Shown here: piece by piece, positions 1-64,000 of the stretch
How the letters are laid out: every line of letters begins with the position of its first letter
Numbering within the stretch: the first letter of the stretch is position 1
Source of the DNA: Phycisphaerae bacterium
Lineage (GTDB): Bacteria > Planctomycetota > Phycisphaerae > UBA1845
Assembly (NCBI GenBank): GCA_963666835.2
Contig: CAXXGO010000006.1
Location: 1,024,001 to 1,088,000 of the forward strand
Direction of reading: 5' to 3'
DNA: 64,000 nt
The notes under the pieces: model-generated
The model's database searches: none
What the model was told of the DNA's origin: nothing
Seen by the model: the letters and a program-made list of their open reading frames with translations, nothing else
Made by a program: the position numbers and the translations under genes

Positions 1-62
1 CGGCGCCTTCTGAAAGACGCCGTGCGGCCGAGGCGACGGTGCGGTTCATCGACGTCGTCTCT

Positions 63-250
63 TAGACCCCGTCAGGGTGTTTTGGATTGTTGGGACGTCA
101 GCCGGGGGCGGCGGCCGCTGCGCGGCCTTGCCCCCGGCTACTATCTTGCAGGCTTTCAGCCTGAACACCGAGCCGGCTTGCAGACCGGCCCTCCGCTACG
201 TACCACCGGCTTCCGGCTTGGTAGGGCACGGTCGAGGAACGAGACCTGCC
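63..250. repeat. REP-like palindrome cluster (small hairpin - large hairpin - small hairpin, then GTAG-REP core)
   Basis: CCCCGGCTACTATCTTGCAGGCTTTCAGCCTG recurs at ~568-603; the GTAGGGCACGGTCGAGGAACGAGACCTGCC core at 221 recurs across the window. Confidence 0.7.
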
Positions 251-366
251 GTCGATTGCAGGGGCATCGTCACCGGCTGCCCCGTGTTCGGCCCCGATCC
301 CACACGGTTCTGCCACACTCTTGTCATATACCGGATTCGTGGCGATTGAATCGATACTCCCCCCTT

Positions 367-480
367 GAAAGGGGGGGCTCGGGCGAAGGGGGGGCTCGGG
401 CGGAAGGGGGGCTCGGATAAAGGGAAAGGCTCGGACGAGGGGGCTTGGATAAAGGGAGGGGCTCGGACGAAGAGGGGGAT
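367..480 (+). repeat. Degenerate ~17-19 bp G-rich tandem repeat (GAAGGGGGGCTCGG..)
   Basis: About six imperfect units visible. Confidence 0.65.
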
Positions 481-901
481 TGCGGGCTCCGCTACGGGCT
501 CGGGCCTGACGTGCGGTGCGCAGAATACGGGATCCGACCCGGTGGCGGCGGCTGTTCCGCGGCTTTGCCCCCGGTGATTACTATCTTGCAGACTTTCAGC
601 CTGCCCGACCCAACGTCAGCCGCCGCCTGCTCGGCGAGGCGCAAGCCACGCTCGGTAAGGCAGTTGCCCAAGTTGCCGATCGGCTCAGAACCAGCGCATT
701 TGCTGCGAAAACTCGGGGCGGATGCGGGCCGCGGTTGTTATTCTCGGGTTTTGCTTGCTCTTGCGACCCCGGTTCAGGTACGGTAACAGAATCGGCGGGT
801 TAGTGTCGGATCGCACGGCCCGAGCCGGTGCGGCCATGTCGAATGGGGAACGATCGGCCGCTTTGCACGGGGCACACGGGGTAGAGATATGGGGGCATAT
901 C

Positions 902-3900
902 ATGAGTTCTTTACTGGTTCGCGTATTGGCGGTACTCGTTGGAATGGTCTTGGTAACATTTTCCGCGGGGTCCGAGGTGCGGGCGGGTGACGATGGAGGT
1001 CGCCCTCGCGTCTCAGCCGACGGGGTCTTGGTGGGAGAAGCCGGCTCGGGGCAGTTGACTCGGCTGCCGGTTGCCGCGGGGGTAACGCGACACTACCCCG
1101 ACGGCTCGACGGAACGGGTCGACGTATCGGCCGGGTCTGATGTTGATCGGGCAAGTAAGCTGATCTACAGCAATCCACACGGCGACTTTCTCTACGCGCC
1201 CGGAAGGAACCTCACGATTGCCGACGACCTGACGACCAATGCCGTTACGGATTGCGGCGTACAGTTGATCACAACGCGGGTTAACGGCGGCGTGGAGAAC
1301 GGGACCGGTGAGTTCTCCGTCGCCATCGGTTTGTGGGACAAATGCCCGGGGGTGTCCGGCGCGCAGAATCTTCTGGGGACGGAAACGACGTTCGCCGGGC
1401 TCGCGGACGACATCGCAGAAGACCACGAACTGGCGATTGACTTCCGTGATGTGGGGATCTGCGATGACCTGAGTGCGTGCAGCGTGCTTGATCAGGATTG
1501 CGCCGACGAATCGCCTTGTGTGCAGGACCTGCCGGAACTGCCTACGACCGTCTGGCTGAGCTATCGCTTCGATACGTCAACCGCCGGAGTGATCCTGGGC
1601 AGCCCGGCACAGGTCGGATTCTCCGCCGACAATTACCATCATCCCTACTCGCCTTGCGTTAACAACCTCGGTGGCTATCCGCGATTCCCTTATGCCGCCT
1701 TCCGGGCACAGATCTTTGCCGACGGCACGACCGACGAGGCGGATCCGAACTACTGCCCGACACACTTTCTGGCCTATTGGGCGGCGTCTTCTTTCGGAAC
1801 CGCTTTCGCCCCCGGCGGGACTACGCACCGCATGGCCGATGACATCATGCTGTCGTTCGGCATAGACGATCCACCGCTTACGTGCGAGCTGAGCGCTTTG
1901 GAGCTGGGCGTCATCGGCGCGTACGGACAGTTTGATATCGACGTGGATGTCCGCTGGCCCCAGTTGGAGGATGTAAGGCCGCAGACCCAGCGAGTCTTCA
2001 CCGGTCGCGGTGACGGCAGTCTGGAGGTCGCCCGGTTCCTCTACGAGCCGGGGCTGTTCATTACGCCCGAAGATCAGCCGCTGTACGTGACGTGGTTGCC
2101 CGATTGCGCCAATGTCGGAGTGTCCAACGTCCGAAGGACCCAACTGGGGTCGAGTTCCGATGGCTTCGCGATGTTGGATACGTCGGCGGGATCACCCGGC
2201 GAGTGGGAATGGTACAACATCCCAAATGGTGATGCAGCAGTTTTCCATATCGCTATTTTCTGCCGCGGTGAAGCGCCCACCGGGGCGTGCTGCACGAGTC
2301 TGCGAGGCTCGGACGTACCGGAGTGCATCGATGAAGCCAATGTTCTGACGTGTTTGGGGGGGCGTTGGGCTCCCGGAGAGACATGTGCGGAGGCCGACTT
2401 CGATCCACCCTGCGGATGGGCGGCCTGCTGCCTGCCTGACGCCACGTGCGAGGATATCACTAAGGAGAAATGCGACCAGAGGGGCGGCCGCTGGCGGGGA
2501 GAGTCGTATTGCAGCGACAACGACCTGCGCTGCTATTGGGAAGTGTGCGGCTTAGCCGGTGGGGGGGAGTGCACCTTCCCCAGGCCCGTGCCCGGCTGCA
2601 AGGACTTTTCATGCTGTAACCAGGTGTGCCTGGCCGACCCCTGGTGCTGCGAGAATGACTGGGATGAGCAGTGTGTCGAAGAGGCCTCTCTGTTATGCGA
2701 AATCGAGCCTGCCAATAATGAGTGTTCGAATCCGATGCCGCTGGCCTCGCAAGGGCAGGTGATGGTCAACAACGTCCGAGCCGACGACGACATCGAGGAC
2801 CCGGGTTTCGTGTGCCATTCGGATGGGGCCGGTACGCTCGGCTACGGGTCAATCTGGTTCGAGTTCGAGGCCGCGGAGACCTCCGCCCGGTTCCACACCT
2901 GCGCTTCCGATGCCGAAGCTGGTGATTCGCTTTTGGAGGTCTACGCCGTCGACCCGGGCGATGAAGACTGTCAGACTCTCACCCCTCTGGCGTGCTCCGA
3001 CGACGCGCCGGGCTGCGGAGCGGACGGTTTGCAGAGTGACGTGTGCGTGACAGGGATCGAACCGGGCGTATCGTACCGTGTGCAGTTGGCGTCGAAGACC
3101 GCGGCGGGGCAGGGCCGGTATCGGCTCACCGTGGAGTCTCCGTGCCCACAAGCCGCCGGTCCCGGCACCGTCGATTCAGACTTGGCGAGCGTTATCCTGG
3201 AACCGGAGTCGGGGGGTCCATCCCCCGCGCAGTCAAGTGCCTCTCCCACGGCACTTGCGGACGAAGAGCCGCTCTCGTCCGCCATGGCGAATCCCGCCGA
3301 GGCGCACCACGAAATACCGGACGACGCTCCGGTGGCCGTGCGCGTCCGGGAGCGGTCCGCAGCCTTCTGCGACGCCGGTTCGTGGGAGGGGGGCGTGTTC
3401 TCGACCGTCCAGGTCAACGTTGACGACCAGGGCGACAACATCGTCGGGGACGCCGCCAATGAACCGTCTATTGCCATTTCGCCGGTCGACCCGGACGTCA
3501 TCGTAATCGGGTGGCGGCAGTTCGACACGATAGAATCCAACTTCCGCCAGGCGGGCTGGGCCTACAGCCACGACGCGGGGGCCACCTGGACCTTCCCGGG
3601 AGTTCTCGAGCCGGATGTCTTCCGTAGCGATCCGATCCTGGCCGCCGATGCGGACGGCAACATTCATTACAACAGCCTGACGCTTCGTGGTACCGACTAC
3701 GTTTGTGACGTGTTTACGTCGTACGACGGCGGCGTGTCTTGGGCGCGAAAGGTCGACGCCCGCGGTGGGGACAAGGCCTGGATGGAGATTGACCGAACAT
3801 CGGGCTCCGGCCGCAATCATATATATTCGTTCTGGACGAGCTCCTTCAGTTGCTGCCCGGGGCATTTCACGCGCTCGACTGACGCCGGGGAAACCTACAG

Positions 3901-5056
3901 CAATCCTATTGATATCCCGCTGGATCCGTACTGGGGGACCGTTGCGGTGGGACTGGACGGCGCGATCTACGCGGCCGGCCGGAGAGGCAACGGTGCGGCC
4001 GTGATCCGGTCCACCAACGCTCGCAATCCGGACCGCGCCACCGTGTTCGACCAACCGGTCACGGCCGACATCGGAGGACCAACCTCATATGGAGACCGGC
4101 CGAACCCCGGCGGGCTACTCGGCCAGATCTGGGTGGCGACCGATCATTCCCACAGCGCCGGGCGAGGAAACGTCTACCTTCTCGCCTCGGTAGTGCCGGA
4201 CCGCGACGACCCGCTGGATCTGATGTTTGCACGCAGTACGGACAGCGGTTTGACCTGGAGCGAACCGGTGCGGATCAACGACGATGCAACGCACAGCGAG
4301 GCCTGGCAGTGGTTCGGGACGATGTCGGTGGCTCCGAACGGGCGGATCGACGTCGTATGGAACGACACACGCGACACCGGCGAGGACGACCTGTCCGAAG
4401 TGTTCTACAGCTACTCCATCGACGGCGGGGTGACTTGGCAGGAGAACGTTTCGATCAGCCCGGTCTTCGATAGCCACGTCGGCTGGCCGCAACAGAACAA
4501 GCTGGGCGATTATTACGACATGATCTCCGACAACGCCGGGGCTAACCTGGCTTACGCGGCCACGTTCAACGGCGAGCAGGACGTGTACTTTGCGCGGATT
4601 GAGCCGGCCGTCGACTGCAACGGCAATGGCATCCCCGACATCACGGAGATCACCGGCGGAAGCGTTGCCGATTGCGACGGCGACCTGGTGCCCGATGTTT
4701 GCTCCCCGGACTTCGACGGCGACGGGTACATCAACGGCTGCGACCCGGACATCGACGGCGACGGCATCGTCAACGAATTCGATGTCTGCAACTTCACTCC
4801 GCTGGGGGCGGTTGTCACCGAGGTCGGCAGTCAACGCGGCGACTTTGTGAGCGATTGCGACATCGACCTGCGCGACTTCCGTTCGTATCGGGCGTGCCTG
4901 TTGAGCGGCGGTCCGGCAGAGGGTGACCCGACCACTGATTGTCTCGCAGCCTTTGACTTCGACGGTGACGCCGACATCGACTTAGCCGATGGCCGGCTGC
5001 TGTTTAACGACTTCACCGGCCTGATCCGCCGGGCTCCGGATACGTTGATCAAGTAA
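902..5056 (+). CDS. Large exported protein: Cys-rich repeats, BNR/Asp-box sialidase-like propeller, C-terminal Ca-binding/dockerin-like motifs
   Basis: Signal peptide after ATG 902; GACC/CC motifs; Asp-boxes SHDAGATW, SYDGGVSW, STDAGETY, STDSGLTW, SIDGGVTW; DxDGD repeats and FDFDGDADIDLAD. Confidence 0.85.
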   Translation: MSSLLVRVLAVLVGMVLVTFSAGSEVRAGDDGGRPRVSADGVLVGEAGSGQLTRLPVAAGVTRHYPDGSTERVDVSAGSDVDRASKLIYSNPHGDFLYAPGRNLTIADDLTTNAVTDCGVQLITTRVNGGVENGTGEFSVAIGLWDKCPGVSGAQNLLGTETTFAGLADDIAEDHELAIDFRDVGICDDLSACSVLDQDCADESPCVQDLPELPTTVWLSYRFDTSTAGVILGSPAQVGFSADNYHHPYSPCVNNLGGYPRFPYAAFRAQIFADGTTDEADPNYCPTHFLAYWAASSFGTAFAPGGTTHRMADDIMLSFGIDDPPLTCELSALELGVIGAYGQFDIDVDVRWPQLEDVRPQTQRVFTGRGDGSLEVARFLYEPGLFITPEDQPLYVTWLPDCANVGVSNVRRTQLGSSSDGFAMLDTSAGSPGEWEWYNIPNGDAAVFHIAIFCRGEAPTGACCTSLRGSDVPECIDEANVLTCLGGRWAPGETCAEADFDPPCGWAACCLPDATCEDITKEKCDQRGGRWRGESYCSDNDLRCYWEVCGLAGGGECTFPRPVPGCKDFSCCNQVCLADPWCCENDWDEQCVEEASLLCEIEPANNECSNPMPLASQGQVMVNNVRADDDIEDPGFVCHSDGAGTLGYGSIWFEFEAAETSARFHTCASDAEAGDSLLEVYAVDPGDEDCQTLTPLACSDDAPGCGADGLQSDVCVTGIEPGVSYRVQLASKTAAGQGRYRLTVESPCPQAAGPGTVDSDLASVILEPESGGPSPAQSSASPTALADEEPLSSAMANPAEAHHEIPDDAPVAVRVRERSAAFCDAGSWEGGVFSTVQVNVDDQGDNIVGDAANEPSIAISPVDPDVIVIGWRQFDTIESNFRQAGWAYSHDAGATWTFPGVLEPDVFRSDPILAADADGNIHYNSLTLRGTDYVCDVFTSYDGGVSWARKVDARGGDKAWMEIDRTSGSGRNHIYSFWTSSFSCCPGHFTRSTDAGETYSNPIDIPLDPYWGTVAVGLDGAIYAAGRRGNGAAVIRSTNARNPDRATVFDQPVTADIGGPTSYGDRPNPGGLLGQIWVATDHSHSAGRGNVYLLASVVPDRDDPLDLMFARSTDSGLTWSEPVRINDDATHSEAWQWFGTMSVAPNGRIDVVWNDTRDTGEDDLSEVFYSYSIDGGVTWQENVSISPVFDSHVGWPQQNKLGDYYDMISDNAGANLAYAATFNGEQDVYFARIEPAVDCNGNGIPDITEITGGSVADCDGDLVPDVCSPDFDGDGYINGCDPDIDGDGIVNEFDVCNFTPLGAVVTEVGSQRGDFVSDCDIDLRDFRSYRACLLSGGPAEGDPTTDCLAAFDFDGDADIDLADGRLLFNDFTGLIRRAPDTLIK

Positions 5057-5960
5057 GAGGGCCTGAGGTGTCAAGACTATGCGGGGTGGGGAATCGATCA
5101 GCTTTCGTAGGGCACGGTCGAGGTACGAGACCTGCCGCAAAGGCGCAGACCTTGCGAAGACCAATTGCGGTACGCGAGTGTCTGTCGGATCTTCATCCGT
5201 CCCCCACCCATTCCGGCGGCGGGCGGGCGCGACCTTTCAAGCCCGATACCCGCCGGAATGAATGGGGCACCCGCGCTCCGGATACGTTGATCGAGTAAGA
5301 GGTCCTCAGGTGTCAAGACTATGCGGGGTGGGGAATCGATCAGCTCTCGTAGGGCACGGTCGAGGTACGAGACCTGCCGCAAAAGCGCAAACCCTGCGAA
5401 GACCAATTGCGGTACGCGAGTGTCTGTCGGATCTTCATCCGTCCCCCACCCATTCCGGCGGCGGGCGGGCGCGGCTGTTAAAGCCCGGTAAACGCCGGAA
5501 TGAACGGGGCACCCGCGCTCCGGATACGTTGATCGAGTAAGAGGACCTCAGGTGTCAAGATTGTGCGGGGAATCGATCAGCTCTCGTAGGGCACGGTCGA
5601 GGTACGAGACCTGCCGCAAAAGCGCAAACCCTGCGAAGACCAATTGCGGTACGCGAGTGTCTCTCGGATTCTCATCCGTCCCCCACCCATTCCGGCGGCG
5701 GGCGGGCGCGACCTTTCAAGCCCGATACCCGCCGGAATGAATGGGGCACCCGCGCACTGCGCACCAGGCGAAGGGTGGGGAATCGATCAGCTCTCGTAGG
5801 GCATGGTCGAGGTACGAGACCTGCCGCAAAGGCGCGAATCCTACAAGCGCCGACTGCGGTACGCGAGTGTCTCTCGGATCTTCATCCGTCCCCCACCCAT
5901 TCCGGCGGCGGGTGGACGCGACCTTTCAAGCCCGATACCCGCCGGAATGAACGGGCGCCC
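5033..5960 (+). repeat. 242-bp tandem repeat (3 copies plus a partial) containing a GTAG-REP core and a CATTCCGGCGG...CCGCCGGAATG hairpin
   Basis: Units start at 5033, 5275 and 5517; partial unit from ~5774. Confidence 0.9.
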
Positions 5961-6075
5961 GCGCGTCTGTCTCCCCTGGTGTCATCCAGCAAGGAAGCGT
6001 TACAATGCAACCAATCGAGCGGCCGACCGCAAGGGCCTGCCGCCGAACACGAAGGTTGCAAAGGGAGTGCAAGGG

Positions 6076-6393
6076 ATGACCGCACCAGAGCCGGACAATG
6101 TCGGGAACACGCCGGACGGGACTGATTCGGGCTCGGCCCCGGGGGCTCCCTCGGCCGAGGAGCTGCGCCGGGCACTTAAGGCGTTCAAGAAGCGCCTGAA
6201 GCTCGCCCGGCTGGACGATGAGTCGCGGCTGGGGCACCGGGCGATGACCAAGGGATCGGTGTCGGACATCGTCGGGGTCCCCGCGCCCAACCAATATCCC
6301 CAGGCCGTGTGGGACGAGCTGGTCAGGCAGGGCCGGCTCAAGTACAGCGGCCGGGGCATCTACGAACTCGTGAAACCGCCGGAGCACAAGTGA
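6076..6393 (+). CDS. Small conserved hypothetical protein (Planctomycete-type)
   Basis: ATG after a purine-rich RBS-like stretch; ELRRALKAFKKRLKLARLDDESRLG...VWDELVRQGRL; coding-like GC3. Confidence 0.75.
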   Translation: MTAPEPDNVGNTPDGTDSGSAPGAPSAEELRRALKAFKKRLKLARLDDESRLGHRAMTKGSVSDIVGVPAPNQYPQAVWDELVRQGRLKYSGRGIYELVKPPEHK

Positions 6394-6710
6394 CGTCGGG
6401 AGTCCCAGACCCTCCCCCCGTTCGTTTCTGGCAAGGACGGGAAGAGCAAACACGACCGTTCTCCTGGAAACGGCACCGGGAAGGCCCATCGAAGACACCT
6501 CAACGGGCCGTCCCAGCGTAAAGCGGAATTCGCCAGGCGGGTTTATTCTGCGTAGTGAATCCGGGTTAGCACAAGCCACCGAAGTGCCTCCCGCTGGAAT
6601 CCGTCGTCCTTCCGTGTTAGGCTGACGCGCTATGGGGAGTGAGCGGCGATGCGGCAGCGGTCGGATCGCGCCGTAACAAGGATGTTTGGCACTTTCGAGG
6701 AGATGAGTCG

Positions 6711-7271
6711 ATGCGCAGATTCACAAATGTAATGATGTTGGGCCTGGTGGCTTTCGTGGGATCGCAGATCGCCGGTTGCGGTGTCATTCAGATTCCGGTT
6801 CCCTTCGAACTGAACACGGACGCAGGCGGGAACGGGTCGTTTGAAGTCGAGGCCGATACGCCGAGCACCAACGCGTTCACCACGAACTTCGACACGTCGC
6901 AGTACACCGTCGGAAGCGGATCCGTCGTACTCGATCCGGATGACATTACGGTGACCCCTGACAGTAACGCTCCCGGCAAGTTCGCCCCGCGGCAGCAGAG
7001 TACCAGCGTTCTCGAGATTACGGTAACTATCGGCGCGGCCGACCTGGCCGGGACCATCTGCGACGCCGGGGTGGGGGAGACGTACGGTCCGTTCAGCGTA
7101 ACGCTCGACGAGAACTACGTTCCGGTCTCAATAGACCCATCGTCGGTCACGCTCAGCGCCACTACGGTCGCGCTGCTCAACCAGGGCCAGTTCGCGGTCT
7201 GCCTGGAAGTGGTTTCGCCGGTAACTGGTACGGTGAAGATCTCGGGCTTCACGCTCTTGCTCACCCCGTAG
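6711..7271 (+). CDS. Putative lipoprotein
   Basis: GAGGAG RBS; basic/hydrophobic N-terminus with IAGC lipobox. Confidence 0.75.
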   Translation: MRRFTNVMMLGLVAFVGSQIAGCGVIQIPVPFELNTDAGGNGSFEVEADTPSTNAFTTNFDTSQYTVGSGSVVLDPDDITVTPDSNAPGKFAPRQQSTSVLEITVTIGAADLAGTICDAGVGETYGPFSVTLDENYVPVSIDPSSVTLSATTVALLNQGQFAVCLEVVSPVTGTVKISGFTLLLTP

Positions 7272-7304
7272 AGCGGCGGCGGGACATCTAGGGATTGCGA
7301 AGAC

Positions 7305-7350
7305 TTGGGGGCACCCGACGTTGAATCACTCGAGGGTGCCCCCGTTCTTT
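7305..7350 (+). terminator. Probable intrinsic terminator
   Basis: GGGGGCACCC...GGGTGCCCCC followed by GTTCTTT. Confidence 0.55.
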
Positions 7351-7559
7351 GCCGGGTAATGCGGCGCAGTAGATGTTAACGGCGTGGGTGGGTGGCCCGT
7401 CTCTTTAGAAGTGGGGGAGCCGATGATTCGAGCTTCGTGGCGGGTCACGAGCTACCGGAAGCGTCGAGTTACGCTTCCGACTGCCTGGGCCTATGCCTTC
7501 CGGCGAGGCTGCGCAACAGGTATTGGGCCCTTCTGATCTTGCGAGGAGAGTTGAGTCAC

Positions 7560-8315
7560 ATGCGTCCACGCGTAACGAGCGCGCGTCTGAGCGCAACTGG
7601 GCTTGTGGCCTACTGCGCCGCCGCCCTCATACCGGTCCTGCTGTGGGCCTGCGGGCTTGAACGCACGGGGCAGCTAGTTGCCACGATTACCGGTCTTGTG
7701 GCCGCAGGACTACTGGTTTTCAGTTGCACGAAACGCTCACAATTGTGCCGCCGAGGTTTAAGTAGTCTCCTATTCCGATTCACAAGGCGGGCCTGGCGAC
7801 ACCGATCGCTTGCACTGCTGTCTATGCTTCTGTGTCTGGCCGGTTGGATCATAAGCCGCTACGTCACGGTTGGCCTTGGGAGCCATGGGTGTCGCATCAA
7901 CATCGAGCTTTCGGGGGGAGTACTGCGTGTTGAGGGATTCACCCCGGATTGGTTCTCTGGCCCGAGAACTCCCCCGTTTGCTTCCGGGCTCACGGTAGTA
8001 CCAACCAGAATACCGTCACCCAGAACAGCGGGGCCCATATTCCCCCGCATGGTCGTGCGATCGTACCTGGATACCTGGCGAGTCTGGATCCCGTTCTATG
8101 TTCCGATTTTCGCGTTTGCGGCCATTGCCGTGGTTGGGTACTCTCCAGCTTCGCGCCGATATGTTCACCGCCGGCTCGGCCAGTGTATCAAGTGCGGATA
8201 CGATCTCACTGGGAATACCTCTGGCGTTTGTCCTGAGTGTGGGGAGGCCGGGCTGCCCCGAGCCGGGGAACTCGAAGTACATTGCGCTCGGGGCGGCATT
8301 GAGCGGAGCCCGTGA
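7560..8315 (+). CDS. Membrane protein with C-terminal CxxCGYDLxG..CPECG Zn-ribbon
   Basis: Several hydrophobic segments; CIKCGYDLTGNTSGVCPECG; start uncertain. Confidence 0.7.
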   Translation: MRPRVTSARLSATGLVAYCAAALIPVLLWACGLERTGQLVATITGLVAAGLLVFSCTKRSQLCRRGLSSLLFRFTRRAWRHRSLALLSMLLCLAGWIISRYVTVGLGSHGCRINIELSGGVLRVEGFTPDWFSGPRTPPFASGLTVVPTRIPSPRTAGPIFPRMVVRSYLDTWRVWIPFYVPIFAFAAIAVVGYSPASRRYVHRRLGQCIKCGYDLTGNTSGVCPECGEAGLPRAGELEVHCARGGIERSP

Positions 8316-8581
8316 GTATGTTCTCATTAACGTGCCCGGGATTCGTGAAGCACGTACGAGATCCGACCAAACCCCTGCCTCGTTACGCCCGGTTTCGTCG
8401 CGGCAATATTAGCTTTGTGCATGGCCACGCAAGCGTGGGGCATGGCATGGGCCAGCTTGTTGGCCCGTGGAGCTTGGCACGCCGGGGGCATCCACGGGCG
8501 AGCTGGAACGGCCCATGACCCTAACGCGAGATCGAGTGACGTACGGCACTTTGCTCCGCGGATCGGCGGCGCTTGCCCACC

Positions 8582-9665
8582 CTCAATGGCAGGTCTCGTA
8601 CCTCGGCCGTGCCGTAAGGCAAGCCCTTTGGGGCGACAGGTCCTGTAGCCCCACGGCGTAAGCCTGGGGCTTCGTGCGATCGCTTCGCGCCAAGCCCCTT
8701 GTGGGTGGCAGAAGGCGTCGAGGTCTGGATCGGACACCGGTGATTCAACGTCATCCGGAAAGCACGTTGGCGACCAGCAGGACCTCTTCGAGCATCGAAG
8801 TGCCGCCCCTGGCGGGGCTTGGGTTGCCGTCGGAGGCGATCCCGCGGCTGACGCCGCGGGCTGGGCAGAGCTGCCGCCCTGGCGGGCTGGTCCCGCGAGA
8901 CACGTGGGTGGCACATATTCGTGCGACCCGGGCCATTGCGGCCTTGATGGCAGGTCTCGTACCTCGACCGTGCCCTACGGCTTACCGCCGTCCTCGCGCG
9001 ATTCGCGAGGCCGTCCGCCGGCCCTTCGGGACGGGAGGATGTGGAGAGCGAATCGCCCCCACGGGTTCCGCTACGCTCCACCCGTGGCTACTTGCCTGCG
9101 TCCCTAACGGGATGGCCTACCGCACGGCCGCCCTCGATGGCAGGTCTCGTACCTCGGCCGTGCCGTAAGGCAAGCCCTTTGGGGCGACAGGTCCTGTAGC
9201 CCCACGGCGTAAGCCTGGGGCTTCGTGCGATCGCTTCGCGCCAAGCCCCTTGTGGGCGGCAGAAGGCGTCGAGGTCTGGATCGGACACCGGTGATTCAAC
9301 ATCATCCGGAAAGCACGTTGGCGACCAGCAGGACCTCTTCGAGCATCGAAGTGCCGCCCCTGGCGGGGCTTGGGTTGCCGTCGGAGGCGATCCCGCGGCT
9401 GACGCCGCGGGCTGGGCAGAGCTGCCGCCCTGGCGGGCTGGTCCCGCGAGACACGTGGGTGGCACATATTCGTGCGACCCGGGCCATTGCGGCCTTGATG
9501 GCAGGTCTCGTGCCTCGACCGTGGCCCTACGGGTTGCCGCCGCGCGCGATTCGCGAGGCCGTCCGCCGGCCCTTCGGGACGGGAGGATGTGGAGAGCGAA
9601 TCGCCCCCACGGGTTCCGCTGCGCTCCACCCGTGGCTACTTGCCTTATGTCCCTTCGGGACCCTT
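8582..9665. repeat. 551-bp direct duplication built from several REP types
   Basis: Copies begin at ~8582 and ~9133 and are near-identical. Confidence 0.9.
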
Positions 9666-9677
9666 CACCTTAGGTCG

Positions 9678-9860
9678 GCGCGATGCGAGCCGTTGTGGCA
9701 GGTCTCGTGCCTCGGCCGTGCCCTACTTGGTCTTCGCGCGATGCGAGCCGTTGTGGCAGGTCTCGTGCCTCGGCCGTGCCCTACTTGGTCTTCGCGCGAT
9801 GCGAGCCGTTGTGGCAGGTCTCGTACCTCGACCGTGCCCTACGAGGTCTTCGCGCGATGT
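9678..9860 (-). repeat. 58-bp tandem GTAG-REP array (~3 units)
   Basis: Closely related to the reverse complement of the unit at 31858-32295. Confidence 0.85.
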
Positions 9861-10317
9861 GCGGCGCTGTGGCGGATCGGGTCGTAAGGGGTACCTCGAC
9901 CGTGCCCGACAGGTCGGTCCGGGGTGCGGCCGCGGGGAGCATGTTCGGCCAGACCACCGCACGATGCCTGTAACCGTCCAAACCATTGCGTAACGGCTAT
10001 AACCGTCGAGACCATCGCACGACGCCCGTGATCCGACGCCACTAGCCACATATCCGCGTCCGGGACGCCTGTAACCGTCCAAAATGCCCCATGACGCCCG
10101 TAACCGTCCGGCTCCGGTCGCGCCGGCAGATTATCGGATTAAGACTTGTTTTTCGGACCCGGTTAAGCTAGGCTATCGGACTCGGGAGTGCGCGTATCAG
10201 GGGTACGGGCCGCGCACTTCAACGATGGAGAAAAGGGAGCGGAAGCCCACACCTCTGAATACGGGAAATAACTGTGCGCCGGCGGCCAGGGCGGGTCGTT
10301 CGGGAAAGGAGTGGAAG

Positions 10318-12195
10318 ATGGAGTGGCGTCATTTGTGGGGCGGATTCGTTGCGGTGATTGTGCTCGTGTTCTTGGGCCTTACGGCCAATCCGGCGACCTC
10401 GGCCCCTCTGCCGGATACGGAAGCCTGCTGCGTTGGCGACGGAGATGTGTGCTTCAACATGCCGCCGGATGCGTGCATTGACGAAGGCGGCGGGACCCCG
10501 CAGGGCCCGGGTACGTACTGCCTCGGGGACGGCAACGGCAACGGGATTGACGACGCCTGCGAGGGCGGTGCGGAGACGCAGGCCTGCTGCCTGCCGGACG
10601 GTAGTTGTGTTGACGTCGACCCGATGGAGTGCGTGGAGAGCCTTGGCGGCGCGGCGCAGGGAACTGAAACCGTTTGCACCGAGCCGGCCGCCTGCTGCCT
10701 GCCGGACGACAGTTGTGCCAACCTGGACCCGCTCTGTTGTCTTGAGCAGGGCGGCGACTCTGTGGCGGGGTGGTGCTCCACTCCCGAAGCCTGTTGCATG
10801 CCGGACGGCACTTGTGTCGAGCTGGATCCCGCCTGCTGCACCGCCGAGGGCGGTACTCCGCAAGGCGCCGGTACGACCTGCACCGCTGTCGAGGCTTGTT
10901 GCCTGCCGGACGGAACTTGTGCCGCGTTGGACCCGCTATGTTGCACTGCCGAGGGCGGTACTCCGCAGGGTGCGGGCTCTGTTTGCACCGCCGTCGAGGC
11001 TTGCTGCCTTTCGGATGGCGCTTGTGCCGATCTCGACCCACTGTGTTGCATCGCGGAGGGTGGTACTCCCCAGGGGCCCGGAACGGCATGTTCCGCCGTT
11101 GATGCCTGTTGCCTTCCTGATGGGACGTGCATTATGGCAGACCCCGCCTGTTGTGCGGATCTCGGCGGTGTGACCCAAGCCGGCCAGGCCTGCACGGCCG
11201 TCGAAGCTTGCTGCCTTTCGGACGGAACCTGTGCCGAAATGGACCCGCTCTGCTGTGCGGCCGAGGGTGGCGTTCCTCAGGGTATCGGCTCGGTATGCAC
11301 GGCCGCGGAAGCCTGCTGCCTGCCGGACGATACCTGTGCTGAGCTTGACCCGCTTTGCTGCGCCAGCCAGGGCGGAACTCCTCAAGGTGCCGGTACGGTA
11401 TGTACGGCCGTGGAGGCCTGCTGCCTGCCGGATAACACCTGTGCCGATCTTGATCCGCTCTGCTGTGCCGACTTGGGGGGTGTTTCCGAAGGTGCCGGTA
11501 CGCAATGTACTGATGTGGCGCCATGCTGCCTGGCGGACGGAACGTGCCTGATGGTCGATCCTTTGTGTTGTGTTGAACTCGGGGGTACGGTGCAGGCCGG
11601 CGGTGGTGCTTGCACGGCTGAAGAAGGTTGCTGTTTTGCCGACGGAACGTGCGCTACGCTTGATCCGCTCTGCTGTATCGACCAGGGCGGGACCCCGCAG
11701 GGTGCCGGTACGGTTTGCACGGCCGTTGAGGGCTGCTGCTTCGGCGACGGCACCTGTACCGATCTCGACCCGCTCTGTTGTCTTGAGCAGGGCGGAACAC
11801 CGCAAGGCGCCGGCACGGTCTGTACGGAAGAGCAGGCATGCTGCGACCCGGCCAGCGGCGTGTGCGTAATGCTCGACCCGCTGTGCTGTGCGAACCAGGG
11901 CGGCTCGCCGCAGGGCGCCGGCAGCTATTGCAGTGCCTATCAGGCGTGCTGCTATCCGGACGATACCTGTCGGAATATGGACCCGGCGTGCTGTGTGGAT
12001 CAGGGCGGAGTGCCCGGCGGATCCGGTTCGGCGTGCGAGGGTGACTGGAACGGCGACGGGGCGGACGACTTCTGCCGGTCGCCTTGGGAAGACGAGATTC
12101 CCACGACGTCGACGTGGGGGTTGATTACCCTGGCTCTGCTGCTGCTCGTTGCGGGTAAGGTGTACTTCGGTCGGCGGACTTCGCCCGTCGCGTAA
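10318..12195 (+). CDS. IPTL-CTERM surface protein with 15 ~35-aa Cys-rich repeats
   Basis: Signal peptide; repeat ACCLPDGTCxxLDPLCCxxxGGTPQGAGTVCT; tail IPTTSTWGLITLALLLLVAGKVYFGRR. Confidence 0.9.
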   Translation: MEWRHLWGGFVAVIVLVFLGLTANPATSAPLPDTEACCVGDGDVCFNMPPDACIDEGGGTPQGPGTYCLGDGNGNGIDDACEGGAETQACCLPDGSCVDVDPMECVESLGGAAQGTETVCTEPAACCLPDDSCANLDPLCCLEQGGDSVAGWCSTPEACCMPDGTCVELDPACCTAEGGTPQGAGTTCTAVEACCLPDGTCAALDPLCCTAEGGTPQGAGSVCTAVEACCLSDGACADLDPLCCIAEGGTPQGPGTACSAVDACCLPDGTCIMADPACCADLGGVTQAGQACTAVEACCLSDGTCAEMDPLCCAAEGGVPQGIGSVCTAAEACCLPDDTCAELDPLCCASQGGTPQGAGTVCTAVEACCLPDNTCADLDPLCCADLGGVSEGAGTQCTDVAPCCLADGTCLMVDPLCCVELGGTVQAGGGACTAEEGCCFADGTCATLDPLCCIDQGGTPQGAGTVCTAVEGCCFGDGTCTDLDPLCCLEQGGTPQGAGTVCTEEQACCDPASGVCVMLDPLCCANQGGSPQGAGSYCSAYQACCYPDDTCRNMDPACCVDQGGVPGGSGSACEGDWNGDGADDFCRSPWEDEIPTTSTWGLITLALLLLVAGKVYFGRRTSPVA

Positions 12196-12223
12196 GACCG
12201 ACAGGTTTATGTGTTGAAGATCG

Positions 12224-12258
12224 CGGGCCGCTCCGATACGGGGCGGCCCGTGTTTTCT
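12224..12258 (+). terminator. Intrinsic terminator
   Basis: CGGGCCGCTCC-GATAC-GGGGCGGCCCG followed by TGTTTTCTT. Confidence 0.75.
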
Positions 12259-12329
12259 TATGGCGGATCCAGGAAAGCGTGTTGGTTCTTCGCGCTGTTG
12301 TGTCATGGTTCTGTCATTGAGAGGTCGGG

Positions 12330-12417
12330 CGCGCCCCGTTGGGGTCGAAGAGACGCAACGTCGGTGTACCCAGGGTAGCCGCTGCGCAGCAACCCTGGGC
12401 TATAGGACGTAACGCCT
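12330..12417. repeat. REP-like palindrome (left part; its last hairpin is split by the DUF1670 element)
   Basis: CCCCGTTGGGG, CCCAGGGT...ACCCTGGG, then ACGCC whose partner GGCGT lies after 14330. Confidence 0.7.
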
Positions 12418-12482
12418 ACCTTCCTGACATATGTCCACCCGGGTACCTTGGTAACGGACTTCGGGACTTGGGAGGACTACGC

Positions 12483-13334
12483 ATGGGGCTGCGGAACAAG
12501 AAGAAGGAGAGGCTTGAGCGTCTTGACTCGAAGACACTGGATGCCAAGTTTTTGCACGAAATCAAGCACGGACTCCATTGTTCGCCATTCGAGGCCGAGG
12601 CGGTTCTCGATGTGGTCAAGGAAGTTTACTTCCCGTACCTCGATGAACACGCCGGCAAGGCCCCACCTGGCAAGATTGGCTTGGTCGTCGTCGACGCCGA
12701 CGAGCCTGCCGGGAAACCCGTCTGCGAATGCCAGAAGCAGAACGTGTGCCTGACAATCCACCGAGGTGCAGAGGATGATCGACTTCTGGAGGAGGAGGGG
12801 CCGGTCGGCTTTCGACAAGCCCGCATCCCACCGCTTTGCCAAGAAGCCCTGAGTCAAGGTGGGCTGCTCACGCGCGAAGATCTGGCCTACCGGATGTTCT
12901 TTGTTACGCCACGAACCATTACGCGCGATTTGAACGCTCTCCGGAGTGCGTATCCCGGGGTGCTTATTCCTCTGCGAGGAATCGTACACGATCTTGGTCC
13001 CGTGTTGACTCATCGCAGCCAAATCGTGCGTTTGGCTCTGGAGGGAAAGACGACCTCACAGATCTGCACCATGCTTCGCCATTCACCGGCGGCTGTAGCG
13101 AACTACGTCTCGACATTCACCCGTTGTGCGCAGTTGGCAAAGAAAGGTATGCAGGTCGGGCAAATCGCCTTCCTTCTGCGGAGAGGCAAGCGGTTGGTAC
13201 AACAGTACCTTGATCTCCTCGACGAATGCGCGGTCGACAAGAACATGGGCTATCACCTGGAAGAACTGATGCGCCTGGGTTGTTGTGGCGGGGGGAAAAA
13301 GGGACACGGTGAAGAGGGAAGATCCGATGGGTAA
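12483..13334 (+). CDS. DUF1670-like protein A
   Basis: GGAGG RBS; EALSQGGLLTREDL, PLRGIVHDLGPVLTH and HSPAAVANY motifs; C-terminal HTH-like segments. Confidence 0.8.
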   Translation: MGLRNKKKERLERLDSKTLDAKFLHEIKHGLHCSPFEAEAVLDVVKEVYFPYLDEHAGKAPPGKIGLVVVDADEPAGKPVCECQKQNVCLTIHRGAEDDRLLEEEGPVGFRQARIPPLCQEALSQGGLLTREDLAYRMFFVTPRTITRDLNALRSAYPGVLIPLRGIVHDLGPVLTHRSQIVRLALEGKTTSQICTMLRHSPAAVANYVSTFTRCAQLAKKGMQVGQIAFLLRRGKRLVQQYLDLLDECAVDKNMGYHLEELMRLGCCGGGKKGHGEEGRSDG

Positions 13335-14100
13335 GCCGCGAGACACCAACAGCAGAAGATACAGTCCCCTGCAGGCGAAAACGCTGAGAAACGTGTTGGC
13401 TCACCGCATCGAAACGGAGTTTCCACGCATAGGCGGCCCACGGATTCGCAACCTGTGCGCAGAGATGATCCTTGAGGTCATCGGTGCCCACGTTCTCCCG
13501 AAGGAGCATATCCAACATGGTCAGATACTCTGGATGGCGATCAGCAGCGCAGATCCCCCGAGTCAGCGTCGACGGATTGAGGATACCGATCTGCTTCCGG
13601 TGGTCTTGGACGTGAGTACCTTCGAGGATATCGAGATGCGTTTGCAGAAGAAGGGACGTGGAGAGTTGCTCTTACAAAAGAGCTTGAGGTTATGCCGACA
13701 GGCGTACGAACAAGGGGGCGTTCTGTCCAACTCTGATCTCTCGGAGTTGTTAGCAGTCAATGCGTCGGACGTCTCGCGATTGTTGGCGGCGTACGAACGC
13801 GAGACCGGTCAGATCGTCCCACGTCGCGCTACTGTCCACGATGTCGGCACAGGGCTTACGCACAAACGGATCATCTGTTTCAAACATTACGCAGAAGGCA
13901 AAGCGGCTAACGAAGTGGCTCGGGAAACGTACCACAGCCTTGAGGCTGTGGATCGTTACCTGGGCCAGTACGATCGCGTCCGCCACTGCCATCTTCAGGG
14001 GCTGACGGCAAAGGAGACAGCCCATGCTTTAGGTTGCAGCATCTTCCTGGTTCAGGAGTACCTGGAGATCGATCATGAGTTGGAGGGCCAGCATGCTTGA
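13327..14100 (+). CDS. DUF1670-like protein B (paralog of A, overlapping its stop)
   Basis: QAYEQGGVLSNSDL, PRRATVHDVGTGLTHK and HSLEAVDRY motifs. Confidence 0.85.
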   Translation: MGKPRDTNSRRYSPLQAKTLRNVLAHRIETEFPRIGGPRIRNLCAEMILEVIGAHVLPKEHIQHGQILWMAISSADPPSQRRRIEDTDLLPVVLDVSTFEDIEMRLQKKGRGELLLQKSLRLCRQAYEQGGVLSNSDLSELLAVNASDVSRLLAAYERETGQIVPRRATVHDVGTGLTHKRIICFKHYAEGKAANEVARETYHSLEAVDRYLGQYDRVRHCHLQGLTAKETAHALGCSIFLVQEYLEIDHELEGQHA

Positions 14101-14559
14101 CTCGATGGCACAGCACGTCAGACTTGTGTGTGCTGGTCGAGAGGACAGGGCTCTGCTGAGGAGCACCCCGAGCGCTCGTACCAGTGCCGGGACAGGCGCG
14201 GGAGTCTGCATGCACGGCGGGCTCTCGCTCTCCCTGGCCTGTTCTGGCTCCCAAGCGACAAACCTTGGGGGTCTGGGGGCAAAGCCCCCGGTGATCGCCA
14301 CACGGTCGCGGTGGACATATGTCACTATCTTCGGCGTATGTTGGGATCGCGGCTCATACTAATGCCCCCGGGCGGTATTGAGTTCTCAGGTGCCTGTCTT
14401 TTTGGGCCGTTTCCGACGATGAATCGCGGGAAGATGTAGGCGGGCAGGTGTAGTCCGGCCGAAGCCATGCGGTCTTCATCTTGACACACGTGGGTTGCGG
14501 GTCTACGGTCCATCGCGCGGAGACCGGACGAACGAGGCCGCGGACCTGCCCCGGGCAAC

Positions 14560-17301
14560 ATGGCAAAGACGCTCTATCTCATTGACGGGCACGCTCAGAT
14601 CTACCGGGCGTATTACGCGCCGTTCCGCGAGCTGAACAGTCCGACGGGCGAGCCGACTCGCGCAACGTACGTATTCTGCCAGATGCTTCTGAACCTGATC
14701 CGCGATCGTCGGCCGGATTACCTTGCTATGGTGCTGGATCCGCCGCCGGACGAAGAACGAGGCGTCTTTAGGTACGAGATCGACAACCGCTACAAAGCCA
14801 ATCGTGACCCCGGTCCGGAGGATCTCTACGTTCAAGCCCGCCGCATCGTCTCGATCGTTACCGCCTTGGGGATTCCTGTTCACTGTGTGCCCGGCTTCGA
14901 GGCGGACGACCTGCTGGCCACGATCGGGCATCGAATGCGGGACGAGGATGTCGACGTATGCCTGGTAAGCCGCGACAAGGATCTCGAGCAATTGCTGACC
15001 GACCGCCTGCGGCTGTATGACCCGCAGAAGGACGAGGTGATCGACCCGAGGGTGCTTTTGGAGAAGAAGGGCTACTCCCCCGAGCAGGCGGTCGAGGTGC
15101 AGACGCTGGCGGGCGACTCGGCGGACAATATCCCCGGCGTGCCGGGGGTGGGGATCAAGACGGCCGCGAAGCTGGTCAGGAAGTACGGCTCGGCCCAGGC
15201 GGTGCTGGAGCATGCCGCCGAGCTTACCCCGAAGATGCGCGAGAACGTGGCGGCGTTCGCCGAGCAGTTGCCGGTCACTCGTGAATTGGTGACTTTGCGG
15301 AAGGACGTGCCGCTGGACTTTCGCCTTGATGACTGCCGGGCCGACGATGTCGACTTCTCCGCCGTTCGGCCGATCTTCTCGGAGCTGGGTTTTCGCCGGC
15401 TTCTCGATACGCTGGACGGTTTCAAGCCTGCCGCTTCGCCCGTAGATGACAACTCTGCGTCACTAAAACACGCGGGCGAGCCGGAGATTCACGTTGAGTA
15501 TCACCTTGTCGATAGCATCGAGGCGCTCGACGAATTCGTAGCGAAGCTCCGGGCGGACACGCAAGGTAAGGCGTTCGCCCTGGATACTGAGACCACCGGC
15601 TTGAATCCGGTGGCCGCGAAGTTGGTCGGGCTCTCGTTTTCATGGAAGGCGGGGGAAGCGTATTACCTTCCGGTGCGGGCGTCGGTCGGGGCGGTGCTGC
15701 CTGAAGCGGTGGTGGTCGAGAAGCTCAAGCCAATCCTCGAAGACCCCACAGTCGGAAAAGTGGGGCAGAACATCAAATACGATCTCGTCGTGTTGCGCCA
15801 GGTCGGCATCGAGGTGGCGGGGGTCGCGTTTGACACGATGATTGCCAGCTTCCTGCTCGATCCGCATCGGTCTTCGCATTCGATGGACGCGCTGGTTCGG
15901 AACCTGCTCGGACACGAGATGATCCCGATCTCGGATTTGATCGGTAAGGGCAAGAACCAGATTACTATGGACCAGATCGACACGGCCCGCACTGGTGAAT
16001 ACGCCGCGGAGGACGCGGATTTCACCTGGCGGCTCAAGGAGCTCTTCGAGCCTCAGATAACCGGCAGCCCCGTCGAGCGTCTGTTCCATGACACGGAGAT
16101 GCCTCTCGTTGAAGTCCTGGCCTCGATGGAGCACAACGGTATTGCCTTGGATGAGGCGTTGCTCGGGCGCCTTAGTTTCACAATCGCGCAGCGGTTGAGC
16201 GAGCTGACCGCGAGGGTCCATCAGGCGGCCGGGCATTCGTTCAACATCGATTCGCCCAAGCAGCTTGCCGGGGTGCTATTCGACGAGCAGGGGCTGGCCT
16301 CGGTCAAGAAGACCAAGACCGGCAGGAGCACGGACGCCGAGACCCTCAACACGCTGGCGCGGCAGACAGATAACGCGATCCCGCAACTTGTGCTCGAGTA
16401 TCGGGAGCTGGCCAAGCTTAAGAACACCTATGTGGATACGCTGCCGAAGATGATCTGCCGGCGTACCGGACGGCTCCACGCCAGCTTCAACCAGATCGGC
16501 GCGATCACCGGGCGGCTCTCCTCCAGCGATCCGAACTTACAGAATATCCCGATTCGAACTGAGACCGGTCGGCAGATTCGGGCCGCGGTAGTGGCGGGTG
16601 AGCCTGACAATGTGTTGCTGGCGGCCGACTATTCGCAGATCGAGCTGCGGCTCCTGGCCCACTTCTGCCGGGATACCACTCTGCTCGAGGCCTTCCAGAG
16701 CGGGCAGGACATCCATCGAGTCGTCGCGGCCCAGGTCAACGGCGTGTCGGTGGACGAGGTCACCACCGCTCAGCGCAGCGCGGCCAAGGCCGTCAACTTC
16801 GGCATTGTTTACGGGCAATCCGCGTTCGGGCTGGCCAAGGCCCTGGATATTCCGGTAGGCGAAGCCCAGATGTTCATCGATACGTATTTCCTGCGTTATC
16901 CCGGAATCCGACTGTTCATTGATGACTGTATCGCGCGCACGAAGGCCAACGGCTACGCCGAGACGATTCTGGGCCGGCGGCGTCAGGTGCCCGAGCTGCG
17001 CTCCCGCAACCGCCAGCAAGTCGGTCTCGGTGAGCGGATCGCGGTTAATACGGTGGTACAGGGTTCCGCGGCCGATTTGATCAAGCGGGCCATGATCGAT
17101 ATCCACCGCGCGCTGGCGAAGGACGATCAGGTAGTCCGCATGCTGATCCAGGTCCACGACGAGCTGGTCTTCGAGGTCCCCGGCGCGCTGGTTGAGCCGA
17201 CGGCCGCGATGGTTCGAGAGAAGATGGAAAGCGCCATGTCTTTGAACGTGCCCCTGGTGGCTGATGTGGCTTGGGGTCGTACCTGGGCGGAAGCGAAGTA
17301 G
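14560..17301 (+). CDS. polA: DNA polymerase I
   Basis: LYLIDG 5'-3' exonuclease start, DTETT 3'-5' exonuclease motif, TGRLSSSDPNLQNIP, DYSQIELR, QVHDEL. Confidence 0.98.
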   Translation: MAKTLYLIDGHAQIYRAYYAPFRELNSPTGEPTRATYVFCQMLLNLIRDRRPDYLAMVLDPPPDEERGVFRYEIDNRYKANRDPGPEDLYVQARRIVSIVTALGIPVHCVPGFEADDLLATIGHRMRDEDVDVCLVSRDKDLEQLLTDRLRLYDPQKDEVIDPRVLLEKKGYSPEQAVEVQTLAGDSADNIPGVPGVGIKTAAKLVRKYGSAQAVLEHAAELTPKMRENVAAFAEQLPVTRELVTLRKDVPLDFRLDDCRADDVDFSAVRPIFSELGFRRLLDTLDGFKPAASPVDDNSASLKHAGEPEIHVEYHLVDSIEALDEFVAKLRADTQGKAFALDTETTGLNPVAAKLVGLSFSWKAGEAYYLPVRASVGAVLPEAVVVEKLKPILEDPTVGKVGQNIKYDLVVLRQVGIEVAGVAFDTMIASFLLDPHRSSHSMDALVRNLLGHEMIPISDLIGKGKNQITMDQIDTARTGEYAAEDADFTWRLKELFEPQITGSPVERLFHDTEMPLVEVLASMEHNGIALDEALLGRLSFTIAQRLSELTARVHQAAGHSFNIDSPKQLAGVLFDEQGLASVKKTKTGRSTDAETLNTLARQTDNAIPQLVLEYRELAKLKNTYVDTLPKMICRRTGRLHASFNQIGAITGRLSSSDPNLQNIPIRTETGRQIRAAVVAGEPDNVLLAADYSQIELRLLAHFCRDTTLLEAFQSGQDIHRVVAAQVNGVSVDEVTTAQRSAAKAVNFGIVYGQSAFGLAKALDIPVGEAQMFIDTYFLRYPGIRLFIDDCIARTKANGYAETILGRRRQVPELRSRNRQQVGLGERIAVNTVVQGSAADLIKRAMIDIHRALAKDDQVVRMLIQVHDELVFEVPGALVEPTAAMVREKMESAMSLNVPLVADVAWGRTWAEAK

Positions 17302-17566
17302 CTCGCCCGATCCGCCGCCGCGTTCGTTGAACCGTCCGCCGAGCGCGCCTTGCCCGATAAAACCCGCCCGCGCGCTGTTTCTCAGAGGGTCATACCGTTG
17401 TCAGTAGATGTTATACGTCTCTAAGGAAATATCAGCGCATCCGTATCGGTAGTTCCCCCTCTTTGATTGGGCTTGCGGGTCGGCTGAATTGTAGACTCGC
17501 ATGGGGTCAAACGACTCTGAGGTCCTTTACTGAGGTGAAAGGTGTTTTCCGAGGGGGCTGGAAGAG

Positions 17567-18355
17567 ATGTCCTATATCGATTTGCAACCGACGTTGGCCG
17601 AGTGGCCGTACGATGCCGAACAGATCTCCGTCCGAAAAATCCTCGGATCGGATGGTCTGGTCAGAATCCAGATGCGCGTCGAGCTCGGGGTCCTGCAGAT
17701 GGAGGCCGAGGGGCGTCCCGACGGCGTTCAGCCGCACGGCTGCCGGTCGATGCTGGACTACCACAAAGAGCGTCTGGCCAAGTACGAGGAGCGCAACGGA
17801 ACGACGATCGGTTTCTCGCTGTCGCCGTATCAGTGCCACGACCTGCGCGTCGAGGCCTCGCTCTTCTATCGCCGTTATGTTGCCTTGTTCGTGCTGGAAG
17901 AGTACGACGACGTTGTCCGGGACACGGCCCACAACCTGGAGATCTTCGATCTTTGCCGGCATTACGCCCGCGAAGGTGAGGATCGATCCTGCCTGGAGTC
18001 GTTCCGCTCCTATGTGTTGATGATGAATGCGCGGTCGCGGGCCTTGCGCGCCAACGAGCTGAAAGAGTACACCAGCGTAATCGCCCACATCAACCGCGGC
18101 ATCATGCATATCCGGAACCACTACGAGGAACTGGAGATGCCGGAGGCGGCGGAGACGTGTGAGGAAATCGCCATGCTGCAGGCTTTGGGCGCCGAGCTGG
18201 CTCAGAACGCTCCGCAAGATTCGATTACGGTGACCCGCAAGGCCCTGCAGAGCGCCGTGGAGCGTGAGCAGTTCGAAGAAGCTGCCCGGCTTCGGGATAT
18301 GCTCCACGAAATGAGCAAGGAGAAGGACACGGAGGAGGCCAACCGCTCTACCTGA
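17567..18355 (+). CDS. UvrB/UvrC-motif (UVR domain) protein, Planctomycete-type
   Basis: IQMRVELGVLQMEAEGRPDG N-terminus; C-terminal LQSAVEREQFEEAARLRD. Confidence 0.85.
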   Translation: MSYIDLQPTLAEWPYDAEQISVRKILGSDGLVRIQMRVELGVLQMEAEGRPDGVQPHGCRSMLDYHKERLAKYEERNGTTIGFSLSPYQCHDLRVEASLFYRRYVALFVLEEYDDVVRDTAHNLEIFDLCRHYAREGEDRSCLESFRSYVLMMNARSRALRANELKEYTSVIAHINRGIMHIRNHYEELEMPEAAETCEEIAMLQALGAELAQNAPQDSITVTRKALQSAVEREQFEEAARLRDMLHEMSKEKDTEEANRST

Positions 18356-18391
18356 CCCGTGCTTCAACCTGAAACTGCCGACCCACAGCCG

Positions 18392-18428
18392 AGCGGGAGG
18401 ACGTAATGACCCTCCCGCTTTTCTTTTA
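18392..18428 (+). terminator. Intrinsic terminator
   Basis: AGCGGGAGG...CCTCCCGCT followed by TTTCTTTT. Confidence 0.75.
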
Positions 18429-18698
18429 CGCTCGGCACCGGCGTGCCGCGCACGCTTTATCGGCCTTTCATGCCCCGGTTAACCGTTCATCGAAGATAGG
18501 GCACCGGCGCGGTGCCGAAGGCAAATCGGGATGCCATGAGCGCGAATCTGGGCAGAGTTGCTCCCTTTCTCCAGCAGCCTGTTAACCGCATGCCGAAAAA
18601 CCGTATTCTATGAACTAGCTCTGAGTCACACCGGGGTCTTCGAGTGTGCCACTGCTCTTGAGCAGTGCGGGAGCGGGACTTTTGAGAGAGACGAAACG

Positions 18699-19784
18699 TT
18701 GTTGGATGTGCTCGGCCTTACGTTTGATGAAGTACGGGCGGCTCTGCAGACGCCGCCCCACCGCGTGAAGGAGCTGCGCGCCGATTACAAGCGGCTGCAC
18801 CGCGGCGAAGTCGGCGAGAACTCTCTTCGCGTCGGAGTGCTTCCGGTCGTTCGTCGTGCAAAAGAGGGTGAGCTGACCAAGTTCATTCAGCGCTGCCCGG
18901 ACGGACTCGAAACCGAAAGCGTGGTCGTTCCGATGCGAGGCTACACTCGGACGTGGAAGACGCTGTGTGTATCCTCGCAGGTCGGCTGTGCCAGGGGTTG
19001 CGCGTTTTGCGAGACCGCCCGTCTTGGGTTGCTGCGGAACCTGTCCTGTGCGGAGATTGTCGGGCAGGTGGTCGCCGCCCGGCGCGAACACGGGGACGAG
19101 CTCCGCAACGTCGTCTTCATGGGGATGGGCGAACCGTTCGATAACTTCGACGCGGTGGTCCACGCCATTCGAGTTATTACGGACCGCTCCGGCCTGTCGT
19201 TGGGGCTGAGGAGAATCGCGGTATCCACGGCCGGGGTGACCGCGGGCATCCGCCGGTTGGCCGCGGTCGGTTGGAAACGTCTCGACCTGGCAATCTCGCT
19301 GAACGCTCCTAACGACGAGATCCGCGCCAGGATCATGCCCATCGCGCGGGTCGAGCCTATGAGTGCCCTGCTTGAGGCACTTAAGGCCTATCCCTTGCGG
19401 AACTGCCAGTTCTTCATGATCGAATACGTGCTGATCCCCGGGTTGAACGATGCCCGCGAGCATGCCCGCGAGTTAGCCGAGTACCTGCGTCCGTTAGCGT
19501 GTATCGTCAACGTCATTCCATATAACCCACGTCACGATTCGCCGTGGGACGCTCCGACGGAGGAATCGGTTCTCCGGTTCGTTTCCTGGCTCGACGAGGC
19601 CGGACAACCCGTCAAACGCCGGATTACGAAAGGTCGCACGCTCATGGCCGGCTGCGGTCAGCTCGGCAATCGTGCACTAGCCCGCAACACGAACCCGCCG
19701 GTGGACAGGGCTGACACCGGTTGCCCGGAGTCGCCGCTGATCATAGACGAGCCTCATCGCGGCCGTGTCGATGGAACGTGGTAA
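18699..19784 (+). CDS. rlmN: RlmN/Cfr-family radical SAM RNA methyltransferase
   Basis: TLCVSSQVGCARGCAFC, VFMGMGEP, IEYVLIPGLND, AGCGQL; start uncertain (TTG). Confidence 0.85.
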   Translation: MLDVLGLTFDEVRAALQTPPHRVKELRADYKRLHRGEVGENSLRVGVLPVVRRAKEGELTKFIQRCPDGLETESVVVPMRGYTRTWKTLCVSSQVGCARGCAFCETARLGLLRNLSCAEIVGQVVAARREHGDELRNVVFMGMGEPFDNFDAVVHAIRVITDRSGLSLGLRRIAVSTAGVTAGIRRLAAVGWKRLDLAISLNAPNDEIRARIMPIARVEPMSALLEALKAYPLRNCQFFMIEYVLIPGLNDAREHARELAEYLRPLACIVNVIPYNPRHDSPWDAPTEESVLRFVSWLDEAGQPVKRRITKGRTLMAGCGQLGNRALARNTNPPVDRADTGCPESPLIIDEPHRGRVDGTW

Positions 19785-20072
19785 AATGGGAAGATGCCCG
19801 TCTTCCGAAGGTCACCCTGCGGACATGCTACTAACCCCCGTATTATCGGCCCACGAAGATTGTCTGTTTTTGTCTGGCCAAGTGGGACAGTATGCGCAAC
19901 TTCTTCCATAATAGGTAGTTATCGCAATCGAGAGCGATGGCGGCGGCGGCGTTAATCGTCGTTTTTTTGTTGAATCGCAGCTAGCTAAGCTAGTATATTG
20001 GTGGGTAATTGGGTTAAGAGCGACGATTGTCGCTCGGTGTGCCCATGGGTGCCAGGGGAACCGTTTAGAGTG

Positions 20073-20753
20073 ATGGCAGCCGGATCATCTGATAGAACGA
20101 GTATCGCCAACCGTGCTTCCAAGGCGGCAGTCTTGGGGATCGGGTTGGCGGTCAGTGCGTGCCTGATGGGGGTGGCGCTGCAGGCTCGGTCCGGTTCGCT
20201 CCTGGCGTGGTTCACTTTGATTCCGCTGTTCCTTTCGATCAGGATCCTGACGCCGTTGCGGGCGTCGCTGGCGGGGGCGTTTTGGGGCTTGTGCCTCTTC
20301 CTGTTCAGCAGCCTATCGGCGGACGCACCGTTTGCTCCGTCGTTATCAGCGTTGGCGCTGCTTACGGCCGCGCCGGGGCTATATGCTCTGGTCGGCTCGC
20401 TGATTACCCGGCGGGCGGGCTTCAGTCCGCTGCTGTTGGGTTTGGGTTGGATTGGTGTCGAGCTGGCGTTGCAGCCGCTGGGCATCAGACACGGATTGCT
20501 TGCCGGGACGCAAGGGCAGGGGCTCATCGTTCGGACGATGGGTTACCTATCCGGCTACGTTGTGGTGGCTTTCCTGGTTGCGTATGTAAACGCATCGTTG
20601 CTGTCGATGTTGAGCGACGTTTGCGTTTCGCATAGTGGGCTGCGGGTGGCCCCGCGTTCGACGCGGTCGGCACCGCGGCTCTCTCCGACAGAACTACCTG
20701 CCTACCTTTACCAAGTCTTCAGTCCTAGCCAACCGCGCGCTCCCCCGGTCTGA
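20073..20753 (+). CDS. Polytopic membrane protein resembling the Lnt N-terminal TM domain, ending in RAPP
   Basis: About 6 hydrophobic helices, LAWFTLIPLF; no nitrilase domain; C-terminus SQPRAPPV*. Confidence 0.75.
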   Translation: MAAGSSDRTSIANRASKAAVLGIGLAVSACLMGVALQARSGSLLAWFTLIPLFLSIRILTPLRASLAGAFWGLCLFLFSSLSADAPFAPSLSALALLTAAPGLYALVGSLITRRAGFSPLLLGLGWIGVELALQPLGIRHGLLAGTQGQGLIVRTMGYLSGYVVVAFLVAYVNASLLSMLSDVCVSHSGLRVAPRSTRSAPRLSPTELPAYLYQVFSPSQPRAPPV

Positions 20754-21088
20754 AACGGGGTTTATGGGGCGTCGGCCTGCCACGCAGGTGACGCGGTGTT
20801 CCTGCGCTAAGTCGGGGACAGTCCGAGATCGACGCCTCAGGTGCAGTACGCGTTGGTAGATTCTCTTGTATCAGATTCAGGAATAGCGGAAGCGCTTGCT
20901 TCCGATTCTGGCTGCATGTGCCGGAGGCGTGGGGAGCGTTTGTTGTGCGCTGCCAGCGACCATGGCCCGTCTTACGGCGGGTGTCGCAAGCGTCTGATCG
21001 TGTTCGGCGGATGTGGCACTGAGGTTACCCAAGTACGGTGGGTGAAGGCTCGGTCCTTTGCTTACTGGATTTATGCGGAGATTTGAGG

Positions 21089-23026
21089 ATGAAATTGGTT
21101 AAGTGTTTGACTGTATGTGCGATGATCGGCCTGATGGCCACGGCGAGCGTCCAGGCTTTGGAGCCGGCCGGTCACAATATGCAAACCACGGGTAAGGTCA
21201 CGAAGGCGATTGCCTCGGGCGTTGCCGGAGCCCCTGGTGAGCATAACCCGAGCGTTTTCTCTGATGACTGCCCGGCTACTGACTTGGGTCAGTTGCTGAC
21301 GGCCGGCGGGAGTTTCGCAAGCGACATGACGGGCATGACGAATGTCTTCGAGTGCACCGATGGCGCGTGTGACACCTACTGCCCGTGGTACGGTGCCGGC
21401 GGTGTGGACGAGATCTTCGAGTTCACCGTCGAGGCCGACGGCCTGTGGACGTTTGATACCGGCACCGTGGCGGCCGGCTGGGACACCAGCCTGATGCTGC
21501 TCGAGGGTGCCTGCCCCGGGACTTTCATCACCTGTGATGATGACAGCGGTCACGTAGACCACTGGGAGTCGGAAGTTACGGCGTACCTGACTGCCGGCAC
21601 GACGTACCAGATCGTCGTTGACGACGGCCAGTACGAGGGCATTGTCCCGACGACGTACACCGTTACGTATTCGTTCATGCCGGGCTGCGTTGATGATGCG
21701 GGTTGTGACGACGGCCAGTACTGCAACGGCGTTGAGACCTGCAACACCGCCACGTACATGTGCGAAGCCGGTACCCCGATCGTCTGCCCGGAGGTCTACC
21801 AGAGCTGCGACGAAGCGACGGATTCCTGTGTGAACCCGGATCCGTGCCTGGTGTACGAGGCGCAGGTGATGGGCACGACCTACTTCCCGATGGACTCGTG
21901 GTCGAGCCAGGGCTTCATTCCGGCCAGCTACGGCGATGACTGGTATCTCCAGCCGGGCCTGGGTCGTGACCTGGAGAACTACTGGTCCTTGTTCTACATG
22001 CTTCCGAGCGATTTCACGGCGCCGTATCAGGTCAACGTCGAGCTGCACGAGTTCGCCCAGCTTTGTGACGGCGACTACGCGGTTTGCACCGAGGATGCGG
22101 ATTGTGTCGGTCATGGCGGAACCGAAGCCTGCTTGATGTTCAACGAGCCGGGCCCCGCGATTCCGAACACCGCCTGCACCGTGGACTGTGCTGCTGCCGG
22201 GTTCTGCGTTGCCGACTGTTCGCCGGCCGGCGGGGCGACCTTGCCCGATATGCTCTGGTACGTCGTCACCCCGACGGACACCGCCGGTGGTCCGATTGCG
22301 GCCGAAGGCGCTGCAACTTTGGGAGCCAGCAGTGATATTGCGGCTCTGTATGACCTCACCCTGGTCGGCGGATGGGCGACCTGGGATGCCGGTGGTGCCA
22401 CCAACTTCCTCGCGGATCTCTGTGCGACTCCGGTTGGTGCTTGCTGCATGGCCGACTTCACCTGCAGCGTGATCAGCGAAGCCGACTGCGATGCCGCCGG
22501 CGGCGTCTGGTACCCCAGCATCATCGGTGCGTTGACTGATTGCACCGACACGGACACTGACGGCGTTGCCGACCTCTGCGACAACTGCGTGGATGTCATG
22601 AACGCCGACCAGGCCGACTGTGACGGCGACGGCGAGGGTGATGCCTGCGAGGCCGATGAGGCCGATCAGGATATGGACGGCGACGGCGTCTGCAACGGCG
22701 TTGACCCGTGCCCGTTTGATAACCCCGACGACAGCGACCTCGACGGCTTCTGCGACTCGGATGACGAGTGCGTCCTGGATCCGATGAAGAGCGTTCCGGG
22801 GCAGTGCGGCTGTGGCGTTGGCCCGATGGCCGGCTTCGACAACGAGCTGGACACTGACGGTGACGGCTATGCCGACTGCGTCGACCTGTGCCCGGGCATC
22901 GATAACGACCTGTTCCCGGGCTGCGACACGGCCATCCCGACCGTCTCCGAGTGGGGTCTGGTCGTTCTGGCGTTGCTGCTGTTGGTTGCTGGTAAGGTCT
23001 ACTTCGGTCGTCGCGAGATGTGCTAG
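21089..23026 (+). CDS. IPTL-CTERM surface protein, Cys/Asp-rich with TSP3-like Ca-binding repeats
   Basis: Signal peptide; DxDGDG repeats; tail IPTVSEWGLVVLALLLLVAGKVYFGRR. Confidence 0.9.
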   Translation: MKLVKCLTVCAMIGLMATASVQALEPAGHNMQTTGKVTKAIASGVAGAPGEHNPSVFSDDCPATDLGQLLTAGGSFASDMTGMTNVFECTDGACDTYCPWYGAGGVDEIFEFTVEADGLWTFDTGTVAAGWDTSLMLLEGACPGTFITCDDDSGHVDHWESEVTAYLTAGTTYQIVVDDGQYEGIVPTTYTVTYSFMPGCVDDAGCDDGQYCNGVETCNTATYMCEAGTPIVCPEVYQSCDEATDSCVNPDPCLVYEAQVMGTTYFPMDSWSSQGFIPASYGDDWYLQPGLGRDLENYWSLFYMLPSDFTAPYQVNVELHEFAQLCDGDYAVCTEDADCVGHGGTEACLMFNEPGPAIPNTACTVDCAAAGFCVADCSPAGGATLPDMLWYVVTPTDTAGGPIAAEGAATLGASSDIAALYDLTLVGGWATWDAGGATNFLADLCATPVGACCMADFTCSVISEADCDAAGGVWYPSIIGALTDCTDTDTDGVADLCDNCVDVMNADQADCDGDGEGDACEADEADQDMDGDGVCNGVDPCPFDNPDDSDLDGFCDSDDECVLDPMKSVPGQCGCGVGPMAGFDNELDTDGDGYADCVDLCPGIDNDLFPGCDTAIPTVSEWGLVVLALLLLVAGKVYFGRREMC

Positions 23027-23056
23027 TCGGACGACCTGTCAGGTTCTAGGTGGTCT

Positions 23057-23105
23057 GCGGAGGGGGTCCGAAAACGACCCCCTCCTGCGACCGCCGCTTT
23101 TTCTC
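23057..23105 (+). terminator. Probable intrinsic terminator
   Basis: GGAGGGGGTC..GACCCCCTCC hairpin with a downstream T-run. Confidence 0.6.
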
Positions 23106-23406
23106 CCGTCATGCCCCCTCGGGGCTGGTATCGGCTTTGGACTGACGCGGTGAGCCTGCCCACCGGGAAGGATGGGCAGACCATTCCGATTCCGAGTCCG
23201 ACTTCGGCGGGAACCGGGTCCGCATAACGGACCATTCCGGGGTCAGCCCCGGAAGTCGCTTGATTGCGACGTGTCGCTGGCATATAAGTGCGCAAAGGAG
23301 TACCGCCTGCGGTCTTTTCGAAGGCTGCAGGCGGTCTTTGTGCGATAGGGCCGAATAACCCCAGCGGAGCCGGAGTGTCCGGCCGTCGTCCGGACCGAGA
23401 GAAGCT

Positions 23407-24069
23407 GTGAGCAAGGGAAAGAAGAAACCCAAGGACCACTCATCTTCACCGCCTTTAGGTGATGACAAGGGTAGTCCACGTTCCGGCCGAGATCGAGGTC
23501 CGCAAGCTGCGCGTGGGCGAAACGGTACGCGGCCGCGCCGCAAGACCTGGATGCAGACCCACGGCCGGGACCTGCGTTTTCTCGCGATCTTCGCCGCGAT
23601 CATGACGGCTTACTACGCCTTTACGACCACGGACGTCGCCAAGGCCGGGTTCGAGTGGTATCTCGAGCTGAACGCGCAGGTGTCTGCGGGTGTCGTTCAC
23701 CTCTTCGGCTACGATGACATGACCCGGACAGGCAAGTCGCTCACTTCGCCGAACGGTTCCATCACCGTAGAGCGCGGCTGTGATGCCGTCGAGCCGTCGG
23801 CATTGTTTGTTGCGGCCGTGTTGGCGTCGCCGGTCCCGTTCTTCTCGCGCATTTCGGCAGCCGTTGCCGGGACCATCCTGCTAATGCTCATCAATCTGTT
23901 TCGGATTATCAGCCTGTTCCTGACCGCCGTACACTGGCGAAGCGCATTCGACATAATGCACTTGGACGTCTGGCAGGCCGCGTTTATCTTCTTCGCGATA
24001 CTCCTTTGGGCGCTGTGGGCGGCCTGGGCGACGAAGAAGCATCCGAGACCGGTCCATGTTCGAACCTAA
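23407..24069 (+). CDS. xrtH: Exosortase H-like transpeptidase
   Basis: Cys-Arg-His triad: VERGCDAVE, NLFRII, MHLDVWQ; adjacent to an IPTL-CTERM gene. Confidence 0.85.
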   Translation: MSKGKKKPKDHSSSPPLGDDKGSPRSGRDRGPQAARGRNGTRPRRKTWMQTHGRDLRFLAIFAAIMTAYYAFTTTDVAKAGFEWYLELNAQVSAGVVHLFGYDDMTRTGKSLTSPNGSITVERGCDAVEPSALFVAAVLASPVPFFSRISAAVAGTILLMLINLFRIISLFLTAVHWRSAFDIMHLDVWQAAFIFFAILLWALWAAWATKKHPRPVHVRT

Positions 24070-24802
24070 ACGACTTCTGTTTTTCGCTGTCGTGTTCGTA
24101 ATCGCCTGCGGTACGTTGATGACCGCGGTACGTTTATGGACCGAGGACGCTTACGCTGCGCTGTTTCGCTTCGGTGGCGACACGGTGTTCTCTCGATTCT
24201 GGTTCTGGGGCGATGGCAGCGTCGCATTCTTCGACCTTGATGCTCCGGATGTGCGCGACCAGGTGGAGCGAGATTTCCGGCGCCACGTGCAGGATGCGAT
24301 GGGCGATCGGATCGATGCCAGTTCGGTCAACCTCCCCGCCAGTTTCCAGGTCCCGCGAAAGCAAGGCGCCAAGGACACGCTGATGGTCTTGAAGAACCGG
24401 ACGACTCCCGGGTCTTTCGGACAGCTTCGTACCAGCAGCAGGTTGATGGGCTTCGAGCCGACGGCCGTGTTGCTGTCGCTCTTCCTGGCAACGCCGACTA
24501 CCTGGCGCCGCCGCGGATGGGGGATTCTGTGGGGGCTAGTGGCGATCCACGTGTTCATCGTGGTCAGGGTCTCGCTGACGCTTGCTGCTAACGGCTTCGC
24601 CGCGGACAAAAAGTATGCCCTGTTCGGTCTGAGCGAGTCTTGGACTCAGTTTCTGACTCGTGCCGAAGAGGTCTTGGTCTCCAATCCGACGGTGTCCTTT
24701 ACCGTTCCCGTTTTCATCTGGCTTCTGGTCTCGTTCCTCACCGGAGGGTTGTCGGCATTCGTTGCGGATGCGGGCGAAGCTGAGACCGCCGAAGCCTCGT
24801 AA
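24056..24802 (+). CDS. Exosortase H-associated membrane protein
   Basis: Overlaps the xrtH stop; multi-TM, LFLATP motif; no catalytic Cys. Confidence 0.7.
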   Translation: MFEPKRLLFFAVVFVIACGTLMTAVRLWTEDAYAALFRFGGDTVFSRFWFWGDGSVAFFDLDAPDVRDQVERDFRRHVQDAMGDRIDASSVNLPASFQVPRKQGAKDTLMVLKNRTTPGSFGQLRTSSRLMGFEPTAVLLSLFLATPTTWRRRGWGILWGLVAIHVFIVVRVSLTLAANGFAADKKYALFGLSESWTQFLTRAEEVLVSNPTVSFTVPVFIWLLVSFLTGGLSAFVADAGEAETAEAS

Positions 24803-24811
24803 GCGGCCGTT

Positions 24812-24890
24812 GAAAAAGGGGACTGGCTCCGACGATTCCCCCTTACGGCATCAAGAGAGGTCTTCGGCGAGGTGCCTGTACCCTTTCTCG
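24812..24890. repeat. Planctomycete-type palindromic repeat (AAAGGGGACTGGCTCC...GGTGCCTGTACCCTTT)
   Basis: Imperfect terminal inverted repeat in an intergenic position. Confidence 0.55.
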
Positions 24891-24974
24891 ACGATCGAGT
24901 GGACGTGCGTTCGGTACGCCTTGGTCCTATAATCGGGGTACTCGTTTTCGGCGGTATTTGGAGGCCTGAATCCC

Positions 24975-26108
24975 ATGTCTTCATCGCTTCGACTCAAGGA
25001 GCTTCTCGATAGCAACACGATGCCGGCCGCGCCCGAGCTCGTAACCGCAGAAGAGGACGGGCGAGTGCAGTGTCTGGCTTGTGGCCACCAGTGTTCGATC
25101 GCTCCAGGCAGAGCCGGAATCTGTCGGGTGCGGTTCAATAGAGACGGAGAACTGCGGGTCCCGGCGGGCTACGTGGCCGGGCTGCAGATTGACCCGGTTG
25201 AGAAGAAGCCGTATTACCACGCGCTTCCGGGGCGGGAGGCGTTATCGTTTGGGATGCTGGGTTGCAGCTTCCATTGCAGCTTCTGCCAGAATTGGGTCAC
25301 CAGCCAGACGCTGCGCGACGACTCGGCCGTAACCAGGCCGAACTTCTGCAATCCGGATCAGATAATCGCGGCAGCCGTTGCAGAGAACGTGCCGCTGGTC
25401 GTCAGCACATACAACGAGCCGCTAATCACCGCCGACTGGGCGGTGGAGATCTTCAAACTTGCCAAGGCCGAGGGCATGCGGTGCGGCTTGGTGAGCAACG
25501 GCTACGCCACACCGCAGGTGCTGGAGTTCCTCCGTCCCTATGTGGACGTGTGCAACGTCGATCTTAAGACGTTCAACGACCGGCAGTATCACGACCTCGG
25601 TGGAATCCTCGATCGCGTGTTGGAGTCTATCAAGCGGCTCAGCGAGATGGAGTTCTGGGTCGAGGTGGTCACGCTGGTAGTGCCCGGATTCAATGACTCC
25701 GATGATGAACTTCGGCAGATCGCTGAGTTCATCGTCAGCGTTTCGCTCGACATTCCGTGGCACGTGAGTGCGTTCCACCCCGACTACAAAATGACAGGTC
25801 CGCCGCGCACGCCGGTGAGCACCCTGCTGCGGGCATACGACCTCGGAAAGGCGGCCGGTTTGAAGTACGTATATCCGGGGAACGTCGGCGGCGGGGTCGG
25901 GGAGCGGGAGAGCACTTTCTGCCCGTCTTGCGGCAAACGGGTCATCCGGCGACGTGGGTATGTGGTGGACGAGAACCTGATGAAAGGCGGGGCCTGCCCG
26001 TTCTGCACGGCCAAAATCGCCGGATTGTGGGAAGAGGAACCCCCGACCTCGCCCGGCGGACCGGGTATTCCGCTTCCGGTCACTATGCCCGAACCGCCGC
26101 GCCGTTGA
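24975..26108 (+). CDS. amrS: AmmeMemoRadiSam system radical SAM enzyme
   Basis: CLACGHQC..GICRVR, DPVEKKP, GCSFHCSFCQN, TYNEP, C-terminal CPSCG/CPFC. Confidence 0.9.
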   Translation: MSSSLRLKELLDSNTMPAAPELVTAEEDGRVQCLACGHQCSIAPGRAGICRVRFNRDGELRVPAGYVAGLQIDPVEKKPYYHALPGREALSFGMLGCSFHCSFCQNWVTSQTLRDDSAVTRPNFCNPDQIIAAAVAENVPLVVSTYNEPLITADWAVEIFKLAKAEGMRCGLVSNGYATPQVLEFLRPYVDVCNVDLKTFNDRQYHDLGGILDRVLESIKRLSEMEFWVEVVTLVVPGFNDSDDELRQIAEFIVSVSLDIPWHVSAFHPDYKMTGPPRTPVSTLLRAYDLGKAAGLKYVYPGNVGGGVGERESTFCPSCGKRVIRRRGYVVDENLMKGGACPFCTAKIAGLWEEEPPTSPGGPGIPLPVTMPEPPRR

Positions 26109-26316
26109 CGATCAGCCGAGAAGGCGCGCCCTCGCCTCTGCTGTAACCGGTGGTAACGACACACTTGGTGCGTTTCATGCTTTTCCCTGCAGGGAGGCCG
26201 GAGTTTCAGCGCGATGGGGGCATGCGGCCCCGAGTGGAGAGCCCGGCAGAGGCCCGAGGGTATTCGTTGGTAATCCCGCCTTAAACCGCTACGGCTCGGG
26301 GGTAACGTGTTGATCC

Positions 26317-27488
<1,172 letters not shown>

Positions 27489-27612
27489 GTCTATCCGGTC
27501 ATTGTTATGGCTATAAGTAATCCTGAGCGAGCTGTAGGTCTCGACCGGTGTAGAACCGCCCGGGCGAAATCTGCGGCTCGTTTCTTGTCTGCCGCTTGAC
27601 CTTGTTTCAAGG

Positions 27613-28857
27613 ATGCCGATTGCGATGAAGAAGACTGTTGAGAGCGTTGATGTATGTGGTAAGCGAGTGCTTGTTCGAGTTGACCTTAATGTGCCGCTGG
27701 ACGCTGAACGGAGGATCACCGATGACCGGCGGATTCGAGGGGCGTTGCCCACCGTGCGGCGGTTGATCGAGGGCGGGGGGCGATTGGTTCTGATGAGCCA
27801 TCTGGGTCGACCGGAGGGCGGACCGGAGGACCACGCGAAGTTCACACTCGCCCCGGTGGCAAAACGCCTGGGGGAACTGATCAACAAGCCGGTCAAGCTG
27901 ATTGCGGACTATCCCAGCGAGGAAGCCAAGAAGGCCGTCGCGGCGATGGCCGACGGCGATGTCTGCCTGCTGGAGAACCTCCGCTTCCACGGCGCAGAGA
28001 CGATCAAGGACAAAAACGCGGCCGCGGATCCGGCTCTGCGCGATCAGAAGGCGGCGTTCGCTGCTGAGCTGGCAGGCTTGGCGGACGTCTACGTGAACGA
28101 TGCGTTCGGAACGTGCCATCGCGACAACGCCAGCATGTTGACGGTCCCCCGGATGATGGAGGGGAAGCCGAGAGTTGTGGGTTATCTTGTGCAAAAGGAG
28201 CTGGCGTTCCTGGGTGATGCGGTTGCGGAGCCGGTTAGGCCGTTCGTGTGCGTGTTGGGCGGAGCCAAGGTCTCCGACAAGCTCAACGTCATCCAGTCGT
28301 TGATGACCAAGTGCGATACGATTCTGATCGGAGGGGCGATGGCGTATACGTTCCTGGCGGCGGAGGGCATGGACGTCGGGAAGAGCCTGGTCGAGCCGGA
28401 TCTCTTCGATACCGCCCGCAAGCTCCGCTCCGAAGCGGGGAGCCGGCTGCAGGTCCCCGTTGATTCGGTGGTTGCCACCGAAATCCGCGAGGGTATCTCC
28501 GTGGACGTGTGTGAAGGAGCCATCGACGGCGAACGGATGGGTCTGGACATCGGCCCTAAGACCGTGCAAGCTTATGCAGAAGTGATCGGCGCTGCGAAGA
28601 CCGTCGTCTGGAACGGCCCCATGGGGGTCTTCGAGACCTCGCCGTTTGACGCCGGGACGATGGCCATTGCGTCGGCGGTGGCGAAGGCTACCGACAATGG
28701 GGCGACGACGATAATCGGCGGCGGCGACAGCGCTGCGGCGATAGAAAAAGCCGGACTCGCCGAGCGGATGACCCACATCTCGACCGGCGGGGGGGCGTCG
28801 CTCGAGTTCCTTGAGGGCAAGGCATTCGCAGCCATCGAAGTGTTGGACGACGCATAG
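27613..28857 (+). CDS. pgk: Phosphoglycerate kinase
   Basis: RVDLNVP, SHLGRP, LGGAKVSDK, HISTGGGASLE. Confidence 0.98.
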   Translation: MPIAMKKTVESVDVCGKRVLVRVDLNVPLDAERRITDDRRIRGALPTVRRLIEGGGRLVLMSHLGRPEGGPEDHAKFTLAPVAKRLGELINKPVKLIADYPSEEAKKAVAAMADGDVCLLENLRFHGAETIKDKNAAADPALRDQKAAFAAELAGLADVYVNDAFGTCHRDNASMLTVPRMMEGKPRVVGYLVQKELAFLGDAVAEPVRPFVCVLGGAKVSDKLNVIQSLMTKCDTILIGGAMAYTFLAAEGMDVGKSLVEPDLFDTARKLRSEAGSRLQVPVDSVVATEIREGISVDVCEGAIDGERMGLDIGPKTVQAYAEVIGAAKTVVWNGPMGVFETSPFDAGTMAIASAVAKATDNGATTIIGGGDSAAAIEKAGLAERMTHISTGGGASLEFLEGKAFAAIEVLDDA

Positions 28858-28920
28858 ACGAACTCTTTGGAAGGAAGCATAACAATCGAACCTGACCCAT
28901 CGCCGAGGGCCGGCTTCTTA

Positions 28921-29604
28921 TTGGAAACTCCTGCGGTCCGTATGGCGCCATCACTGCTGGCAGCGGACTTCGCGTGTCTGCGCGACGAGGTTGCGGAAGT
29001 TGAAAAGGCCGGGGCGGAGATACTCCATCTCGATGTGATGGATGGCCACTTCGTGCCGAACATCAGTTTCGGCGTGCCGGTCATCAAGTCGCTTCGCAAG
29101 TGCAGCGAGATGTTCTTCGATGCCCATCTGATGATCGCCGAGCCCAAGCGGTACGTCGAGGCGTTCGTCAAAGCCGGTAGCGACCTGATTACCTTCCACA
29201 TCGAGGTGACGGACGAGCCGCGAGAGGTGGCCGACCATATCCGCAACCTGGGTGCGAAAGTCGGGGTGAGTCTGAATCCCACCACCCCCGCGTCGGCAAT
29301 CGACGCCGTGATCGACCGGGTGGATCTCGTGTTGGTGATGAGTGTCTGGCCCGGGTTCGGCGGTCAGAAGTTCATCGCGGACGTGCTGCCGAAGGTCGAG
29401 GAGCTGGCCGGGCGACTCCGGCCGGATCAGCGCTTGCAGATCGACGGCGGGATCGACGTGTCCACGATCGAGGCCGCGGCGGCTGCCGGGGCTGATACGC
29501 TGGTCGCGGGGACCGCTATTTTCGGACGTCCCGACCGGGGGCAGGCGATGGCCGAGCTGAGCCGTTTGGCCGAGTCTGCAAGGGGCTCGTGGGGCGTTTC
29601 CTGA
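28921..29604 (+). CDS. rpe: Ribulose-phosphate 3-epimerase
   Basis: APSLLAADF, HLDVMDGHFVPN, DGG; start uncertain. Confidence 0.95.
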   Translation: METPAVRMAPSLLAADFACLRDEVAEVEKAGAEILHLDVMDGHFVPNISFGVPVIKSLRKCSEMFFDAHLMIAEPKRYVEAFVKAGSDLITFHIEVTDEPREVADHIRNLGAKVGVSLNPTTPASAIDAVIDRVDLVLVMSVWPGFGGQKFIADVLPKVEELAGRLRPDQRLQIDGGIDVSTIEAAAAAGADTLVAGTAIFGRPDRGQAMAELSRLAESARGSWGVS

Positions 29605-29656
29605 ACTTAAGCTTGATAGACTCGTATTTCATGGCAATGGCGGGTATGCTACGCGC

Positions 29657-30307
29657 ATGGGTTCGCTTGTATTAATCCCGTGGCCTGAGACGGCGTGGAG
29701 TGCGTCCGGCCGTATCGGTGGTCGTTCGCCGGTGCCTTTGAGTGACGCCGGCCGCGATCAGGCCGAGAACTGGAGCCGCCAATTGGCCGGTGCGGGGATT
29801 AGCGCGGTGTTTTCGGGCGATGAGCAGGCTTCAACGGAAACCGCGGACATCGTGGCCAAGTCCACCAAGGCACGGCGCAAGGTTAGTGTCGGGTTTGCGG
29901 AAGTTGATGCCGGTCTTTGGGATGGACTCACCACCGAGGAGCTCAAGCGGCGATACCCGAAAGCGTACAAGCGGTGGAACGAGGACCCCTCGGCCGTGTG
30001 CCCCCCCGAAGGTGAGGGGATCACGGAGGCCTTCGAGCGACTCAGCGAATCGCTTGAGAAGGTCATGCGGAAGCAGGGGGACCGGAGCGTGGCCGTAGTG
30101 CTCGGACCGCTGGCTTTCGCGGTTGCCAGATGTGGTATCGAGGCGACAGAGCTTCACGCCGTGCGCTCGATGATGAACAACCGACCGCTGGCATACTCGC
30201 TGAACCCGGATGGACAGGCTGTGGCGCCGGCTTGGCAGGCCATCGGTGGCGAGGAGGAGCGAGTCGACGACCCGACGGAGGGCAGTGGAGAGGACGATGC
30301 AGGATAG
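29657..30307 (+). CDS. Histidine phosphatase (PGM-like) family protein lacking the RHG motif
   Basis: PLSDAGRDQA, EVDAGLWDG, PPEGE; IPWPET where LxRHGET is expected. Confidence 0.75.
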   Translation: MGSLVLIPWPETAWSASGRIGGRSPVPLSDAGRDQAENWSRQLAGAGISAVFSGDEQASTETADIVAKSTKARRKVSVGFAEVDAGLWDGLTTEELKRRYPKAYKRWNEDPSAVCPPEGEGITEAFERLSESLEKVMRKQGDRSVAVVLGPLAFAVARCGIEATELHAVRSMMNNRPLAYSLNPDGQAVAPAWQAIGGEEERVDDPTEGSGEDDAG

Positions 30308-31100
30308 AGTGGACGTTCCCGCGGGGCTGTGGAACCGATGCGAGAGCTGCGGGCACATGGTCTACGAGAAAGAGGTCGCGGAGGCTCTTCACGTTTGCCC
30401 GGAGTGTGGGTTTCATCGCCGGGTTGACGCCCGGGTACGGATCGAGCAATTGGCGGACCCCGGCACGTTTGAGGAGTTTGCCCAGGATTTGCGGTCGGCC
30501 GACCCGTTGGAGTTCGTTGATCGCATCCCTTACAAAGACCGCCTCGAGGAAGTGCAGCGCAAGACGGGCGAGACCGAGGCTATCGTGGTAGGGCAGGCCT
30601 TCATCCGCGGGCGGCGCGTGGTGCTCGCGGTCATGAACCCTTCGTTCATCATGGCCTCGATGGGCGCGGTCGTGGGAGAGAAGGTCACCCGGGCCATCGA
30701 ACGGGCCGAGGAAGAGAGCATCCCTCTGGTGATGGTCACCGCCTCCGGGGGGGCTCGGATGCAGGAGGGCATGGTGTCTTTGGTGCAGATGGCCAAGACC
30801 TCCGCAGCGCTAGCCCGTCTGGATGATGCCAAAGGTCTATACATCGTCGTGGCCACCGATCCAACGACGGCCGGCGTGGCGGCCAGCTTCGCGAGTCTTG
30901 GGGATATCATCCTGGCCGAGCCGAAGGCGATGATGGGTTTTGCCGGCCCGCGGGTGATTGCCAACACCATCAACGCCGAGCTGCCCGAGGGGTTCCAAAC
31001 CGCCGAGTTCATGCGCGAGCACGGCTTCGTCGACCGCATCGTTCGCCGTGCCAAACTCCGGTCGGAGATCGCGCGGATCATCGATTATTGCGGGAAATAA
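30297..31100 (+). CDS. accD: Acetyl-CoA carboxylase carboxyltransferase beta subunit
   Basis: Zn finger CESC..CPEC, SMGAVVGEK, SGGARMQEG, GFAGPRVI, FQTAEF. Confidence 0.97.
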   Translation: MQDRVDVPAGLWNRCESCGHMVYEKEVAEALHVCPECGFHRRVDARVRIEQLADPGTFEEFAQDLRSADPLEFVDRIPYKDRLEEVQRKTGETEAIVVGQAFIRGRRVVLAVMNPSFIMASMGAVVGEKVTRAIERAEEESIPLVMVTASGGARMQEGMVSLVQMAKTSAALARLDDAKGLYIVVATDPTTAGVAASFASLGDIILAEPKAMMGFAGPRVIANTINAELPEGFQTAEFMREHGFVDRIVRRAKLRSEIARIIDYCGK

Positions 31101-31292
31101 CGGCGCGGCCGGTTCCGGTGACCAGCGCTTTTTCATCGCCAATAATCGGCGCGAAACGTTCTTGAATGACAGCGCCGAATATTCCCAAAGAAAATCTTTG
31201 ATTTGCGCCGATGAAAAGTGTAGAAAGTGTCCGAGGCGAAGCGGTCACTCTTTCTCTAACCCCTGACCCGACCAGCAGCTAACAACGAATCC

Positions 31293-31853
31293 ATGGACCA
31301 GCGAGCAAGGATGTGTAAAACGCTGGCGTGTCTCGTCGCGGCGATGACGGGCACGACGCTATTACTCGGGTGGATGGACCCGTCGCAATCGCTCACGCGC
31401 GCGACCCCCACCCCCGCCGAGATGGTGCGACTGGCTCGAACCGTGGTCGACGCCGACCTCGGAGGATACGACGGGCACTGGACCGAGATCGAGGTCGTCA
31501 CCGGGCGTCCGCGGTCGTCGGCGATGCTGGCCGCCGGGGCGAGGCCGCGTGATTGCCACTTCTTTGTGGGTTGCGACGGCTGCCCGCTCAGGGCTCGCTA
31601 CTGGCGGGACCAGCAGGCTCTGATCGACGCTCCGCAGACCGTACGGATCGAGGTCGCCCAACCGCTAGGCGGCGAGATCTCCTTCGCGCAGAAGCTATGC
31701 GTCAACGCGCTGATCACTGCCTTGAACGAGACCCTGATCCCGGAAGGCGGACTGCTTTCCGTACACCTGCCCCAAGATTGGGCTGCCCGGTCGCCCGACC
31801 AGCAAGCTCCCCCCGCATCCGGCACTCCTCTACTGGGCTACGCGATCGATTAG
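31293..31853 (+). CDS. Hypothetical exported protein (possibly a degenerate amidase-like fold)
   Basis: N-terminal hydrophobic anchor; coding-like composition; fold guess is weak. Confidence 0.6.
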   Translation: MDQRARMCKTLACLVAAMTGTTLLLGWMDPSQSLTRATPTPAEMVRLARTVVDADLGGYDGHWTEIEVVTGRPRSSAMLAAGARPRDCHFFVGCDGCPLRARYWRDQQALIDAPQTVRIEVAQPLGGEISFAQKLCVNALITALNETLIPEGGLLSVHLPQDWAARSPDQQAPPASGTPLLGYAID

Positions 31854-31857
31854 CAAA

Positions 31858-32295
31858 GTAGGGCACGGTCGAGGCACGAGACCTGCCGCAACGGCGCGCA
31901 TCGCGCGAAGATCTCGTAGGGCACGGTCGAGGCACGAGACCTGCCGCAACGGCGCGCATCGCGCGAGGATCTCGTAGGGCACGGTCGAGGCACGAGACCT
32001 GCCGCAATGGCGCGCATCGCGCGAAGATCTCGTAGGGCACGGTCGAGGCACGAGACCTGCCGCAACGGCGCGCATCGCGCGAAGATCTCGTAGGGCACGG
32101 TCGAGGCACGAGACCTGCCGCAATGGCGCGCATCGCGCGAAGATCTCGTAGGGCACGGTCGAGGCACGAGACCTGCCGCAACGGCGCGCATCGCGCGAAG
32201 ATCTCGTAGGGCACGGTCGAGGCACGAGACCTGCCGCAACGGCGCGCATCGCGCGAAGATCTCGTAGGGCACGGTCGAGGCACGAGACCTGCCGC
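31858..32295 (+). repeat. 58-bp tandem GTAG-REP array (7 full units plus one core)
   Basis: Units at 31858, 31916, 31974, 32032, 32090, 32148, 32206 and 32264 are nearly identical. Confidence 0.95.
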
Positions 32296-32489
32296 TATAC
32301 GGTGCCACACACTGTAGGCAGGATGCCTGCGCCACAAGCTCCGCGGACCACGTCGTCGACCTGCCTTCGCAGTTCCCCGGAATGTAGCGCCAGGGCTTGT
32401 CCCTGGCGTGGAAGCCCGATGAACAATCCGGGCTATGCGTGCCTCGTCCTTGCGCAGCGAGAGTGGGGGACCGGTGGCCAATGCCGTAA

Positions 32490-32760
32490 TACCCGGCCGA
32501 CAAGCATGGCCACGCCGAACCGGGTCGAGGTTCCGGTGTTCCTTCGCGCGTGGCCATGGCACCCGGCGGTTTGCGGCTATTCGGGCGATCCCTGAAACCG
32601 TCCGCCGGCCCTTCGGGACACCCCGTAGCGTAGGCTCCCAGCCTGCCTCGAGGTCCGCCCTCCTCCGGCCCTTCGGGACGGGAGCACGTGGGGAGCAACC
32701 TCACCCACGGGTTCCGCTTCGCTCCACCCGTGGCTACATGCCTATGTCCCTTCGGGACAG
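32490..32760. repeat. Mixed REP cluster
   Basis: CATGGCCACGC..GCGTGGCCATG unit also at ~33500-33570; CCACGGGTTCCGCT..CACCCGTGG unit also at ~9060 and ~9610. Confidence 0.75.
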
Positions 32761-32928
32761 TTGCCCGCATGGCGGCCTGACAAGGTTAGTACCATTGGGC
32801 TTTGCCCCACGCTTTCTGGAGTTGCTTGCCTTAACCGGCGGAGCCCAACCTACCATGCTTCGCTCTTGTTGAGTGGGCACCCGCGCCGAGTTGTGCGGGA
32901 TATTTTCATATCATCCACCGAGTTACAC

Positions 32929-32957
32929 TTGACATGCCGACGTGGGTGTGGTAGTAT
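32929..32957 (+). promoter_or_regulatory. Strong sigma70-like promoter upstream of the Rhs locus
   Basis: TTGACA-N17-TAGTAT with extended -10 TG. Confidence 0.6.
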
Positions 32958-33720
32958 ATGCATATAGGCACGATTAGGTCGGGGGATTCAATCCCTATCC
33001 TGCGTGGCATATCGTTTTTGTGAAGGTTGTCTGGCCGGTCGGGTCGGTCGTTGGTGACATATAAGGTGCGCAAACGCTCAAGGTGCGCGCGATCATTGAA
33101 TGCGCTTCGGGCGCAAGGCGCTGCCCGTGCGCCGTCTTTTCGTTGCTTCGAGTACCCGCACGCCATTCCCGCCGCGGGCAAGGCCGTGCTACTGCCGCGT
33201 TGCTTCAATCACGGCCTTGTCGTTTACGCGGCGGGATGGTTGCGGGAGTGCCGCTCGAAGACCGTTGTGTTCACTAGGTGTAGGGGTGTTGTGGCGACGG
33301 CGTGGCGCTGTTGTCTCTTTGCTGTGGCGCGAGAAGAAGATTTTGACGAGAAGGGGATTTTCCATGAGCGCGCCGAGCGCAGTTTTCGTTTAGATGGTAT
33401 AGGAGGTGGACGGGAGAATGCACGGGTCTGCACTGTCGCCGATTCGAACACACACGACGCCTACGCGATTGCCCAGTGCAGCGTCGATGCTGCAGTACTC
33501 TGCCGACAAGCATGGCCACGCCGAAGCGGGTCGAGGTTGCAGCTTTCCTTCGCGCGTGGCCATGGCACCCAGCATCCCTCGTCGCTGTCGCGTGGCAGCA
33601 GTCCCGATACACAAGTTTCAGGTCATTCACATCTGCCGCCGTTGGGATTCGGCGGTCTTTTGGCTTCAGGCTCGCGGCCAATCAATCGCGGGCCGGGCTC
33701 TTTCTTGGAGATAAGGAGTA

Positions 33721-36700
33721 ATGAAGAAGAAGCATCACAGAGGCGATCGGAGCAGGCGCGGCGATCTCGCCGCGGGACGGAGGCCTTCAACCGGTGCAAC
33801 GCCGGCGACAACTCTCTTGGAGGGCCGATCCGGCAAAACGCCCATTCCCGGCCCAAGCGGGGCCAACCGCCGCTGGGCTCGCCTGCTGATCGGCGGAGCC
33901 CTCGTAACCGCCGCGGTGGCGGTGGCCGTGGTGGTTGTTTCGACCAGCTATCCGGGCGGGGATGCCAACAAGGCCGCGGCGGAGGTTCTTCCGCCCGATC
34001 CGCTGGATAACCCCTTCTCGGTCGAGCCGATCGAGCCGACGCCGCACGTGTCGTGCAATCCGGTGGCCCAGCCGGGGGCGCCCAGGCCGTGGGAGGCGGG
34101 CATCTCGGTCTCGCCCTACTCCACGATGAACGCGGTCAACCGAAACGTTCTTACGGTGATTCCGATTGTCAGTTGGTCGGGCGTCGGGCCGGACGTGTCA
34201 TTTTCGCTCTATCACAATTCGGCGAACTTCGATTCCGAGCTCGATCTCACCCGCGGAATGGGCTTTCGAATCCGACCAGATTGGACGACTTCCTATAGCA
34301 CGCAGATTGTCGATATGGAGACGCTCGGGAAACTGGTGATCGCCGACGACGGAACGCAGGATCTGTACACTCCGAACGGTGAGGGTTGGGATGCCCCTCC
34401 GGGCGTGCATGATGTCCTCACGTTCGATGGAATCAACTACACCCTGAAGCACAAGGATCAGTCGTACCATTCGTTCGATGCCGACGGGCTCCTGGTGGCC
34501 GTGGTCGACGCCGTGGGCAACACCCTGGAGATCGAACGGGACGCGAGTGGACAGATGACCGCGATCAAGGACGCCGCTGACCGCAAGCTGGAATTCGGTG
34601 TTTCGGAGTTCGATTACTTGATGACCATTACCGATCCCATCGAACCCGGGGATGATGGTGATGTTATCAGCGAACGGGTGTGGCAGATCTGTTCGGAGAA
34701 CTGGGGCAAATTCCACGGCGTTACGGATCCCATGGGTTACTTCATATCCATCGAGCGTGACGCCGATGGGCGGATCGACGAAATCAGCGATAAGCACGTT
34801 CCGGAGTCGGGGTACACCGCCCCGAAATACGTCTTCGAGTACGTCGAAGCCGGCAACGTCGATCGAGCCGCGTTGCTGCGCGTGGTTGACCCGCTCGGCG
34901 TTTACCAGGAGTTCTCCAGCCGCTCTATGGTGGACTTCCACGGGGCGATGACCCACACCGACGATCACGGGCACGATTGGTCGTACGAGTACACGTGCGA
35001 GTATCCGGTCTAACCCGCCTATGGCGAGGCGATAACGAACGGTCCGCTCACCGCCATTGAGAACCCGCTCGGCGAGCGGCAATCCTACGAGTGGGACGAC
35101 GACCGCAACAAGACGGTCCAACGCGATGCTCTCGGAAACGAGTGGACACAGGAATACGATGATCGGGGCAACATGACCAAGGCCACCGACCCGCTTGGGC
35201 ACGAACGAAATTGGGAGTACGACGAATACAACAACGTCAGATATCATTGGTATTACACGGACTGGATGCAGAGTCACTGGGTGATAACGGACTACGATCA
35301 ACCGGGTTACCCCACGCTGCCGACGCGGCGCGCCGAGAGCCCCGCGGGCGTCGAGGACGCAGAGACGTTCTTCACATACTACCTGCAAGATCCGCCGGGA
35401 TTCGAGGACGGTGCCCACCGGCACGGCCTGCCCAAGACCGTTACGGACCCGAACGGGGTGGTGACGACCTTTGACTACGACGAGTGGGGCCAGCCGAGCT
35501 TCTATGCCGAGGGGGACACAGCAACATCGGGTGACCCGTCTTACGTCTACCGGCTGTATTCGTCCAATGATTCAGGATCACGCCCGAACATCGTCGCACC
35601 GGCCGGTCCCGGGCCGAGGGATCCGAGCGACAAGAGCTCGCTTCCCGCGGGGGGCGGGGCCATGACACACAACGCGAACAGCTACACGACGAGCAGCAGT
35701 TGTCGCTTCGCGTGCAAGGGAACGTGTCCCCCGGCGGGCGACTTTGCCCCACCGGACGGGTTCCCGCGCATTCCGGGTTTGGCGGTCAGTCCGACGCTCG
35801 ATTATCATTTTCTTGACTGGAAGGCTGAGTATTCGCCCAAAGGCGAGTTGCTGAACTGGTGGGTACCCGAGCCGGATTCCGTCACCCACTCGACGACCGG
35901 TCGGCACTTTCGAATGATGGAATACAACGACGTCGGTGAGCTGGAGGAGATCACCGTCGCCCGCGAGGCTTGGGGGATGGCACACCCTCGCACCTTCACG
36001 TACGATCGTGAGCGTGTTCAAGTGTCCGGCGGGCCGACTAACTGGCACAGGTACACCGGTAAGCAGACTCGGGGCGGCCCGGATGGGACGGAGACTGTCA
36101 CGCAACTCGACGCCGCCGGGCGGGTTGAGTCGGTTTTGCGGCGGCGGGTGGACACGGGCGGAGTGTTGCTTCGGGCCGAGTATTCGTATTATGCCAACGG
36201 GCAGCTTCGCCAGGTTCGATTCAGTAACGATGCGACGGTCGAATACAGCTACGACGCGGCCGGGCGGATTACGGCAATCACGCACCGCGACTACCTCGAT
36301 TACATCATGTTGCGGCTGAGTTATGAATACGATCCGCACGACGCTCGTGGACTGCCGACCAGGATCACGGAGGAAGAAGATACGCTGTACGGTCGGGTGA
36401 CCAAGGCGGTGACGACGTTTCGCTACGACGGAGCGGGGCGGCTGGTCCGCGAGACGCGGGTGGCGAATACGTTATCGTCGTATGATCTGGTTTACACGTA
36501 CGACCTGGGCGGGAATCGGCTGAGCACGATCGACGAGGTGAACGAGGTCGAGACGGTTTATCATCATGACGTCGAGGACGAGGCGGATTATGTGTACGGC
36601 AGCGCCAATAATCGCCTAATGTACTTCGAGACGTTTGACACGAGCGCGCACGGGCACGAGCTCGTCTCGACAACGTATTATTACTACAACGACTACGGCA

Positions 36701-37752
36701 ACATCACGCGGAAGGTGACGCGGCTTGCCAATCCGGAGCCTGGAGAGCGGGAGTATCAAGCGACGTACCTGAGGTACGCGACGAACGGGCAGGCCGTGAC
36801 GTATCTGCTGGGCGAGGAATGGGATTGGAACGGGAATCCACTCGCCGAGGTCACGAATTATGCGGTGACTTTCGGCCGGGAGTTCTGGTATGATGGCGCC
36901 CGGCAGCGATTCCTGAATCGCGAGTTTGATCCGGTCGAATTGACGGGTGACAACATGGTCGTGCTATCCGAAACGTGGTCGGATTATGCGGGCGACAACA
37001 TCTACGCGGATTTCACGCTTAATGGGTCGGACGTGACTATCGCGCAGATCCACGAGCCGGGCATCGGGAAGATGGAGACTCCGTTTGACGTTCCCGAGTC
37101 GGCCTACTACCACGCCGACCACATCGGCACGACCCGTCTGCTCGGCTGGAGCGACTTCTTCGAACCGCGCGACCCGGCCGTGTACACCGCGTTCGGTAGC
37201 TTGGTATCCGGCACGAACCACCGCTACGGCTACGCCGGCAAACACGGCTACCAAGCCCACGCCGACACCCCCTTCCTCCACGTCGGAGCCCGTTACTACG
37301 ACCCGGACACGGGCCGGTTCCTGCAGCGGGATCCGATTGGGATTGGCGGGGGGATGAATGTGTATGCGTATGTGTACAACAACCCAGTGTCACAGACTGA
37401 CCCGAGTGGACATGGATGGTTCGATATTAAGGTATGGGGTGCCAAGGTCTACCTTTTGGCAACCGGTGGTCGGACGTCGTGGCTGGATAATCCTTTGAGT
37501 GTGCAAAGTGCGCAACGTAGAATGCAGGGTCTCGGCGCGGGCTTGGTTCTCGCCTGTGCTTTTCCGGTTGCCGCTCCATATGCTGCTGTGGCCTGGGGAG
37601 GGGCTCGCGTTGGCGGAATAAGTACTGGGAGTCGAGCAGTGGATGACTATCTGGATGGAGGTGCCTTGGGTGCCGGAATAGCAACGCTTCCCAAGATACC
37701 CTTCGCGCCAAAACACGGGATGCTCAAGCCACCGCTGGGAGGTCCGCTTTGA
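33721..37752 (+). pseudogene. Full-length Rhs/YD-repeat toxin gene interrupted by one in-frame TAA (35011-35013)
   Basis: AAGGAG RBS; N-terminal TM; YD repeats continue in frame through the stop; core [20 protein letters not shown] followed by a hydrophobic tip. Confidence 0.85.
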
Positions 37753-37824
37753 CCATAGTGCTGTCTGTTATTGCGTTAGAAGGACCTATTCTCCCAGACG
37801 GCCTACTGACAGAAGGAGTATGCT

Positions 37825-38589
37825 ATGGTTATTGAGTTTATAAGGAAGCCTCATTTATGGGGATTCCGTGACCCGCTTTGTTGTTTCGATGCTTTCCAGT
37901 TCATCGCCTACTACGGTGGCGTGTGCTACCTTTTTGGCCCCCTGTTTGTCGGTACCAACGCCAGCGGGATATGGGTCATGGCTATTCTCGCCCCCTTTGC
38001 CATCGGCCCCTGCTTCTGGCTGCGCGAGAGACTGTTGGATCGTCGCGCGCGCGAGGGGCCTGGGACGTTGCCGGACTGCATCTTAGCTTCGTTCAAGATC
38101 GCGGGGCGGGCAGCCCAGATGCAACGAGTTCTGGCACGGCAGCTGCCTCGGAAGCCGGATGGCTGGCGTTTTCGCACCGGGCTCACGTCTGCGCAGCACG
38201 CCGCGCTTCTGGCGGTTGTCTTGGTCGTCTTGCCGGGAATGCGGTTGCTGGAGTGCTCACCGGTAACGCTTTCACTGGTTTGTCTCGGTGCCGATGTGAC
38301 ACTTCTGCTTCAGTACGCTTTCGAAAGGCACGCATACATCGTCCGAGGTGGATCATTAATCGTGGAGCGTCGTAACAGACTGATCGTTACTGCAAGTCGG
38401 GTCATACCGCTAAGTGCGGCGGCCGTGGAAGCCGATTTGGCGGAGGGCATCTTGAGGATACGTACGACCGAGGAGACAATGTCGATCGATCTGCGGAGTA
38501 TTCTCAACCCGCATGGCCTCCTGAGCGCAGTTCTGAGCGCACGGATCGAAACGGAGGTCGAGCTAGGTGCGGTGGAAGCCTGCGTTTAG
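37825..38589 (+). CDS. Putative immunity membrane protein for CT1
   Basis: AAGGAG RBS; directly after the Rhs tip; ~4 TM segments. Confidence 0.7.
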   Translation: MVIEFIRKPHLWGFRDPLCCFDAFQFIAYYGGVCYLFGPLFVGTNASGIWVMAILAPFAIGPCFWLRERLLDRRAREGPGTLPDCILASFKIAGRAAQMQRVLARQLPRKPDGWRFRTGLTSAQHAALLAVVLVVLPGMRLLECSPVTLSLVCLGADVTLLLQYAFERHAYIVRGGSLIVERRNRLIVTASRVIPLSAAAVEADLAEGILRIRTTEETMSIDLRSILNPHGLLSAVLSARIETEVELGAVEACV

Positions 38590-38695
38590 ATCGCAGATAC
38601 GGTCGGCAGTCGCTTTGACGGTCGACCACAGTTACTGCATTCGTGCCACCTCGCGGCACCGAGCGGGTTGATCCGTTCGGTGCCGCGGGTGGTTT

Positions 38696-40510
38696 GTGGT
38701 TCGCGCATTCACGTACGATCGCGAGCGGGTCATGGCCGCAGCGGGATCGTTGTTCTATTGGTGGAAGTACACCGGCAAGCAGACTCGGGTCGGGCCGGAT
38801 GGGGCGGAGACTGTCACGCAGCTCGACGCGGCCGGGCGGGTTGAGTCGGTTTTGCGGCGGCGGGCAGACACCGGCGCGACGCTGCTGAATGCCGAGTATT
38901 CGTACTATGCCAACGGGCAGCTTCGCCGGGTCGATTATGCCAACAGCGCGGCCGTCGAGTACGCGTACGACGCGGCCGGGCGGATTACGGCGATCAATCA
39001 CCTGAACGCCGCCGGTCAGATCATGTTGCGGCTGAATTACGAATACGATCCGTATGACGTCCGCGGGCTGCCGATTATGATCACGGAAGAACAAGACACG
39101 CTGGCCGGCACGGTGACGACGGCCGTGACGACGTTTGAGTATGACGGGCTGGGACGGCTGAAACACGAGACGCGGGTTGGCGATCCGGCGTCGTCCTATG
39201 ATCTGGCGTACACCCACGACGCGGGTGGGAATCGGCTGAGCACGATCGACGAGGTGAACCACGTCGAGACGGTGTATCATTACGACGTCGAGGACGAGGC
39301 GGAGTACGTCTACGACAGCTTCAATAACCGTTTGATGTATTTCGAGACGTTCGATACGAGCGGTGCCGAGGCTGAGCTGGTCTCGACCACGTACTACTTC
39401 TACAACGATTACGGGAACGTCACGCGGAAGGTGACGGAGTTGGCGGACCCCGAGCCGGGCGAGAAGAAGTATCGTTCGACGTATCTCAAGTACGCGACGA
39501 ACGGGCACGCCGTGACGTATCTCGTGGGCGAGGAGTGGACCTATCCGGAGTCGGATTATGCGGTGACGTTTGCCCGGGAGTTCTGGTATGATGGTGCCCG
39601 GCAAAGGTTCTTGAATCGCGAGTTTGATCCGGTCGCGTTGACGGGTGACAACATGGTCGTGCTATCCGAAACGTGGTCGGATTATGCGGGCGACAGCATC
39701 TATGCGGATTTCACGCTTAACGGGTCGACGTTGACCGTGCCGCGGATCTACGAGCCCGGTATCGGCAAGGTGGAAGACCCGTTTGGCACCTTCGATCGAG
39801 CGTACTACCACGCTGATCATATCGGCACGACGCGGCTGCTCGGCTGGAGCGACTTCTTCGAACCGCGCGACTCGGCCGTGTACACCGCCTTCGGTAGCTT
39901 GGTCACCGGCACAAACCACCGCTACGGCTACGCCGGCAAACACGGCTACCAGGCCCACGCCGAAACCCCCTTCCTCCACCTCGGAGCCCGCTACTACGAC
40001 CCGGACACGGGCCGGTTCTTGCAGCGGGATCCGATCGGGATATTCGGCGGACTGGATGTGTATGAGTATTGCTCCAGCAATCCGGTGGCCTCGATCGATC
40101 CGAGTGGAAACGGGAACTTCGGCAGCCTCAATGGCGATGCGCAGTATCGTAGTTGGCGTGAACAGGGTTACTCACCGTCCAGCGCCAGCAGGCAAATGGA
40201 ACGCATGGCACCCGATGAGTTCAAGGCCGGACTGATGGTCGGTGTAGGTCTCGGAACGGCCATGGCGGCGTGGTACGCGGCGCCTTACATCGCCAGCGCG
40301 GCAGCTGCTGCGCCAGGGGTCGTCGCCGGTGGTGCTCGGGCCGTCGCCAGCGGTGCTAGAGCGGCGGGCCCCGCTATCGCATGCGGCGCAAGGGCAGCTT
40401 GGCCGTATGTTCGACGAGCAGGAGCGTCGGGACTGAGTGAATTCTGGAAGGGGGCGGCCTGGACAGCCGGCGCGCTGGTGAGCGCCTATGCAGCGAGCCA
40501 GCTTCTTTAG
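38696..40510 (+). pseudogene. Orphan Rhs cassette 2 (3' core + CT2)
   Basis: Begins at [10 protein letters not shown] with no N-terminus or RBS; DPSG then a Gly/Ala-rich tip. Confidence 0.85.
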
Positions 40511-40541
40511 CAGGGTGGAAGCACGAAACGGAGAAACGCCA

Positions 40542-43188
40542 ATGAACAGTTGGTTCGTCCCGGGATGTGTTGCGGCGGTATTGCTATCTAGGCTGATTGG
40601 CGGGCGCCTATGTAAGCGGTTCGCCGATCGCATGTTCTCCACGGAGCTATCGCATTTTGGTGATGCTCGGGATAGGAAGGCAGCATTGGACAATGCGAAC
40701 CCGTTCAGCGCAAGCAAGTCCCTGTGGCGGTACCCGCTGCCCCTCGTGCAGGGGCTCGCCGCGGGGACGATCGCGACGCTTCTAGTCCTCCTGCTACGCA
40801 TTCCGAGCTCTGTCCCAGATGCACTTGCGTGGGGTTCGATCCTGTTTGTTATATTCGTTTTGACCATGTTGATTGAGCTATGGTCGGCCAGAAGGGCGAT
40901 CACTCGCGCGCTTCGCGAGCGACTGATTGCGGAGGGTACTATCGTTTGTCGTCGATGCGGCTACGATCTTCGCGGACAGATAGAGCAACGCTGCCCGGAG
41001 TGCGGGTGCGCCACGGAAAGCCTGGGAAAGGAGGATTGCGACATGGGTCCTTGATGACTGCATGAAACCTTTCGCCGGGACCCGGCAGGTATCCAATCCT
41101 GCCCGGCAAAGTAGACCGACAGCCGGAAGCGAGTCTTGCGTGGTGTACGGGTAACCTGCACTGCGAAGCGTAGACAGCGAGTGTGCAGGCCGTGTGATCG
41201 AGCCTCGAAAGAGGGCTATTCGTGGGAGCCGACGTCGTCCGCACTGTACGGAAGGCAGCATCGGATCGCCGCAATCGGTCTGGCGTATCCGATCCCACCG
41301 GGGTCTAAGAGCAGGGCATGTACACACGAGGGTCCCCCAGGAACGTGGGAGGTCCTGTCATCTCCACCCGGAACAAAGCGGCTTCGGGAGAGCCGGAGCC
41401 AATCTCCTGGCCCAGGGATCGGCGTCGGATTCCATGGGAGATACGAAGAGCCGGCGCTACGGGTGGTATTGCCAAGCGAAGGAAACGAAGTGCGGCGAAA
41501 CGGGTGGCAGGAAGTCGGAGTACCGAATAGTACCAAAGAACCGGGGGAATCCTACCCGTGGGAGACCCCGTGGAGGAAAGGCGGTACCGAATCATGGAAC
41601 CGTTAGAGGGACACACGCCGAACGCCCGGACGTTCGAGAGCGTGTCAACAAAACGACGGCGGATAGCGATGCGTGCGAAGCGAAGTCCGGAGATGAGCTT
41701 CACCACGTTAGCCCACCACATTGACTTAGCGTGGCTACGTTCTGCGTACGATCAGGTTCGCAAGGATGGAGCCCCCGGCGTCGACCGAGAGACGTCGGCC
41801 TCCTACGCAACGGATCTGAGGGCAAACCTCCAATCCCTGTTGGACCGTGCGAAGTCTGGGTTGTACAAAGCCCCGCCGGTGCGTCGGGTTCATATCCCGA
41901 AAGGCACCGGTGGCAAGACTCGGCCCATCGGCATTCCCACGTTCGAGGACAAGGTCCTGCAACGTGCGGTGGCGATGGTGCTGGAATCGATCTACGAGGA
42001 GGACTTTCTGGACTGCTCGTATGGCTTTCGCCCCGGACGCAGCGCCCATCAGGCGTTGGAGGCTTTGTACGAGCAGCAGAAAGCGACGCGGGCGGGGTGG
42101 ATTCTTGACGTGGATGTTCAGGGATTTTTCGATGCTCTGGATCATGCTCATCTTCGGGAGTTTCTCAAGCGACGGGTGCGAGATGGTGTACTGACACGAT
42201 TGATTGGTAAGTGGCTGAAAGCAGGCGTGCTGGAGGACGGACGGGTTACCCGCTCGACCACCGGCAGCCCGCAAGGGGGCGTGATCTCACCGATCCTGGC
42301 AAACGTCTATCTGCACTATGTGCTGGACGTTTGGTTTGAGCAGGAGGTGATCCCACGGCTCCACGGCCGGGCGTTTCTTATCCGCTATGCGGACGACTTC
42401 GTCATTGGGTTTTCCGATGAACGTGATGCCCATCGGGTGTTGGCGGTACTACCGAAGCGATTCAGTAAGTATGGCCTGACTGTTCATCCGGAGAAGACGC
42501 GATTGGTCCGGTTCAATCGGCCGAACGATCGCGACTCTACAGCCAAGGGCGATAGGCCGGAGTCGTTTGACTTTCTCGGCTTCACGCACCATTGGCGGAA
42601 GTCCTGGCGAGGGTACTGGGTTGTCTCTCGTAAGACGGCCTCTGATCGCCTGAGCCGCTCGCTCCGCAACATCTCGGCGTGGTGCCGTGACCATCGCCAC
42701 CTGAAGGTGCGCGAGCAGCATGCACGGCTCACGCAGAAGATACGCGGGCATTATGCCTACTACGGGATTACGGGTAATGGCAGTTCTCTGACAGCGTTCT
42801 GGGAGGGCGTCAAACGTGCGTGGCGGAAATGGCTTGGGCGAAGATCCCAACGCAGCTATTTCAACTGGGCAGCGTTTGTCCGCCTCATGGAGCGTTACCC
42901 GCTCCCCAAACCGGTCATCGTGCATTCAGTATACCACCGACAGCGAAACCAAGATTCGAGGAGCCGGATGCGGTAATTCCGCACGTCCGGATCTGTGGGG
43001 GGCCTGGGTGAGCAATCACCCAGGTCTACCCGACGAACGCGTTCGACATTCAGGCGATGATCGACAAGTCAGTTGAAGGGAAGACGGTGCTGGCGCCGGC
43101 GAGAGACGAAGAACAGTCGAGTGCCGATACAACCGATGGGCAAACAACGGGATCGAGTGACGGCTTGACGACCGACCATAGTGATTGA
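40542..43188 (+). CDS. Immunity-position TM + Zn-ribbon protein split by the intron (exons 40542-41005 and 43035-43188)
   Basis: Spliced product reads CRRCGYDLRGQIEQRCPECG|NAFDIQ..DHSD*, matching paralog 53576 (CPECGNPF). Confidence 0.8.
41006..43034 (+). mobile_element. Group II intron, 2029 nt
   Basis: 5' GTGCG; domain V GAGCCGGATGCGGTAATTCCGCACGTCCGGATC; 3' end CTACCCGAC; internal RT ORF. Confidence 0.92.
41594..42976 (+). CDS. ltrA: Group II intron reverse transcriptase/maturase without an endonuclease domain
   Basis: RPIGIPTFEDK, SYGFRPGRS, PQGGVISP, RYADD, FDFLGF; start uncertain. Confidence 0.95.
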   Translation: MEPLEGHTPNARTFESVSTKRRRIAMRAKRSPEMSFTTLAHHIDLAWLRSAYDQVRKDGAPGVDRETSASYATDLRANLQSLLDRAKSGLYKAPPVRRVHIPKGTGGKTRPIGIPTFEDKVLQRAVAMVLESIYEEDFLDCSYGFRPGRSAHQALEALYEQQKATRAGWILDVDVQGFFDALDHAHLREFLKRRVRDGVLTRLIGKWLKAGVLEDGRVTRSTTGSPQGGVISPILANVYLHYVLDVWFEQEVIPRLHGRAFLIRYADDFVIGFSDERDAHRVLAVLPKRFSKYGLTVHPEKTRLVRFNRPNDRDSTAKGDRPESFDFLGFTHHWRKSWRGYWVVSRKTASDRLSRSLRNISAWCRDHRHLKVREQHARLTQKIRGHYAYYGITGNGSSLTAFWEGVKRAWRKWLGRRSQRSYFNWAAFVRLMERYPLPKPVIVHSVYHRQRNQDSRSRMR

Positions 43189-43192
43189 GTGA

Positions 43193-44395
43193 ATGCCACC
43201 ACGCGGCACCGGGCGGGTTACTCCGTTCGGTGCCGCGGATGGTTTCGTGTGCTCCCCGCCGTACCAAGGAAGGGCTGGGGAGGTTCTGCCGGATGGACGG
43301 TCTATCGTCACTGCCGACACCGCGAAGGCGGGCGAGCGGGAGTACGCGGCCGTGCGGTTTGAGTACGCGGTTAACGGGACGGCGGTCAGCTTCGTCATGG
43401 GCGAGCGGTGGCGGTGGGATCCGGACGCGGGCGGGAATCCGACGGATTTTGAGATTACATACGCGCGCGAGTTTCGGTATGATGGAGCTCGGCAGAGGTA
43501 TCTGAATCGGCAGTTGGATCCCGCGGCCTTGCAGGAGTCCGGGCAGTTGGTCTCTTTGCGCGATACGTGGTCGGACTACTCCGGGGATTCGGTCTACGCC
43601 GACTACAGCTTCGACGGCGGCGCGCCGGAGGTGTCGCGGATCTACGAGCCCGGCGTCGGCATGTCGGTCGACCCCACGGCCGTGGCGGGCACGCGGTACT
43701 ACCACGCTGACCACCTGGGCACAACCCGGTTCACCTCGGACGGTGCCACCGGTGCGGTCGTGGACAGTTCGGCCTACGAGGCCTTAGGCGCCCCAATCGA
43801 CGGGGCGAACCACCGCTACGGCTACGCCGGTGCCTACGGCTACCAGTCGCACGACATCGATGAAGTAGCCGCCCTCGACCCCCCACTAGACCCGGCCACC
43901 GCCTTCCCCTTCCTCCACGTAGGAGCCCGCTACTACGACCCGGCGACGGGACGGTTCCTGCAGAGGGATCCGATTGGGATCGCTGGGGGGTTGAATGTCT
44001 ATGCGTATGTATACAACAACCCGGTGTTACGAACTGACCCAAGTGGAAACGGCTTCTGGGATGGAAACAACGCGTTTCACGATTGGATCGCACGGAAGTT
44101 CTGGATGCACCCAATCAACCCAGCCAAGAGTCGGCTCCCGAAAATGGGAGATGCCGAGGCCTGCGCCTGGGTGGCCGGCTACACGGCCGTTGGCACTGTG
44201 GCGTTGTACCGTGGCGGAAAGTATCTAGCACGGTTTGCTCGGATACACCACGGTCCGTTTAAGGGGCATATGGGAGGCGCGTGGCACTTCCACATCGGTC
44301 GAAGAGCTGGCGAACTAGGGCGTTATCATCTTCCACAACAGTTTCGCGGATGGTGGGGCAACCTGAAGAGCATCTTACGGCGTAAATGGAGGTAA
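43193..44395 (+). pseudogene. Orphan Rhs cassette 3 (divergent core type) + His/Arg-rich CT3
   Basis: Core motifs present; tip contains HHGP..WHFHIG. Confidence 0.8.
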
Positions 44396-44396
44396 T

Positions 44397-44897
44397 ATGT
44401 CTGCAATACTCGAACAGTATGAAACCTGCTGCGCGCCTGGCGTCACGGAGAGCGTCATGGGTGACGATCAGCTTATCGGTCATGTAATTGATGCGCTTGA
44501 CAGTAGTCTTCTGTTCCAATCTGTTGTAGTTGTGCGTGGTAAGTTCCTTCGAAACGCGAAACATCTTGGGCTTGACAGGCATGTGACACTGCTGTACAGC
44601 GATAACCGGGAGTATCTTCGGCACTACAAGACGGCGTTGGTGGCTGCAAGCTCCTCGCAAGGACATTGCAACATCCTGTATGCGCCGACACGTATGGACA
44701 CGTTCTGGGGAACTTTGGTAGAGAGGGGCTGCATCCAATCTCAGAATTGGCAGCCCTTGGGCGAAGAAGAGGCACGAGAGGTACTTGGTGCCGACGGGCT
44801 GGCATCACTGATTGACACGGTTGAACCGCTGTGTCCGAATGGCTGGCTTACGTTTTGGCATGACGCGCAACACGTCGTCAAGTGTACATACGTATGA
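44397..44897 (+). CDS. Putative soluble immunity protein for CT3
   Basis: GGAGG RBS overlapping the toxin stop; no TM segment. Confidence 0.7.
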   Translation: MSAILEQYETCCAPGVTESVMGDDQLIGHVIDALDSSLLFQSVVVVRGKFLRNAKHLGLDRHVTLLYSDNREYLRHYKTALVAASSSQGHCNILYAPTRMDTFWGTLVERGCIQSQNWQPLGEEEAREVLGADGLASLIDTVEPLCPNGWLTFWHDAQHVVKCTYV

Positions 44898-45003
44898 GTC
44901 GGAAAAGGGGTCGGGAGTCGTTCTGACGCCCGACGACGATGATTGAATGATTGCCACCACGCGGCACCGGGCGGGTTGATCCGTTCGGTGCCGCGGGTGG
45001 TTT

Positions 45004-46764
45004 GTGGTTCGCACATTCACGTACGACCGTGAGCGTGTTCAAGTGCCGGGCGGGCCAACGCACTGGCAGAGATACACCGGCAAGCAGACTCGGGTCGGGC
45101 CGGACGGGACGGAGACTATCACGCAACTCGACGCGGCCGGGCGGGTTGAGTCGGCTTTGCGGCGGCGGGTGGACAATGGCGGAGCGTTGCTTCGGGCCGA
45201 GTATTCGTATTATGCCAACGGGCAGCTTCGCCAGGTTCGATTCAGTAACGACGCGACGGTCGAATACAGCTACGACGCGGCCGGTCGGATCACGGCAATC
45301 ACGCACCGCGACTACCTCGATTACATCATGTTGCGGCTGAGTTATGAATACAATCCGCACGACGCTCGTGGACTGCCGACCAGGATCACGGAGGAAGAAG
45401 ATACGCTGTACGGTCGGGTGACCAAGGCCGTGACGACGTTTCGCTACGACGGACCGGGCCGGCTGGTCCGTGAGACGCGGGTGGCGAATCCGTTATCGTC
45501 GTATGACTTGGTTTACACGTACGACCTGGGCGGGAATCGGCTGAGCACGATCCACGAGGCGAACGAGGTCGAGACGGTTTATCATTACGACGTCGAGGAC
45601 GAGGCGCAGTATGTCTACGGCAGTGCCAATAACCGGCTGATGTACTTCGAGACGTTCGACACGAGCGCGTACGGGCACGAGCTCGTCTCGACGACGTATT
45701 ATTACTACAACAACTACGGCAACATCACGCGGAAGGTGACGCAGCTTGCGGATCCGGAGCCCGGGGAACGGGAGTATCATGCCACGTACCTGAAGTACGC
45801 GACGAACGGGGAAACCGTAACGTATCTGCTGGGCGAGGAGTGGGATTGGAACGGGAATCCACTCGCCGAGGTCACGAATTATACCGTGACGTTTGCCCGG
45901 GAGTTTTGGTATGATGGCGCCCGGCAAAGGTTCTTGAATCGCGAGTTTGATCCGGTCGAATTGACGGGTGACAACATGGTGGTGCTGTCCGAAACTTGGT
46001 CGGATTATGCGGGCGACAACATCTACGCGGATTTCACGCTTAATGGGTCGACCGTGACCGTGCCGTGGATCTATGAGCCGGGTATCGGCCGGGTTGGCAA
46101 CCCGTTCGGCGACATGGCGGATTGGGACACGGGCTACTACCACGCGGACCACATCGGTACAACCCGCCTGCTGAGCGACAACGACGGCCTGCCGAAAGAC
46201 GATTCAGTGTACACTGCCTTCGGTAGCCTGGTCGGGGGCACGAACCACCGCTACGGCTACGCCGGCAAACACGGCTACCAAGCCCACGCCGACACCCCTT
46301 TCCTCCACGTCGGAGCCCGCTACTACGACCCGGACGTGGGGCGGTTCCTGCAGCGGGATCCGATTGGGATTGATGGGGGCCGAAACGTGTACGCCTATGC
46401 GCACTCGTCACCCACACTAGCCGTTGACCCGTCCGGGCTGAAGATTTGGACGGAGGTGAAGGGTAAGCGACGCAAGGCCACCAAGGACGGCTGGCAGAAC
46501 CAGCAGCACCAGTTTAGCTACGACGATCACGATGCAGGGATGGCGTCTATTGCCGCAGGCGCGGCAGCAGTTGTGTTCGGTGCGGCGGCCCTCGCCTTCC
46601 CAGAGCCGGCGATAACGAAGTACGCTGGCACGTTGGCCCTGGCAGAAGGTGTCGGTGGATTAGCCTGCGCCGCGTATGCCTTCAACCCCGAAGTCATCAG
46701 GGACGAATGGGTTGATATCGGCCCGCTCGTTCCGTACAAGCCGGGGGAACGCCCACAGTTGTAG
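45004..46764 (+). pseudogene. Orphan Rhs cassette 4 + CT4
   Basis: Begins at [10 protein letters not shown]; tip has a hydrophobic hairpin around FPEPAITK. Confidence 0.85.
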
Positions 46765-46833
46765 ACTTCTGCACGCAATACCGGAGTCATCGGGAAACAA
46801 CGTCCGTGCCTCACAAAGAAGGAGCCGGTCTTT

Positions 46834-46998
46834 ATGAATTGGACGTACGGAAGAAAGCTGTGCGTTGTAGCGATTGTCCTTAGCCTACTCGGGATCTTGA
46901 TGGGTTCAGTGGCAATCTGTTCGCGGAGTCCGATTTCGCCAAGTTCGATGTCGCAAGGCAGACCGGCGTTGCCGCAGCAAAACGCGCCTGTTCCCTGA
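46834..46998 (+). CDS. 54-aa single-TM small protein, candidate immunity for CT4 (absent from the ORF track)
   Basis: AAGGAG RBS; MNWTYGRKLCVVAIVLSLLGILMGSVAICSRS..NAPVP*. Confidence 0.55.
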   Translation: MNWTYGRKLCVVAIVLSLLGILMGSVAICSRSPISPSSMSQGRPALPQQNAPVP

Positions 46999-47215
46999 GA
47001 TCCACCTGGTGTGCAGAGCCTGCGAAGTCGGCATCGACGGGAAAAGCACAGGAACACAGCCTGTCGAGGCGAGTAGGCGCGCGCGTTGTGGAGCCACGCC
47101 CGTTCGAATTGGAATCGGGCAGGCCTGTGCAGACTGTCACAGTGGCGGTGTCGTCCTGGTCGGGCTGCGAGAAGCCGCCGGGCGCGGCGCGCGTACGCGC
47201 ATTGTGGGGATCGGC

Positions 47216-47644
47216 ATGTTTGCGATTGCTGTGCTGGTCATCTGCCTGACAGTGGGTGTCGTTGCGTGGGTCGTCGGCGTGCTCCTTGCGACGTATACGT
47301 CGTGGAACGCGTCGACAAGGACAGTCGTGAACTTCCTCGTGGTAACGCCTATACTTGGCGGACTCCTGGCATCTGCGACTGGGGCACTTCCCGTACGCGT
47401 GGTAATGTGCCCGCACTGCAGGCGTATCAGGCGATTGGGGTTTGGGAAACGGGTGCCCACGGAATGGCAGCATATTGTGGAACCGACAGGCTTCTGCATG
47501 GCTTGCGGATATTCACTCCGTGGAATTACTGAGCAGCCGAGGTGTCCAGAGTGCGGGGATCCGTTTCCGAAGGAGTGGCTGAAGATCACCCGTCAAGCGG
47601 ATGAGGAGCCCTCGGTCGAGTATGACGTTGTTGCGAAGGAGTGA
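47216..47644 (+). CDS. TM + Zn-ribbon immunity-like protein
   Basis: Two TM segments, CPHC, CMACGYSLRGITEQPRCPECG; start uncertain. Confidence 0.7.
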   Translation: MFAIAVLVICLTVGVVAWVVGVLLATYTSWNASTRTVVNFLVVTPILGGLLASATGALPVRVVMCPHCRRIRRLGFGKRVPTEWQHIVEPTGFCMACGYSLRGITEQPRCPECGDPFPKEWLKITRQADEEPSVEYDVVAKE

Positions 47645-47756
47645 AGGAGCAGACACAGGGGTTGGGAGTCTCTGTTGGGCGAATGACGGAGTCGAGGGTC
47701 TTTTCGACGGCCGATCACAGTGATTGCCTTAGTGCCACCTCGCGGCACCGGGCGGG

Positions 47757-49052
47757 TTGCTCCGTTCGGTGCCGCGGGTTGGCGATCCGGCGTCGTCGTT
47801 TGATCTGGCGTACACGCACGACGCGGGCGGGAATCGGCTGAGCACGATCGACGAGGTGAACCACGTCGAGACGGTGTACCATTACGACGTCGAGGACGAG
47901 CCGGAGTACGTCTACGACAGCTTCAATAACCGGCTGATGTATTTCGAGACGTTCGATACCAGCGGTGCCGAGGCTGAGCTGGTCTCGACGACGTACTACT
48001 TCTACAACGACTACGGGAACGTCACGCGGAAGGTGACGGAGTTGGCGGACCCCGAGCCGGGCGAGAAGAGGTATCGTTCGACGTATCTCAAGTACGCGAC
48101 GAACGGGCACGCGGTGACGTATCTGGTGGGCGAGGAGTGGACCTATCCGGAGTCGGATTATGCGGTGACGTTCGCCCGGGAGTTCTGGTATGATGGTGCC
48201 CGGCAGCGATTCTTGAATCGCGAGCTTGATCCGGTTGCGCTAACGGATGGCATTGTGGATGTGGAATCAGAAACCTGGTCGGACTATGTAGGCGACAGCA
48301 TCTACGCCGACTTCACGTTTGATGGGTCGACCGTGACCGTGCCGCGGATCTACGAGCCGGGCATGGGGAAGGTGGACGGCTTATCTGTCGGTGGCGCGGC
48401 TTACTACCACGCCGATCACATCGGCACGACCCGTCTGCTGAGCGGGTACAACGGCAGCGCGGACGATGAGTCAGTATACAGCGCCTTCGGAGGTCTGGTG
48501 TCCGGCACAAACCACCGCTACGGCTACGCCGGCAAACACGGCTACCAGTCCCACGCCGACACCCCCTTCCTCCACGTCGGAGCCCGCTACTACGACCCGG
48601 CAACGGGGCGGTTTCTGCAGAGGGATCCGATTGGGATTGATGGGGGGTTGAATGTGTATGTGTATGCACTAAACAACCCCGCGTTGCAGGTCGATCCTTC
48701 TGGGCTACACTGGGCGATTGATGGGCAGCCGCAGCATCATCTTCCCGATATCGATGGGCACGGGATTACTCCTCCTCCTGCGCCTTCGGTACGTCCGCCT
48801 CAGCCATTGGTTCCAACACCCGTTCCCTATGCGGATGACTGTGTAATGACTTGTGTCCGAATATACCTAACCCCATTGCTATACTGTAAGCCAGCGTCCT
48901 TCGGTCAGATTGGAAGGCACGAAGATAACCAAGACAACTGTGAAGACCTGGGTGGCACCTGGGGCTTCTACTCAGACGAAGACCCGACTTTCACGTGGAT
49001 CGGCCATAAACTCATCAGGAGGCGTGGTAGGCCAAGCCGTGGTGGTGTTTGA
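47757..49052 (+). pseudogene. Orphan Rhs cassette 5 + Pro/Cys-containing CT5
   Basis: Hairpin fused directly to RVGDPASS; core motifs intact. Confidence 0.85.
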
Positions 49053-49531
49053 TCGACAGTACGTCTTATAATGAAGCGATAATCGGAGAAGCGGGTGAAG
49101 GTCCTTCGTCGCGCGGAGTCATGCCCGCAATAACGATCCATCTTATCGAGGAGCATGGGAAGCCGATGTATCAGGAGAGAACTCACGAGTGGATCGCGCG
49201 AGTGTTTGGAGCTGTGTTCGTGTTTCTTCTGGTAGGCGTTCTTGCTTTCGATCTGCTAAGCAGATTGCATATAGCCGACCACCAGTGGCGACTGCCTGGC
49301 ATGCTGTTTCTTGCCGGTAGTGCGGGACTGGGTGCCTCGTTAATCGTCATTCGAATCACCCGACGAGCACGGCCGACGCCACCTGGGCGATGTCGCAAGT
49401 GCGGGTATATTCTATTCGGGGCTCCGGGACCCAACTGTCCGGAATGTGGGACGCCTTTTACTGTCTCGGGCACCGAGGGCAAGATGACGAATAACGGGGT
49501 CGGGAGTCGTTCTGACGGCGGATCGGAGTGA
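49049..49531 (+). CDS. TM + Zn-ribbon immunity-like protein for CT5
   Basis: Two TM segments, CRKCGYILFGAPGPNCPECG; true start may be further downstream. Confidence 0.7.
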   Translation: MIDSTSYNEAIIGEAGEGPSSRGVMPAITIHLIEEHGKPMYQERTHEWIARVFGAVFVFLLVGVLAFDLLSRLHIADHQWRLPGMLFLAGSAGLGASLIVIRITRRARPTPPGRCRKCGYILFGAPGPNCPECGTPFTVSGTEGKMTNNGVGSRSDGGSE

Positions 49532-49539
49532 TTGAATAG

Positions 49540-50994
49540 GTGCCACTACGCGGCACCGGGCGGGTTAGTCCGTTCGGTGCCGCGGGTGGTTTGTGGGTCG
49601 CGCATTCACGTACGGCCGCGAGCGTGTTCAAGTCTCCGGTGGGCCAACGTATCGGCACAGGTACACCGTTGAGCACACTCGGGTCAAGCTCGCTGGGACG
49701 GCTGAAACACGAGGCGCGGGTTGGCGATCCGGCATCGTCGTATGATCTGGCGTACACCCACGACGCGGGCGGGAATCGGCTGAGCACGATCGACGAGGTG
49801 AACGAGGTCGAGACGGTTTATCATTACGACGTCGAGGACGAGGCGCAGTATGTCTACGGCAGTGCCAATAACCGGCTGATGTACTTCGAGACGTTCGACA
49901 CGAGCGCGTACGGGCACGAGCTCGTCTCGACGACGTATTATTACTACAACGACTACGGCAACATCACGCGGAAGGTGACGCAGCTCGCGAATCCGGAGCC
50001 CGGGGAGCGGGAGTATCACGCGACGTACCTGAAGTACGCAACGAACGGGCAGGCCGTGACGTATCTGCTGGGCGAGGAGTGGGATTGGAACGGGAATCCC
50101 TACTCCGAGGTCTACAATTATACGGTGACGTTCGCCCGGGAGTTCTGGTATGATGGTGCCCGGCAACGGTTCTTGAATCGCGAGTTTGATCCGGTCGCGT
50201 TGACGGGTGACAACAGGGTGGTGCTATCCGAAACCTGGTCGGATTATGCGGGCGACAGCATCTACGCGGATTTCACGCGTAATGGGTCGACCGTGACCGT
50301 GGCACGGATCCACGAGCCGGGGATCGGGAAGATGGAGACTCCGTTTGACGTTCCTGAGTCGGCCTACTACCACGCCGACCACATCGGCACGACCCGTCTG
50401 CTCGGCTGGAGCGACTTCTTCGAACCGCGCGACCCGGCCGTGTACACCGCCTTCGGTAGCTTGGTCACCGGCACAAACCACCGCTACGGCTACGCCGGCA
50501 AACACGGCTACCAGGCCCACGCCGAACCCCCCTTCCTCCACCTCGGAGCCCGCTACTACGACCCGGACACGGGCCGGTTCTTGCAGCGGGATCCGATCGG
50601 GATTCGCGGGGGGGGGAATGTGTATGTATATGTGAACAACCACCCGAGTGCAGCCTTCGATCCTGATGGGCTCAGGAGTATCTACGACGATTGGAGTCCA
50701 CTGCCGTTTGGGCCAAGAGACGAGGCGGAGATCGAAGGGACTCAGCGAGGCACTGGAGTAGCGCTTGCATGCTTCGCAACCGCAGCTGTGGCAGCGGTTG
50801 CCGTGGAAGCTGGCGTTCCCGCAGCCGTTGCTGGTGCAGGCCGTATTGCTGCGAGGACGGGAGGAAGATGGGCCTGGAAGGCTGGCGTATGGGTTTGGCA
50901 AACGCAGGCGAAGCTCGAGAAAGTGATCGCCAAGAACCCGGGGAAGTCCGGGCTAGTTGCGTGGATGATTAAGGAGATCTACGAGCGGCTTTGA
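49540..50994 (+). pseudogene. Orphan Rhs cassette 6 + amphipathic CT6
   Basis: Internally deleted, mosaic core; DPDG then an Ala/Val/Trp-rich tip. Confidence 0.85.
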
Positions 50995-51281
50995 CGAGCG
51001 AGGTCCAGTGTGACAGTGCTTCTCGCTGTGGAATGGGGCCAATGCGAGCTGGAACACCGGTGTGGAATCAGCCGCCGCCTGTTGACGGCCCGAGGCTAAC
51101 GGGACAGGATAAGGACACTCAACCGTCCGCCGTGGCGGATGACCAAGGCACGGGCATGGCTAGCCCGCTGACGTGAGCAAGCTCAGCAGAGCTGATGGGT
51201 GTCCTTGTCCTGCCCAGACGAGAGTAGGATAGAGTGTGCTTCTAGCCGTGGCTCGCTCGTACGAAATGCGGGGAGAGTACA

Positions 51282-51545
51282 GTGACTCAGCACAGCAGAT
51301 TTTGGGTACTATCAAGGGCATTCGGTAGCCTTTCCATCTGCCTGGTGATTGACCTGCTGGTCTTTGAAATGGACTGGAAAACAGGTCGGGTAGACTGGGT
51401 GCCTTTCTTACGAGGCTGGGGGATCCTGTTCGGGGTCTTTGTCTTCTTTCTCCGAAAGCCCCTGTTTCATAAGGGTTGGAAGAGCCATCAGGAAGACGAG
51501 AACACTTGTGAACGCTGCGAACAGGAGGATAGGGAGACCCGATAA
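51282..51545 (+). CDS. Small 2-TM protein, candidate immunity for CT6
   Basis: GGAG RBS; two hydrophobic segments; C-terminal CERC. Confidence 0.5.
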   Translation: MTQHSRFWVLSRAFGSLSICLVIDLLVFEMDWKTGRVDWVPFLRGWGILFGVFVFFLRKPLFHKGWKSHQEDENTCERCEQEDRETR

Positions 51546-51685
51546 CACGGCCGGAGGGATGACTAACGCTCGCGTGGATTAATCCGGCGAGACAGTGCAT
51601 CTTCTCGATCCTGCCGATCGGCCGGGACGATCCCAGGTCGCAAACGGGGTCGGGAGTTGTTCTGACGGCCGACCACGATGATTGA

Positions 51686-53551
51686 ATGAGTGCCACCACG
51701 CGGCACCGGGCGGGTCAGTCCGTTCGGTGCCGCGGGTGGTTTGTGGGTCGCGCATTCACGTACGATCGTGAGCGTGTTCAGGTGTCGGGAGAGACAACGT
51801 ATTGGCACACGTACACCGGTAAGCAGACGCGGGTCGGGCCGGATGGGACGGAGACTGTCACGCAACTCGACGCGGCCGGGCGGGTTGAGTCGGTTTTGCG
51901 GCGGCGGGCAGACACCGGCGCGACGCTGCTTCAGGCCGAGTATTCCTACTTTGCCAACGGGCAGCTTCGCCGGGTCGATTATGCCAACAGCGCGGCCGTC
52001 GAGTACACGTACGACGCGGCCGGGCGGATTACGGCGATCAATCACCTGAACGCCGCCGGCGGCATCATGTTGCGGCTGAGTTATGAATACAATCCGCACG
52101 ACGTGCGTGGGCTGCCCACCGTTATCACTGAGGAGGTGGACACCGGAATCAGGGCCGAAACGAGGCTCTATTACGACGGGCTGGGGCGGCTGGCTCGCGA
52201 GAAGCGTACGCCGGGGGATAAGATCAACCCGTGGTACGATCTGAGGTACACCTACGACTTAGGCGGGAATCGTCTGACCGCGGTCGACGAGGCCAACGAC
52301 GTCGAGACGGTGTATCATTACGACGTCGAGGACGATCCGCAGTGCGTCTACGGCAGCGCCAACAACCGGCTGATGTACTTCGAGACGTTCAAGACGGCCA
52401 CCGGTCACTACTTAGTCTCGACAACGTATTATTACTACAACAACTACGGCAACATCACACGGAAGGTGACGCAGCTTGCGAATCCGGAGCCCGGGGAGCG
52501 GGAGTATCACGCGACGTATCTGAAGTACGCGACGAACGGGGAAACAGTAACGTATCTGCTGGGCAAGGAGTGGGATTGGAACGGGTACACCGCCTCCGAA
52601 GTCACGAATTATGCCGTGACTTTCGGCCGGGAGTTCTGGTATGATGGAGCCCGGCAGCGGTTCCTGAATCGCGAGTTTGATCCGGTCGCGTTGACGGGTG
52701 ACAACATGGTCGTGCTATCCGAAACCTGGTCGGATTATGCCGGCGACAGCATCTACGCGGATTTCACGCTTAATGGGTCGACGTTGACCGTGCCGCGGAT
52801 CTACGAGCCCGGTATCGGCAAGGTGGAAGACCCGTTTGGCGTCCTCGATCGAGCGCACTCCCACACCGACCACATCGGTACAACCCGCCTGCTGAGCGAC
52901 AACGAGGGCCTGTCGAAAGACGAGTCCCTCTACACCGCGTTCGGTAGCTTGGTATCCGGCACAAACCACCGCTACGGCTACGCCGGCAAACACGGCTACC
53001 AATCCCACGCCGACACCCCCTTCCTCCACGTCGGAGCCCGTTACTACGACCCGGATACGGGTCGGTTCCTGCAGCGGGATCCGATTGGGATTATGGGCGG
53101 GGTAAATGTGTATGAGTATTGCTCCAGCAATCCGGTGGCCTCGATCGATCCGAGTGGCACCTGGAACCATGGCACTCACCAGGGCAATGCGCAGTATAAG
53201 AGCTGGCGTGAACAGGGTCATTCGCCGTCCAGCGCTAGCAGGCAAATGGAACGCATGGCACCCGATGAGTTCAAGACCGGACTGATGGTCGGTGTAGGTC
53301 TCGGAACGGCCATGGCGGCGTGGTACGCGGCGCCTTACGTCGCCAGCGCGGCCGCTGCTACGCCAGGGGTTGTCGCAAGTGGTGCTAGAGCAGCGGGCCC
53401 CGCTATCGCATGCGGCGCAAGGGCAGCTTGGCCATATGTTCGACGAGCAGGAGCGTCAGCAGGGGGCAAGTTCTGGGATGGCTACTGGGGGACGCTAGGA
53501 AAGGCTGCGGCTCTCGGCACCGCGGGCTGGCTGATCTCCAAGTTACTGTAG
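51686..53551 (+). pseudogene. Orphan Rhs cassette 7 + CT7 (paralog of CT2)
   Basis: [10 protein letters not shown] start; tip shares SWREQG..AAWPYVRRAGAS with CT2. Confidence 0.85.
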
Positions 53552-53575
53552 CGGGCGAGCAACTAGGACGGAGGT

Positions 53576-54172
53576 ATGCGGATGTTCTCTTTCTCCTTTG
53601 CGGCTCTTGTTTCGGTGGGTGTCGCAACGACGCTTCTGTCTGGACTGATCGGTGGGCGACTACGTGTTGCATTGGCATCTCGTATGTTCGCCATGGAGCT
53701 ACAGCATTACGACGGCGCCGCCGGGAACATCGCCTTGGAGCAAGCATTCCCTTTTACCAGGAAGCGGTATGTGTGGAAGGTGCCCCTGCCTTTCATTCAC
53801 GGCGTTGCCTCCATGACTGCGGCCATGATATTGGTGTTCGTCTTGCCGATTCCCGAGGATATACCAGATGTGTATGTCTTGGGGTTCTTTGTAGTCATTA
53901 TTGACGTGTTGATCATGTTGGTTGAGTTGCACTTGGCTAGGATAGCGATCATTCGTGTGCTTCGCGAGCGACTGATTGCGGAGGGTACTATCGTCTGTCG
54001 TCGATGCGGCTACGATCTTCGCGGACAGATAGAGCAACGCTGCCCGGAGTGCGGGAACCCGTTTTCCCTGACGCCGGAGAACGCGTCGACCCGCGGACAA
54101 AGCGGGCCCCCGCCTATGGAAGACACAAGGCAGACAAAGGGAGGCGTTTCCCGGGACGACCATTGCCATTGA
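53576..54172 (+). CDS. TM + Zn-ribbon immunity protein for CT7 (intron-free paralog of 40542)
   Basis: GGAGG RBS; three TM segments; CRRCGYDLRGQIEQRCPECG. Confidence 0.8.
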   Translation: MRMFSFSFAALVSVGVATTLLSGLIGGRLRVALASRMFAMELQHYDGAAGNIALEQAFPFTRKRYVWKVPLPFIHGVASMTAAMILVFVLPIPEDIPDVYVLGFFVVIIDVLIMLVELHLARIAIIRVLRERLIAEGTIVCRRCGYDLRGQIEQRCPECGNPFSLTPENASTRGQSGPPPMEDTRQTKGGVSRDDHCH

Positions 54173-54735
54173 TTCAGGGTCACCATGCGGCACCGAGCGG
54201 GTTGATCCGTTCGGTGCCGCGTGGGCCGTTCTACGGCGTTTGCTGCGCGGCATTTGCAATAGAGCCCACGTGCCAGGGAGGCATAGCGGGGCGGAGGCAT
54301 CCATACCGGCAATACAAGAAGGCGGAGGAGCGATTGATGAGAAGTACGAGGTTCAGCGGTTGTGCAGCGGCCATTTCGGTATTGGCCGCGTCGGCGTCGG
54401 TCGCGGTGGCCAGCGTTGATAGCGTTCTGCTTAGCCCTAAATTAGTTTTAACGTCGGGGTCTCCATGTCAGTGTCCGTTGCCAAACAGAGGATGCGCCAG
54501 AACCGATACGCGGTGATTCTCGGCTGTGCTGCGGATTACGGCATGCGTCAGATGACGGTCGAGGCGATCAAACTGGAGTGGTGGTTTCGCTCGCATCGGT
54601 TCAATCTGCGCCCTTACGCAATCTTCTGATGTTGAACGGGCGGGTCGACGTGATTGCGTTGAGGTTGGTGAAGGTATTCGACAGTTCGATCGTATTCAGA
54701 GGTGATGGGGCAGTAGAGGAGTTGTTCCTGATCTC

Positions 54736-55374
54736 ATGATAGTGCTTCTACGTAGCCATCTGTTGACCGCGGAGCAAACGTTGCTCAGGGGCTTCGTTTT
54801 TGCGTTCTGCGCCAACATCGTTATGCGCCTTGTGCTGGTTGTGGGAACGGCGCCGGACACCGGAGGAATAGTCTGCTATTTCATTCTCTTTGCAGCGTTC
54901 GTTGGTATTCCCGTCACATATATTGCGAAACGGACGACGACGCTACGAACGCTACAGTTTGTCATCGTGTACGTTTTGAGTCTCGTGTTAATCCAGCAGT
55001 TCAGCAACTGGGGCAACGTCATATGGGGAGGCTACGTGGATGCGCCGTTGCCTGGTTTCGGCCGAAGTGGGACGTTGCCTTTGTTCATTATTACGCCGAC
55101 GGCCATCCCGCTTTGCTTTTTGAGTTGCTTGCTTTATTGGGTAGCCAGCCGGTACCGGTGGGGGCCGGTGGTAATCCAGGATGGAACGATGTGCCCGCAA
55201 TGCGGCTACAACATCCTCGGCGCCGTTGACCGAATCTGTTCCGAATGTGGGCGGGAGTTCACATACCAGGAACTCGGTACGACGAAGCAGGGATTTTCGG
55301 CATCCGTGGGCGCGTCTGAGACCGCGCCTTTACCGGGTTGTGCAAGAACGGACGATGAGGCGCCGGAGTCCTGA
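54736..55374 (+). CDS. Orphan TM + Zn-ribbon immunity-like protein
   Basis: GAGGAG RBS; ~4 TM segments; CPQCGYNILGAVDRICSECG. Confidence 0.75.
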   Translation: MIVLLRSHLLTAEQTLLRGFVFAFCANIVMRLVLVVGTAPDTGGIVCYFILFAAFVGIPVTYIAKRTTTLRTLQFVIVYVLSLVLIQQFSNWGNVIWGGYVDAPLPGFGRSGTLPLFIITPTAIPLCFLSCLLYWVASRYRWGPVVIQDGTMCPQCGYNILGAVDRICSECGREFTYQELGTTKQGFSASVGASETAPLPGCARTDDEAPES

Positions 55375-55489
55375 GGCCGAACAACGGGGATCTGACGTCC
55401 TTTTGCCGGCCGACCACAGTCATTGCATTCGTGCTACCTTGCGGCACCGGGCGGGTTGCTCCGTTCGGTGCCGCGGGTGGTTTGTGGGT

Positions 55490-56398
55490 CGCGCATTCAC
55501 GTACGATCGTGAGCGTGTTCAGGTGTCGGGAGAGACAACGTATTGGCACAGGTACACCGGCAAGCAGACTCGGGTGGGGCCGGATGGGACGGAGACTCCG
55601 AGCCGGTTTCGACGACGTACTACTTCTACAACGCCGTGGGCAATCCTCTGCGGGTGGTCACCGAGCCGGGTTCGACGGCTGCAATCGCGGCCGCGGCAAG
55701 GGCTCTGGATTCCGACATGGCCGCAGCCTTCGGGACTCCTTCGCCTACTCCCCTGCTTAGCAGGGAGGGGTCGGAGGAGGTTCTGCCGGATGCACGGTTC
55801 ACGGGCACCGCTGACGTCCCGAAGGCGGGCGAGCGGGAGTACATGGCCGTGCGGTTTGGGTATGCGGTTAACGGTACGGCCGTCGGCTTCGTGATGGGCG
55901 AGCGGTGGCGGTGGGATCCGGACGCGGGCGGGGATCCGACGGATTTTGAGATTACATACGCGCGCGAGTTTCGGTATGATGGAGGTCGGCAGAGGTATCT
56001 GAATCGGCAGTTGGATCCCGCGGCCTTGCAGGAGTCCGGGCAGTTGGTCTCTTTGCGCGATACGTGGTCGGACTACTCCGGGGATTCGGTCTACGCCGAT
56101 TACAGCTTCGACGGCGGCGTGCCGGAGGTCTCGCGGATCTACGAGCCCGGCGTCGGGATGTCGGTGGACCCCACGGCCGTGGCGGGCACGCGGTATTATC
56201 ACGCTGACCATCTGGGCACAACCCGGTTCACGTCGGACGGTGCCACCGGTGCGGCCGCGGACAGTTCCAGCTACGAGGCCTTCGGTGCTCAGATCGACGG
56301 GACGAACCGCCGCTATGGCTACGCCGGTGCCTACGGCTACCAGTCGCACGACATCGATGAAGTGGCCGCCCTCGACCCGCCACTAGACCCGGCCACGG
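55490..56398 (+). pseudogene. Truncated, frameshifted orphan Rhs cassette 8 (no toxin tip)
   Basis: [10 protein letters not shown] start, deletion near 55600, then a cassette-3-type core that breaks after DPPLDPAT. Confidence 0.8.
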
Positions 56399-56567
56399 CT
56401 TCAGGGCCAGCGCACATTAGATCCCTGGCGTCACAAGGACTTACAGTCTGCCAACGGCGTGTCCCCAGGGGAATTGTGACACTGCCAGTCCGCCGCCCAA
56501 GCACTCCCACAGCGTTTTTCTCGAGGAAGGCGGGATTGCAGCTTTGCGGTCGGGTTTCCCATATTGC

Positions 56568-56984
56568 CTATTCGTCCCATTTATGCGCACTGGCCCTGCA
56601 CGGCGCCCCCGGGGTCCTGATGTAGTCCGATACTCTGGTCATATACCCGGACAGCTCACGATAGGAGCGTAGTAACATGATCGCCGATGCAATGCCGTGG
56701 TCGATCTGCATTTGCCCCGGATCTGGGCTCACGCCAAAGTCTTTACCTAAGGCGAAATAGTTGCGAAGCGCCTTTCCGTTAGTTCCGAGGCAACAGGTTT
56801 GCGCGTGTTCCTCGATGTCATCAAGCACCGTGCGGTTGGTGTTAGGCAGGCAAAGAAGGTCGTCAAGAGTGTCAACATGTAGCCGGACTGGTGTGCCCAG
56901 CAGGTATTGGAGCTTACGTTCGGTTTTGACGGGGGTTTGTTCGGTGAAGTATGCACGCACGAAGTGCGATAGCAGGTACCGCAT
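56568..56984 (-). CDS. Hypothetical protein or fragment with a DHG..SA motif (HD-like)
   Basis: ATG abuts the XRE stop codon; QIDHGIASAIMLL. Confidence 0.4.
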   Translation of the reverse strand: MRYLLSHFVRAYFTEQTPVKTERKLQYLLGTPVRLHVDTLDDLLCLPNTNRTVLDDIEEHAQTCCLGTNGKALRNYFALGKDFGVSPDPGQMQIDHGIASAIMLLRSYRELSGYMTRVSDYIRTPGAPCRASAHKWDE

Positions 56985-57389
56985 TCACTTCGCCGGCTTC
57001 CGTCGTGGTGTTGCATCGGACTCCTTGGATCTCGTTGGGTCCGACAGCTCCGTTCCTTGCAGGATCTGCTCAAGCTTCCGTGTGACATTACGGGTGCTCT
57101 TGAGGATTTCCGAAAGGAGACGCCGAGGCACGACGCAGAACTCCCCGCCGTCAGGGACGGGCGACGCCAAGCTCTCCACCGACACGTCCAAGAACTCCGC
57201 GATTCTCTTTATGTCATCGGGGGCAGGGTTTGCCACTCCCGTTAGCCACTTGCTGACCTTCCCCTGCGATTCGCCAATCCCGATGGCCAAGTCGCGCTGT
57301 CGCAGGCCCTTCAGTTGGAGTTGCGCCCGCACCGTACGGCGAAAAATCTCCCAAAACGGTGAATTTTCTCTTGACTCGGTGGGGTTCAC
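56985..57389 (-). CDS. XRE-family HTH regulator
   Basis: LRQRDLAIGIGESQGKVSKWLTGVANP..IAEFLDVSVESL; start uncertain. Confidence 0.75.
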   Translation of the reverse strand: MNPTESRENSPFWEIFRRTVRAQLQLKGLRQRDLAIGIGESQGKVSKWLTGVANPAPDDIKRIAEFLDVSVESLASPVPDGGEFCVVPRRLLSEILKSTRNVTRKLEQILQGTELSDPTRSKESDATPRRKPAK

Positions 57390-57732
57390 GGTGTATGTTT
57401 TCCAATAGAGGCGAGTGCTTGGGCGAACGGCACAGGACGGAGCCCGCACTTCGGATCCCGCCGAGCGCAAGTGTGGCGGAAACAAGTTTCACAACGCTCC
57501 TGTCGGAAAGGGCGCAAGGAAGTAACTGAGTACACACGGTCGGAGCAAAGCACGTACAAGATCCTTCTGGCCGTCCATGAAGAGTCAAGTTCCCCGCCGT
57601 CGTGAGAGGAGAACTTACTCAGGATACTTGCCCGAAGGGCCGTCAGTCAAGCTGCGGTGGTTGTCTTGCCGGGTGAGGTGCGCGCGGAGCGTAGACGGCA
57701 TGTGGTTGCGTGCGGATGTTGGCTGTCTGACT

Positions 57733-57940
57733 TCCCCCCTTAACGAGGGGGGATTGAGGGGAGTCTGCGCGGGAGATGCGGCGTTGGGTAAGCCGTTGAC
57801 TCGAAAGGGCGGGAAATCTCCCCCAACCCCTCCTTCGTGAGGAGGGGAGTAAGAGGACAACCTCGCCCGGGCCTTCCTTGGCATGGAGGAGAGCAGGAGG
57901 ACGACCTCCCCTGGCCCCTCCTTGGTAAGGAGGGGAGGAA
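57733..57940. repeat. Cluster of CCCCTCCTT-N-AGGAGGGG palindromes
   Basis: Three to four related hairpins. Confidence 0.6.
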
Positions 57941-58053
57941 GAGGGGGACGCGGGTGTGGTAGCTCTTATCACCTGAACAGGTGATACCGGGCGGGTATCG
58001 AGTCTTGGGGCGGTAGTTGGTTCATTGGAAGCGAAGCGGCTTGGCCGCGGTGG

Positions 58054-58380
58054 GTGCTCAAGGTGCGCGCCGGCGGGGCCGAGTTGTCGGAGGCGGTCGG
58101 GATGCTCAATGAGGCGGATGCTCGGTACTTCGCGGCGTTGGTGGCGGTGCGCGAGGTGATCGGGCAGGAGGGGCTTCATTTCGAACGTCTGCCCGAAGCG
58201 TTGGAGGCGTTGCTCGATCGGTGCAGGCCCGAGGTGCTGTTCAGCGTGATCGCCGAGTGTCTTGAACGGCTGCTGGGCACCGAGACGCTCCAGCGGGTCA
58301 AGGAGATTCAGATCGAGGCCGGGGCAAGTCCCCGGATTGACGAGGGCAACGGGCGGAGATGCCACGGGTGTGGCAGGTAG
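58054..58380 (+). CDS. Hypothetical protein
   Basis: Coding-like composition only. Confidence 0.4.
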   Translation: MLKVRAGGAELSEAVGMLNEADARYFAALVAVREVIGQEGLHFERLPEALEALLDRCRPEVLFSVIAECLERLLGTETLQRVKEIQIEAGASPRIDEGNGRRCHGCGR

Positions 58381-59100
58381 TTATGGCGGACGGTCGGGGC
58401 AGATGTCGGGGTACGGAGGGCGCGGTTGGGGATCTTCACTGGCGAAGTGCAGGCGCATGCCGCAGGATTCATCCTCCCTCCGGGTGGGGCACCGGTCAAC
58501 TGGAACGGGCCGGTGCCCCCGTTCTTCGACCCCCCGGCCACTGACGGCTGCGTCCAGGGACTGCGAGTCCCTTCCCTTGCGGAGACCCCGACCGGCCTTC
58601 CTCGGTCGGGGTCTCCCGGTTTGGCCGACAGGCCGGCCGAGGTCGGTTTACCGTCAGTACCGCAAGCCTCAGCGCCCGGCCCTCGGTACGCACATAGGCT
58701 GCGGCAGGTCTCGTGGCTCGTCGGGGACCTTGGTGGTCCGTGGAACGGCCCCGGCTTCACCCCAGCAGGCTGCAGCGCGGTCGGGCTCCGGATGCTGCCC
58801 AGCCCGGCCAACCGAGGTATCTTGCACCAGGAAGCCAGATAGCCTGATGATCACGTCTCGATGCTGCAACACTGTACCTCCACCGGATGTTAGTACCCCT
58901 TAAGGGGAAGCTTCTACGGATACGCTTGACGTGGAGTCAGAGGGGGTGCAATATTCGTCGATAGCATATGCTGGGCAACTGCAAGGTCGTCGTTCTTATC
59001 GCGGTGGGACTTGGCCGGCCCGCCCGGGATGGTGGGGCACTCCTCACGCGAGAGGGGTGTCGTGGAGTCCTTGGAGTGCTTTCATATCTGGAGAAGTGTC

Positions 59101-59634
59101 ATGAAAAAGCTGCTAACGGGGTTAACGGTATTGGGGCTTTGCGCGGGGCTGCTCGGGGTATCGTCACTTCTGTACGCCGCCGACCCAGAGCCGGTTGAGT
59201 CGACCGACGCGCAGGCAGAGCAAGAGGAGGACGCCGCTTGGGACGCCTGGCGTACGGACTTCGAAGCCCGGCTGGCCGTGGATGAGGAGTACCTCGCGGC
59301 CGAGGAGGCGTTGGCGGGCTGGGTCGGCGAGGACGACGAGGAGTACGCGATTCTCGAGGACGCATGTGCCCGGCGATATCGAGAAGTTGCTCTGGTGGTA
59401 TACGAAGGGCATTTCGGCGAATGGACCGGCACAATGGACGAGTTCGACGAGGCGGTGGCCGAGCAACCCAGCGACTTCGCCAAGTCCTGCACCAAGGACG
59501 CGATAGATGGTTGCGGACAGGGCAAAGTCTGCTGGGTGAAAGCCGACGCGAAGAACGGTATATGCGGGTGCGCTTGTGCCGGCCCGAAAGGCGAGTGCCC
59601 GGACTATCCGGCCGCTAGCATGTCGACTGAATAG
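59101..59634 (+). CDS. Exported protein with an acidic helical region and a Cys-rich C-terminus
   Basis: GGAG RBS, signal peptide MKKLL..; candidate promoter TTGACG-N17-CAATAT at 58926. Confidence 0.8.
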   Translation: MKKLLTGLTVLGLCAGLLGVSSLLYAADPEPVESTDAQAEQEEDAAWDAWRTDFEARLAVDEEYLAAEEALAGWVGEDDEEYAILEDACARRYREVALVVYEGHFGEWTGTMDEFDEAVAEQPSDFAKSCTKDAIDGCGQGKVCWVKADAKNGICGCACAGPKGECPDYPAASMSTE

Positions 59635-59680
59635 CCGACGCGCCAACATGCGGTATTGATCGGAAGAAGACAGCCCAAAG

Positions 59681-59719
59681 AGGGGGAGCCGGATTCCACC
59701 GGCTCTCCCTTCGTTCTTT
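59681..59719 (+). terminator. Intrinsic terminator
   Basis: AGGGGGAGCCGG..CCGGCTCTCCCT followed by TCGTTCTTT. Confidence 0.65.
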
Positions 59720-60186
59720 GGTTTAACCGGCAGCCCCTCGACGCAGGCGACGACGTCAGTGCCATCGGGCTAGCGCCGGAAACACACGATCGCAAGGCCG
59801 GTACGAAAACTCTGCAACCGAGGACGGGGTGCAGCCTGCGAAGCTACCTGACGGAAGAAGCGGAGAATTCGTGATGCTCTGTTCTCCCTTTGAACTCGCA
59901 CGGTGCGGACCGTCGGGCAGCCCACGGAGTTGATATCGGCATGATTCGTCGGCCCACGCCACCAAACGGGTGCGGCCCGGTGGGTGTCTGCCTGTCCTCG
60001 TTGATGACACTTGTTGAAAACCACGTGTTACGTCAGTACAGTGCCGGGCGGTGGTCCGTCTGGAGTCTGTGCGGGACCGGGTCTGCGCCATCTTGGCTGA
60101 GAGGAAGTCCACGCACTTCGCGGTGTTCGGCGTTGCGGACGAGGCCTGCCGGAAGCCGTTGGAGCGACTGGAGGTAGAGTCAGGTC

Positions 60187-61971
60187 ATGATCTCCAGCAT
60201 GTTGGCCGTCGCCTCGGAAACCGATTGGGCCATTATCACGAACTTGGTCGTGATCCTGGTAAGCGCCGCCGTCGTGGCCGTAGTCATGCAGCCCATGCGG
60301 CTGGCCGCGATTCCTGCCTACCTGATCGCGGGCGCTGTGGTCGGGCCGCGGACACTCGGGTTGGTTCCTTCGTCGGAGAACCTCGGCGCCATCTCGCACT
60401 TGGCCATCATCCTGCTTCTGTTCGGGATCGGACTGGAACTGCACCTTTCGGTCCTGCGGCACCGCTTGGCGCGTATGGTTCTCGTGGGGGTCGGATCCTG
60501 TCTGCTCTCTGTGGCTGCGGGCTGGCCGGTCGCGATCTGGTTCGGATTGACGCCTCCGGCGGCGCTGGTGGTCTGCATGGCGCTGGCGCTTTCGTCCACG
60601 GCGGTGGTTCTGCGCATCATTGCGGAACGGCGGGAGATTCGCAGGGCGCGCGGCCGGTTGGCAGTTTCGATCCTCGTGATTCAAGACATGATCGTCTTGG
60701 GGATGTTGGCGGCACTGCCGGCGGTGGCCGAATGGGCCGACGTCGCCGTCGGTACGCCGGTGGATCAGTCCGATTCGGCGGGCGCCCCCAAGAGCTGGCT
60801 GCGATTCGTTGCAGATGCTACCGTCCGGGTCGCGGCGGCGGGAGCGCTTATCGTCCTCGGCCGACTCGTCCTTCCGCGGATTCTGCGCGAATCGCTTAAG
60901 GGGCGGTCCTTGGAGGTGATGACCCTTGCCGGCGTGGCGGCGGCGCTTCTTGCGGCCGTTACGGCGCAGGGCATCGGGTTCAGCTTGGAGATGGGCGCGT
61001 TTCTGGCCGGGCTCGTGCTTGCGGGGACACCGTTTCGGCACCAACTCAGCGGCCAGATTGGGCCGTTGCGGGATATCTTCATTGCGGTGTTCTTTACGAC
61101 TCTCGGTATGAAGCTGGATCCGAGTATCGTCGCCCAGTGGTGGTGGGTTATTCTGGCGGGCGGGGCGGTGATGATTGCGCTCAAGGCCGTCTTGATCTCC
61201 GGCGTTTGCTGGGCGCTCGGAACCACGGCCGGCATCGCCATTGCGGTGGGCTTCTCGCTTGCCCAGGCGGGGGAGTTCAGCCTCATCGTGCTCGACACGG
61301 CGCACGGCAAGGGGATTCTCGATGATGCGACGGCGGCAACGGCCATCGCCATTGTGGTTATGTCGCTGATCATCACACCGGCGTTGGTTGAACTCGGCGG
61401 CCGGATCGCTCGGGTGGCATCCAAGATCGGACCCGCCCCGTGGATCAAGACAGCGCTGCTGCGTGAGTCCGGCCATGTGCCGCCGTCCCAGCGGACCCAG
61501 CACGTGATCATTGCCGGTCATGGTCCCATCGGAGCGTTGATTGCGGAAGAGCTGGAACGGGCGGGCGGCACCTGCACCATTGTGGAACTCAACCCGGCCA
61601 CCGTGCAGGAGCAGTCTCGGCGAGGTCGGACCGTCATCTTCGGCGACGTCGGTAATCCGGAAGTGCTCGAGTCGGCGGGGATCGGCACCGCGGATGCTTT
61701 GGTCATTACCATTCCCGACGAAGAGGCCGTTTTGCGCACTTGTGCAGTTGCCCGCCGGCGCGCCCCGGACATTTTCATTGCCGCCCGGACGCGCGTAGTC
61801 AGCGAGCAGGCGGCGCTTACCGAGGTCGGTGCCGACTCTGTGACAGTAGACGAGACGTCCGCGGCGTCGGAGATGTTGCGGGCGGTCATGGATCGCATCG
61901 GTATTAACGCGGACATGGAACCGCTCGGTGAGGGACTGCGTTCCGACAAACCTGCCGACTCGGTCGGCTGA
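60187..61971 (+). CDS. CPA2/Kef-type cation:proton antiporter with a TrkA-N domain
   Basis: LLFGIGLE, LSSTAVV, IQD, GAFLAG, QAGEF, IAGHGPIG. Confidence 0.92.
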   Translation: MISSMLAVASETDWAIITNLVVILVSAAVVAVVMQPMRLAAIPAYLIAGAVVGPRTLGLVPSSENLGAISHLAIILLLFGIGLELHLSVLRHRLARMVLVGVGSCLLSVAAGWPVAIWFGLTPPAALVVCMALALSSTAVVLRIIAERREIRRARGRLAVSILVIQDMIVLGMLAALPAVAEWADVAVGTPVDQSDSAGAPKSWLRFVADATVRVAAAGALIVLGRLVLPRILRESLKGRSLEVMTLAGVAAALLAAVTAQGIGFSLEMGAFLAGLVLAGTPFRHQLSGQIGPLRDIFIAVFFTTLGMKLDPSIVAQWWWVILAGGAVMIALKAVLISGVCWALGTTAGIAIAVGFSLAQAGEFSLIVLDTAHGKGILDDATAATAIAIVVMSLIITPALVELGGRIARVASKIGPAPWIKTALLRESGHVPPSQRTQHVIIAGHGPIGALIAEELERAGGTCTIVELNPATVQEQSRRGRTVIFGDVGNPEVLESAGIGTADALVITIPDEEAVLRTCAVARRRAPDIFIAARTRVVSEQAALTEVGADSVTVDETSAASEMLRAVMDRIGINADMEPLGEGLRSDKPADSVG

Positions 61972-62027
61972 CCAGGGCGGCGCAGGGGGTTTCAGTAAGC
62001 GATACGAATTTGCGAGGGCTGCCACGG

Positions 62028-63467
<1,440 letters not shown>

Positions 63468-63487
63468 TCCGAGGACTGATTTCTGTG

Positions 63488-63634
63488 TGACCATACTGGT
63501 CAGTATCTGTCCAGAATGGTCATATTGTGTCCGATGTCGGCGTGTTCGGCACAGGCGGACGAGTTACGTAATGCTCTAATGGATAAGGGTTTACGAGCTT
63601 TTCTCACGCGGGCCGCGGATGGCACGCGTCGTGT
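63488..63634 (+). promoter_or_regulatory. Candidate sigma54 promoter with tandem UAS palindromes
   Basis: TGACCATACTGGTCA at 63488 and TGTCCAGAATGGTCA at 63508; AT-rich spacer; TGGCACG-N4-GTGT at 63620 (imperfect -12). Confidence 0.45.
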
Positions 63635-63807
63635 GATAGAGCATGTCGGGAGCGGAAGCACTTCGGGGAGATTGACTCTTCGGGGTGGCGACCGGTGGAT
63701 CGAGCTTATCCGGTTCTGCGAGCGATGATCCGCGGCCGGAGGGGGCTCGGATTGGGGGCTGGGGTCTCCCGCAACCGGTAAGACCATTAGAGATGGAGGT
63801 ATTGACG

Positions 63808-64000
63808 ATGCGACGAGGAGATTCGAAACCACGGGCGAAGCGGCGACAGGAGATGCTACGCGAGTTGGCGGCCGAAGAGGCGATCTACGTCAACTCCGGC
63901 GGAGGATTGTCGCGTGCGGCGGAGGCCATCGATGCGCTGCGGCGGATGCGCGACGGCACGTACGGCATCTGCGCCGACTGTGAGAAGAAGATCCCCGCGG
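63808..64000 (+). CDS. TraR/DksA C4-type Zn-finger protein (partial, runs off the window)
   Basis: GGAGGT RBS; ALRRMRDGTYGICADCEKKIP. Confidence 0.85.
   Translation, partial: MRRGDSKPRAKRRQEMLRELAAEEAIYVNSGGGLSRAAEAIDALRRMRDGTYGICADCEKKIPA

Follow-up and report, generated by a model that had tools for sequence, protein, structure and literature searches.

The window analysed here, a 64,000-nt stretch of Phycisphaerae bacterium contig CAXXGO010000006.1 (genome size 6.02 Mb; positions are in window numbering), contains a 1.9-kb element that carries a pair of DUF1670 genes and is a real, recently active mobile element. The best explanation of the results is that the element is an active copy of an undescribed site-specific insertion-sequence family, and it probably moves by machinery that nobody has described. 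To our knowledge, all described insertion-sequence families rest on a few enzyme types (DDE, DEDD, HUH, serine or tyrosine). A full-text literature search, with ISfinder outside its scope, returned no paper naming DUF1670 or PF07900 and none on a new insertion-sequence family of this kind. The family is widespread and consists of two small genes, exact ends and an exact hairpin target, with no target duplication and with 118- and 25-bp gene-less derivatives; it offers a small system, open to direct test, in which a new way to cut and join DNA could be found or, if the chemistry comes from elsewhere, an example of an element that borrows the enzyme of a host or neighbour.

The element occupies positions 12417-14329 (1913 bp; plus strand, as for all features below), begins with T, ends with C, and splits the last hairpin of a REP sequence. 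The left part of the target REP (12369-12416) comprises the body CCCAGGGT..CCCTGGGCT.. and ACGCC, the 5' arm of the last hairpin; the loop TTC and the 3' arm GGCGT (14330-14337), identified from the sequence, the copies and the empty sites, follow the element. Perfect 15-bp inverted repeats (IRs) are found at 12425-12439 (TGACATATGTCCACC) and, as the reverse complement, at 14310-14324 (GGTGGACATATGTCA). Both IRs enclose the palindrome GACATATGTC (12426-12435 on the left side), a 10-bp perfect dyad without a loop, and lie inside unequal terminal extensions, TACCTTCC on the left (12417-12424) and CTATC on the right (14325-14329). Between the IRs are ORF1 (12483-13334; 283 aa; DUF1670 paralogue with HTH_23; Pfam E 1.8e-37), ORF2 (13327-14100; 257 aa; full-length DUF1670; Pfam E 1.6e-49; AlphaFold2 pLDDT 85.8), the start of which overlaps the ORF1 stop by 8 nt (ATGGGTAA), and a 3' non-coding region (14101-14309) that contains a conserved 54-nt module, AAGCGACAAACC..GGGGGTCTGGGGGCAAAGCCCCC, at 14239-14292. 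A promoter and terminator scan returned nothing at the element ends, and an Rfam search of 12000-14800 returned one chance miRNA row (E 0.99) and nothing else. The first-pass annotation of this DNA had described the IR pair, the palindrome, the DUF1670 assignment of both ORFs and the junction letters (AACGC-CT-ACCTTCC-IR on the left, IR-CTAT-CT-TCGGCGTA on the right), all of which we find as described. It had further placed the IRs 7 and 4 nt from a CT core; the bounds are ambiguous by the CT, but we replace 7 and 4 nt plus a core by extensions of 8 and 5 nt, a parse from 12417 (T) to 14329 (C) with flanks AACGCC and TTCGGCGTA that also fits relatives.

The genome contains six full copies of the element, differing by 1-3 bases, and the 15-mer IR occurs 13 times genome-wide, far more often than chance would give, 12 times within the six full copies and once in a truncated right end. 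All six copies interrupt one REP hairpin at an identical position and with identical orientation. The empty site ACGCCTTCGGCGT, which is the left flank joined to the right flank, has 44 exact occurrences vs. 0.4 expected, with 113 further one-mismatch copies, and the same CCCTGGGCT repeat body precedes 43 of the 44; a target duplication of at least 2 bp is not observed. In contigs assembled from run X3, a 4905-nt contig links 12415 straight to 14329, with exactly 1913 bases absent and 2 ambiguous letters; because the contig joins these positions directly, we conclude that a related population lacks the element at this locus. Depth in the same run is 91.8 for the element vs. 12.3 for its flanks. 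No circle junction was present among the assembled contigs of run X3, which cannot show rare forms. The target repeat behaves as a REP by test, having dispersed hairpin copies and a Y1 (RAYT-like) gene between inverted copies: the Y1_Tnp gene at C1:288162-288464 is flanked by target-type hairpins at -226 (+) and +302 (-), and all nine Y1_Tnp matches in the genome lie outside the element. DUF1670 genes were found in only 2 of 40 related genomes. The results, that is, multiple copies, an empty orthologous site, patchy distribution among relatives and the MITE derivatives described below, bear out the earlier proposal of a mobile element with a single, exact insertion point in a REP hairpin.

The gene pair and the ends are conserved across phyla. 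Loci with DUF1670 genes (55 in all) come from Planctomycetota, Acidobacteriota, Chloroflexota, Verrucomicrobiota, Lentisphaerota and other MAGs, and a profile of the ORF2 family alone matches 1,680 protein clusters (50% identity). Among the 119 best homologues for which contig size is given, 115 are on contigs of 4.2 kb or less, a pattern typical of repeats. Of 43 loci, 28 have a perfect palindrome (GACATATGTC, GACAATTGTC or GCCAWWTGGC) where one is expected, 11 of them at both ends, and the IRs are subterminal in relatives as in this genome. The outer ends are likewise kept, with TACCTTC on the left in several phyla and NNNATC on the right (palindrome, NN(G/T/A)AT, then C, T or G, mostly C). 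In relatives the element always reads T...C and comes after the C that closes the 5' stem arm, whereas the target base beyond it is variable: at 14 distinct mini-element loci, C precedes the left end in 13, and the right end is followed by T in 7, A in 4, G in 2 and C in 1. Full-length relatives extend the observation, with C-C in L009 and C-G in L017 (base before the left end, then base after the right end), with C, G or A following the right end in L009, L017, L022, L038 and L020, and with C-T in L010 and L013, as in this genome. Insertion therefore adds no target duplication (overlap 0-1 nt), and the CT at both junctions in this genome is explained by a T...C element having landed in a C-T target. 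The CT core thus fails as a general feature. At 9 of the 14 distinct mini-element loci, joining the flanks restores a 3-nt loop on a stem of at least 5 bp, as it does in L009, L010, L013/14/18/19, L017 and L021.

Gene-less derivatives occur in two sizes. MITEs of 118-119 bp with both ends are present in three copies in genome G044, four copies in G045 and one copy in G042, each at a hairpin target, and all three genomes also carry DUF1670 genes. The 25-bp mini-elements consist of the left end, one palindrome and the right end. The MITEs have the same ends and the same kind of target as the gene-bearing element, as in pairs of a MITE and an autonomous insertion sequence, and we count MITEs at hairpin targets as action in trans on the ends. 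An element that inserts 1.9 kb site-specifically and without a scar, and whose minimal substrate would be some 25-120 bp, should be of interest to builders of genome-insertion tools. Junctions of the form right end-palindrome-right end were considered as a general product and set aside, since a survey of 401 genomes of the phylum showed them in this one alone.

The two proteins are 26% identical to one another, and ORF1 lies upstream of ORF2 in 30 of 33 related loci, with an overlap onto ORF2 of 4 or 8 nt. Natural ORF1-ORF2 fusions are found in P0121 (546 aa), P0123 (534 aa) and L010 (555 aa), and no third ORF is conserved inside the element in the relatives compared. Both proteins are predicted to be DNA-binding folds, with one winged helix, two helix-turn-helix (HTH) domains and an N-domain without a match in the structure searches run. 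Pfam searches with both ORFs returned DUF1670 and HTH families and nothing else, PHROGs returned weak HTH rows and nothing more, and the best ESM Atlas score (0.81) fell in HTH clusters and is a lead only. Foldseek against the PDB gave no match with an E value of 0.001 or lower; among 48,161 chains compared by VIA-align the best Z was 6.3, to generic sigma-region-4 and winged-helix regulators; and the N-domain folded alone had no structural match (best Z 3.4). A match to the winged helix of TopoVI-A/Spo11 (Z 6.0/5.3) was indistinguishable from matches to other winged helices and was rejected. A sequence profile against the PDB gave a single row (E 0.52) and no sequence relative, tblastn against a plasmid collection gave no match, and a predicted complex of ORF1 and ORF2 (score 0.19, mark 0.32) speaks neither way. 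Polar residues common to both paralogue families are, in ORF2 numbering, R121, D137, R167, D172, H179, K/R180, H203, Y211 and Y245.

No known transposase class was detected in the element, and no catalytic fold or motif was recognised in the searches run. There is no DDE family in Pfam or NCBIfam, and no resolvase or phage-integrase catalytic domain in Pfam, at E up to 0.1, and neither fold is among the structural matches listed; Pfam finds no Y1_Tnp domain and no DEDD (RuvC-like) transposase in either ORF. The first-pass annotation, which had seen no DDE, DEDD, serine or HUH enzyme, is upheld on this point by the Pfam, NCBIfam and structure searches, which extend it to tyrosine enzymes. IS630 and Tc1-mariner elements are characterised by HTH domains, a DDE domain, a TA duplication and terminal IRs. 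The DUF1670 proteins share with them HTH domains of the HTH_23/HTH_29 type, and the NCBIfam search gave a weak match (E 0.065; 12.7 bits vs. a cut-off of 100) to the HTH at the N terminus of IS630 transposases, but the DUF1670 element has no recognised DDE domain and no TA duplication, and its ends are not terminal IRs.

We consider it somewhat better than an even bet that the element belongs to an autonomous insertion-sequence family in which the DUF1670 pair would itself be the recombinase. According to this hypothesis, the two translationally coupled paralogues, which are one polypeptide in some relatives, would work as one unit; dimers would bind the 10-bp palindrome within each subterminal IR and bring the ends together; and DNA would be broken and rejoined at fixed, unequal distances outside the palindromes, 9 nt on the left and 6 nt on the right, with the top-strand break always after a C. 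The element would be joined, in one orientation and with no duplication, where the 5' stem arm of a GC-rich (REP) hairpin meets its 3-nt loop. The lack of a target duplication is easier to reconcile with conservative or covalent-intermediate chemistry than with staggered DDE strand transfer. We infer that the DUF1670 proteins bind the palindromes and that they, rather than another enzyme, may do this chemistry; the first-pass annotation had likewise proposed a two-protein DUF1670 enzyme and conservative recombination. Counted against DUF1670 as the recombinase are the prediction of DNA-binding folds only, the IS1111-like ends, the co-residence of DEDD genes, the shared 54-nt module and the lack of a circle junction among the assembled contigs. 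The more specific proposal, that the pair is a new class of transposase or recombinase (winged helix, HTH and a small unmatched N-domain) inserting without duplication at the stem/loop border of hairpin repeats, and that strand exchange at the palindromes may be a second activity of these proteins, we hold at slightly less than an even chance; such strand exchange, if it occurs, would leave 25-bp scars and fold-back ends.

It is possible, though unlikely, that the DUF1670 pair only recognises the ends and target, and that a widespread host enzyme (a Xer-type recombinase, a topoisomerase or a junction resolvase) cuts and joins the DNA, in which case the element would resemble those mobile elements that exploit host Xer recombinases. 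In favour of such a division of labour, all recognisable domains are DNA-binding folds and no catalytic fold was found, and duplication-free insertion at a palindromic, structure-prone site would suit a structure- or site-specific enzyme. However, no host enzyme is implicated by any result, the ends are alike in hosts from many phyla, the inferred cleavage 9 and 6 nt from the palindromes follows the element and not the host, and both paralogues keep polar residues beyond those that the fold alone would need. Transposition of a single strand guided by the folded REP hairpin, catalysed by the DUF1670 proteins or by the REP-associated Y1 (RAYT) enzyme, is improbable. Contig C1 has positive GC skew throughout and carries copies in both orientations (2 + and 2 -); loopless 10-bp perfect dyads suit dimer binding better than they suit hairpins; and Y1_Tnp was not found in 2 of 10 DUF1670 genomes, both incomplete MAGs. 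These observations stand against a real likeness to IS200/IS605 elements (HUH Y1), which insert without duplication 3' of a short specific sequence and have unequal ends with subterminal dyads, features that the DUF1670 element shares without the orientation bias and without Y1_Tnp. Also in line with the single-strand route are the location of the target, always at the stem/loop border of a hairpin-forming sequence, the C that precedes cleavage at both the left junction and the right end, and the Y1_Tnp gene of this genome that lies between two inverted target-type hairpins.

Conservative exchange across a shared 2-bp CT core would match the insertion of the IS621 bridge-RNA recombinase into REP sequences reported in PMC11208160; both junctions in this genome carry CT and can be read with such a core, deletion of the element and one CT restores the hairpin, the empty-site contig has its 2 ambiguous letters, and two relatives have C-T targets. 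The reading is nonetheless as improbable as the single-strand route: relatives have the C in common but not the CT, half of the insertions would have a mismatch in a 2-bp overlap, and the DUF1670 element, in further difference from IS621, has no DEDD enzyme and an empty Rfam result. Only slightly less improbable is movement in trans by an IS1111/IS110-type DEDD transposase, with the DUF1670 genes as cargo or helpers. PMC11187229 describes IS1111 elements (ISEc11, ISPa11, ISKpn4) with subterminal IRs of 11-13 bp and terminal extensions of 7 bp on the left and 3 bp on the right, where the DUF1670 element has 15-bp IRs and extensions of 8 and 5 nt (7 and 4 nt in the CT parse), a geometry kept in relatives. 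The likeness extends to the lack of target duplication, insertion at a single position and in a single orientation within a REP or another repeat able to fold, and a longer non-coding region downstream of the genes. The same work describes cargo between IS ends that moves with transposase and seekRNA supplied in trans, and the ssr9 module, which according to PMC12288879 uses the ISPpu9 transposase, provides a precedent for a separate module in REPs that spreads via the transposase of another element. In contrast to IS1111 elements, the DUF1670 element has a perfect palindrome as its IR core, no DEDD/RuvC-like transposase, and no seekRNA-like guide or Rfam match; its non-coding region (14101-14309) has no match to the target of 6 nt or more, a search that shorter or split guides could escape, and some relatives have almost no non-coding region, the multi-copy L013-type elements having about 60 nt from the ORF2 stop to the right palindrome.

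The genomic record of DEDD genes bears on the same reading. Such genes are present in this genome (five PF01548, IS110-family matches, none at DUF1670 element loci) and in 10 of 10 other DUF1670-bearing genomes tested vs. 16 of 40 relatives, and the 54-nt module, which occurs here in the six copies, in a remnant at C6:796207-796359 and at a one-mismatch site at C1:1110411, and elsewhere in L021 and L032, is also found, reverse-complemented, in the 3' non-coding region of five IS1111-type elements. However, Y1_Tnp, taken as a matched control family, also occurs in 8 of these 10 genomes, which are simply IS-rich; the co-resident DEDD genes score 32 to 120 bits against the Pfam model, with no single partner lineage apparent; and no DEDD genes adjoin the MITE and left-end-only sites. 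The resident IS1111-type ends (TAATCG-CATGAAAGGC ... GCCTTTCATG-GATAGGGTC) are unrelated to those of the DUF1670 element and the targets are different, unlike the sharing of a transposase by ssr9 and ISPpu9, and the DUF1670 element has its own two genes across phyla. The IS1111-type element has no match of at least 8 nt to the DUF1670 circle junction, and at 7 nt has 1 match vs. 3.4 in shuffles. The results neither support nor exclude dependence on the resident IS1111-type element.

For annotation, DUF1670 pairs now labelled "CsgD family regulator" or "hypothetical" should be read as insertion-sequence genes. Two further resemblances to the target were noted. A 10-13-nt target-like stretch inside the DEDD gene of the IS1111-type element, which encodes 409 aa, is ascribed to chance because it is coding sequence. 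The 5' leader of the DUF1670 element looks target-like at 12451-12464 (GTAACG..CTTCGG), a likeness that we also ascribe to chance because it is absent from the leaders of relatives and is offset by 1 nt.

The genome that holds the window (G000; 6.02 Mb, contigs C1-C7) carries six full copies of the DUF1670 element that differ from one another by 1-3 bases, and these copies account for all twelve of its DUF1670 matches. The six copies share an exact insertion point and orientation within one repeat, and the context of every copy is ..CCCAGGGT..CCCTGGGCT..(A/T)ACGCC, element, (T/A)(T/A)CGGCGTA. The corresponding empty target word, ACGCCTTCGGCGT, occurs 44 times in G000 vs. 0.4 times expected by composition, and 43 of the 44 sites are preceded by the same repeat body. 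In a public sequencing run (X3), a 4905-nt contig with 2 ambiguous letters connects window position 12415 straight to 14329, omitting 1913 bases, and sequencing depth is 91.8 for the element vs. 12.3 for its flanks; a related population thus lacks the element at this very locus while carrying several copies of it. Among 40 related genomes, two contain DUF1670 genes, one as a pair and one as a fragment. The near-identical copies, the empty orthologous site, and the empty target words bear out the proposal of the first-pass annotation that the feature is mobile. We conclude that the DUF1670 feature is genuine and constitutes an insertion sequence.

Perfect 15-bp subterminal inverted repeats (IRs), TGACATATGTCCACC at 12425-12439 and GGTGGACATATGTCA at 14310-14324, each contain the palindrome GACATATGTC, exactly where the first-pass annotation had placed them. 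The IRs enclose two genes with an 8-nt overlap (ATGGGTAA): ORF1 (283 aa; 12483-13334; Pfam DUF1670, E 1.8e-37) and ORF2 (257 aa; 13327-14100; Pfam DUF1670, E 1.6e-49). In G000 a CT is present at both junctions and, from this genome alone, is assignable to neither side; the end sequences of relatives resolve the ambiguity and thereby settle the boundaries. At four Acidobacteriota MAG loci (L013, L014, L018, L019), the left junction is CGCCCC followed by TACCTTCC-AGACATATGTCCGG, and the right junction is GACATATGTC-CGGATC followed by (T/T/T/T)(T/C/T/A)CGGGGC. This end pattern recurs at loci of other phyla, where the left end is T-ACCTTC(C/T)N-palindrome, the right end is palindrome-NN(G/T/A)AT-C (with G or T last in a few), and the two flanks, when joined, pair into a GC-rich stem around a 3-nt loop. 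Immediately past the right end comes C in L009, G in L017, and A in each of L022, L038, and L020; the same position at 14 distinct loci of a 25-bp gene-less form ('mini') has T in 7, A in 4, G in 2, and C in 1, and at 13 of these 14 loci the left end is preceded by C. The general rule that emerges is that the element reads T...C and inserts directly 3' of the C that closes the 5' stem arm, and that insertion duplicates nothing, any overlap being at most a 1-nt C. By this rule the element here spans 12417-14329 (1913 bp), with terminal extensions outside the IRs of TACCTTCC on the left (8 nt) and CTATC on the right (5 nt). The shared CT core proposed earlier is not general, since the base after the right end varies among relatives and mini loci; the CT in G000 is the outcome of a T...C element landing between the C and T of its target.

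The target belongs to a repeat for which the label REP (repetitive extragenic palindrome) is fair, because a Y1_Tnp (RAYT-like) gene at C1:288162-288464 has a target hairpin on either side, at -226 and +302 nt, the two being inverted copies. With this gene so flanked, and with six copies at one point of the repeat, insertion into a REP hairpin, as originally claimed, is upheld. The Y1_Tnp gene may encode the enzyme by which the target REP family spreads.

The element has gene-less derivatives. MITEs of 118-119 bp, with canonical left and right ends, lie at canonical hairpin targets in three genomes that all have DUF1670 genes (three copies in G044, four in G045, one in G042). In single-stranded form, the MITEs of G044 and G045 (L086-L092) fold into two fold-back hairpins, each consisting of an end and its own inverted copy (z -9.4). 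The MITEs show that short ends are enough and that the machinery works in trans. The 25-bp minis consist exactly of left extension, one palindrome, and right extension, and occur once in G000 (C6:739732, in a REP) and twice, at separate hairpins, in another genome (G041); 19 metagenome stretches also contain them and represent the 14 distinct loci with both flanks. The element's two palindromes are direct as well as inverted repeats, and the minis are either scars of inter-palindrome deletion or the smallest mobile form.

ORF1 and ORF2 are paralogues with 26% identity over 250 residues. Besides DUF1670, Pfam detected only helix-turn-helix (HTH) families in them, and NCBIfam gave only a sub-threshold match, to the N-terminal HTH of IS630 transposases. 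An AlphaFold2 model of ORF2 (45-row alignment; pLDDT 85.8) predicts that residues 1-106 form an N-domain (three helices, a beta hairpin, and a further helix), residues 108-174 a winged helix, and residues 177-225 and 205-257 one HTH unit each. Foldseek with this model returned no match at E 0.001 or better, an exhaustive structural aligner returned only generic winged-helix and sigma-region-4 matches (Z ≤6.3), the N-domain modelled alone (pLDDT 80.4) had a best structural match of Z 3.4, and sequence-profile searches found no solved relative; a known catalytic fold is thus not seen in the ORF2 model among the matches listed. The Pfam, NCBIfam, and fold searches detect no known transposase class, in agreement with the first-pass annotation. 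The polar residues R121, D137, R167, D172, H179, K/R180, H203, Y211, and Y245 (ORF2 numbering) are shared by both paralogue families as invariant or near-invariant positions; they may contact DNA or form an active site.

The most likely reading, to which we give somewhat more than an even chance, is that the DUF1670 pair itself acts as the recombinase; the first of two main alternatives, that a borrowed host enzyme does the chemistry, is unlikely. The second, that a borrowed IS1111-type DEDD transposase acts in trans, appears quite improbable. PMC11187229 describes IS1111 elements as having subterminal IRs of 11-13 bp flanked by extensions of 7 and 3 bp and as inserting without added bases into REP or attC targets, and the end anatomy of the DUF1670 element agrees with this description; precedents are cargo between IS ends that moves with transposase and seekRNA supplied in trans (PMC11187229) and a module riding on ISPpu9, reported in PMC12288879. 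DEDD genes are moreover present in 10 of 10 other DUF1670 genomes vs. 16 of 40 relatives. However, Y1_Tnp, chosen as a control with a base rate equal to that of DEDD in 14 reference genomes, is present in 8 of the same 10 genomes, and the DEDD co-occurrence mostly reflects IS-rich genomes; DEDD gene scores range from 32 to 120 bits, so a single partner lineage is not apparent. Also against a DEDD enzyme in trans, the IS1111-type element resident in G000 (1824 bp; 395-409-aa DEDD gene; subterminal IRs CATGAAAGGC/GCCTTTCATG; ~550-nt 3' non-coding region) adjoins GGTCCGC..GCGGACC hairpins and is related to the DUF1670 element in neither ends nor targets. Its five copies all lie outside the window (C7:69788-71611, C1:~1130152, C6:~1568090, C6:~1727688, C6:~2672837).

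The 3' region of the DUF1670 element in G000 contains no match of at least 6 nt to the target, and L013-type elements have multiplied with only ~60 nt from ORF2 stop to right palindrome, which argues against an RNA guide of known kind. The DUF1670 element thus resembles IS1111 in anatomy and target choice but differs in defining features, being without a DEDD enzyme and without a detected guide RNA. A single-strand, hairpin-guided mechanism is disfavored by the presence of element copies in both orientations on C1, where GC skew is positive throughout, and by the failure to find Y1_Tnp in 2 of 10 carrier genomes.

The family is large and widespread. A word-indexed search found 1453 ORF2 relatives at E 0.001 or better, and a profile search of 1.84 billion representatives found 1680 clusters at E ≤0.001, 973 at 1e-10, and 262 at 1e-30. 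For the best listed ORF2 relatives with known contig size, 115 of 119 are on contigs of ≤4.2 kb, as expected of a repeat, because assemblies break at repeats. A search of species genomes found 55 loci, in MAGs labelled Planctomycetota, Acidobacteriota, Anaerolineales, Verrucomicrobiota, Nitrospiraceae, Rhodothermales, Lentisphaerota, Spirochaetes, a Candidatus Uhrbacteria, and others; multiple copies are present in several of the long-read MAGs. ORF1 is upstream at 30 of 33 related loci examined, and in the elements inspected the two genes overlap by 4 or 8 nt and no conserved third ORF was found. ORF1 and ORF2 are fused into single polypeptides of 534-555 aa in L010, P0121, and P0123, and proteins of ~930-952 aa contain three DUF1670 stretches (P0149, P0156, P0157, P0160, P0124). 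One DUF1670 protein (P0122; 470 aa) continues into a DnaG-type zinc ribbon, probably by read-through into a neighbouring gene. At L093 (G045 C20:769368-775600), 6.2 kb separate the left end from the next right-end palindrome, with the DUF1670 genes distal: the element is either interrupted by another insertion or a carrier of ~4 kb of cargo. Full-text literature searches found no paper with 'DUF1670' or 'PF07900'.

In the window, the element sits in an intergenic REP between two genes. Upstream, a 703-aa ORF (10084-12195, + strand) has ~20 cysteine-rich repeats (ACCLPDGTCxxLDPLCCxxxGGTPQGxGTxCT), a hydrophobic segment at the N terminus, and, at the C terminus, a hydrophobic tail and then basic residues; the product is probably a repeat protein that is secreted or anchored. 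Downstream, a 913-aa ORF (14560-17301, + strand) reads like DNA polymerase I, its translation having been judged by eye.

A 54-nt module (AAGCGAYAAAC..GGGGGTCTGGGGGCAnnGCCCCC) is present in the 3' non-coding region of both the DUF1670 element (14239-14292) and the IS1111-type element (C7:71299-71352, opposite strand), the two versions being 80% identical and in opposite orientation. It occurs elsewhere in G000 in one remnant and as a 1-mismatch copy at C1:1110411, and is also present in related loci L021 and L032.

G000 also contains a single junction of right end, palindrome, and right end (C5:242199-242220), a form found in none of the other genomes among 401 of the phylum, and a truncated right end (C6:1881239-1881279). 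The junctions of both, and of the mini at C6:739732, are all at the 10-bp palindrome, which hints at exchange or deletion taking place at the palindrome itself. A second subfamily, with palindrome GACAATTGTC, is represented by gene-less remnants at C6:796207-796400 and C6:208989. The palindrome follows the 3' region at C6:796381 and leads into an inverted left extension (AAGAAGGTA abutting GGGGC), an arrangement that would fit inversion between both IRs.

Follow-up and report, generated by a model that had tools for sequence, protein, structure and literature searches.

Most bacterial group II introns reside in intergenic DNA or in mobile elements, and the known cases of motif homing have orthologous genes or other mobile elements as targets. 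One example, Ll.LtrB, is of the IIA type and possesses an endonuclease. Ll.LtrB and Ef.PcfG introns are found in relaxase genes, and the conserved His triad of relaxases provides the codons into which Ll.LtrB homes, giving rise to chimeric genes (PMC7947834, which cites Staddon et al. 2004). A 5-nt loop in domain V and an extra bulge in Id3 are given as traits common to classes E and F in the available part of PMC3753933. Here we describe an intron that very probably represents a class E clade retrohoming into the DNA that encodes the Cys-Pro-Glu-Cys-Gly (CPECG) half of a zinc knuckle, a motif that recurs in some 37-122 genes per genome of the order, genes that otherwise have no relation to one another. 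The features of the window, i.e. the entire 64,000-nt stretch analysed, are collected in Table 1.

Table 1. Intron, exon, target and neighbouring features in the window
Feature	Position	Strand	Basis or remark
Class E group II intron of 2029 nt, full length	41006..43034	+	boundaries, Rfam, relatives, RT
Domain I core, Rfam group-II-D1D4-6, 146.6 bits	41093..41313	+	Rfam
Domain V (AGC triad, 5-nt loop UAAUU) and domain VI (bulged A43028)	42961..43034	+	
Intron-encoded RT/maturase, YADD, without endonuclease domain	41594..42976	+	ATG 41594; open from GTG 41558
IBS1 GTGCGG	41000..41005	+	pairing, covariation
IBS2 GCCC, -13 to -10, Cys and Pro codons	40993..40996	+	column covariation and complement test
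EBS1 CCGCAC, loop of bulged Id3 hairpin 41228-41256	41239..41244	+	fold, covariation; T41245 is a seventh pair here
EBS2 GGGC, 4 bp in this copy	41213..41216	+	column covariation and complement test
Host gene 5' exon, small membrane protein (two hydrophobic segments)	40542..41005	+	ATG 40542
14-nt target, codons Cys-Pro-Glu-Cys-Gl/y	40992..41005	+	position table of 34 sites
Host gene 3' exon, 50-codon tail	43035..43188	+	stop ends 43188
Rhs cassette upstream of host gene	38696..40510	+	
Intron-free paralog with empty target 54041-54054	53576..54172	+	57% aa identity over 145 aa
Empty target in knuckle gene 47009-47644	47543..47556	+	
Empty target in knuckle gene 49049-49531	49436..49449	+	

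A sequence-only reading of the window had placed a group II intron at 41006-43034, and this is borne out: the element begins with GTGCG and ends in ...ACCCGAC (final AC), Rfam recognizes the domain I core (RF02005) and, at 42959-43034, RF00029, domains V and VI are present, and the RT frame is intact. The structural features that define group II membership are found, namely GUGYG...AY ends, domain I core, AGC triad in domain V, bulged A in domain VI and, in domain IV, an RT with YADD. The encoded protein matches RVT_1 (E=5.5e-38) and GIIM (21.5 bits, under the 23-bit cutoff); no HNH family match was found in this frame, which stops at domain V. The minimum free energy fold of the whole domain was uninformative (z=-0.82), and local folding and covariation were relied on instead. 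The intron is intact and would be able to splice and to move; its mobility is inferred from the 12 dispersed copies in one related genome (G533, see below).

The intron belongs to bacterial class E (IIE) and has no endonuclease. Its RT clusters with the disrupted RT on pRmeGR4b (SH-aLRT 98, 44% identity), the sole class E reference in the comparison, with class E as sister to class D. The pRmeGR4b RT is taken as that of S.me.I4 on account of its replicon and its disruption, as described in the available part of PMC5894124. Reference RTs of D, F/g3, g1 and g2 and unclassified ones lie outside the clade at 32-36% identity, and classes F, g1-g4 and D were rejected on this basis, the reference set being without g4 or basal F. 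Class C (IIC, hairpin-targeting) is ruled out by the 6-nt EBS1, the covarying EBS2 and the targets in coding motifs. The domain V loop and the bulged Id3 stem fit IIE or IIF; the Rfam D1D4-6 match is insufficient for a class assignment, since B.th.I3 (g2) also matches.

The 5' exon of the host gene ends in a zinc knuckle, C-RR-CGYDLRG-x5-CPEC-G, and the intron splits the Gly codon within CRRCGYDLRGQIEQRCPECG between its second and third bases. Removal of the intron in silico gives ...CPECG-NAFDIQ... in a protein of 205 aa, as expected from the earlier proposal that splicing restores CPECGNAF. The unspliced frame was also rightly said to end in CPECG-CATES with the zinc ribbon preserved: it closes with CPECG-CATESLGKEDCDMGP and a stop at 170 aa, all four cysteines being kept. 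Two further observations from the same source, an unoccupied site with the same 5' exon near 54040 and a copy of GAGTGCGG near 47549, proved correct. In the paralog the last ~94 exon bases before the empty site differ from those of the host at one position, and the sequence continues GAACCCG; the second occurrence lies at 47549, and three occurrences of this 8-mer, compared to 4.4 expected, do not exceed chance. The paralog matches Zn_ribbon_3 below the Pfam cutoff, and a Pfam search of the host gene gave no known immunity family. Host gene and paralog each directly follow an Rhs C-terminus and co-vary with it, and the C-termini of the two Rhs proteins (the cassette of Table 1 and 51686-53551) are 80% identical. 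By position alone, the host gene is a fair candidate for an Rhs immunity gene, a role that would be incidental to the intron lineage.

The heptamer CCGCACT at 41239-41245 is reverse complementary to AGTGCGG, the end of the exon, and occupies a 7-nt hairpin loop in the local fold, in accord with its earlier description as an exact complement in a domain I loop. Its assignment as EBS1 stands for CCGCAC because of covariation across relatives; the seventh pair is specific to the window copy. Loci in which the 5' end is defined and domain I complete number 73 and represent 47 distinct introns at 93% identity, and the EBS1 column forms at least five of six Watson-Crick pairs with its own exon end in 41 of these 47 (mean 5.28 of 6, compared to a mean of 1.76 and a maximum of 2.49 for shuffled exons). 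An unbiased column scan identified 41239-41244 as the partner of -1 to -6 and 41212-41216 as the partner of about -9 to -13; pairing of the EBS2 column averages 4.47 versus 3.35 (maximum 3.77) for shuffled exons in 39 introns, with the base facing the Pro third position (-9) unpaired in the window copy. Of the three pairings that the sequence-only reading expected from a structural model, EBS1 and EBS2 were thus recovered by covariation, in keeping with IIB-type target recognition, and the EBS3 column was not located among the few relatives with clear 3' ends. The +1 base is G in five, A in three and T in two of ten near-identical copies in one genome (G533) and, therefore, no strict EBS3-IBS3 pair appears to be in force. 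The exact 7-bp EBS1 match is the luck of the window copy; elsewhere in the lineage, mismatches at -3, -6 and -7 are tolerated. AGTGCGG itself occurs 875 times in the source genome. EBS1 alone is also insufficient for target specificity, since two introns outside the clade (L103 and L106) have EBS1 CCGCAC with a different EBS2 and lie at non-CPECG sites.

Tabulation of the 5' exons of other copies placed 34 of the 36 5' ends of the lineage at the same Cys-x-x-Cys-Gl/y codons, nearly all CPECG, rather than at unrelated sites; the proposal that a multicopy protein motif serves as the homing site is therefore upheld. The 34 sites come from 14 genomes (11 genera; families f1, f5 and f6; one order) and two metagenome contigs, with unrelated flanks, and 15 of them belong to one genus. 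They share the consensus TG[CT]C[CT]N[GAT]A[GAT]TG[CT]GG, with 11 of the 14 positions invariant or nearly so. Besides the window copy, the source genome (G000) holds three 5' remnants of 443, 346 and about 55 nt, each within the CP[EK]CG codons of another gene. Five genomes were searched in full with the whole intron as query. In G533, 12 of 12 copies (10 full-length, two partial) occupy 12 CPECG-type sites; nine of these are 99.1-99.7% identical, with intact ORFs and unrelated flanks. G534 contains two full-length copies and one partial copy, and G541 two 5' remnants; two extra G534 remnants, at CPECG and CSECG, were left out of the count as the query contained exon bases. A search with domain I gave matches in 46 other genomes of the 279 searched in the order, an undercount of copies because two candidates were scored per genome. 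The metagenome scan for the EBS1 hairpin, which preselects EBS1 and not the Cys-Pro codons, returned 55 matches, seven of them introns and 48 not. The junction of one copy (L211) is shifted by one base, and this copy has 30 gaps resembling read errors. The 3' end of the G050 intron continues G-TPFE..., consistent with the motif. In a class-wide sample with few genomes of the order, the junction pattern was present in two of 401 genomes, including the source genome. As a weak lead to the host phylum, ESM Atlas gave Planctomycetota clusters at 0.83-0.84. The sequences show many independent sites, and at each of them the intron parts the second base of the Gly codon from the third.

The RTs found at CPECG sites (five rows, 65-74% identical to the window RT) form one branch (SH-aLRT 97) in a tree of 67 rows, retained after dropping 24 duplicates and fragments from 91, and nine clade sequences likewise share one branch in a domain I tree (SH-aLRT 95), both from a quick search with no bootstrap. 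The best match of the short CPECG remnants is a clade member in 14 of 14 cases. Sister introns were not found at the motif (0 of 42 distinct), nor were motif sites seen among the further "other" 5' ends (0) or among phylum-level loci with a readable 5' end (0 of 12). Two clade members are off the motif: L012 in G050, whose EBS1 and EBS2 still match it and whose 5' flank is foreign, and L109, in which the 3' end of the intron is fused directly to its own 5' end. A comparison of two of the 12 full-length G533/G534 loci across both genomes for empty orthologous alleles found no ortholog, and the joint of 41005 to 43035 was not present in the contigs of four runs, a contig-level result that is uninformative on splicing or an empty allele. 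As to strand bias, the GC skew of the source genome is weak and uneven, and its four sites are too few for statistical power. We conclude that one clade is probably specialized on CPECG codons and is, apparently, undescribed.

The 14-mer encoding CPECG is found 75 times in the source genome, compared to 2.0 expected, and 37-122 times in five relatives. EBS1 (CCRCAY) is set against the third Glu base and the Cys and Gly bases, and EBS2 (GG[G/A]C) against the Cys-Pro bases. Apart from +1, the positions that vary among the 34 sites are -12 (Cys), -9 (Pro), -6 (Glu) and -3 (Cys), each the third base of its codon; variation confined to third positions is expected of any set of sites in a conserved motif and is, by itself, no proof of design. 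G residues of the EBS elements face both Cys third positions, so that C or T (TGC or TGT) is allowed by wobble; the Pro third position is mostly unpaired, and that of Gly is whatever base follows the insertion. Within the clade, EBS1 varies only opposite -3 and -6 (CCGCAC, CCGCAT and CCACAC). The CCGCAU intron of G533 lies at GAA in nine of nine canonical sites, compared to 65 GAA and 26 GAG in the genome (p=0.041), and in G442, for which no 3' exon was retrieved, a TGT-CCG site faces EBS2 TGGAC. The pairing is nevertheless loose, as three of five introns with an EBS1 ending in C occupy A(-6) sites and both CCACAC introns occupy C(-3) sites.

These data also bear on an alternative that we regard as unlikely, in which insertion takes place at any EBS1/EBS2 match and survives only in dispensable, redundant knuckle genes, so that the motif acts as a filter. 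EBS-only matches in the source genome number 400, and 312 of them are not knuckles, which favours this alternative; since only 88 are knuckles, occupancy of knuckles at four of four sites has p=0.002, but with A-7 required, 78 of 131 matches are knuckles and four of four is unremarkable. T-14, A-7 and G-8 are near-invariant yet unexplained by pairing in most members, as a filter would allow, and the remnants do show one (see below). Against this stands the recent burst in G533, where 12 of 12 copies are at the motif, including costly mid-gene sites, one in the first knuckle of its gene (L187) and two in broken frames. Moreover, a filter for harmlessness would retain intergenic and antisense sites, and none of the 34 is of this kind, except possibly the two in broken frames.

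The sequence-only reading had viewed the intron as exploiting immunity genes at low cost, and specialization on toxin-immunity genes, with insertion nearly free because the zinc ribbon survives unspliced, is very unlikely as a general account. By position it suits the window copy: the Rhs C-termini that precede host and paralog are 80% identical, and none of the four cysteines is lost from the unspliced protein (170 versus 205 aa). All seven Rhs cores of the source genome, however, lie in one locus, only four of 76 double-knuckle CP[EK]CG genes have an Rhs core upstream within 2.5 kb, and an Rhs-like motif occurs in the flanks (up to 1.5 kb) of three of 32 occupied loci, a census that largely refutes the immunity and low-cost reading. 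Low cost also fails as a general claim. The spliced tails of 13 full-length insertions, two of which are in broken frames, measure 1, 4, 5, 5, 19, 46, 51, 109, 130, 194, 220, 361 and 373 aa, and six of the 13 insertions would remove more than 100 residues unless spliced. Tails of this length follow 28 of 72 empty sites (p=0.88); tails at occupied sites thus resemble those at empty ones, and insertion is not steered to harmless positions. The early in-frame stop was rejected as an adaptation, as sister introns with other targets have one too (p=0.38).

The remnants lend the immunity account some support, since 5' remnants lean to C-terminal knuckles: an open frame of at least 120 aa lies upstream of 14 of 16 5' remnants versus six of 14 full-length copies (Fisher p=0.019), in a post hoc test that left out G050 and the two metagenome sites, all contig-limited. 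Knuckles with at least 120 aa upstream are mostly C-terminal (tail of at most 60 aa in 38 of 47, versus three of 25). Neither remnants nor full-length copies, however, differ from the source-genome background (p=0.13 and 0.14, respectively). In G000, G533 and G534 taken together, the six remnants are all of the 5' kind (p=0.031); a single 3' remnant occurs in G541 and another in G550. The pattern fits selection for remnants that still encode a protein ending in a knuckle and closed by a stop. Passive spread of the knuckle segment together with its intron, through duplication or gene conversion and with no retrohoming, is extremely improbable and is contradicted by the unrelated flanks: the near-identical ~94-nt knuckle segment within the otherwise 57%-identical host and paralog indicates that knuckle DNA does convert, but exons differ upstream of -14 and from +1 between intron copies that are 99% identical, and third positions within the 14-mer vary between copies.

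Retrohoming into the CPECG codons would proceed, by what is known of the class, with the intron RNA excised as an RNP that reverse-splices into the sense strand. Without an endonuclease, priming would occur at the replication fork, as described for RmInt1 in the available parts of PMC5894124 and PMC4424553, and EBS2 would be used in homing, as PMC3753933 proposes in the part available. G opposite the Cys third positions would let both TGC and TGT be read, with the four-fold third positions of Pro and Gly left unread; T-14, G-8 and A-7 are perhaps read by the protein or merely accompany the motif. The intron would gain a large, constantly renewed pool of targets. Its cost would not be avoided on insertion and would depend on splicing, with non-splicing remnants persisting mainly at C-terminal motifs. 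We raise only tentatively that the lineage serves to shuffle domains in frame within the CPECG gene family: because the copies in unrelated genes all interrupt one motif at one codon phase, recombination or trans-splicing could join any N-terminal to any C-terminal part through an intact knuckle. If so, the intron may have helped build a modular, lineage-expanded knuckle family, and dead 5' remnants would supply genes with new, intron-derived C-termini (GCATES... tails).

The clade has retained one five-residue host motif over three families and down to 65% RT identity, with synonymous positions tolerated. It offers a natural test of the minimal base pairs for class E homing and of a role of EBS2 in homing though not in splicing, as suggested in the available part of PMC3753933. 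The lineage also equips a large and unstudied family of zinc-knuckle genes with a fixed-phase point for splicing and recombination, and the intron explains a recurring false C-terminus (CPECG-CATES...) in annotations.

Several described systems resemble this lineage, as judged from the available parts of the respective accounts. Ll.LtrB and Ef.PcfG share a fixed position in a conserved protein motif with many empty sites, as well as recent copy bursts and the chance of in-frame exon shuffling (PMC7947834); the targets of Ll.LtrB, however, are orthologous relaxases on conjugative elements, whereas the CPECG lineage addresses 37-122 genes per genome sharing just 14 nt. The class E introns S.me.I4 and Cl.be.I2 likewise encode RT-X without En, are sister to class D, and have the 5-nt domain V loop, the extra Id3 bulge, EBS1 and EBS2 (PMC3552965, PMC3753933); the sections available of these two descriptions contain no motif-targeting lineage, and the window copy is distinguished by an EBS2 of just 4 bp and a free +1 base. 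RmInt1 and RmInt2 (class D, in IS), TeI3c and the Methanosarcina twintrons also multiply via a multicopy conserved site (PMC5894124, PMC2882425, PMC4424553), and the En-minus fork priming of RmInt1 (PMC5894124) is like the mechanism proposed here, but their targets, as described there, are near-identical mobile elements or introns rather than a host motif in diverged genes. The IIB1 introns Avi.groEL and EcKTE56.groEL are similarly monophyletic, tied to a host codon position and keep the meaning of the codon (PMC12584367); they use start and stop codons, in contrast to the internal Gly codon of the CPECG lineage. Given the Ll.LtrB, RmInt1, TeI3c and groEL cases, homing to a motif or multicopy site is already known as a strategy. 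Our search found no literature account of this target, which may still be listed in an intron database or table. The CPECG lineage is thus a known strategy applied to an undescribed and unusually large target family.

The gene that hosts the main intron lies within an Rhs locus, described in the table below together with the other features located here. By a motif-based count, all of the Rhs cores in this genome (7/7) fall within the locus. Several of its cassettes end in hydrophobic C-termini and are followed by small membrane genes, five of which encode a zinc knuckle. The host gene and its intron-free paralog share ~94 nt of knuckle-coding DNA that differs at a single base, although the encoded proteins are only 57% identical. 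This near-identity points to a recent gene conversion or a module swap.

Positions of the features discussed in the text
Feature	Position	Description
Rhs locus	window 33721-56625	N-terminal part split; several orphan C-terminal cassettes in a row
Knuckle segment, host gene	window 40912-41005	end of the 5′ exon of the main intron
Knuckle segment, paralog	window 53961-54054	intron-free
Empty target, first	window 30396-30409	perfect, in a CPECG motif
Empty target, second	G000:C1:2055829	perfect, in a CPECG motif
Head-to-tail junction	L109:740-741	minus strand

Perfect empty targets are also found in two further CPECG motifs, which, from their motif context, resemble the zinc fingers of two enzymes, acetyl-CoA carboxylase (beta subunit) and topoisomerase I. 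Probable housekeeping genes therefore carry the intron target as well.

Three members of the clade that targets CPECG codons are unusual. On a metagenome contig of 1911 nt (L109), the 3′ end of the intron is joined precisely to its 5′ end and the ORF is circularly permuted, an arrangement that fits a circularised intron or, alternatively, a tandem dimer. At L012 (G050:C11), foreign sequence takes the place of the 5′ exon, with the switch exactly at the junction, where another element has possibly inserted. The copy in G280 (L171) is degenerate: a deletion has removed its middle, leaving domain I and the final bases of domain VI, and its site still encodes CPECG. Separately, a high-depth contig in run X3 carries the EBS1 loop typical of G533 (a genome with 12 clade copies), with a 2-base insertion at 41243, which indicates another organism of this intron lineage in that run.

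G000, the genome of the main intron, contains a second class E-group intron (RT identity 45%), with 12 copies at 12 loci (e.g. L004-L010). Its flanks resemble copies of a hairpin repeat family, and its C-rich EBS1 matches the G-rich run with which these repeats end.

Sister introns outside the clade occupy other sites. One in G017 is present in three copies (L014, L021 and L026), each 3′ of the same short repeat ending CCAAACGAACC. Another (L017 in G021), with the EBS1 CTTTTT, is inserted directly after an A6G run at the end of what is presumably an IS3-like orfA, and apparently sits at the frameshift site of that gene. In Sorangium sp. So ce726 (L064), a sister intron follows codons that spell DIRKFF, a motif from the RT encoded by another intron, and the locus is probably a twintron.
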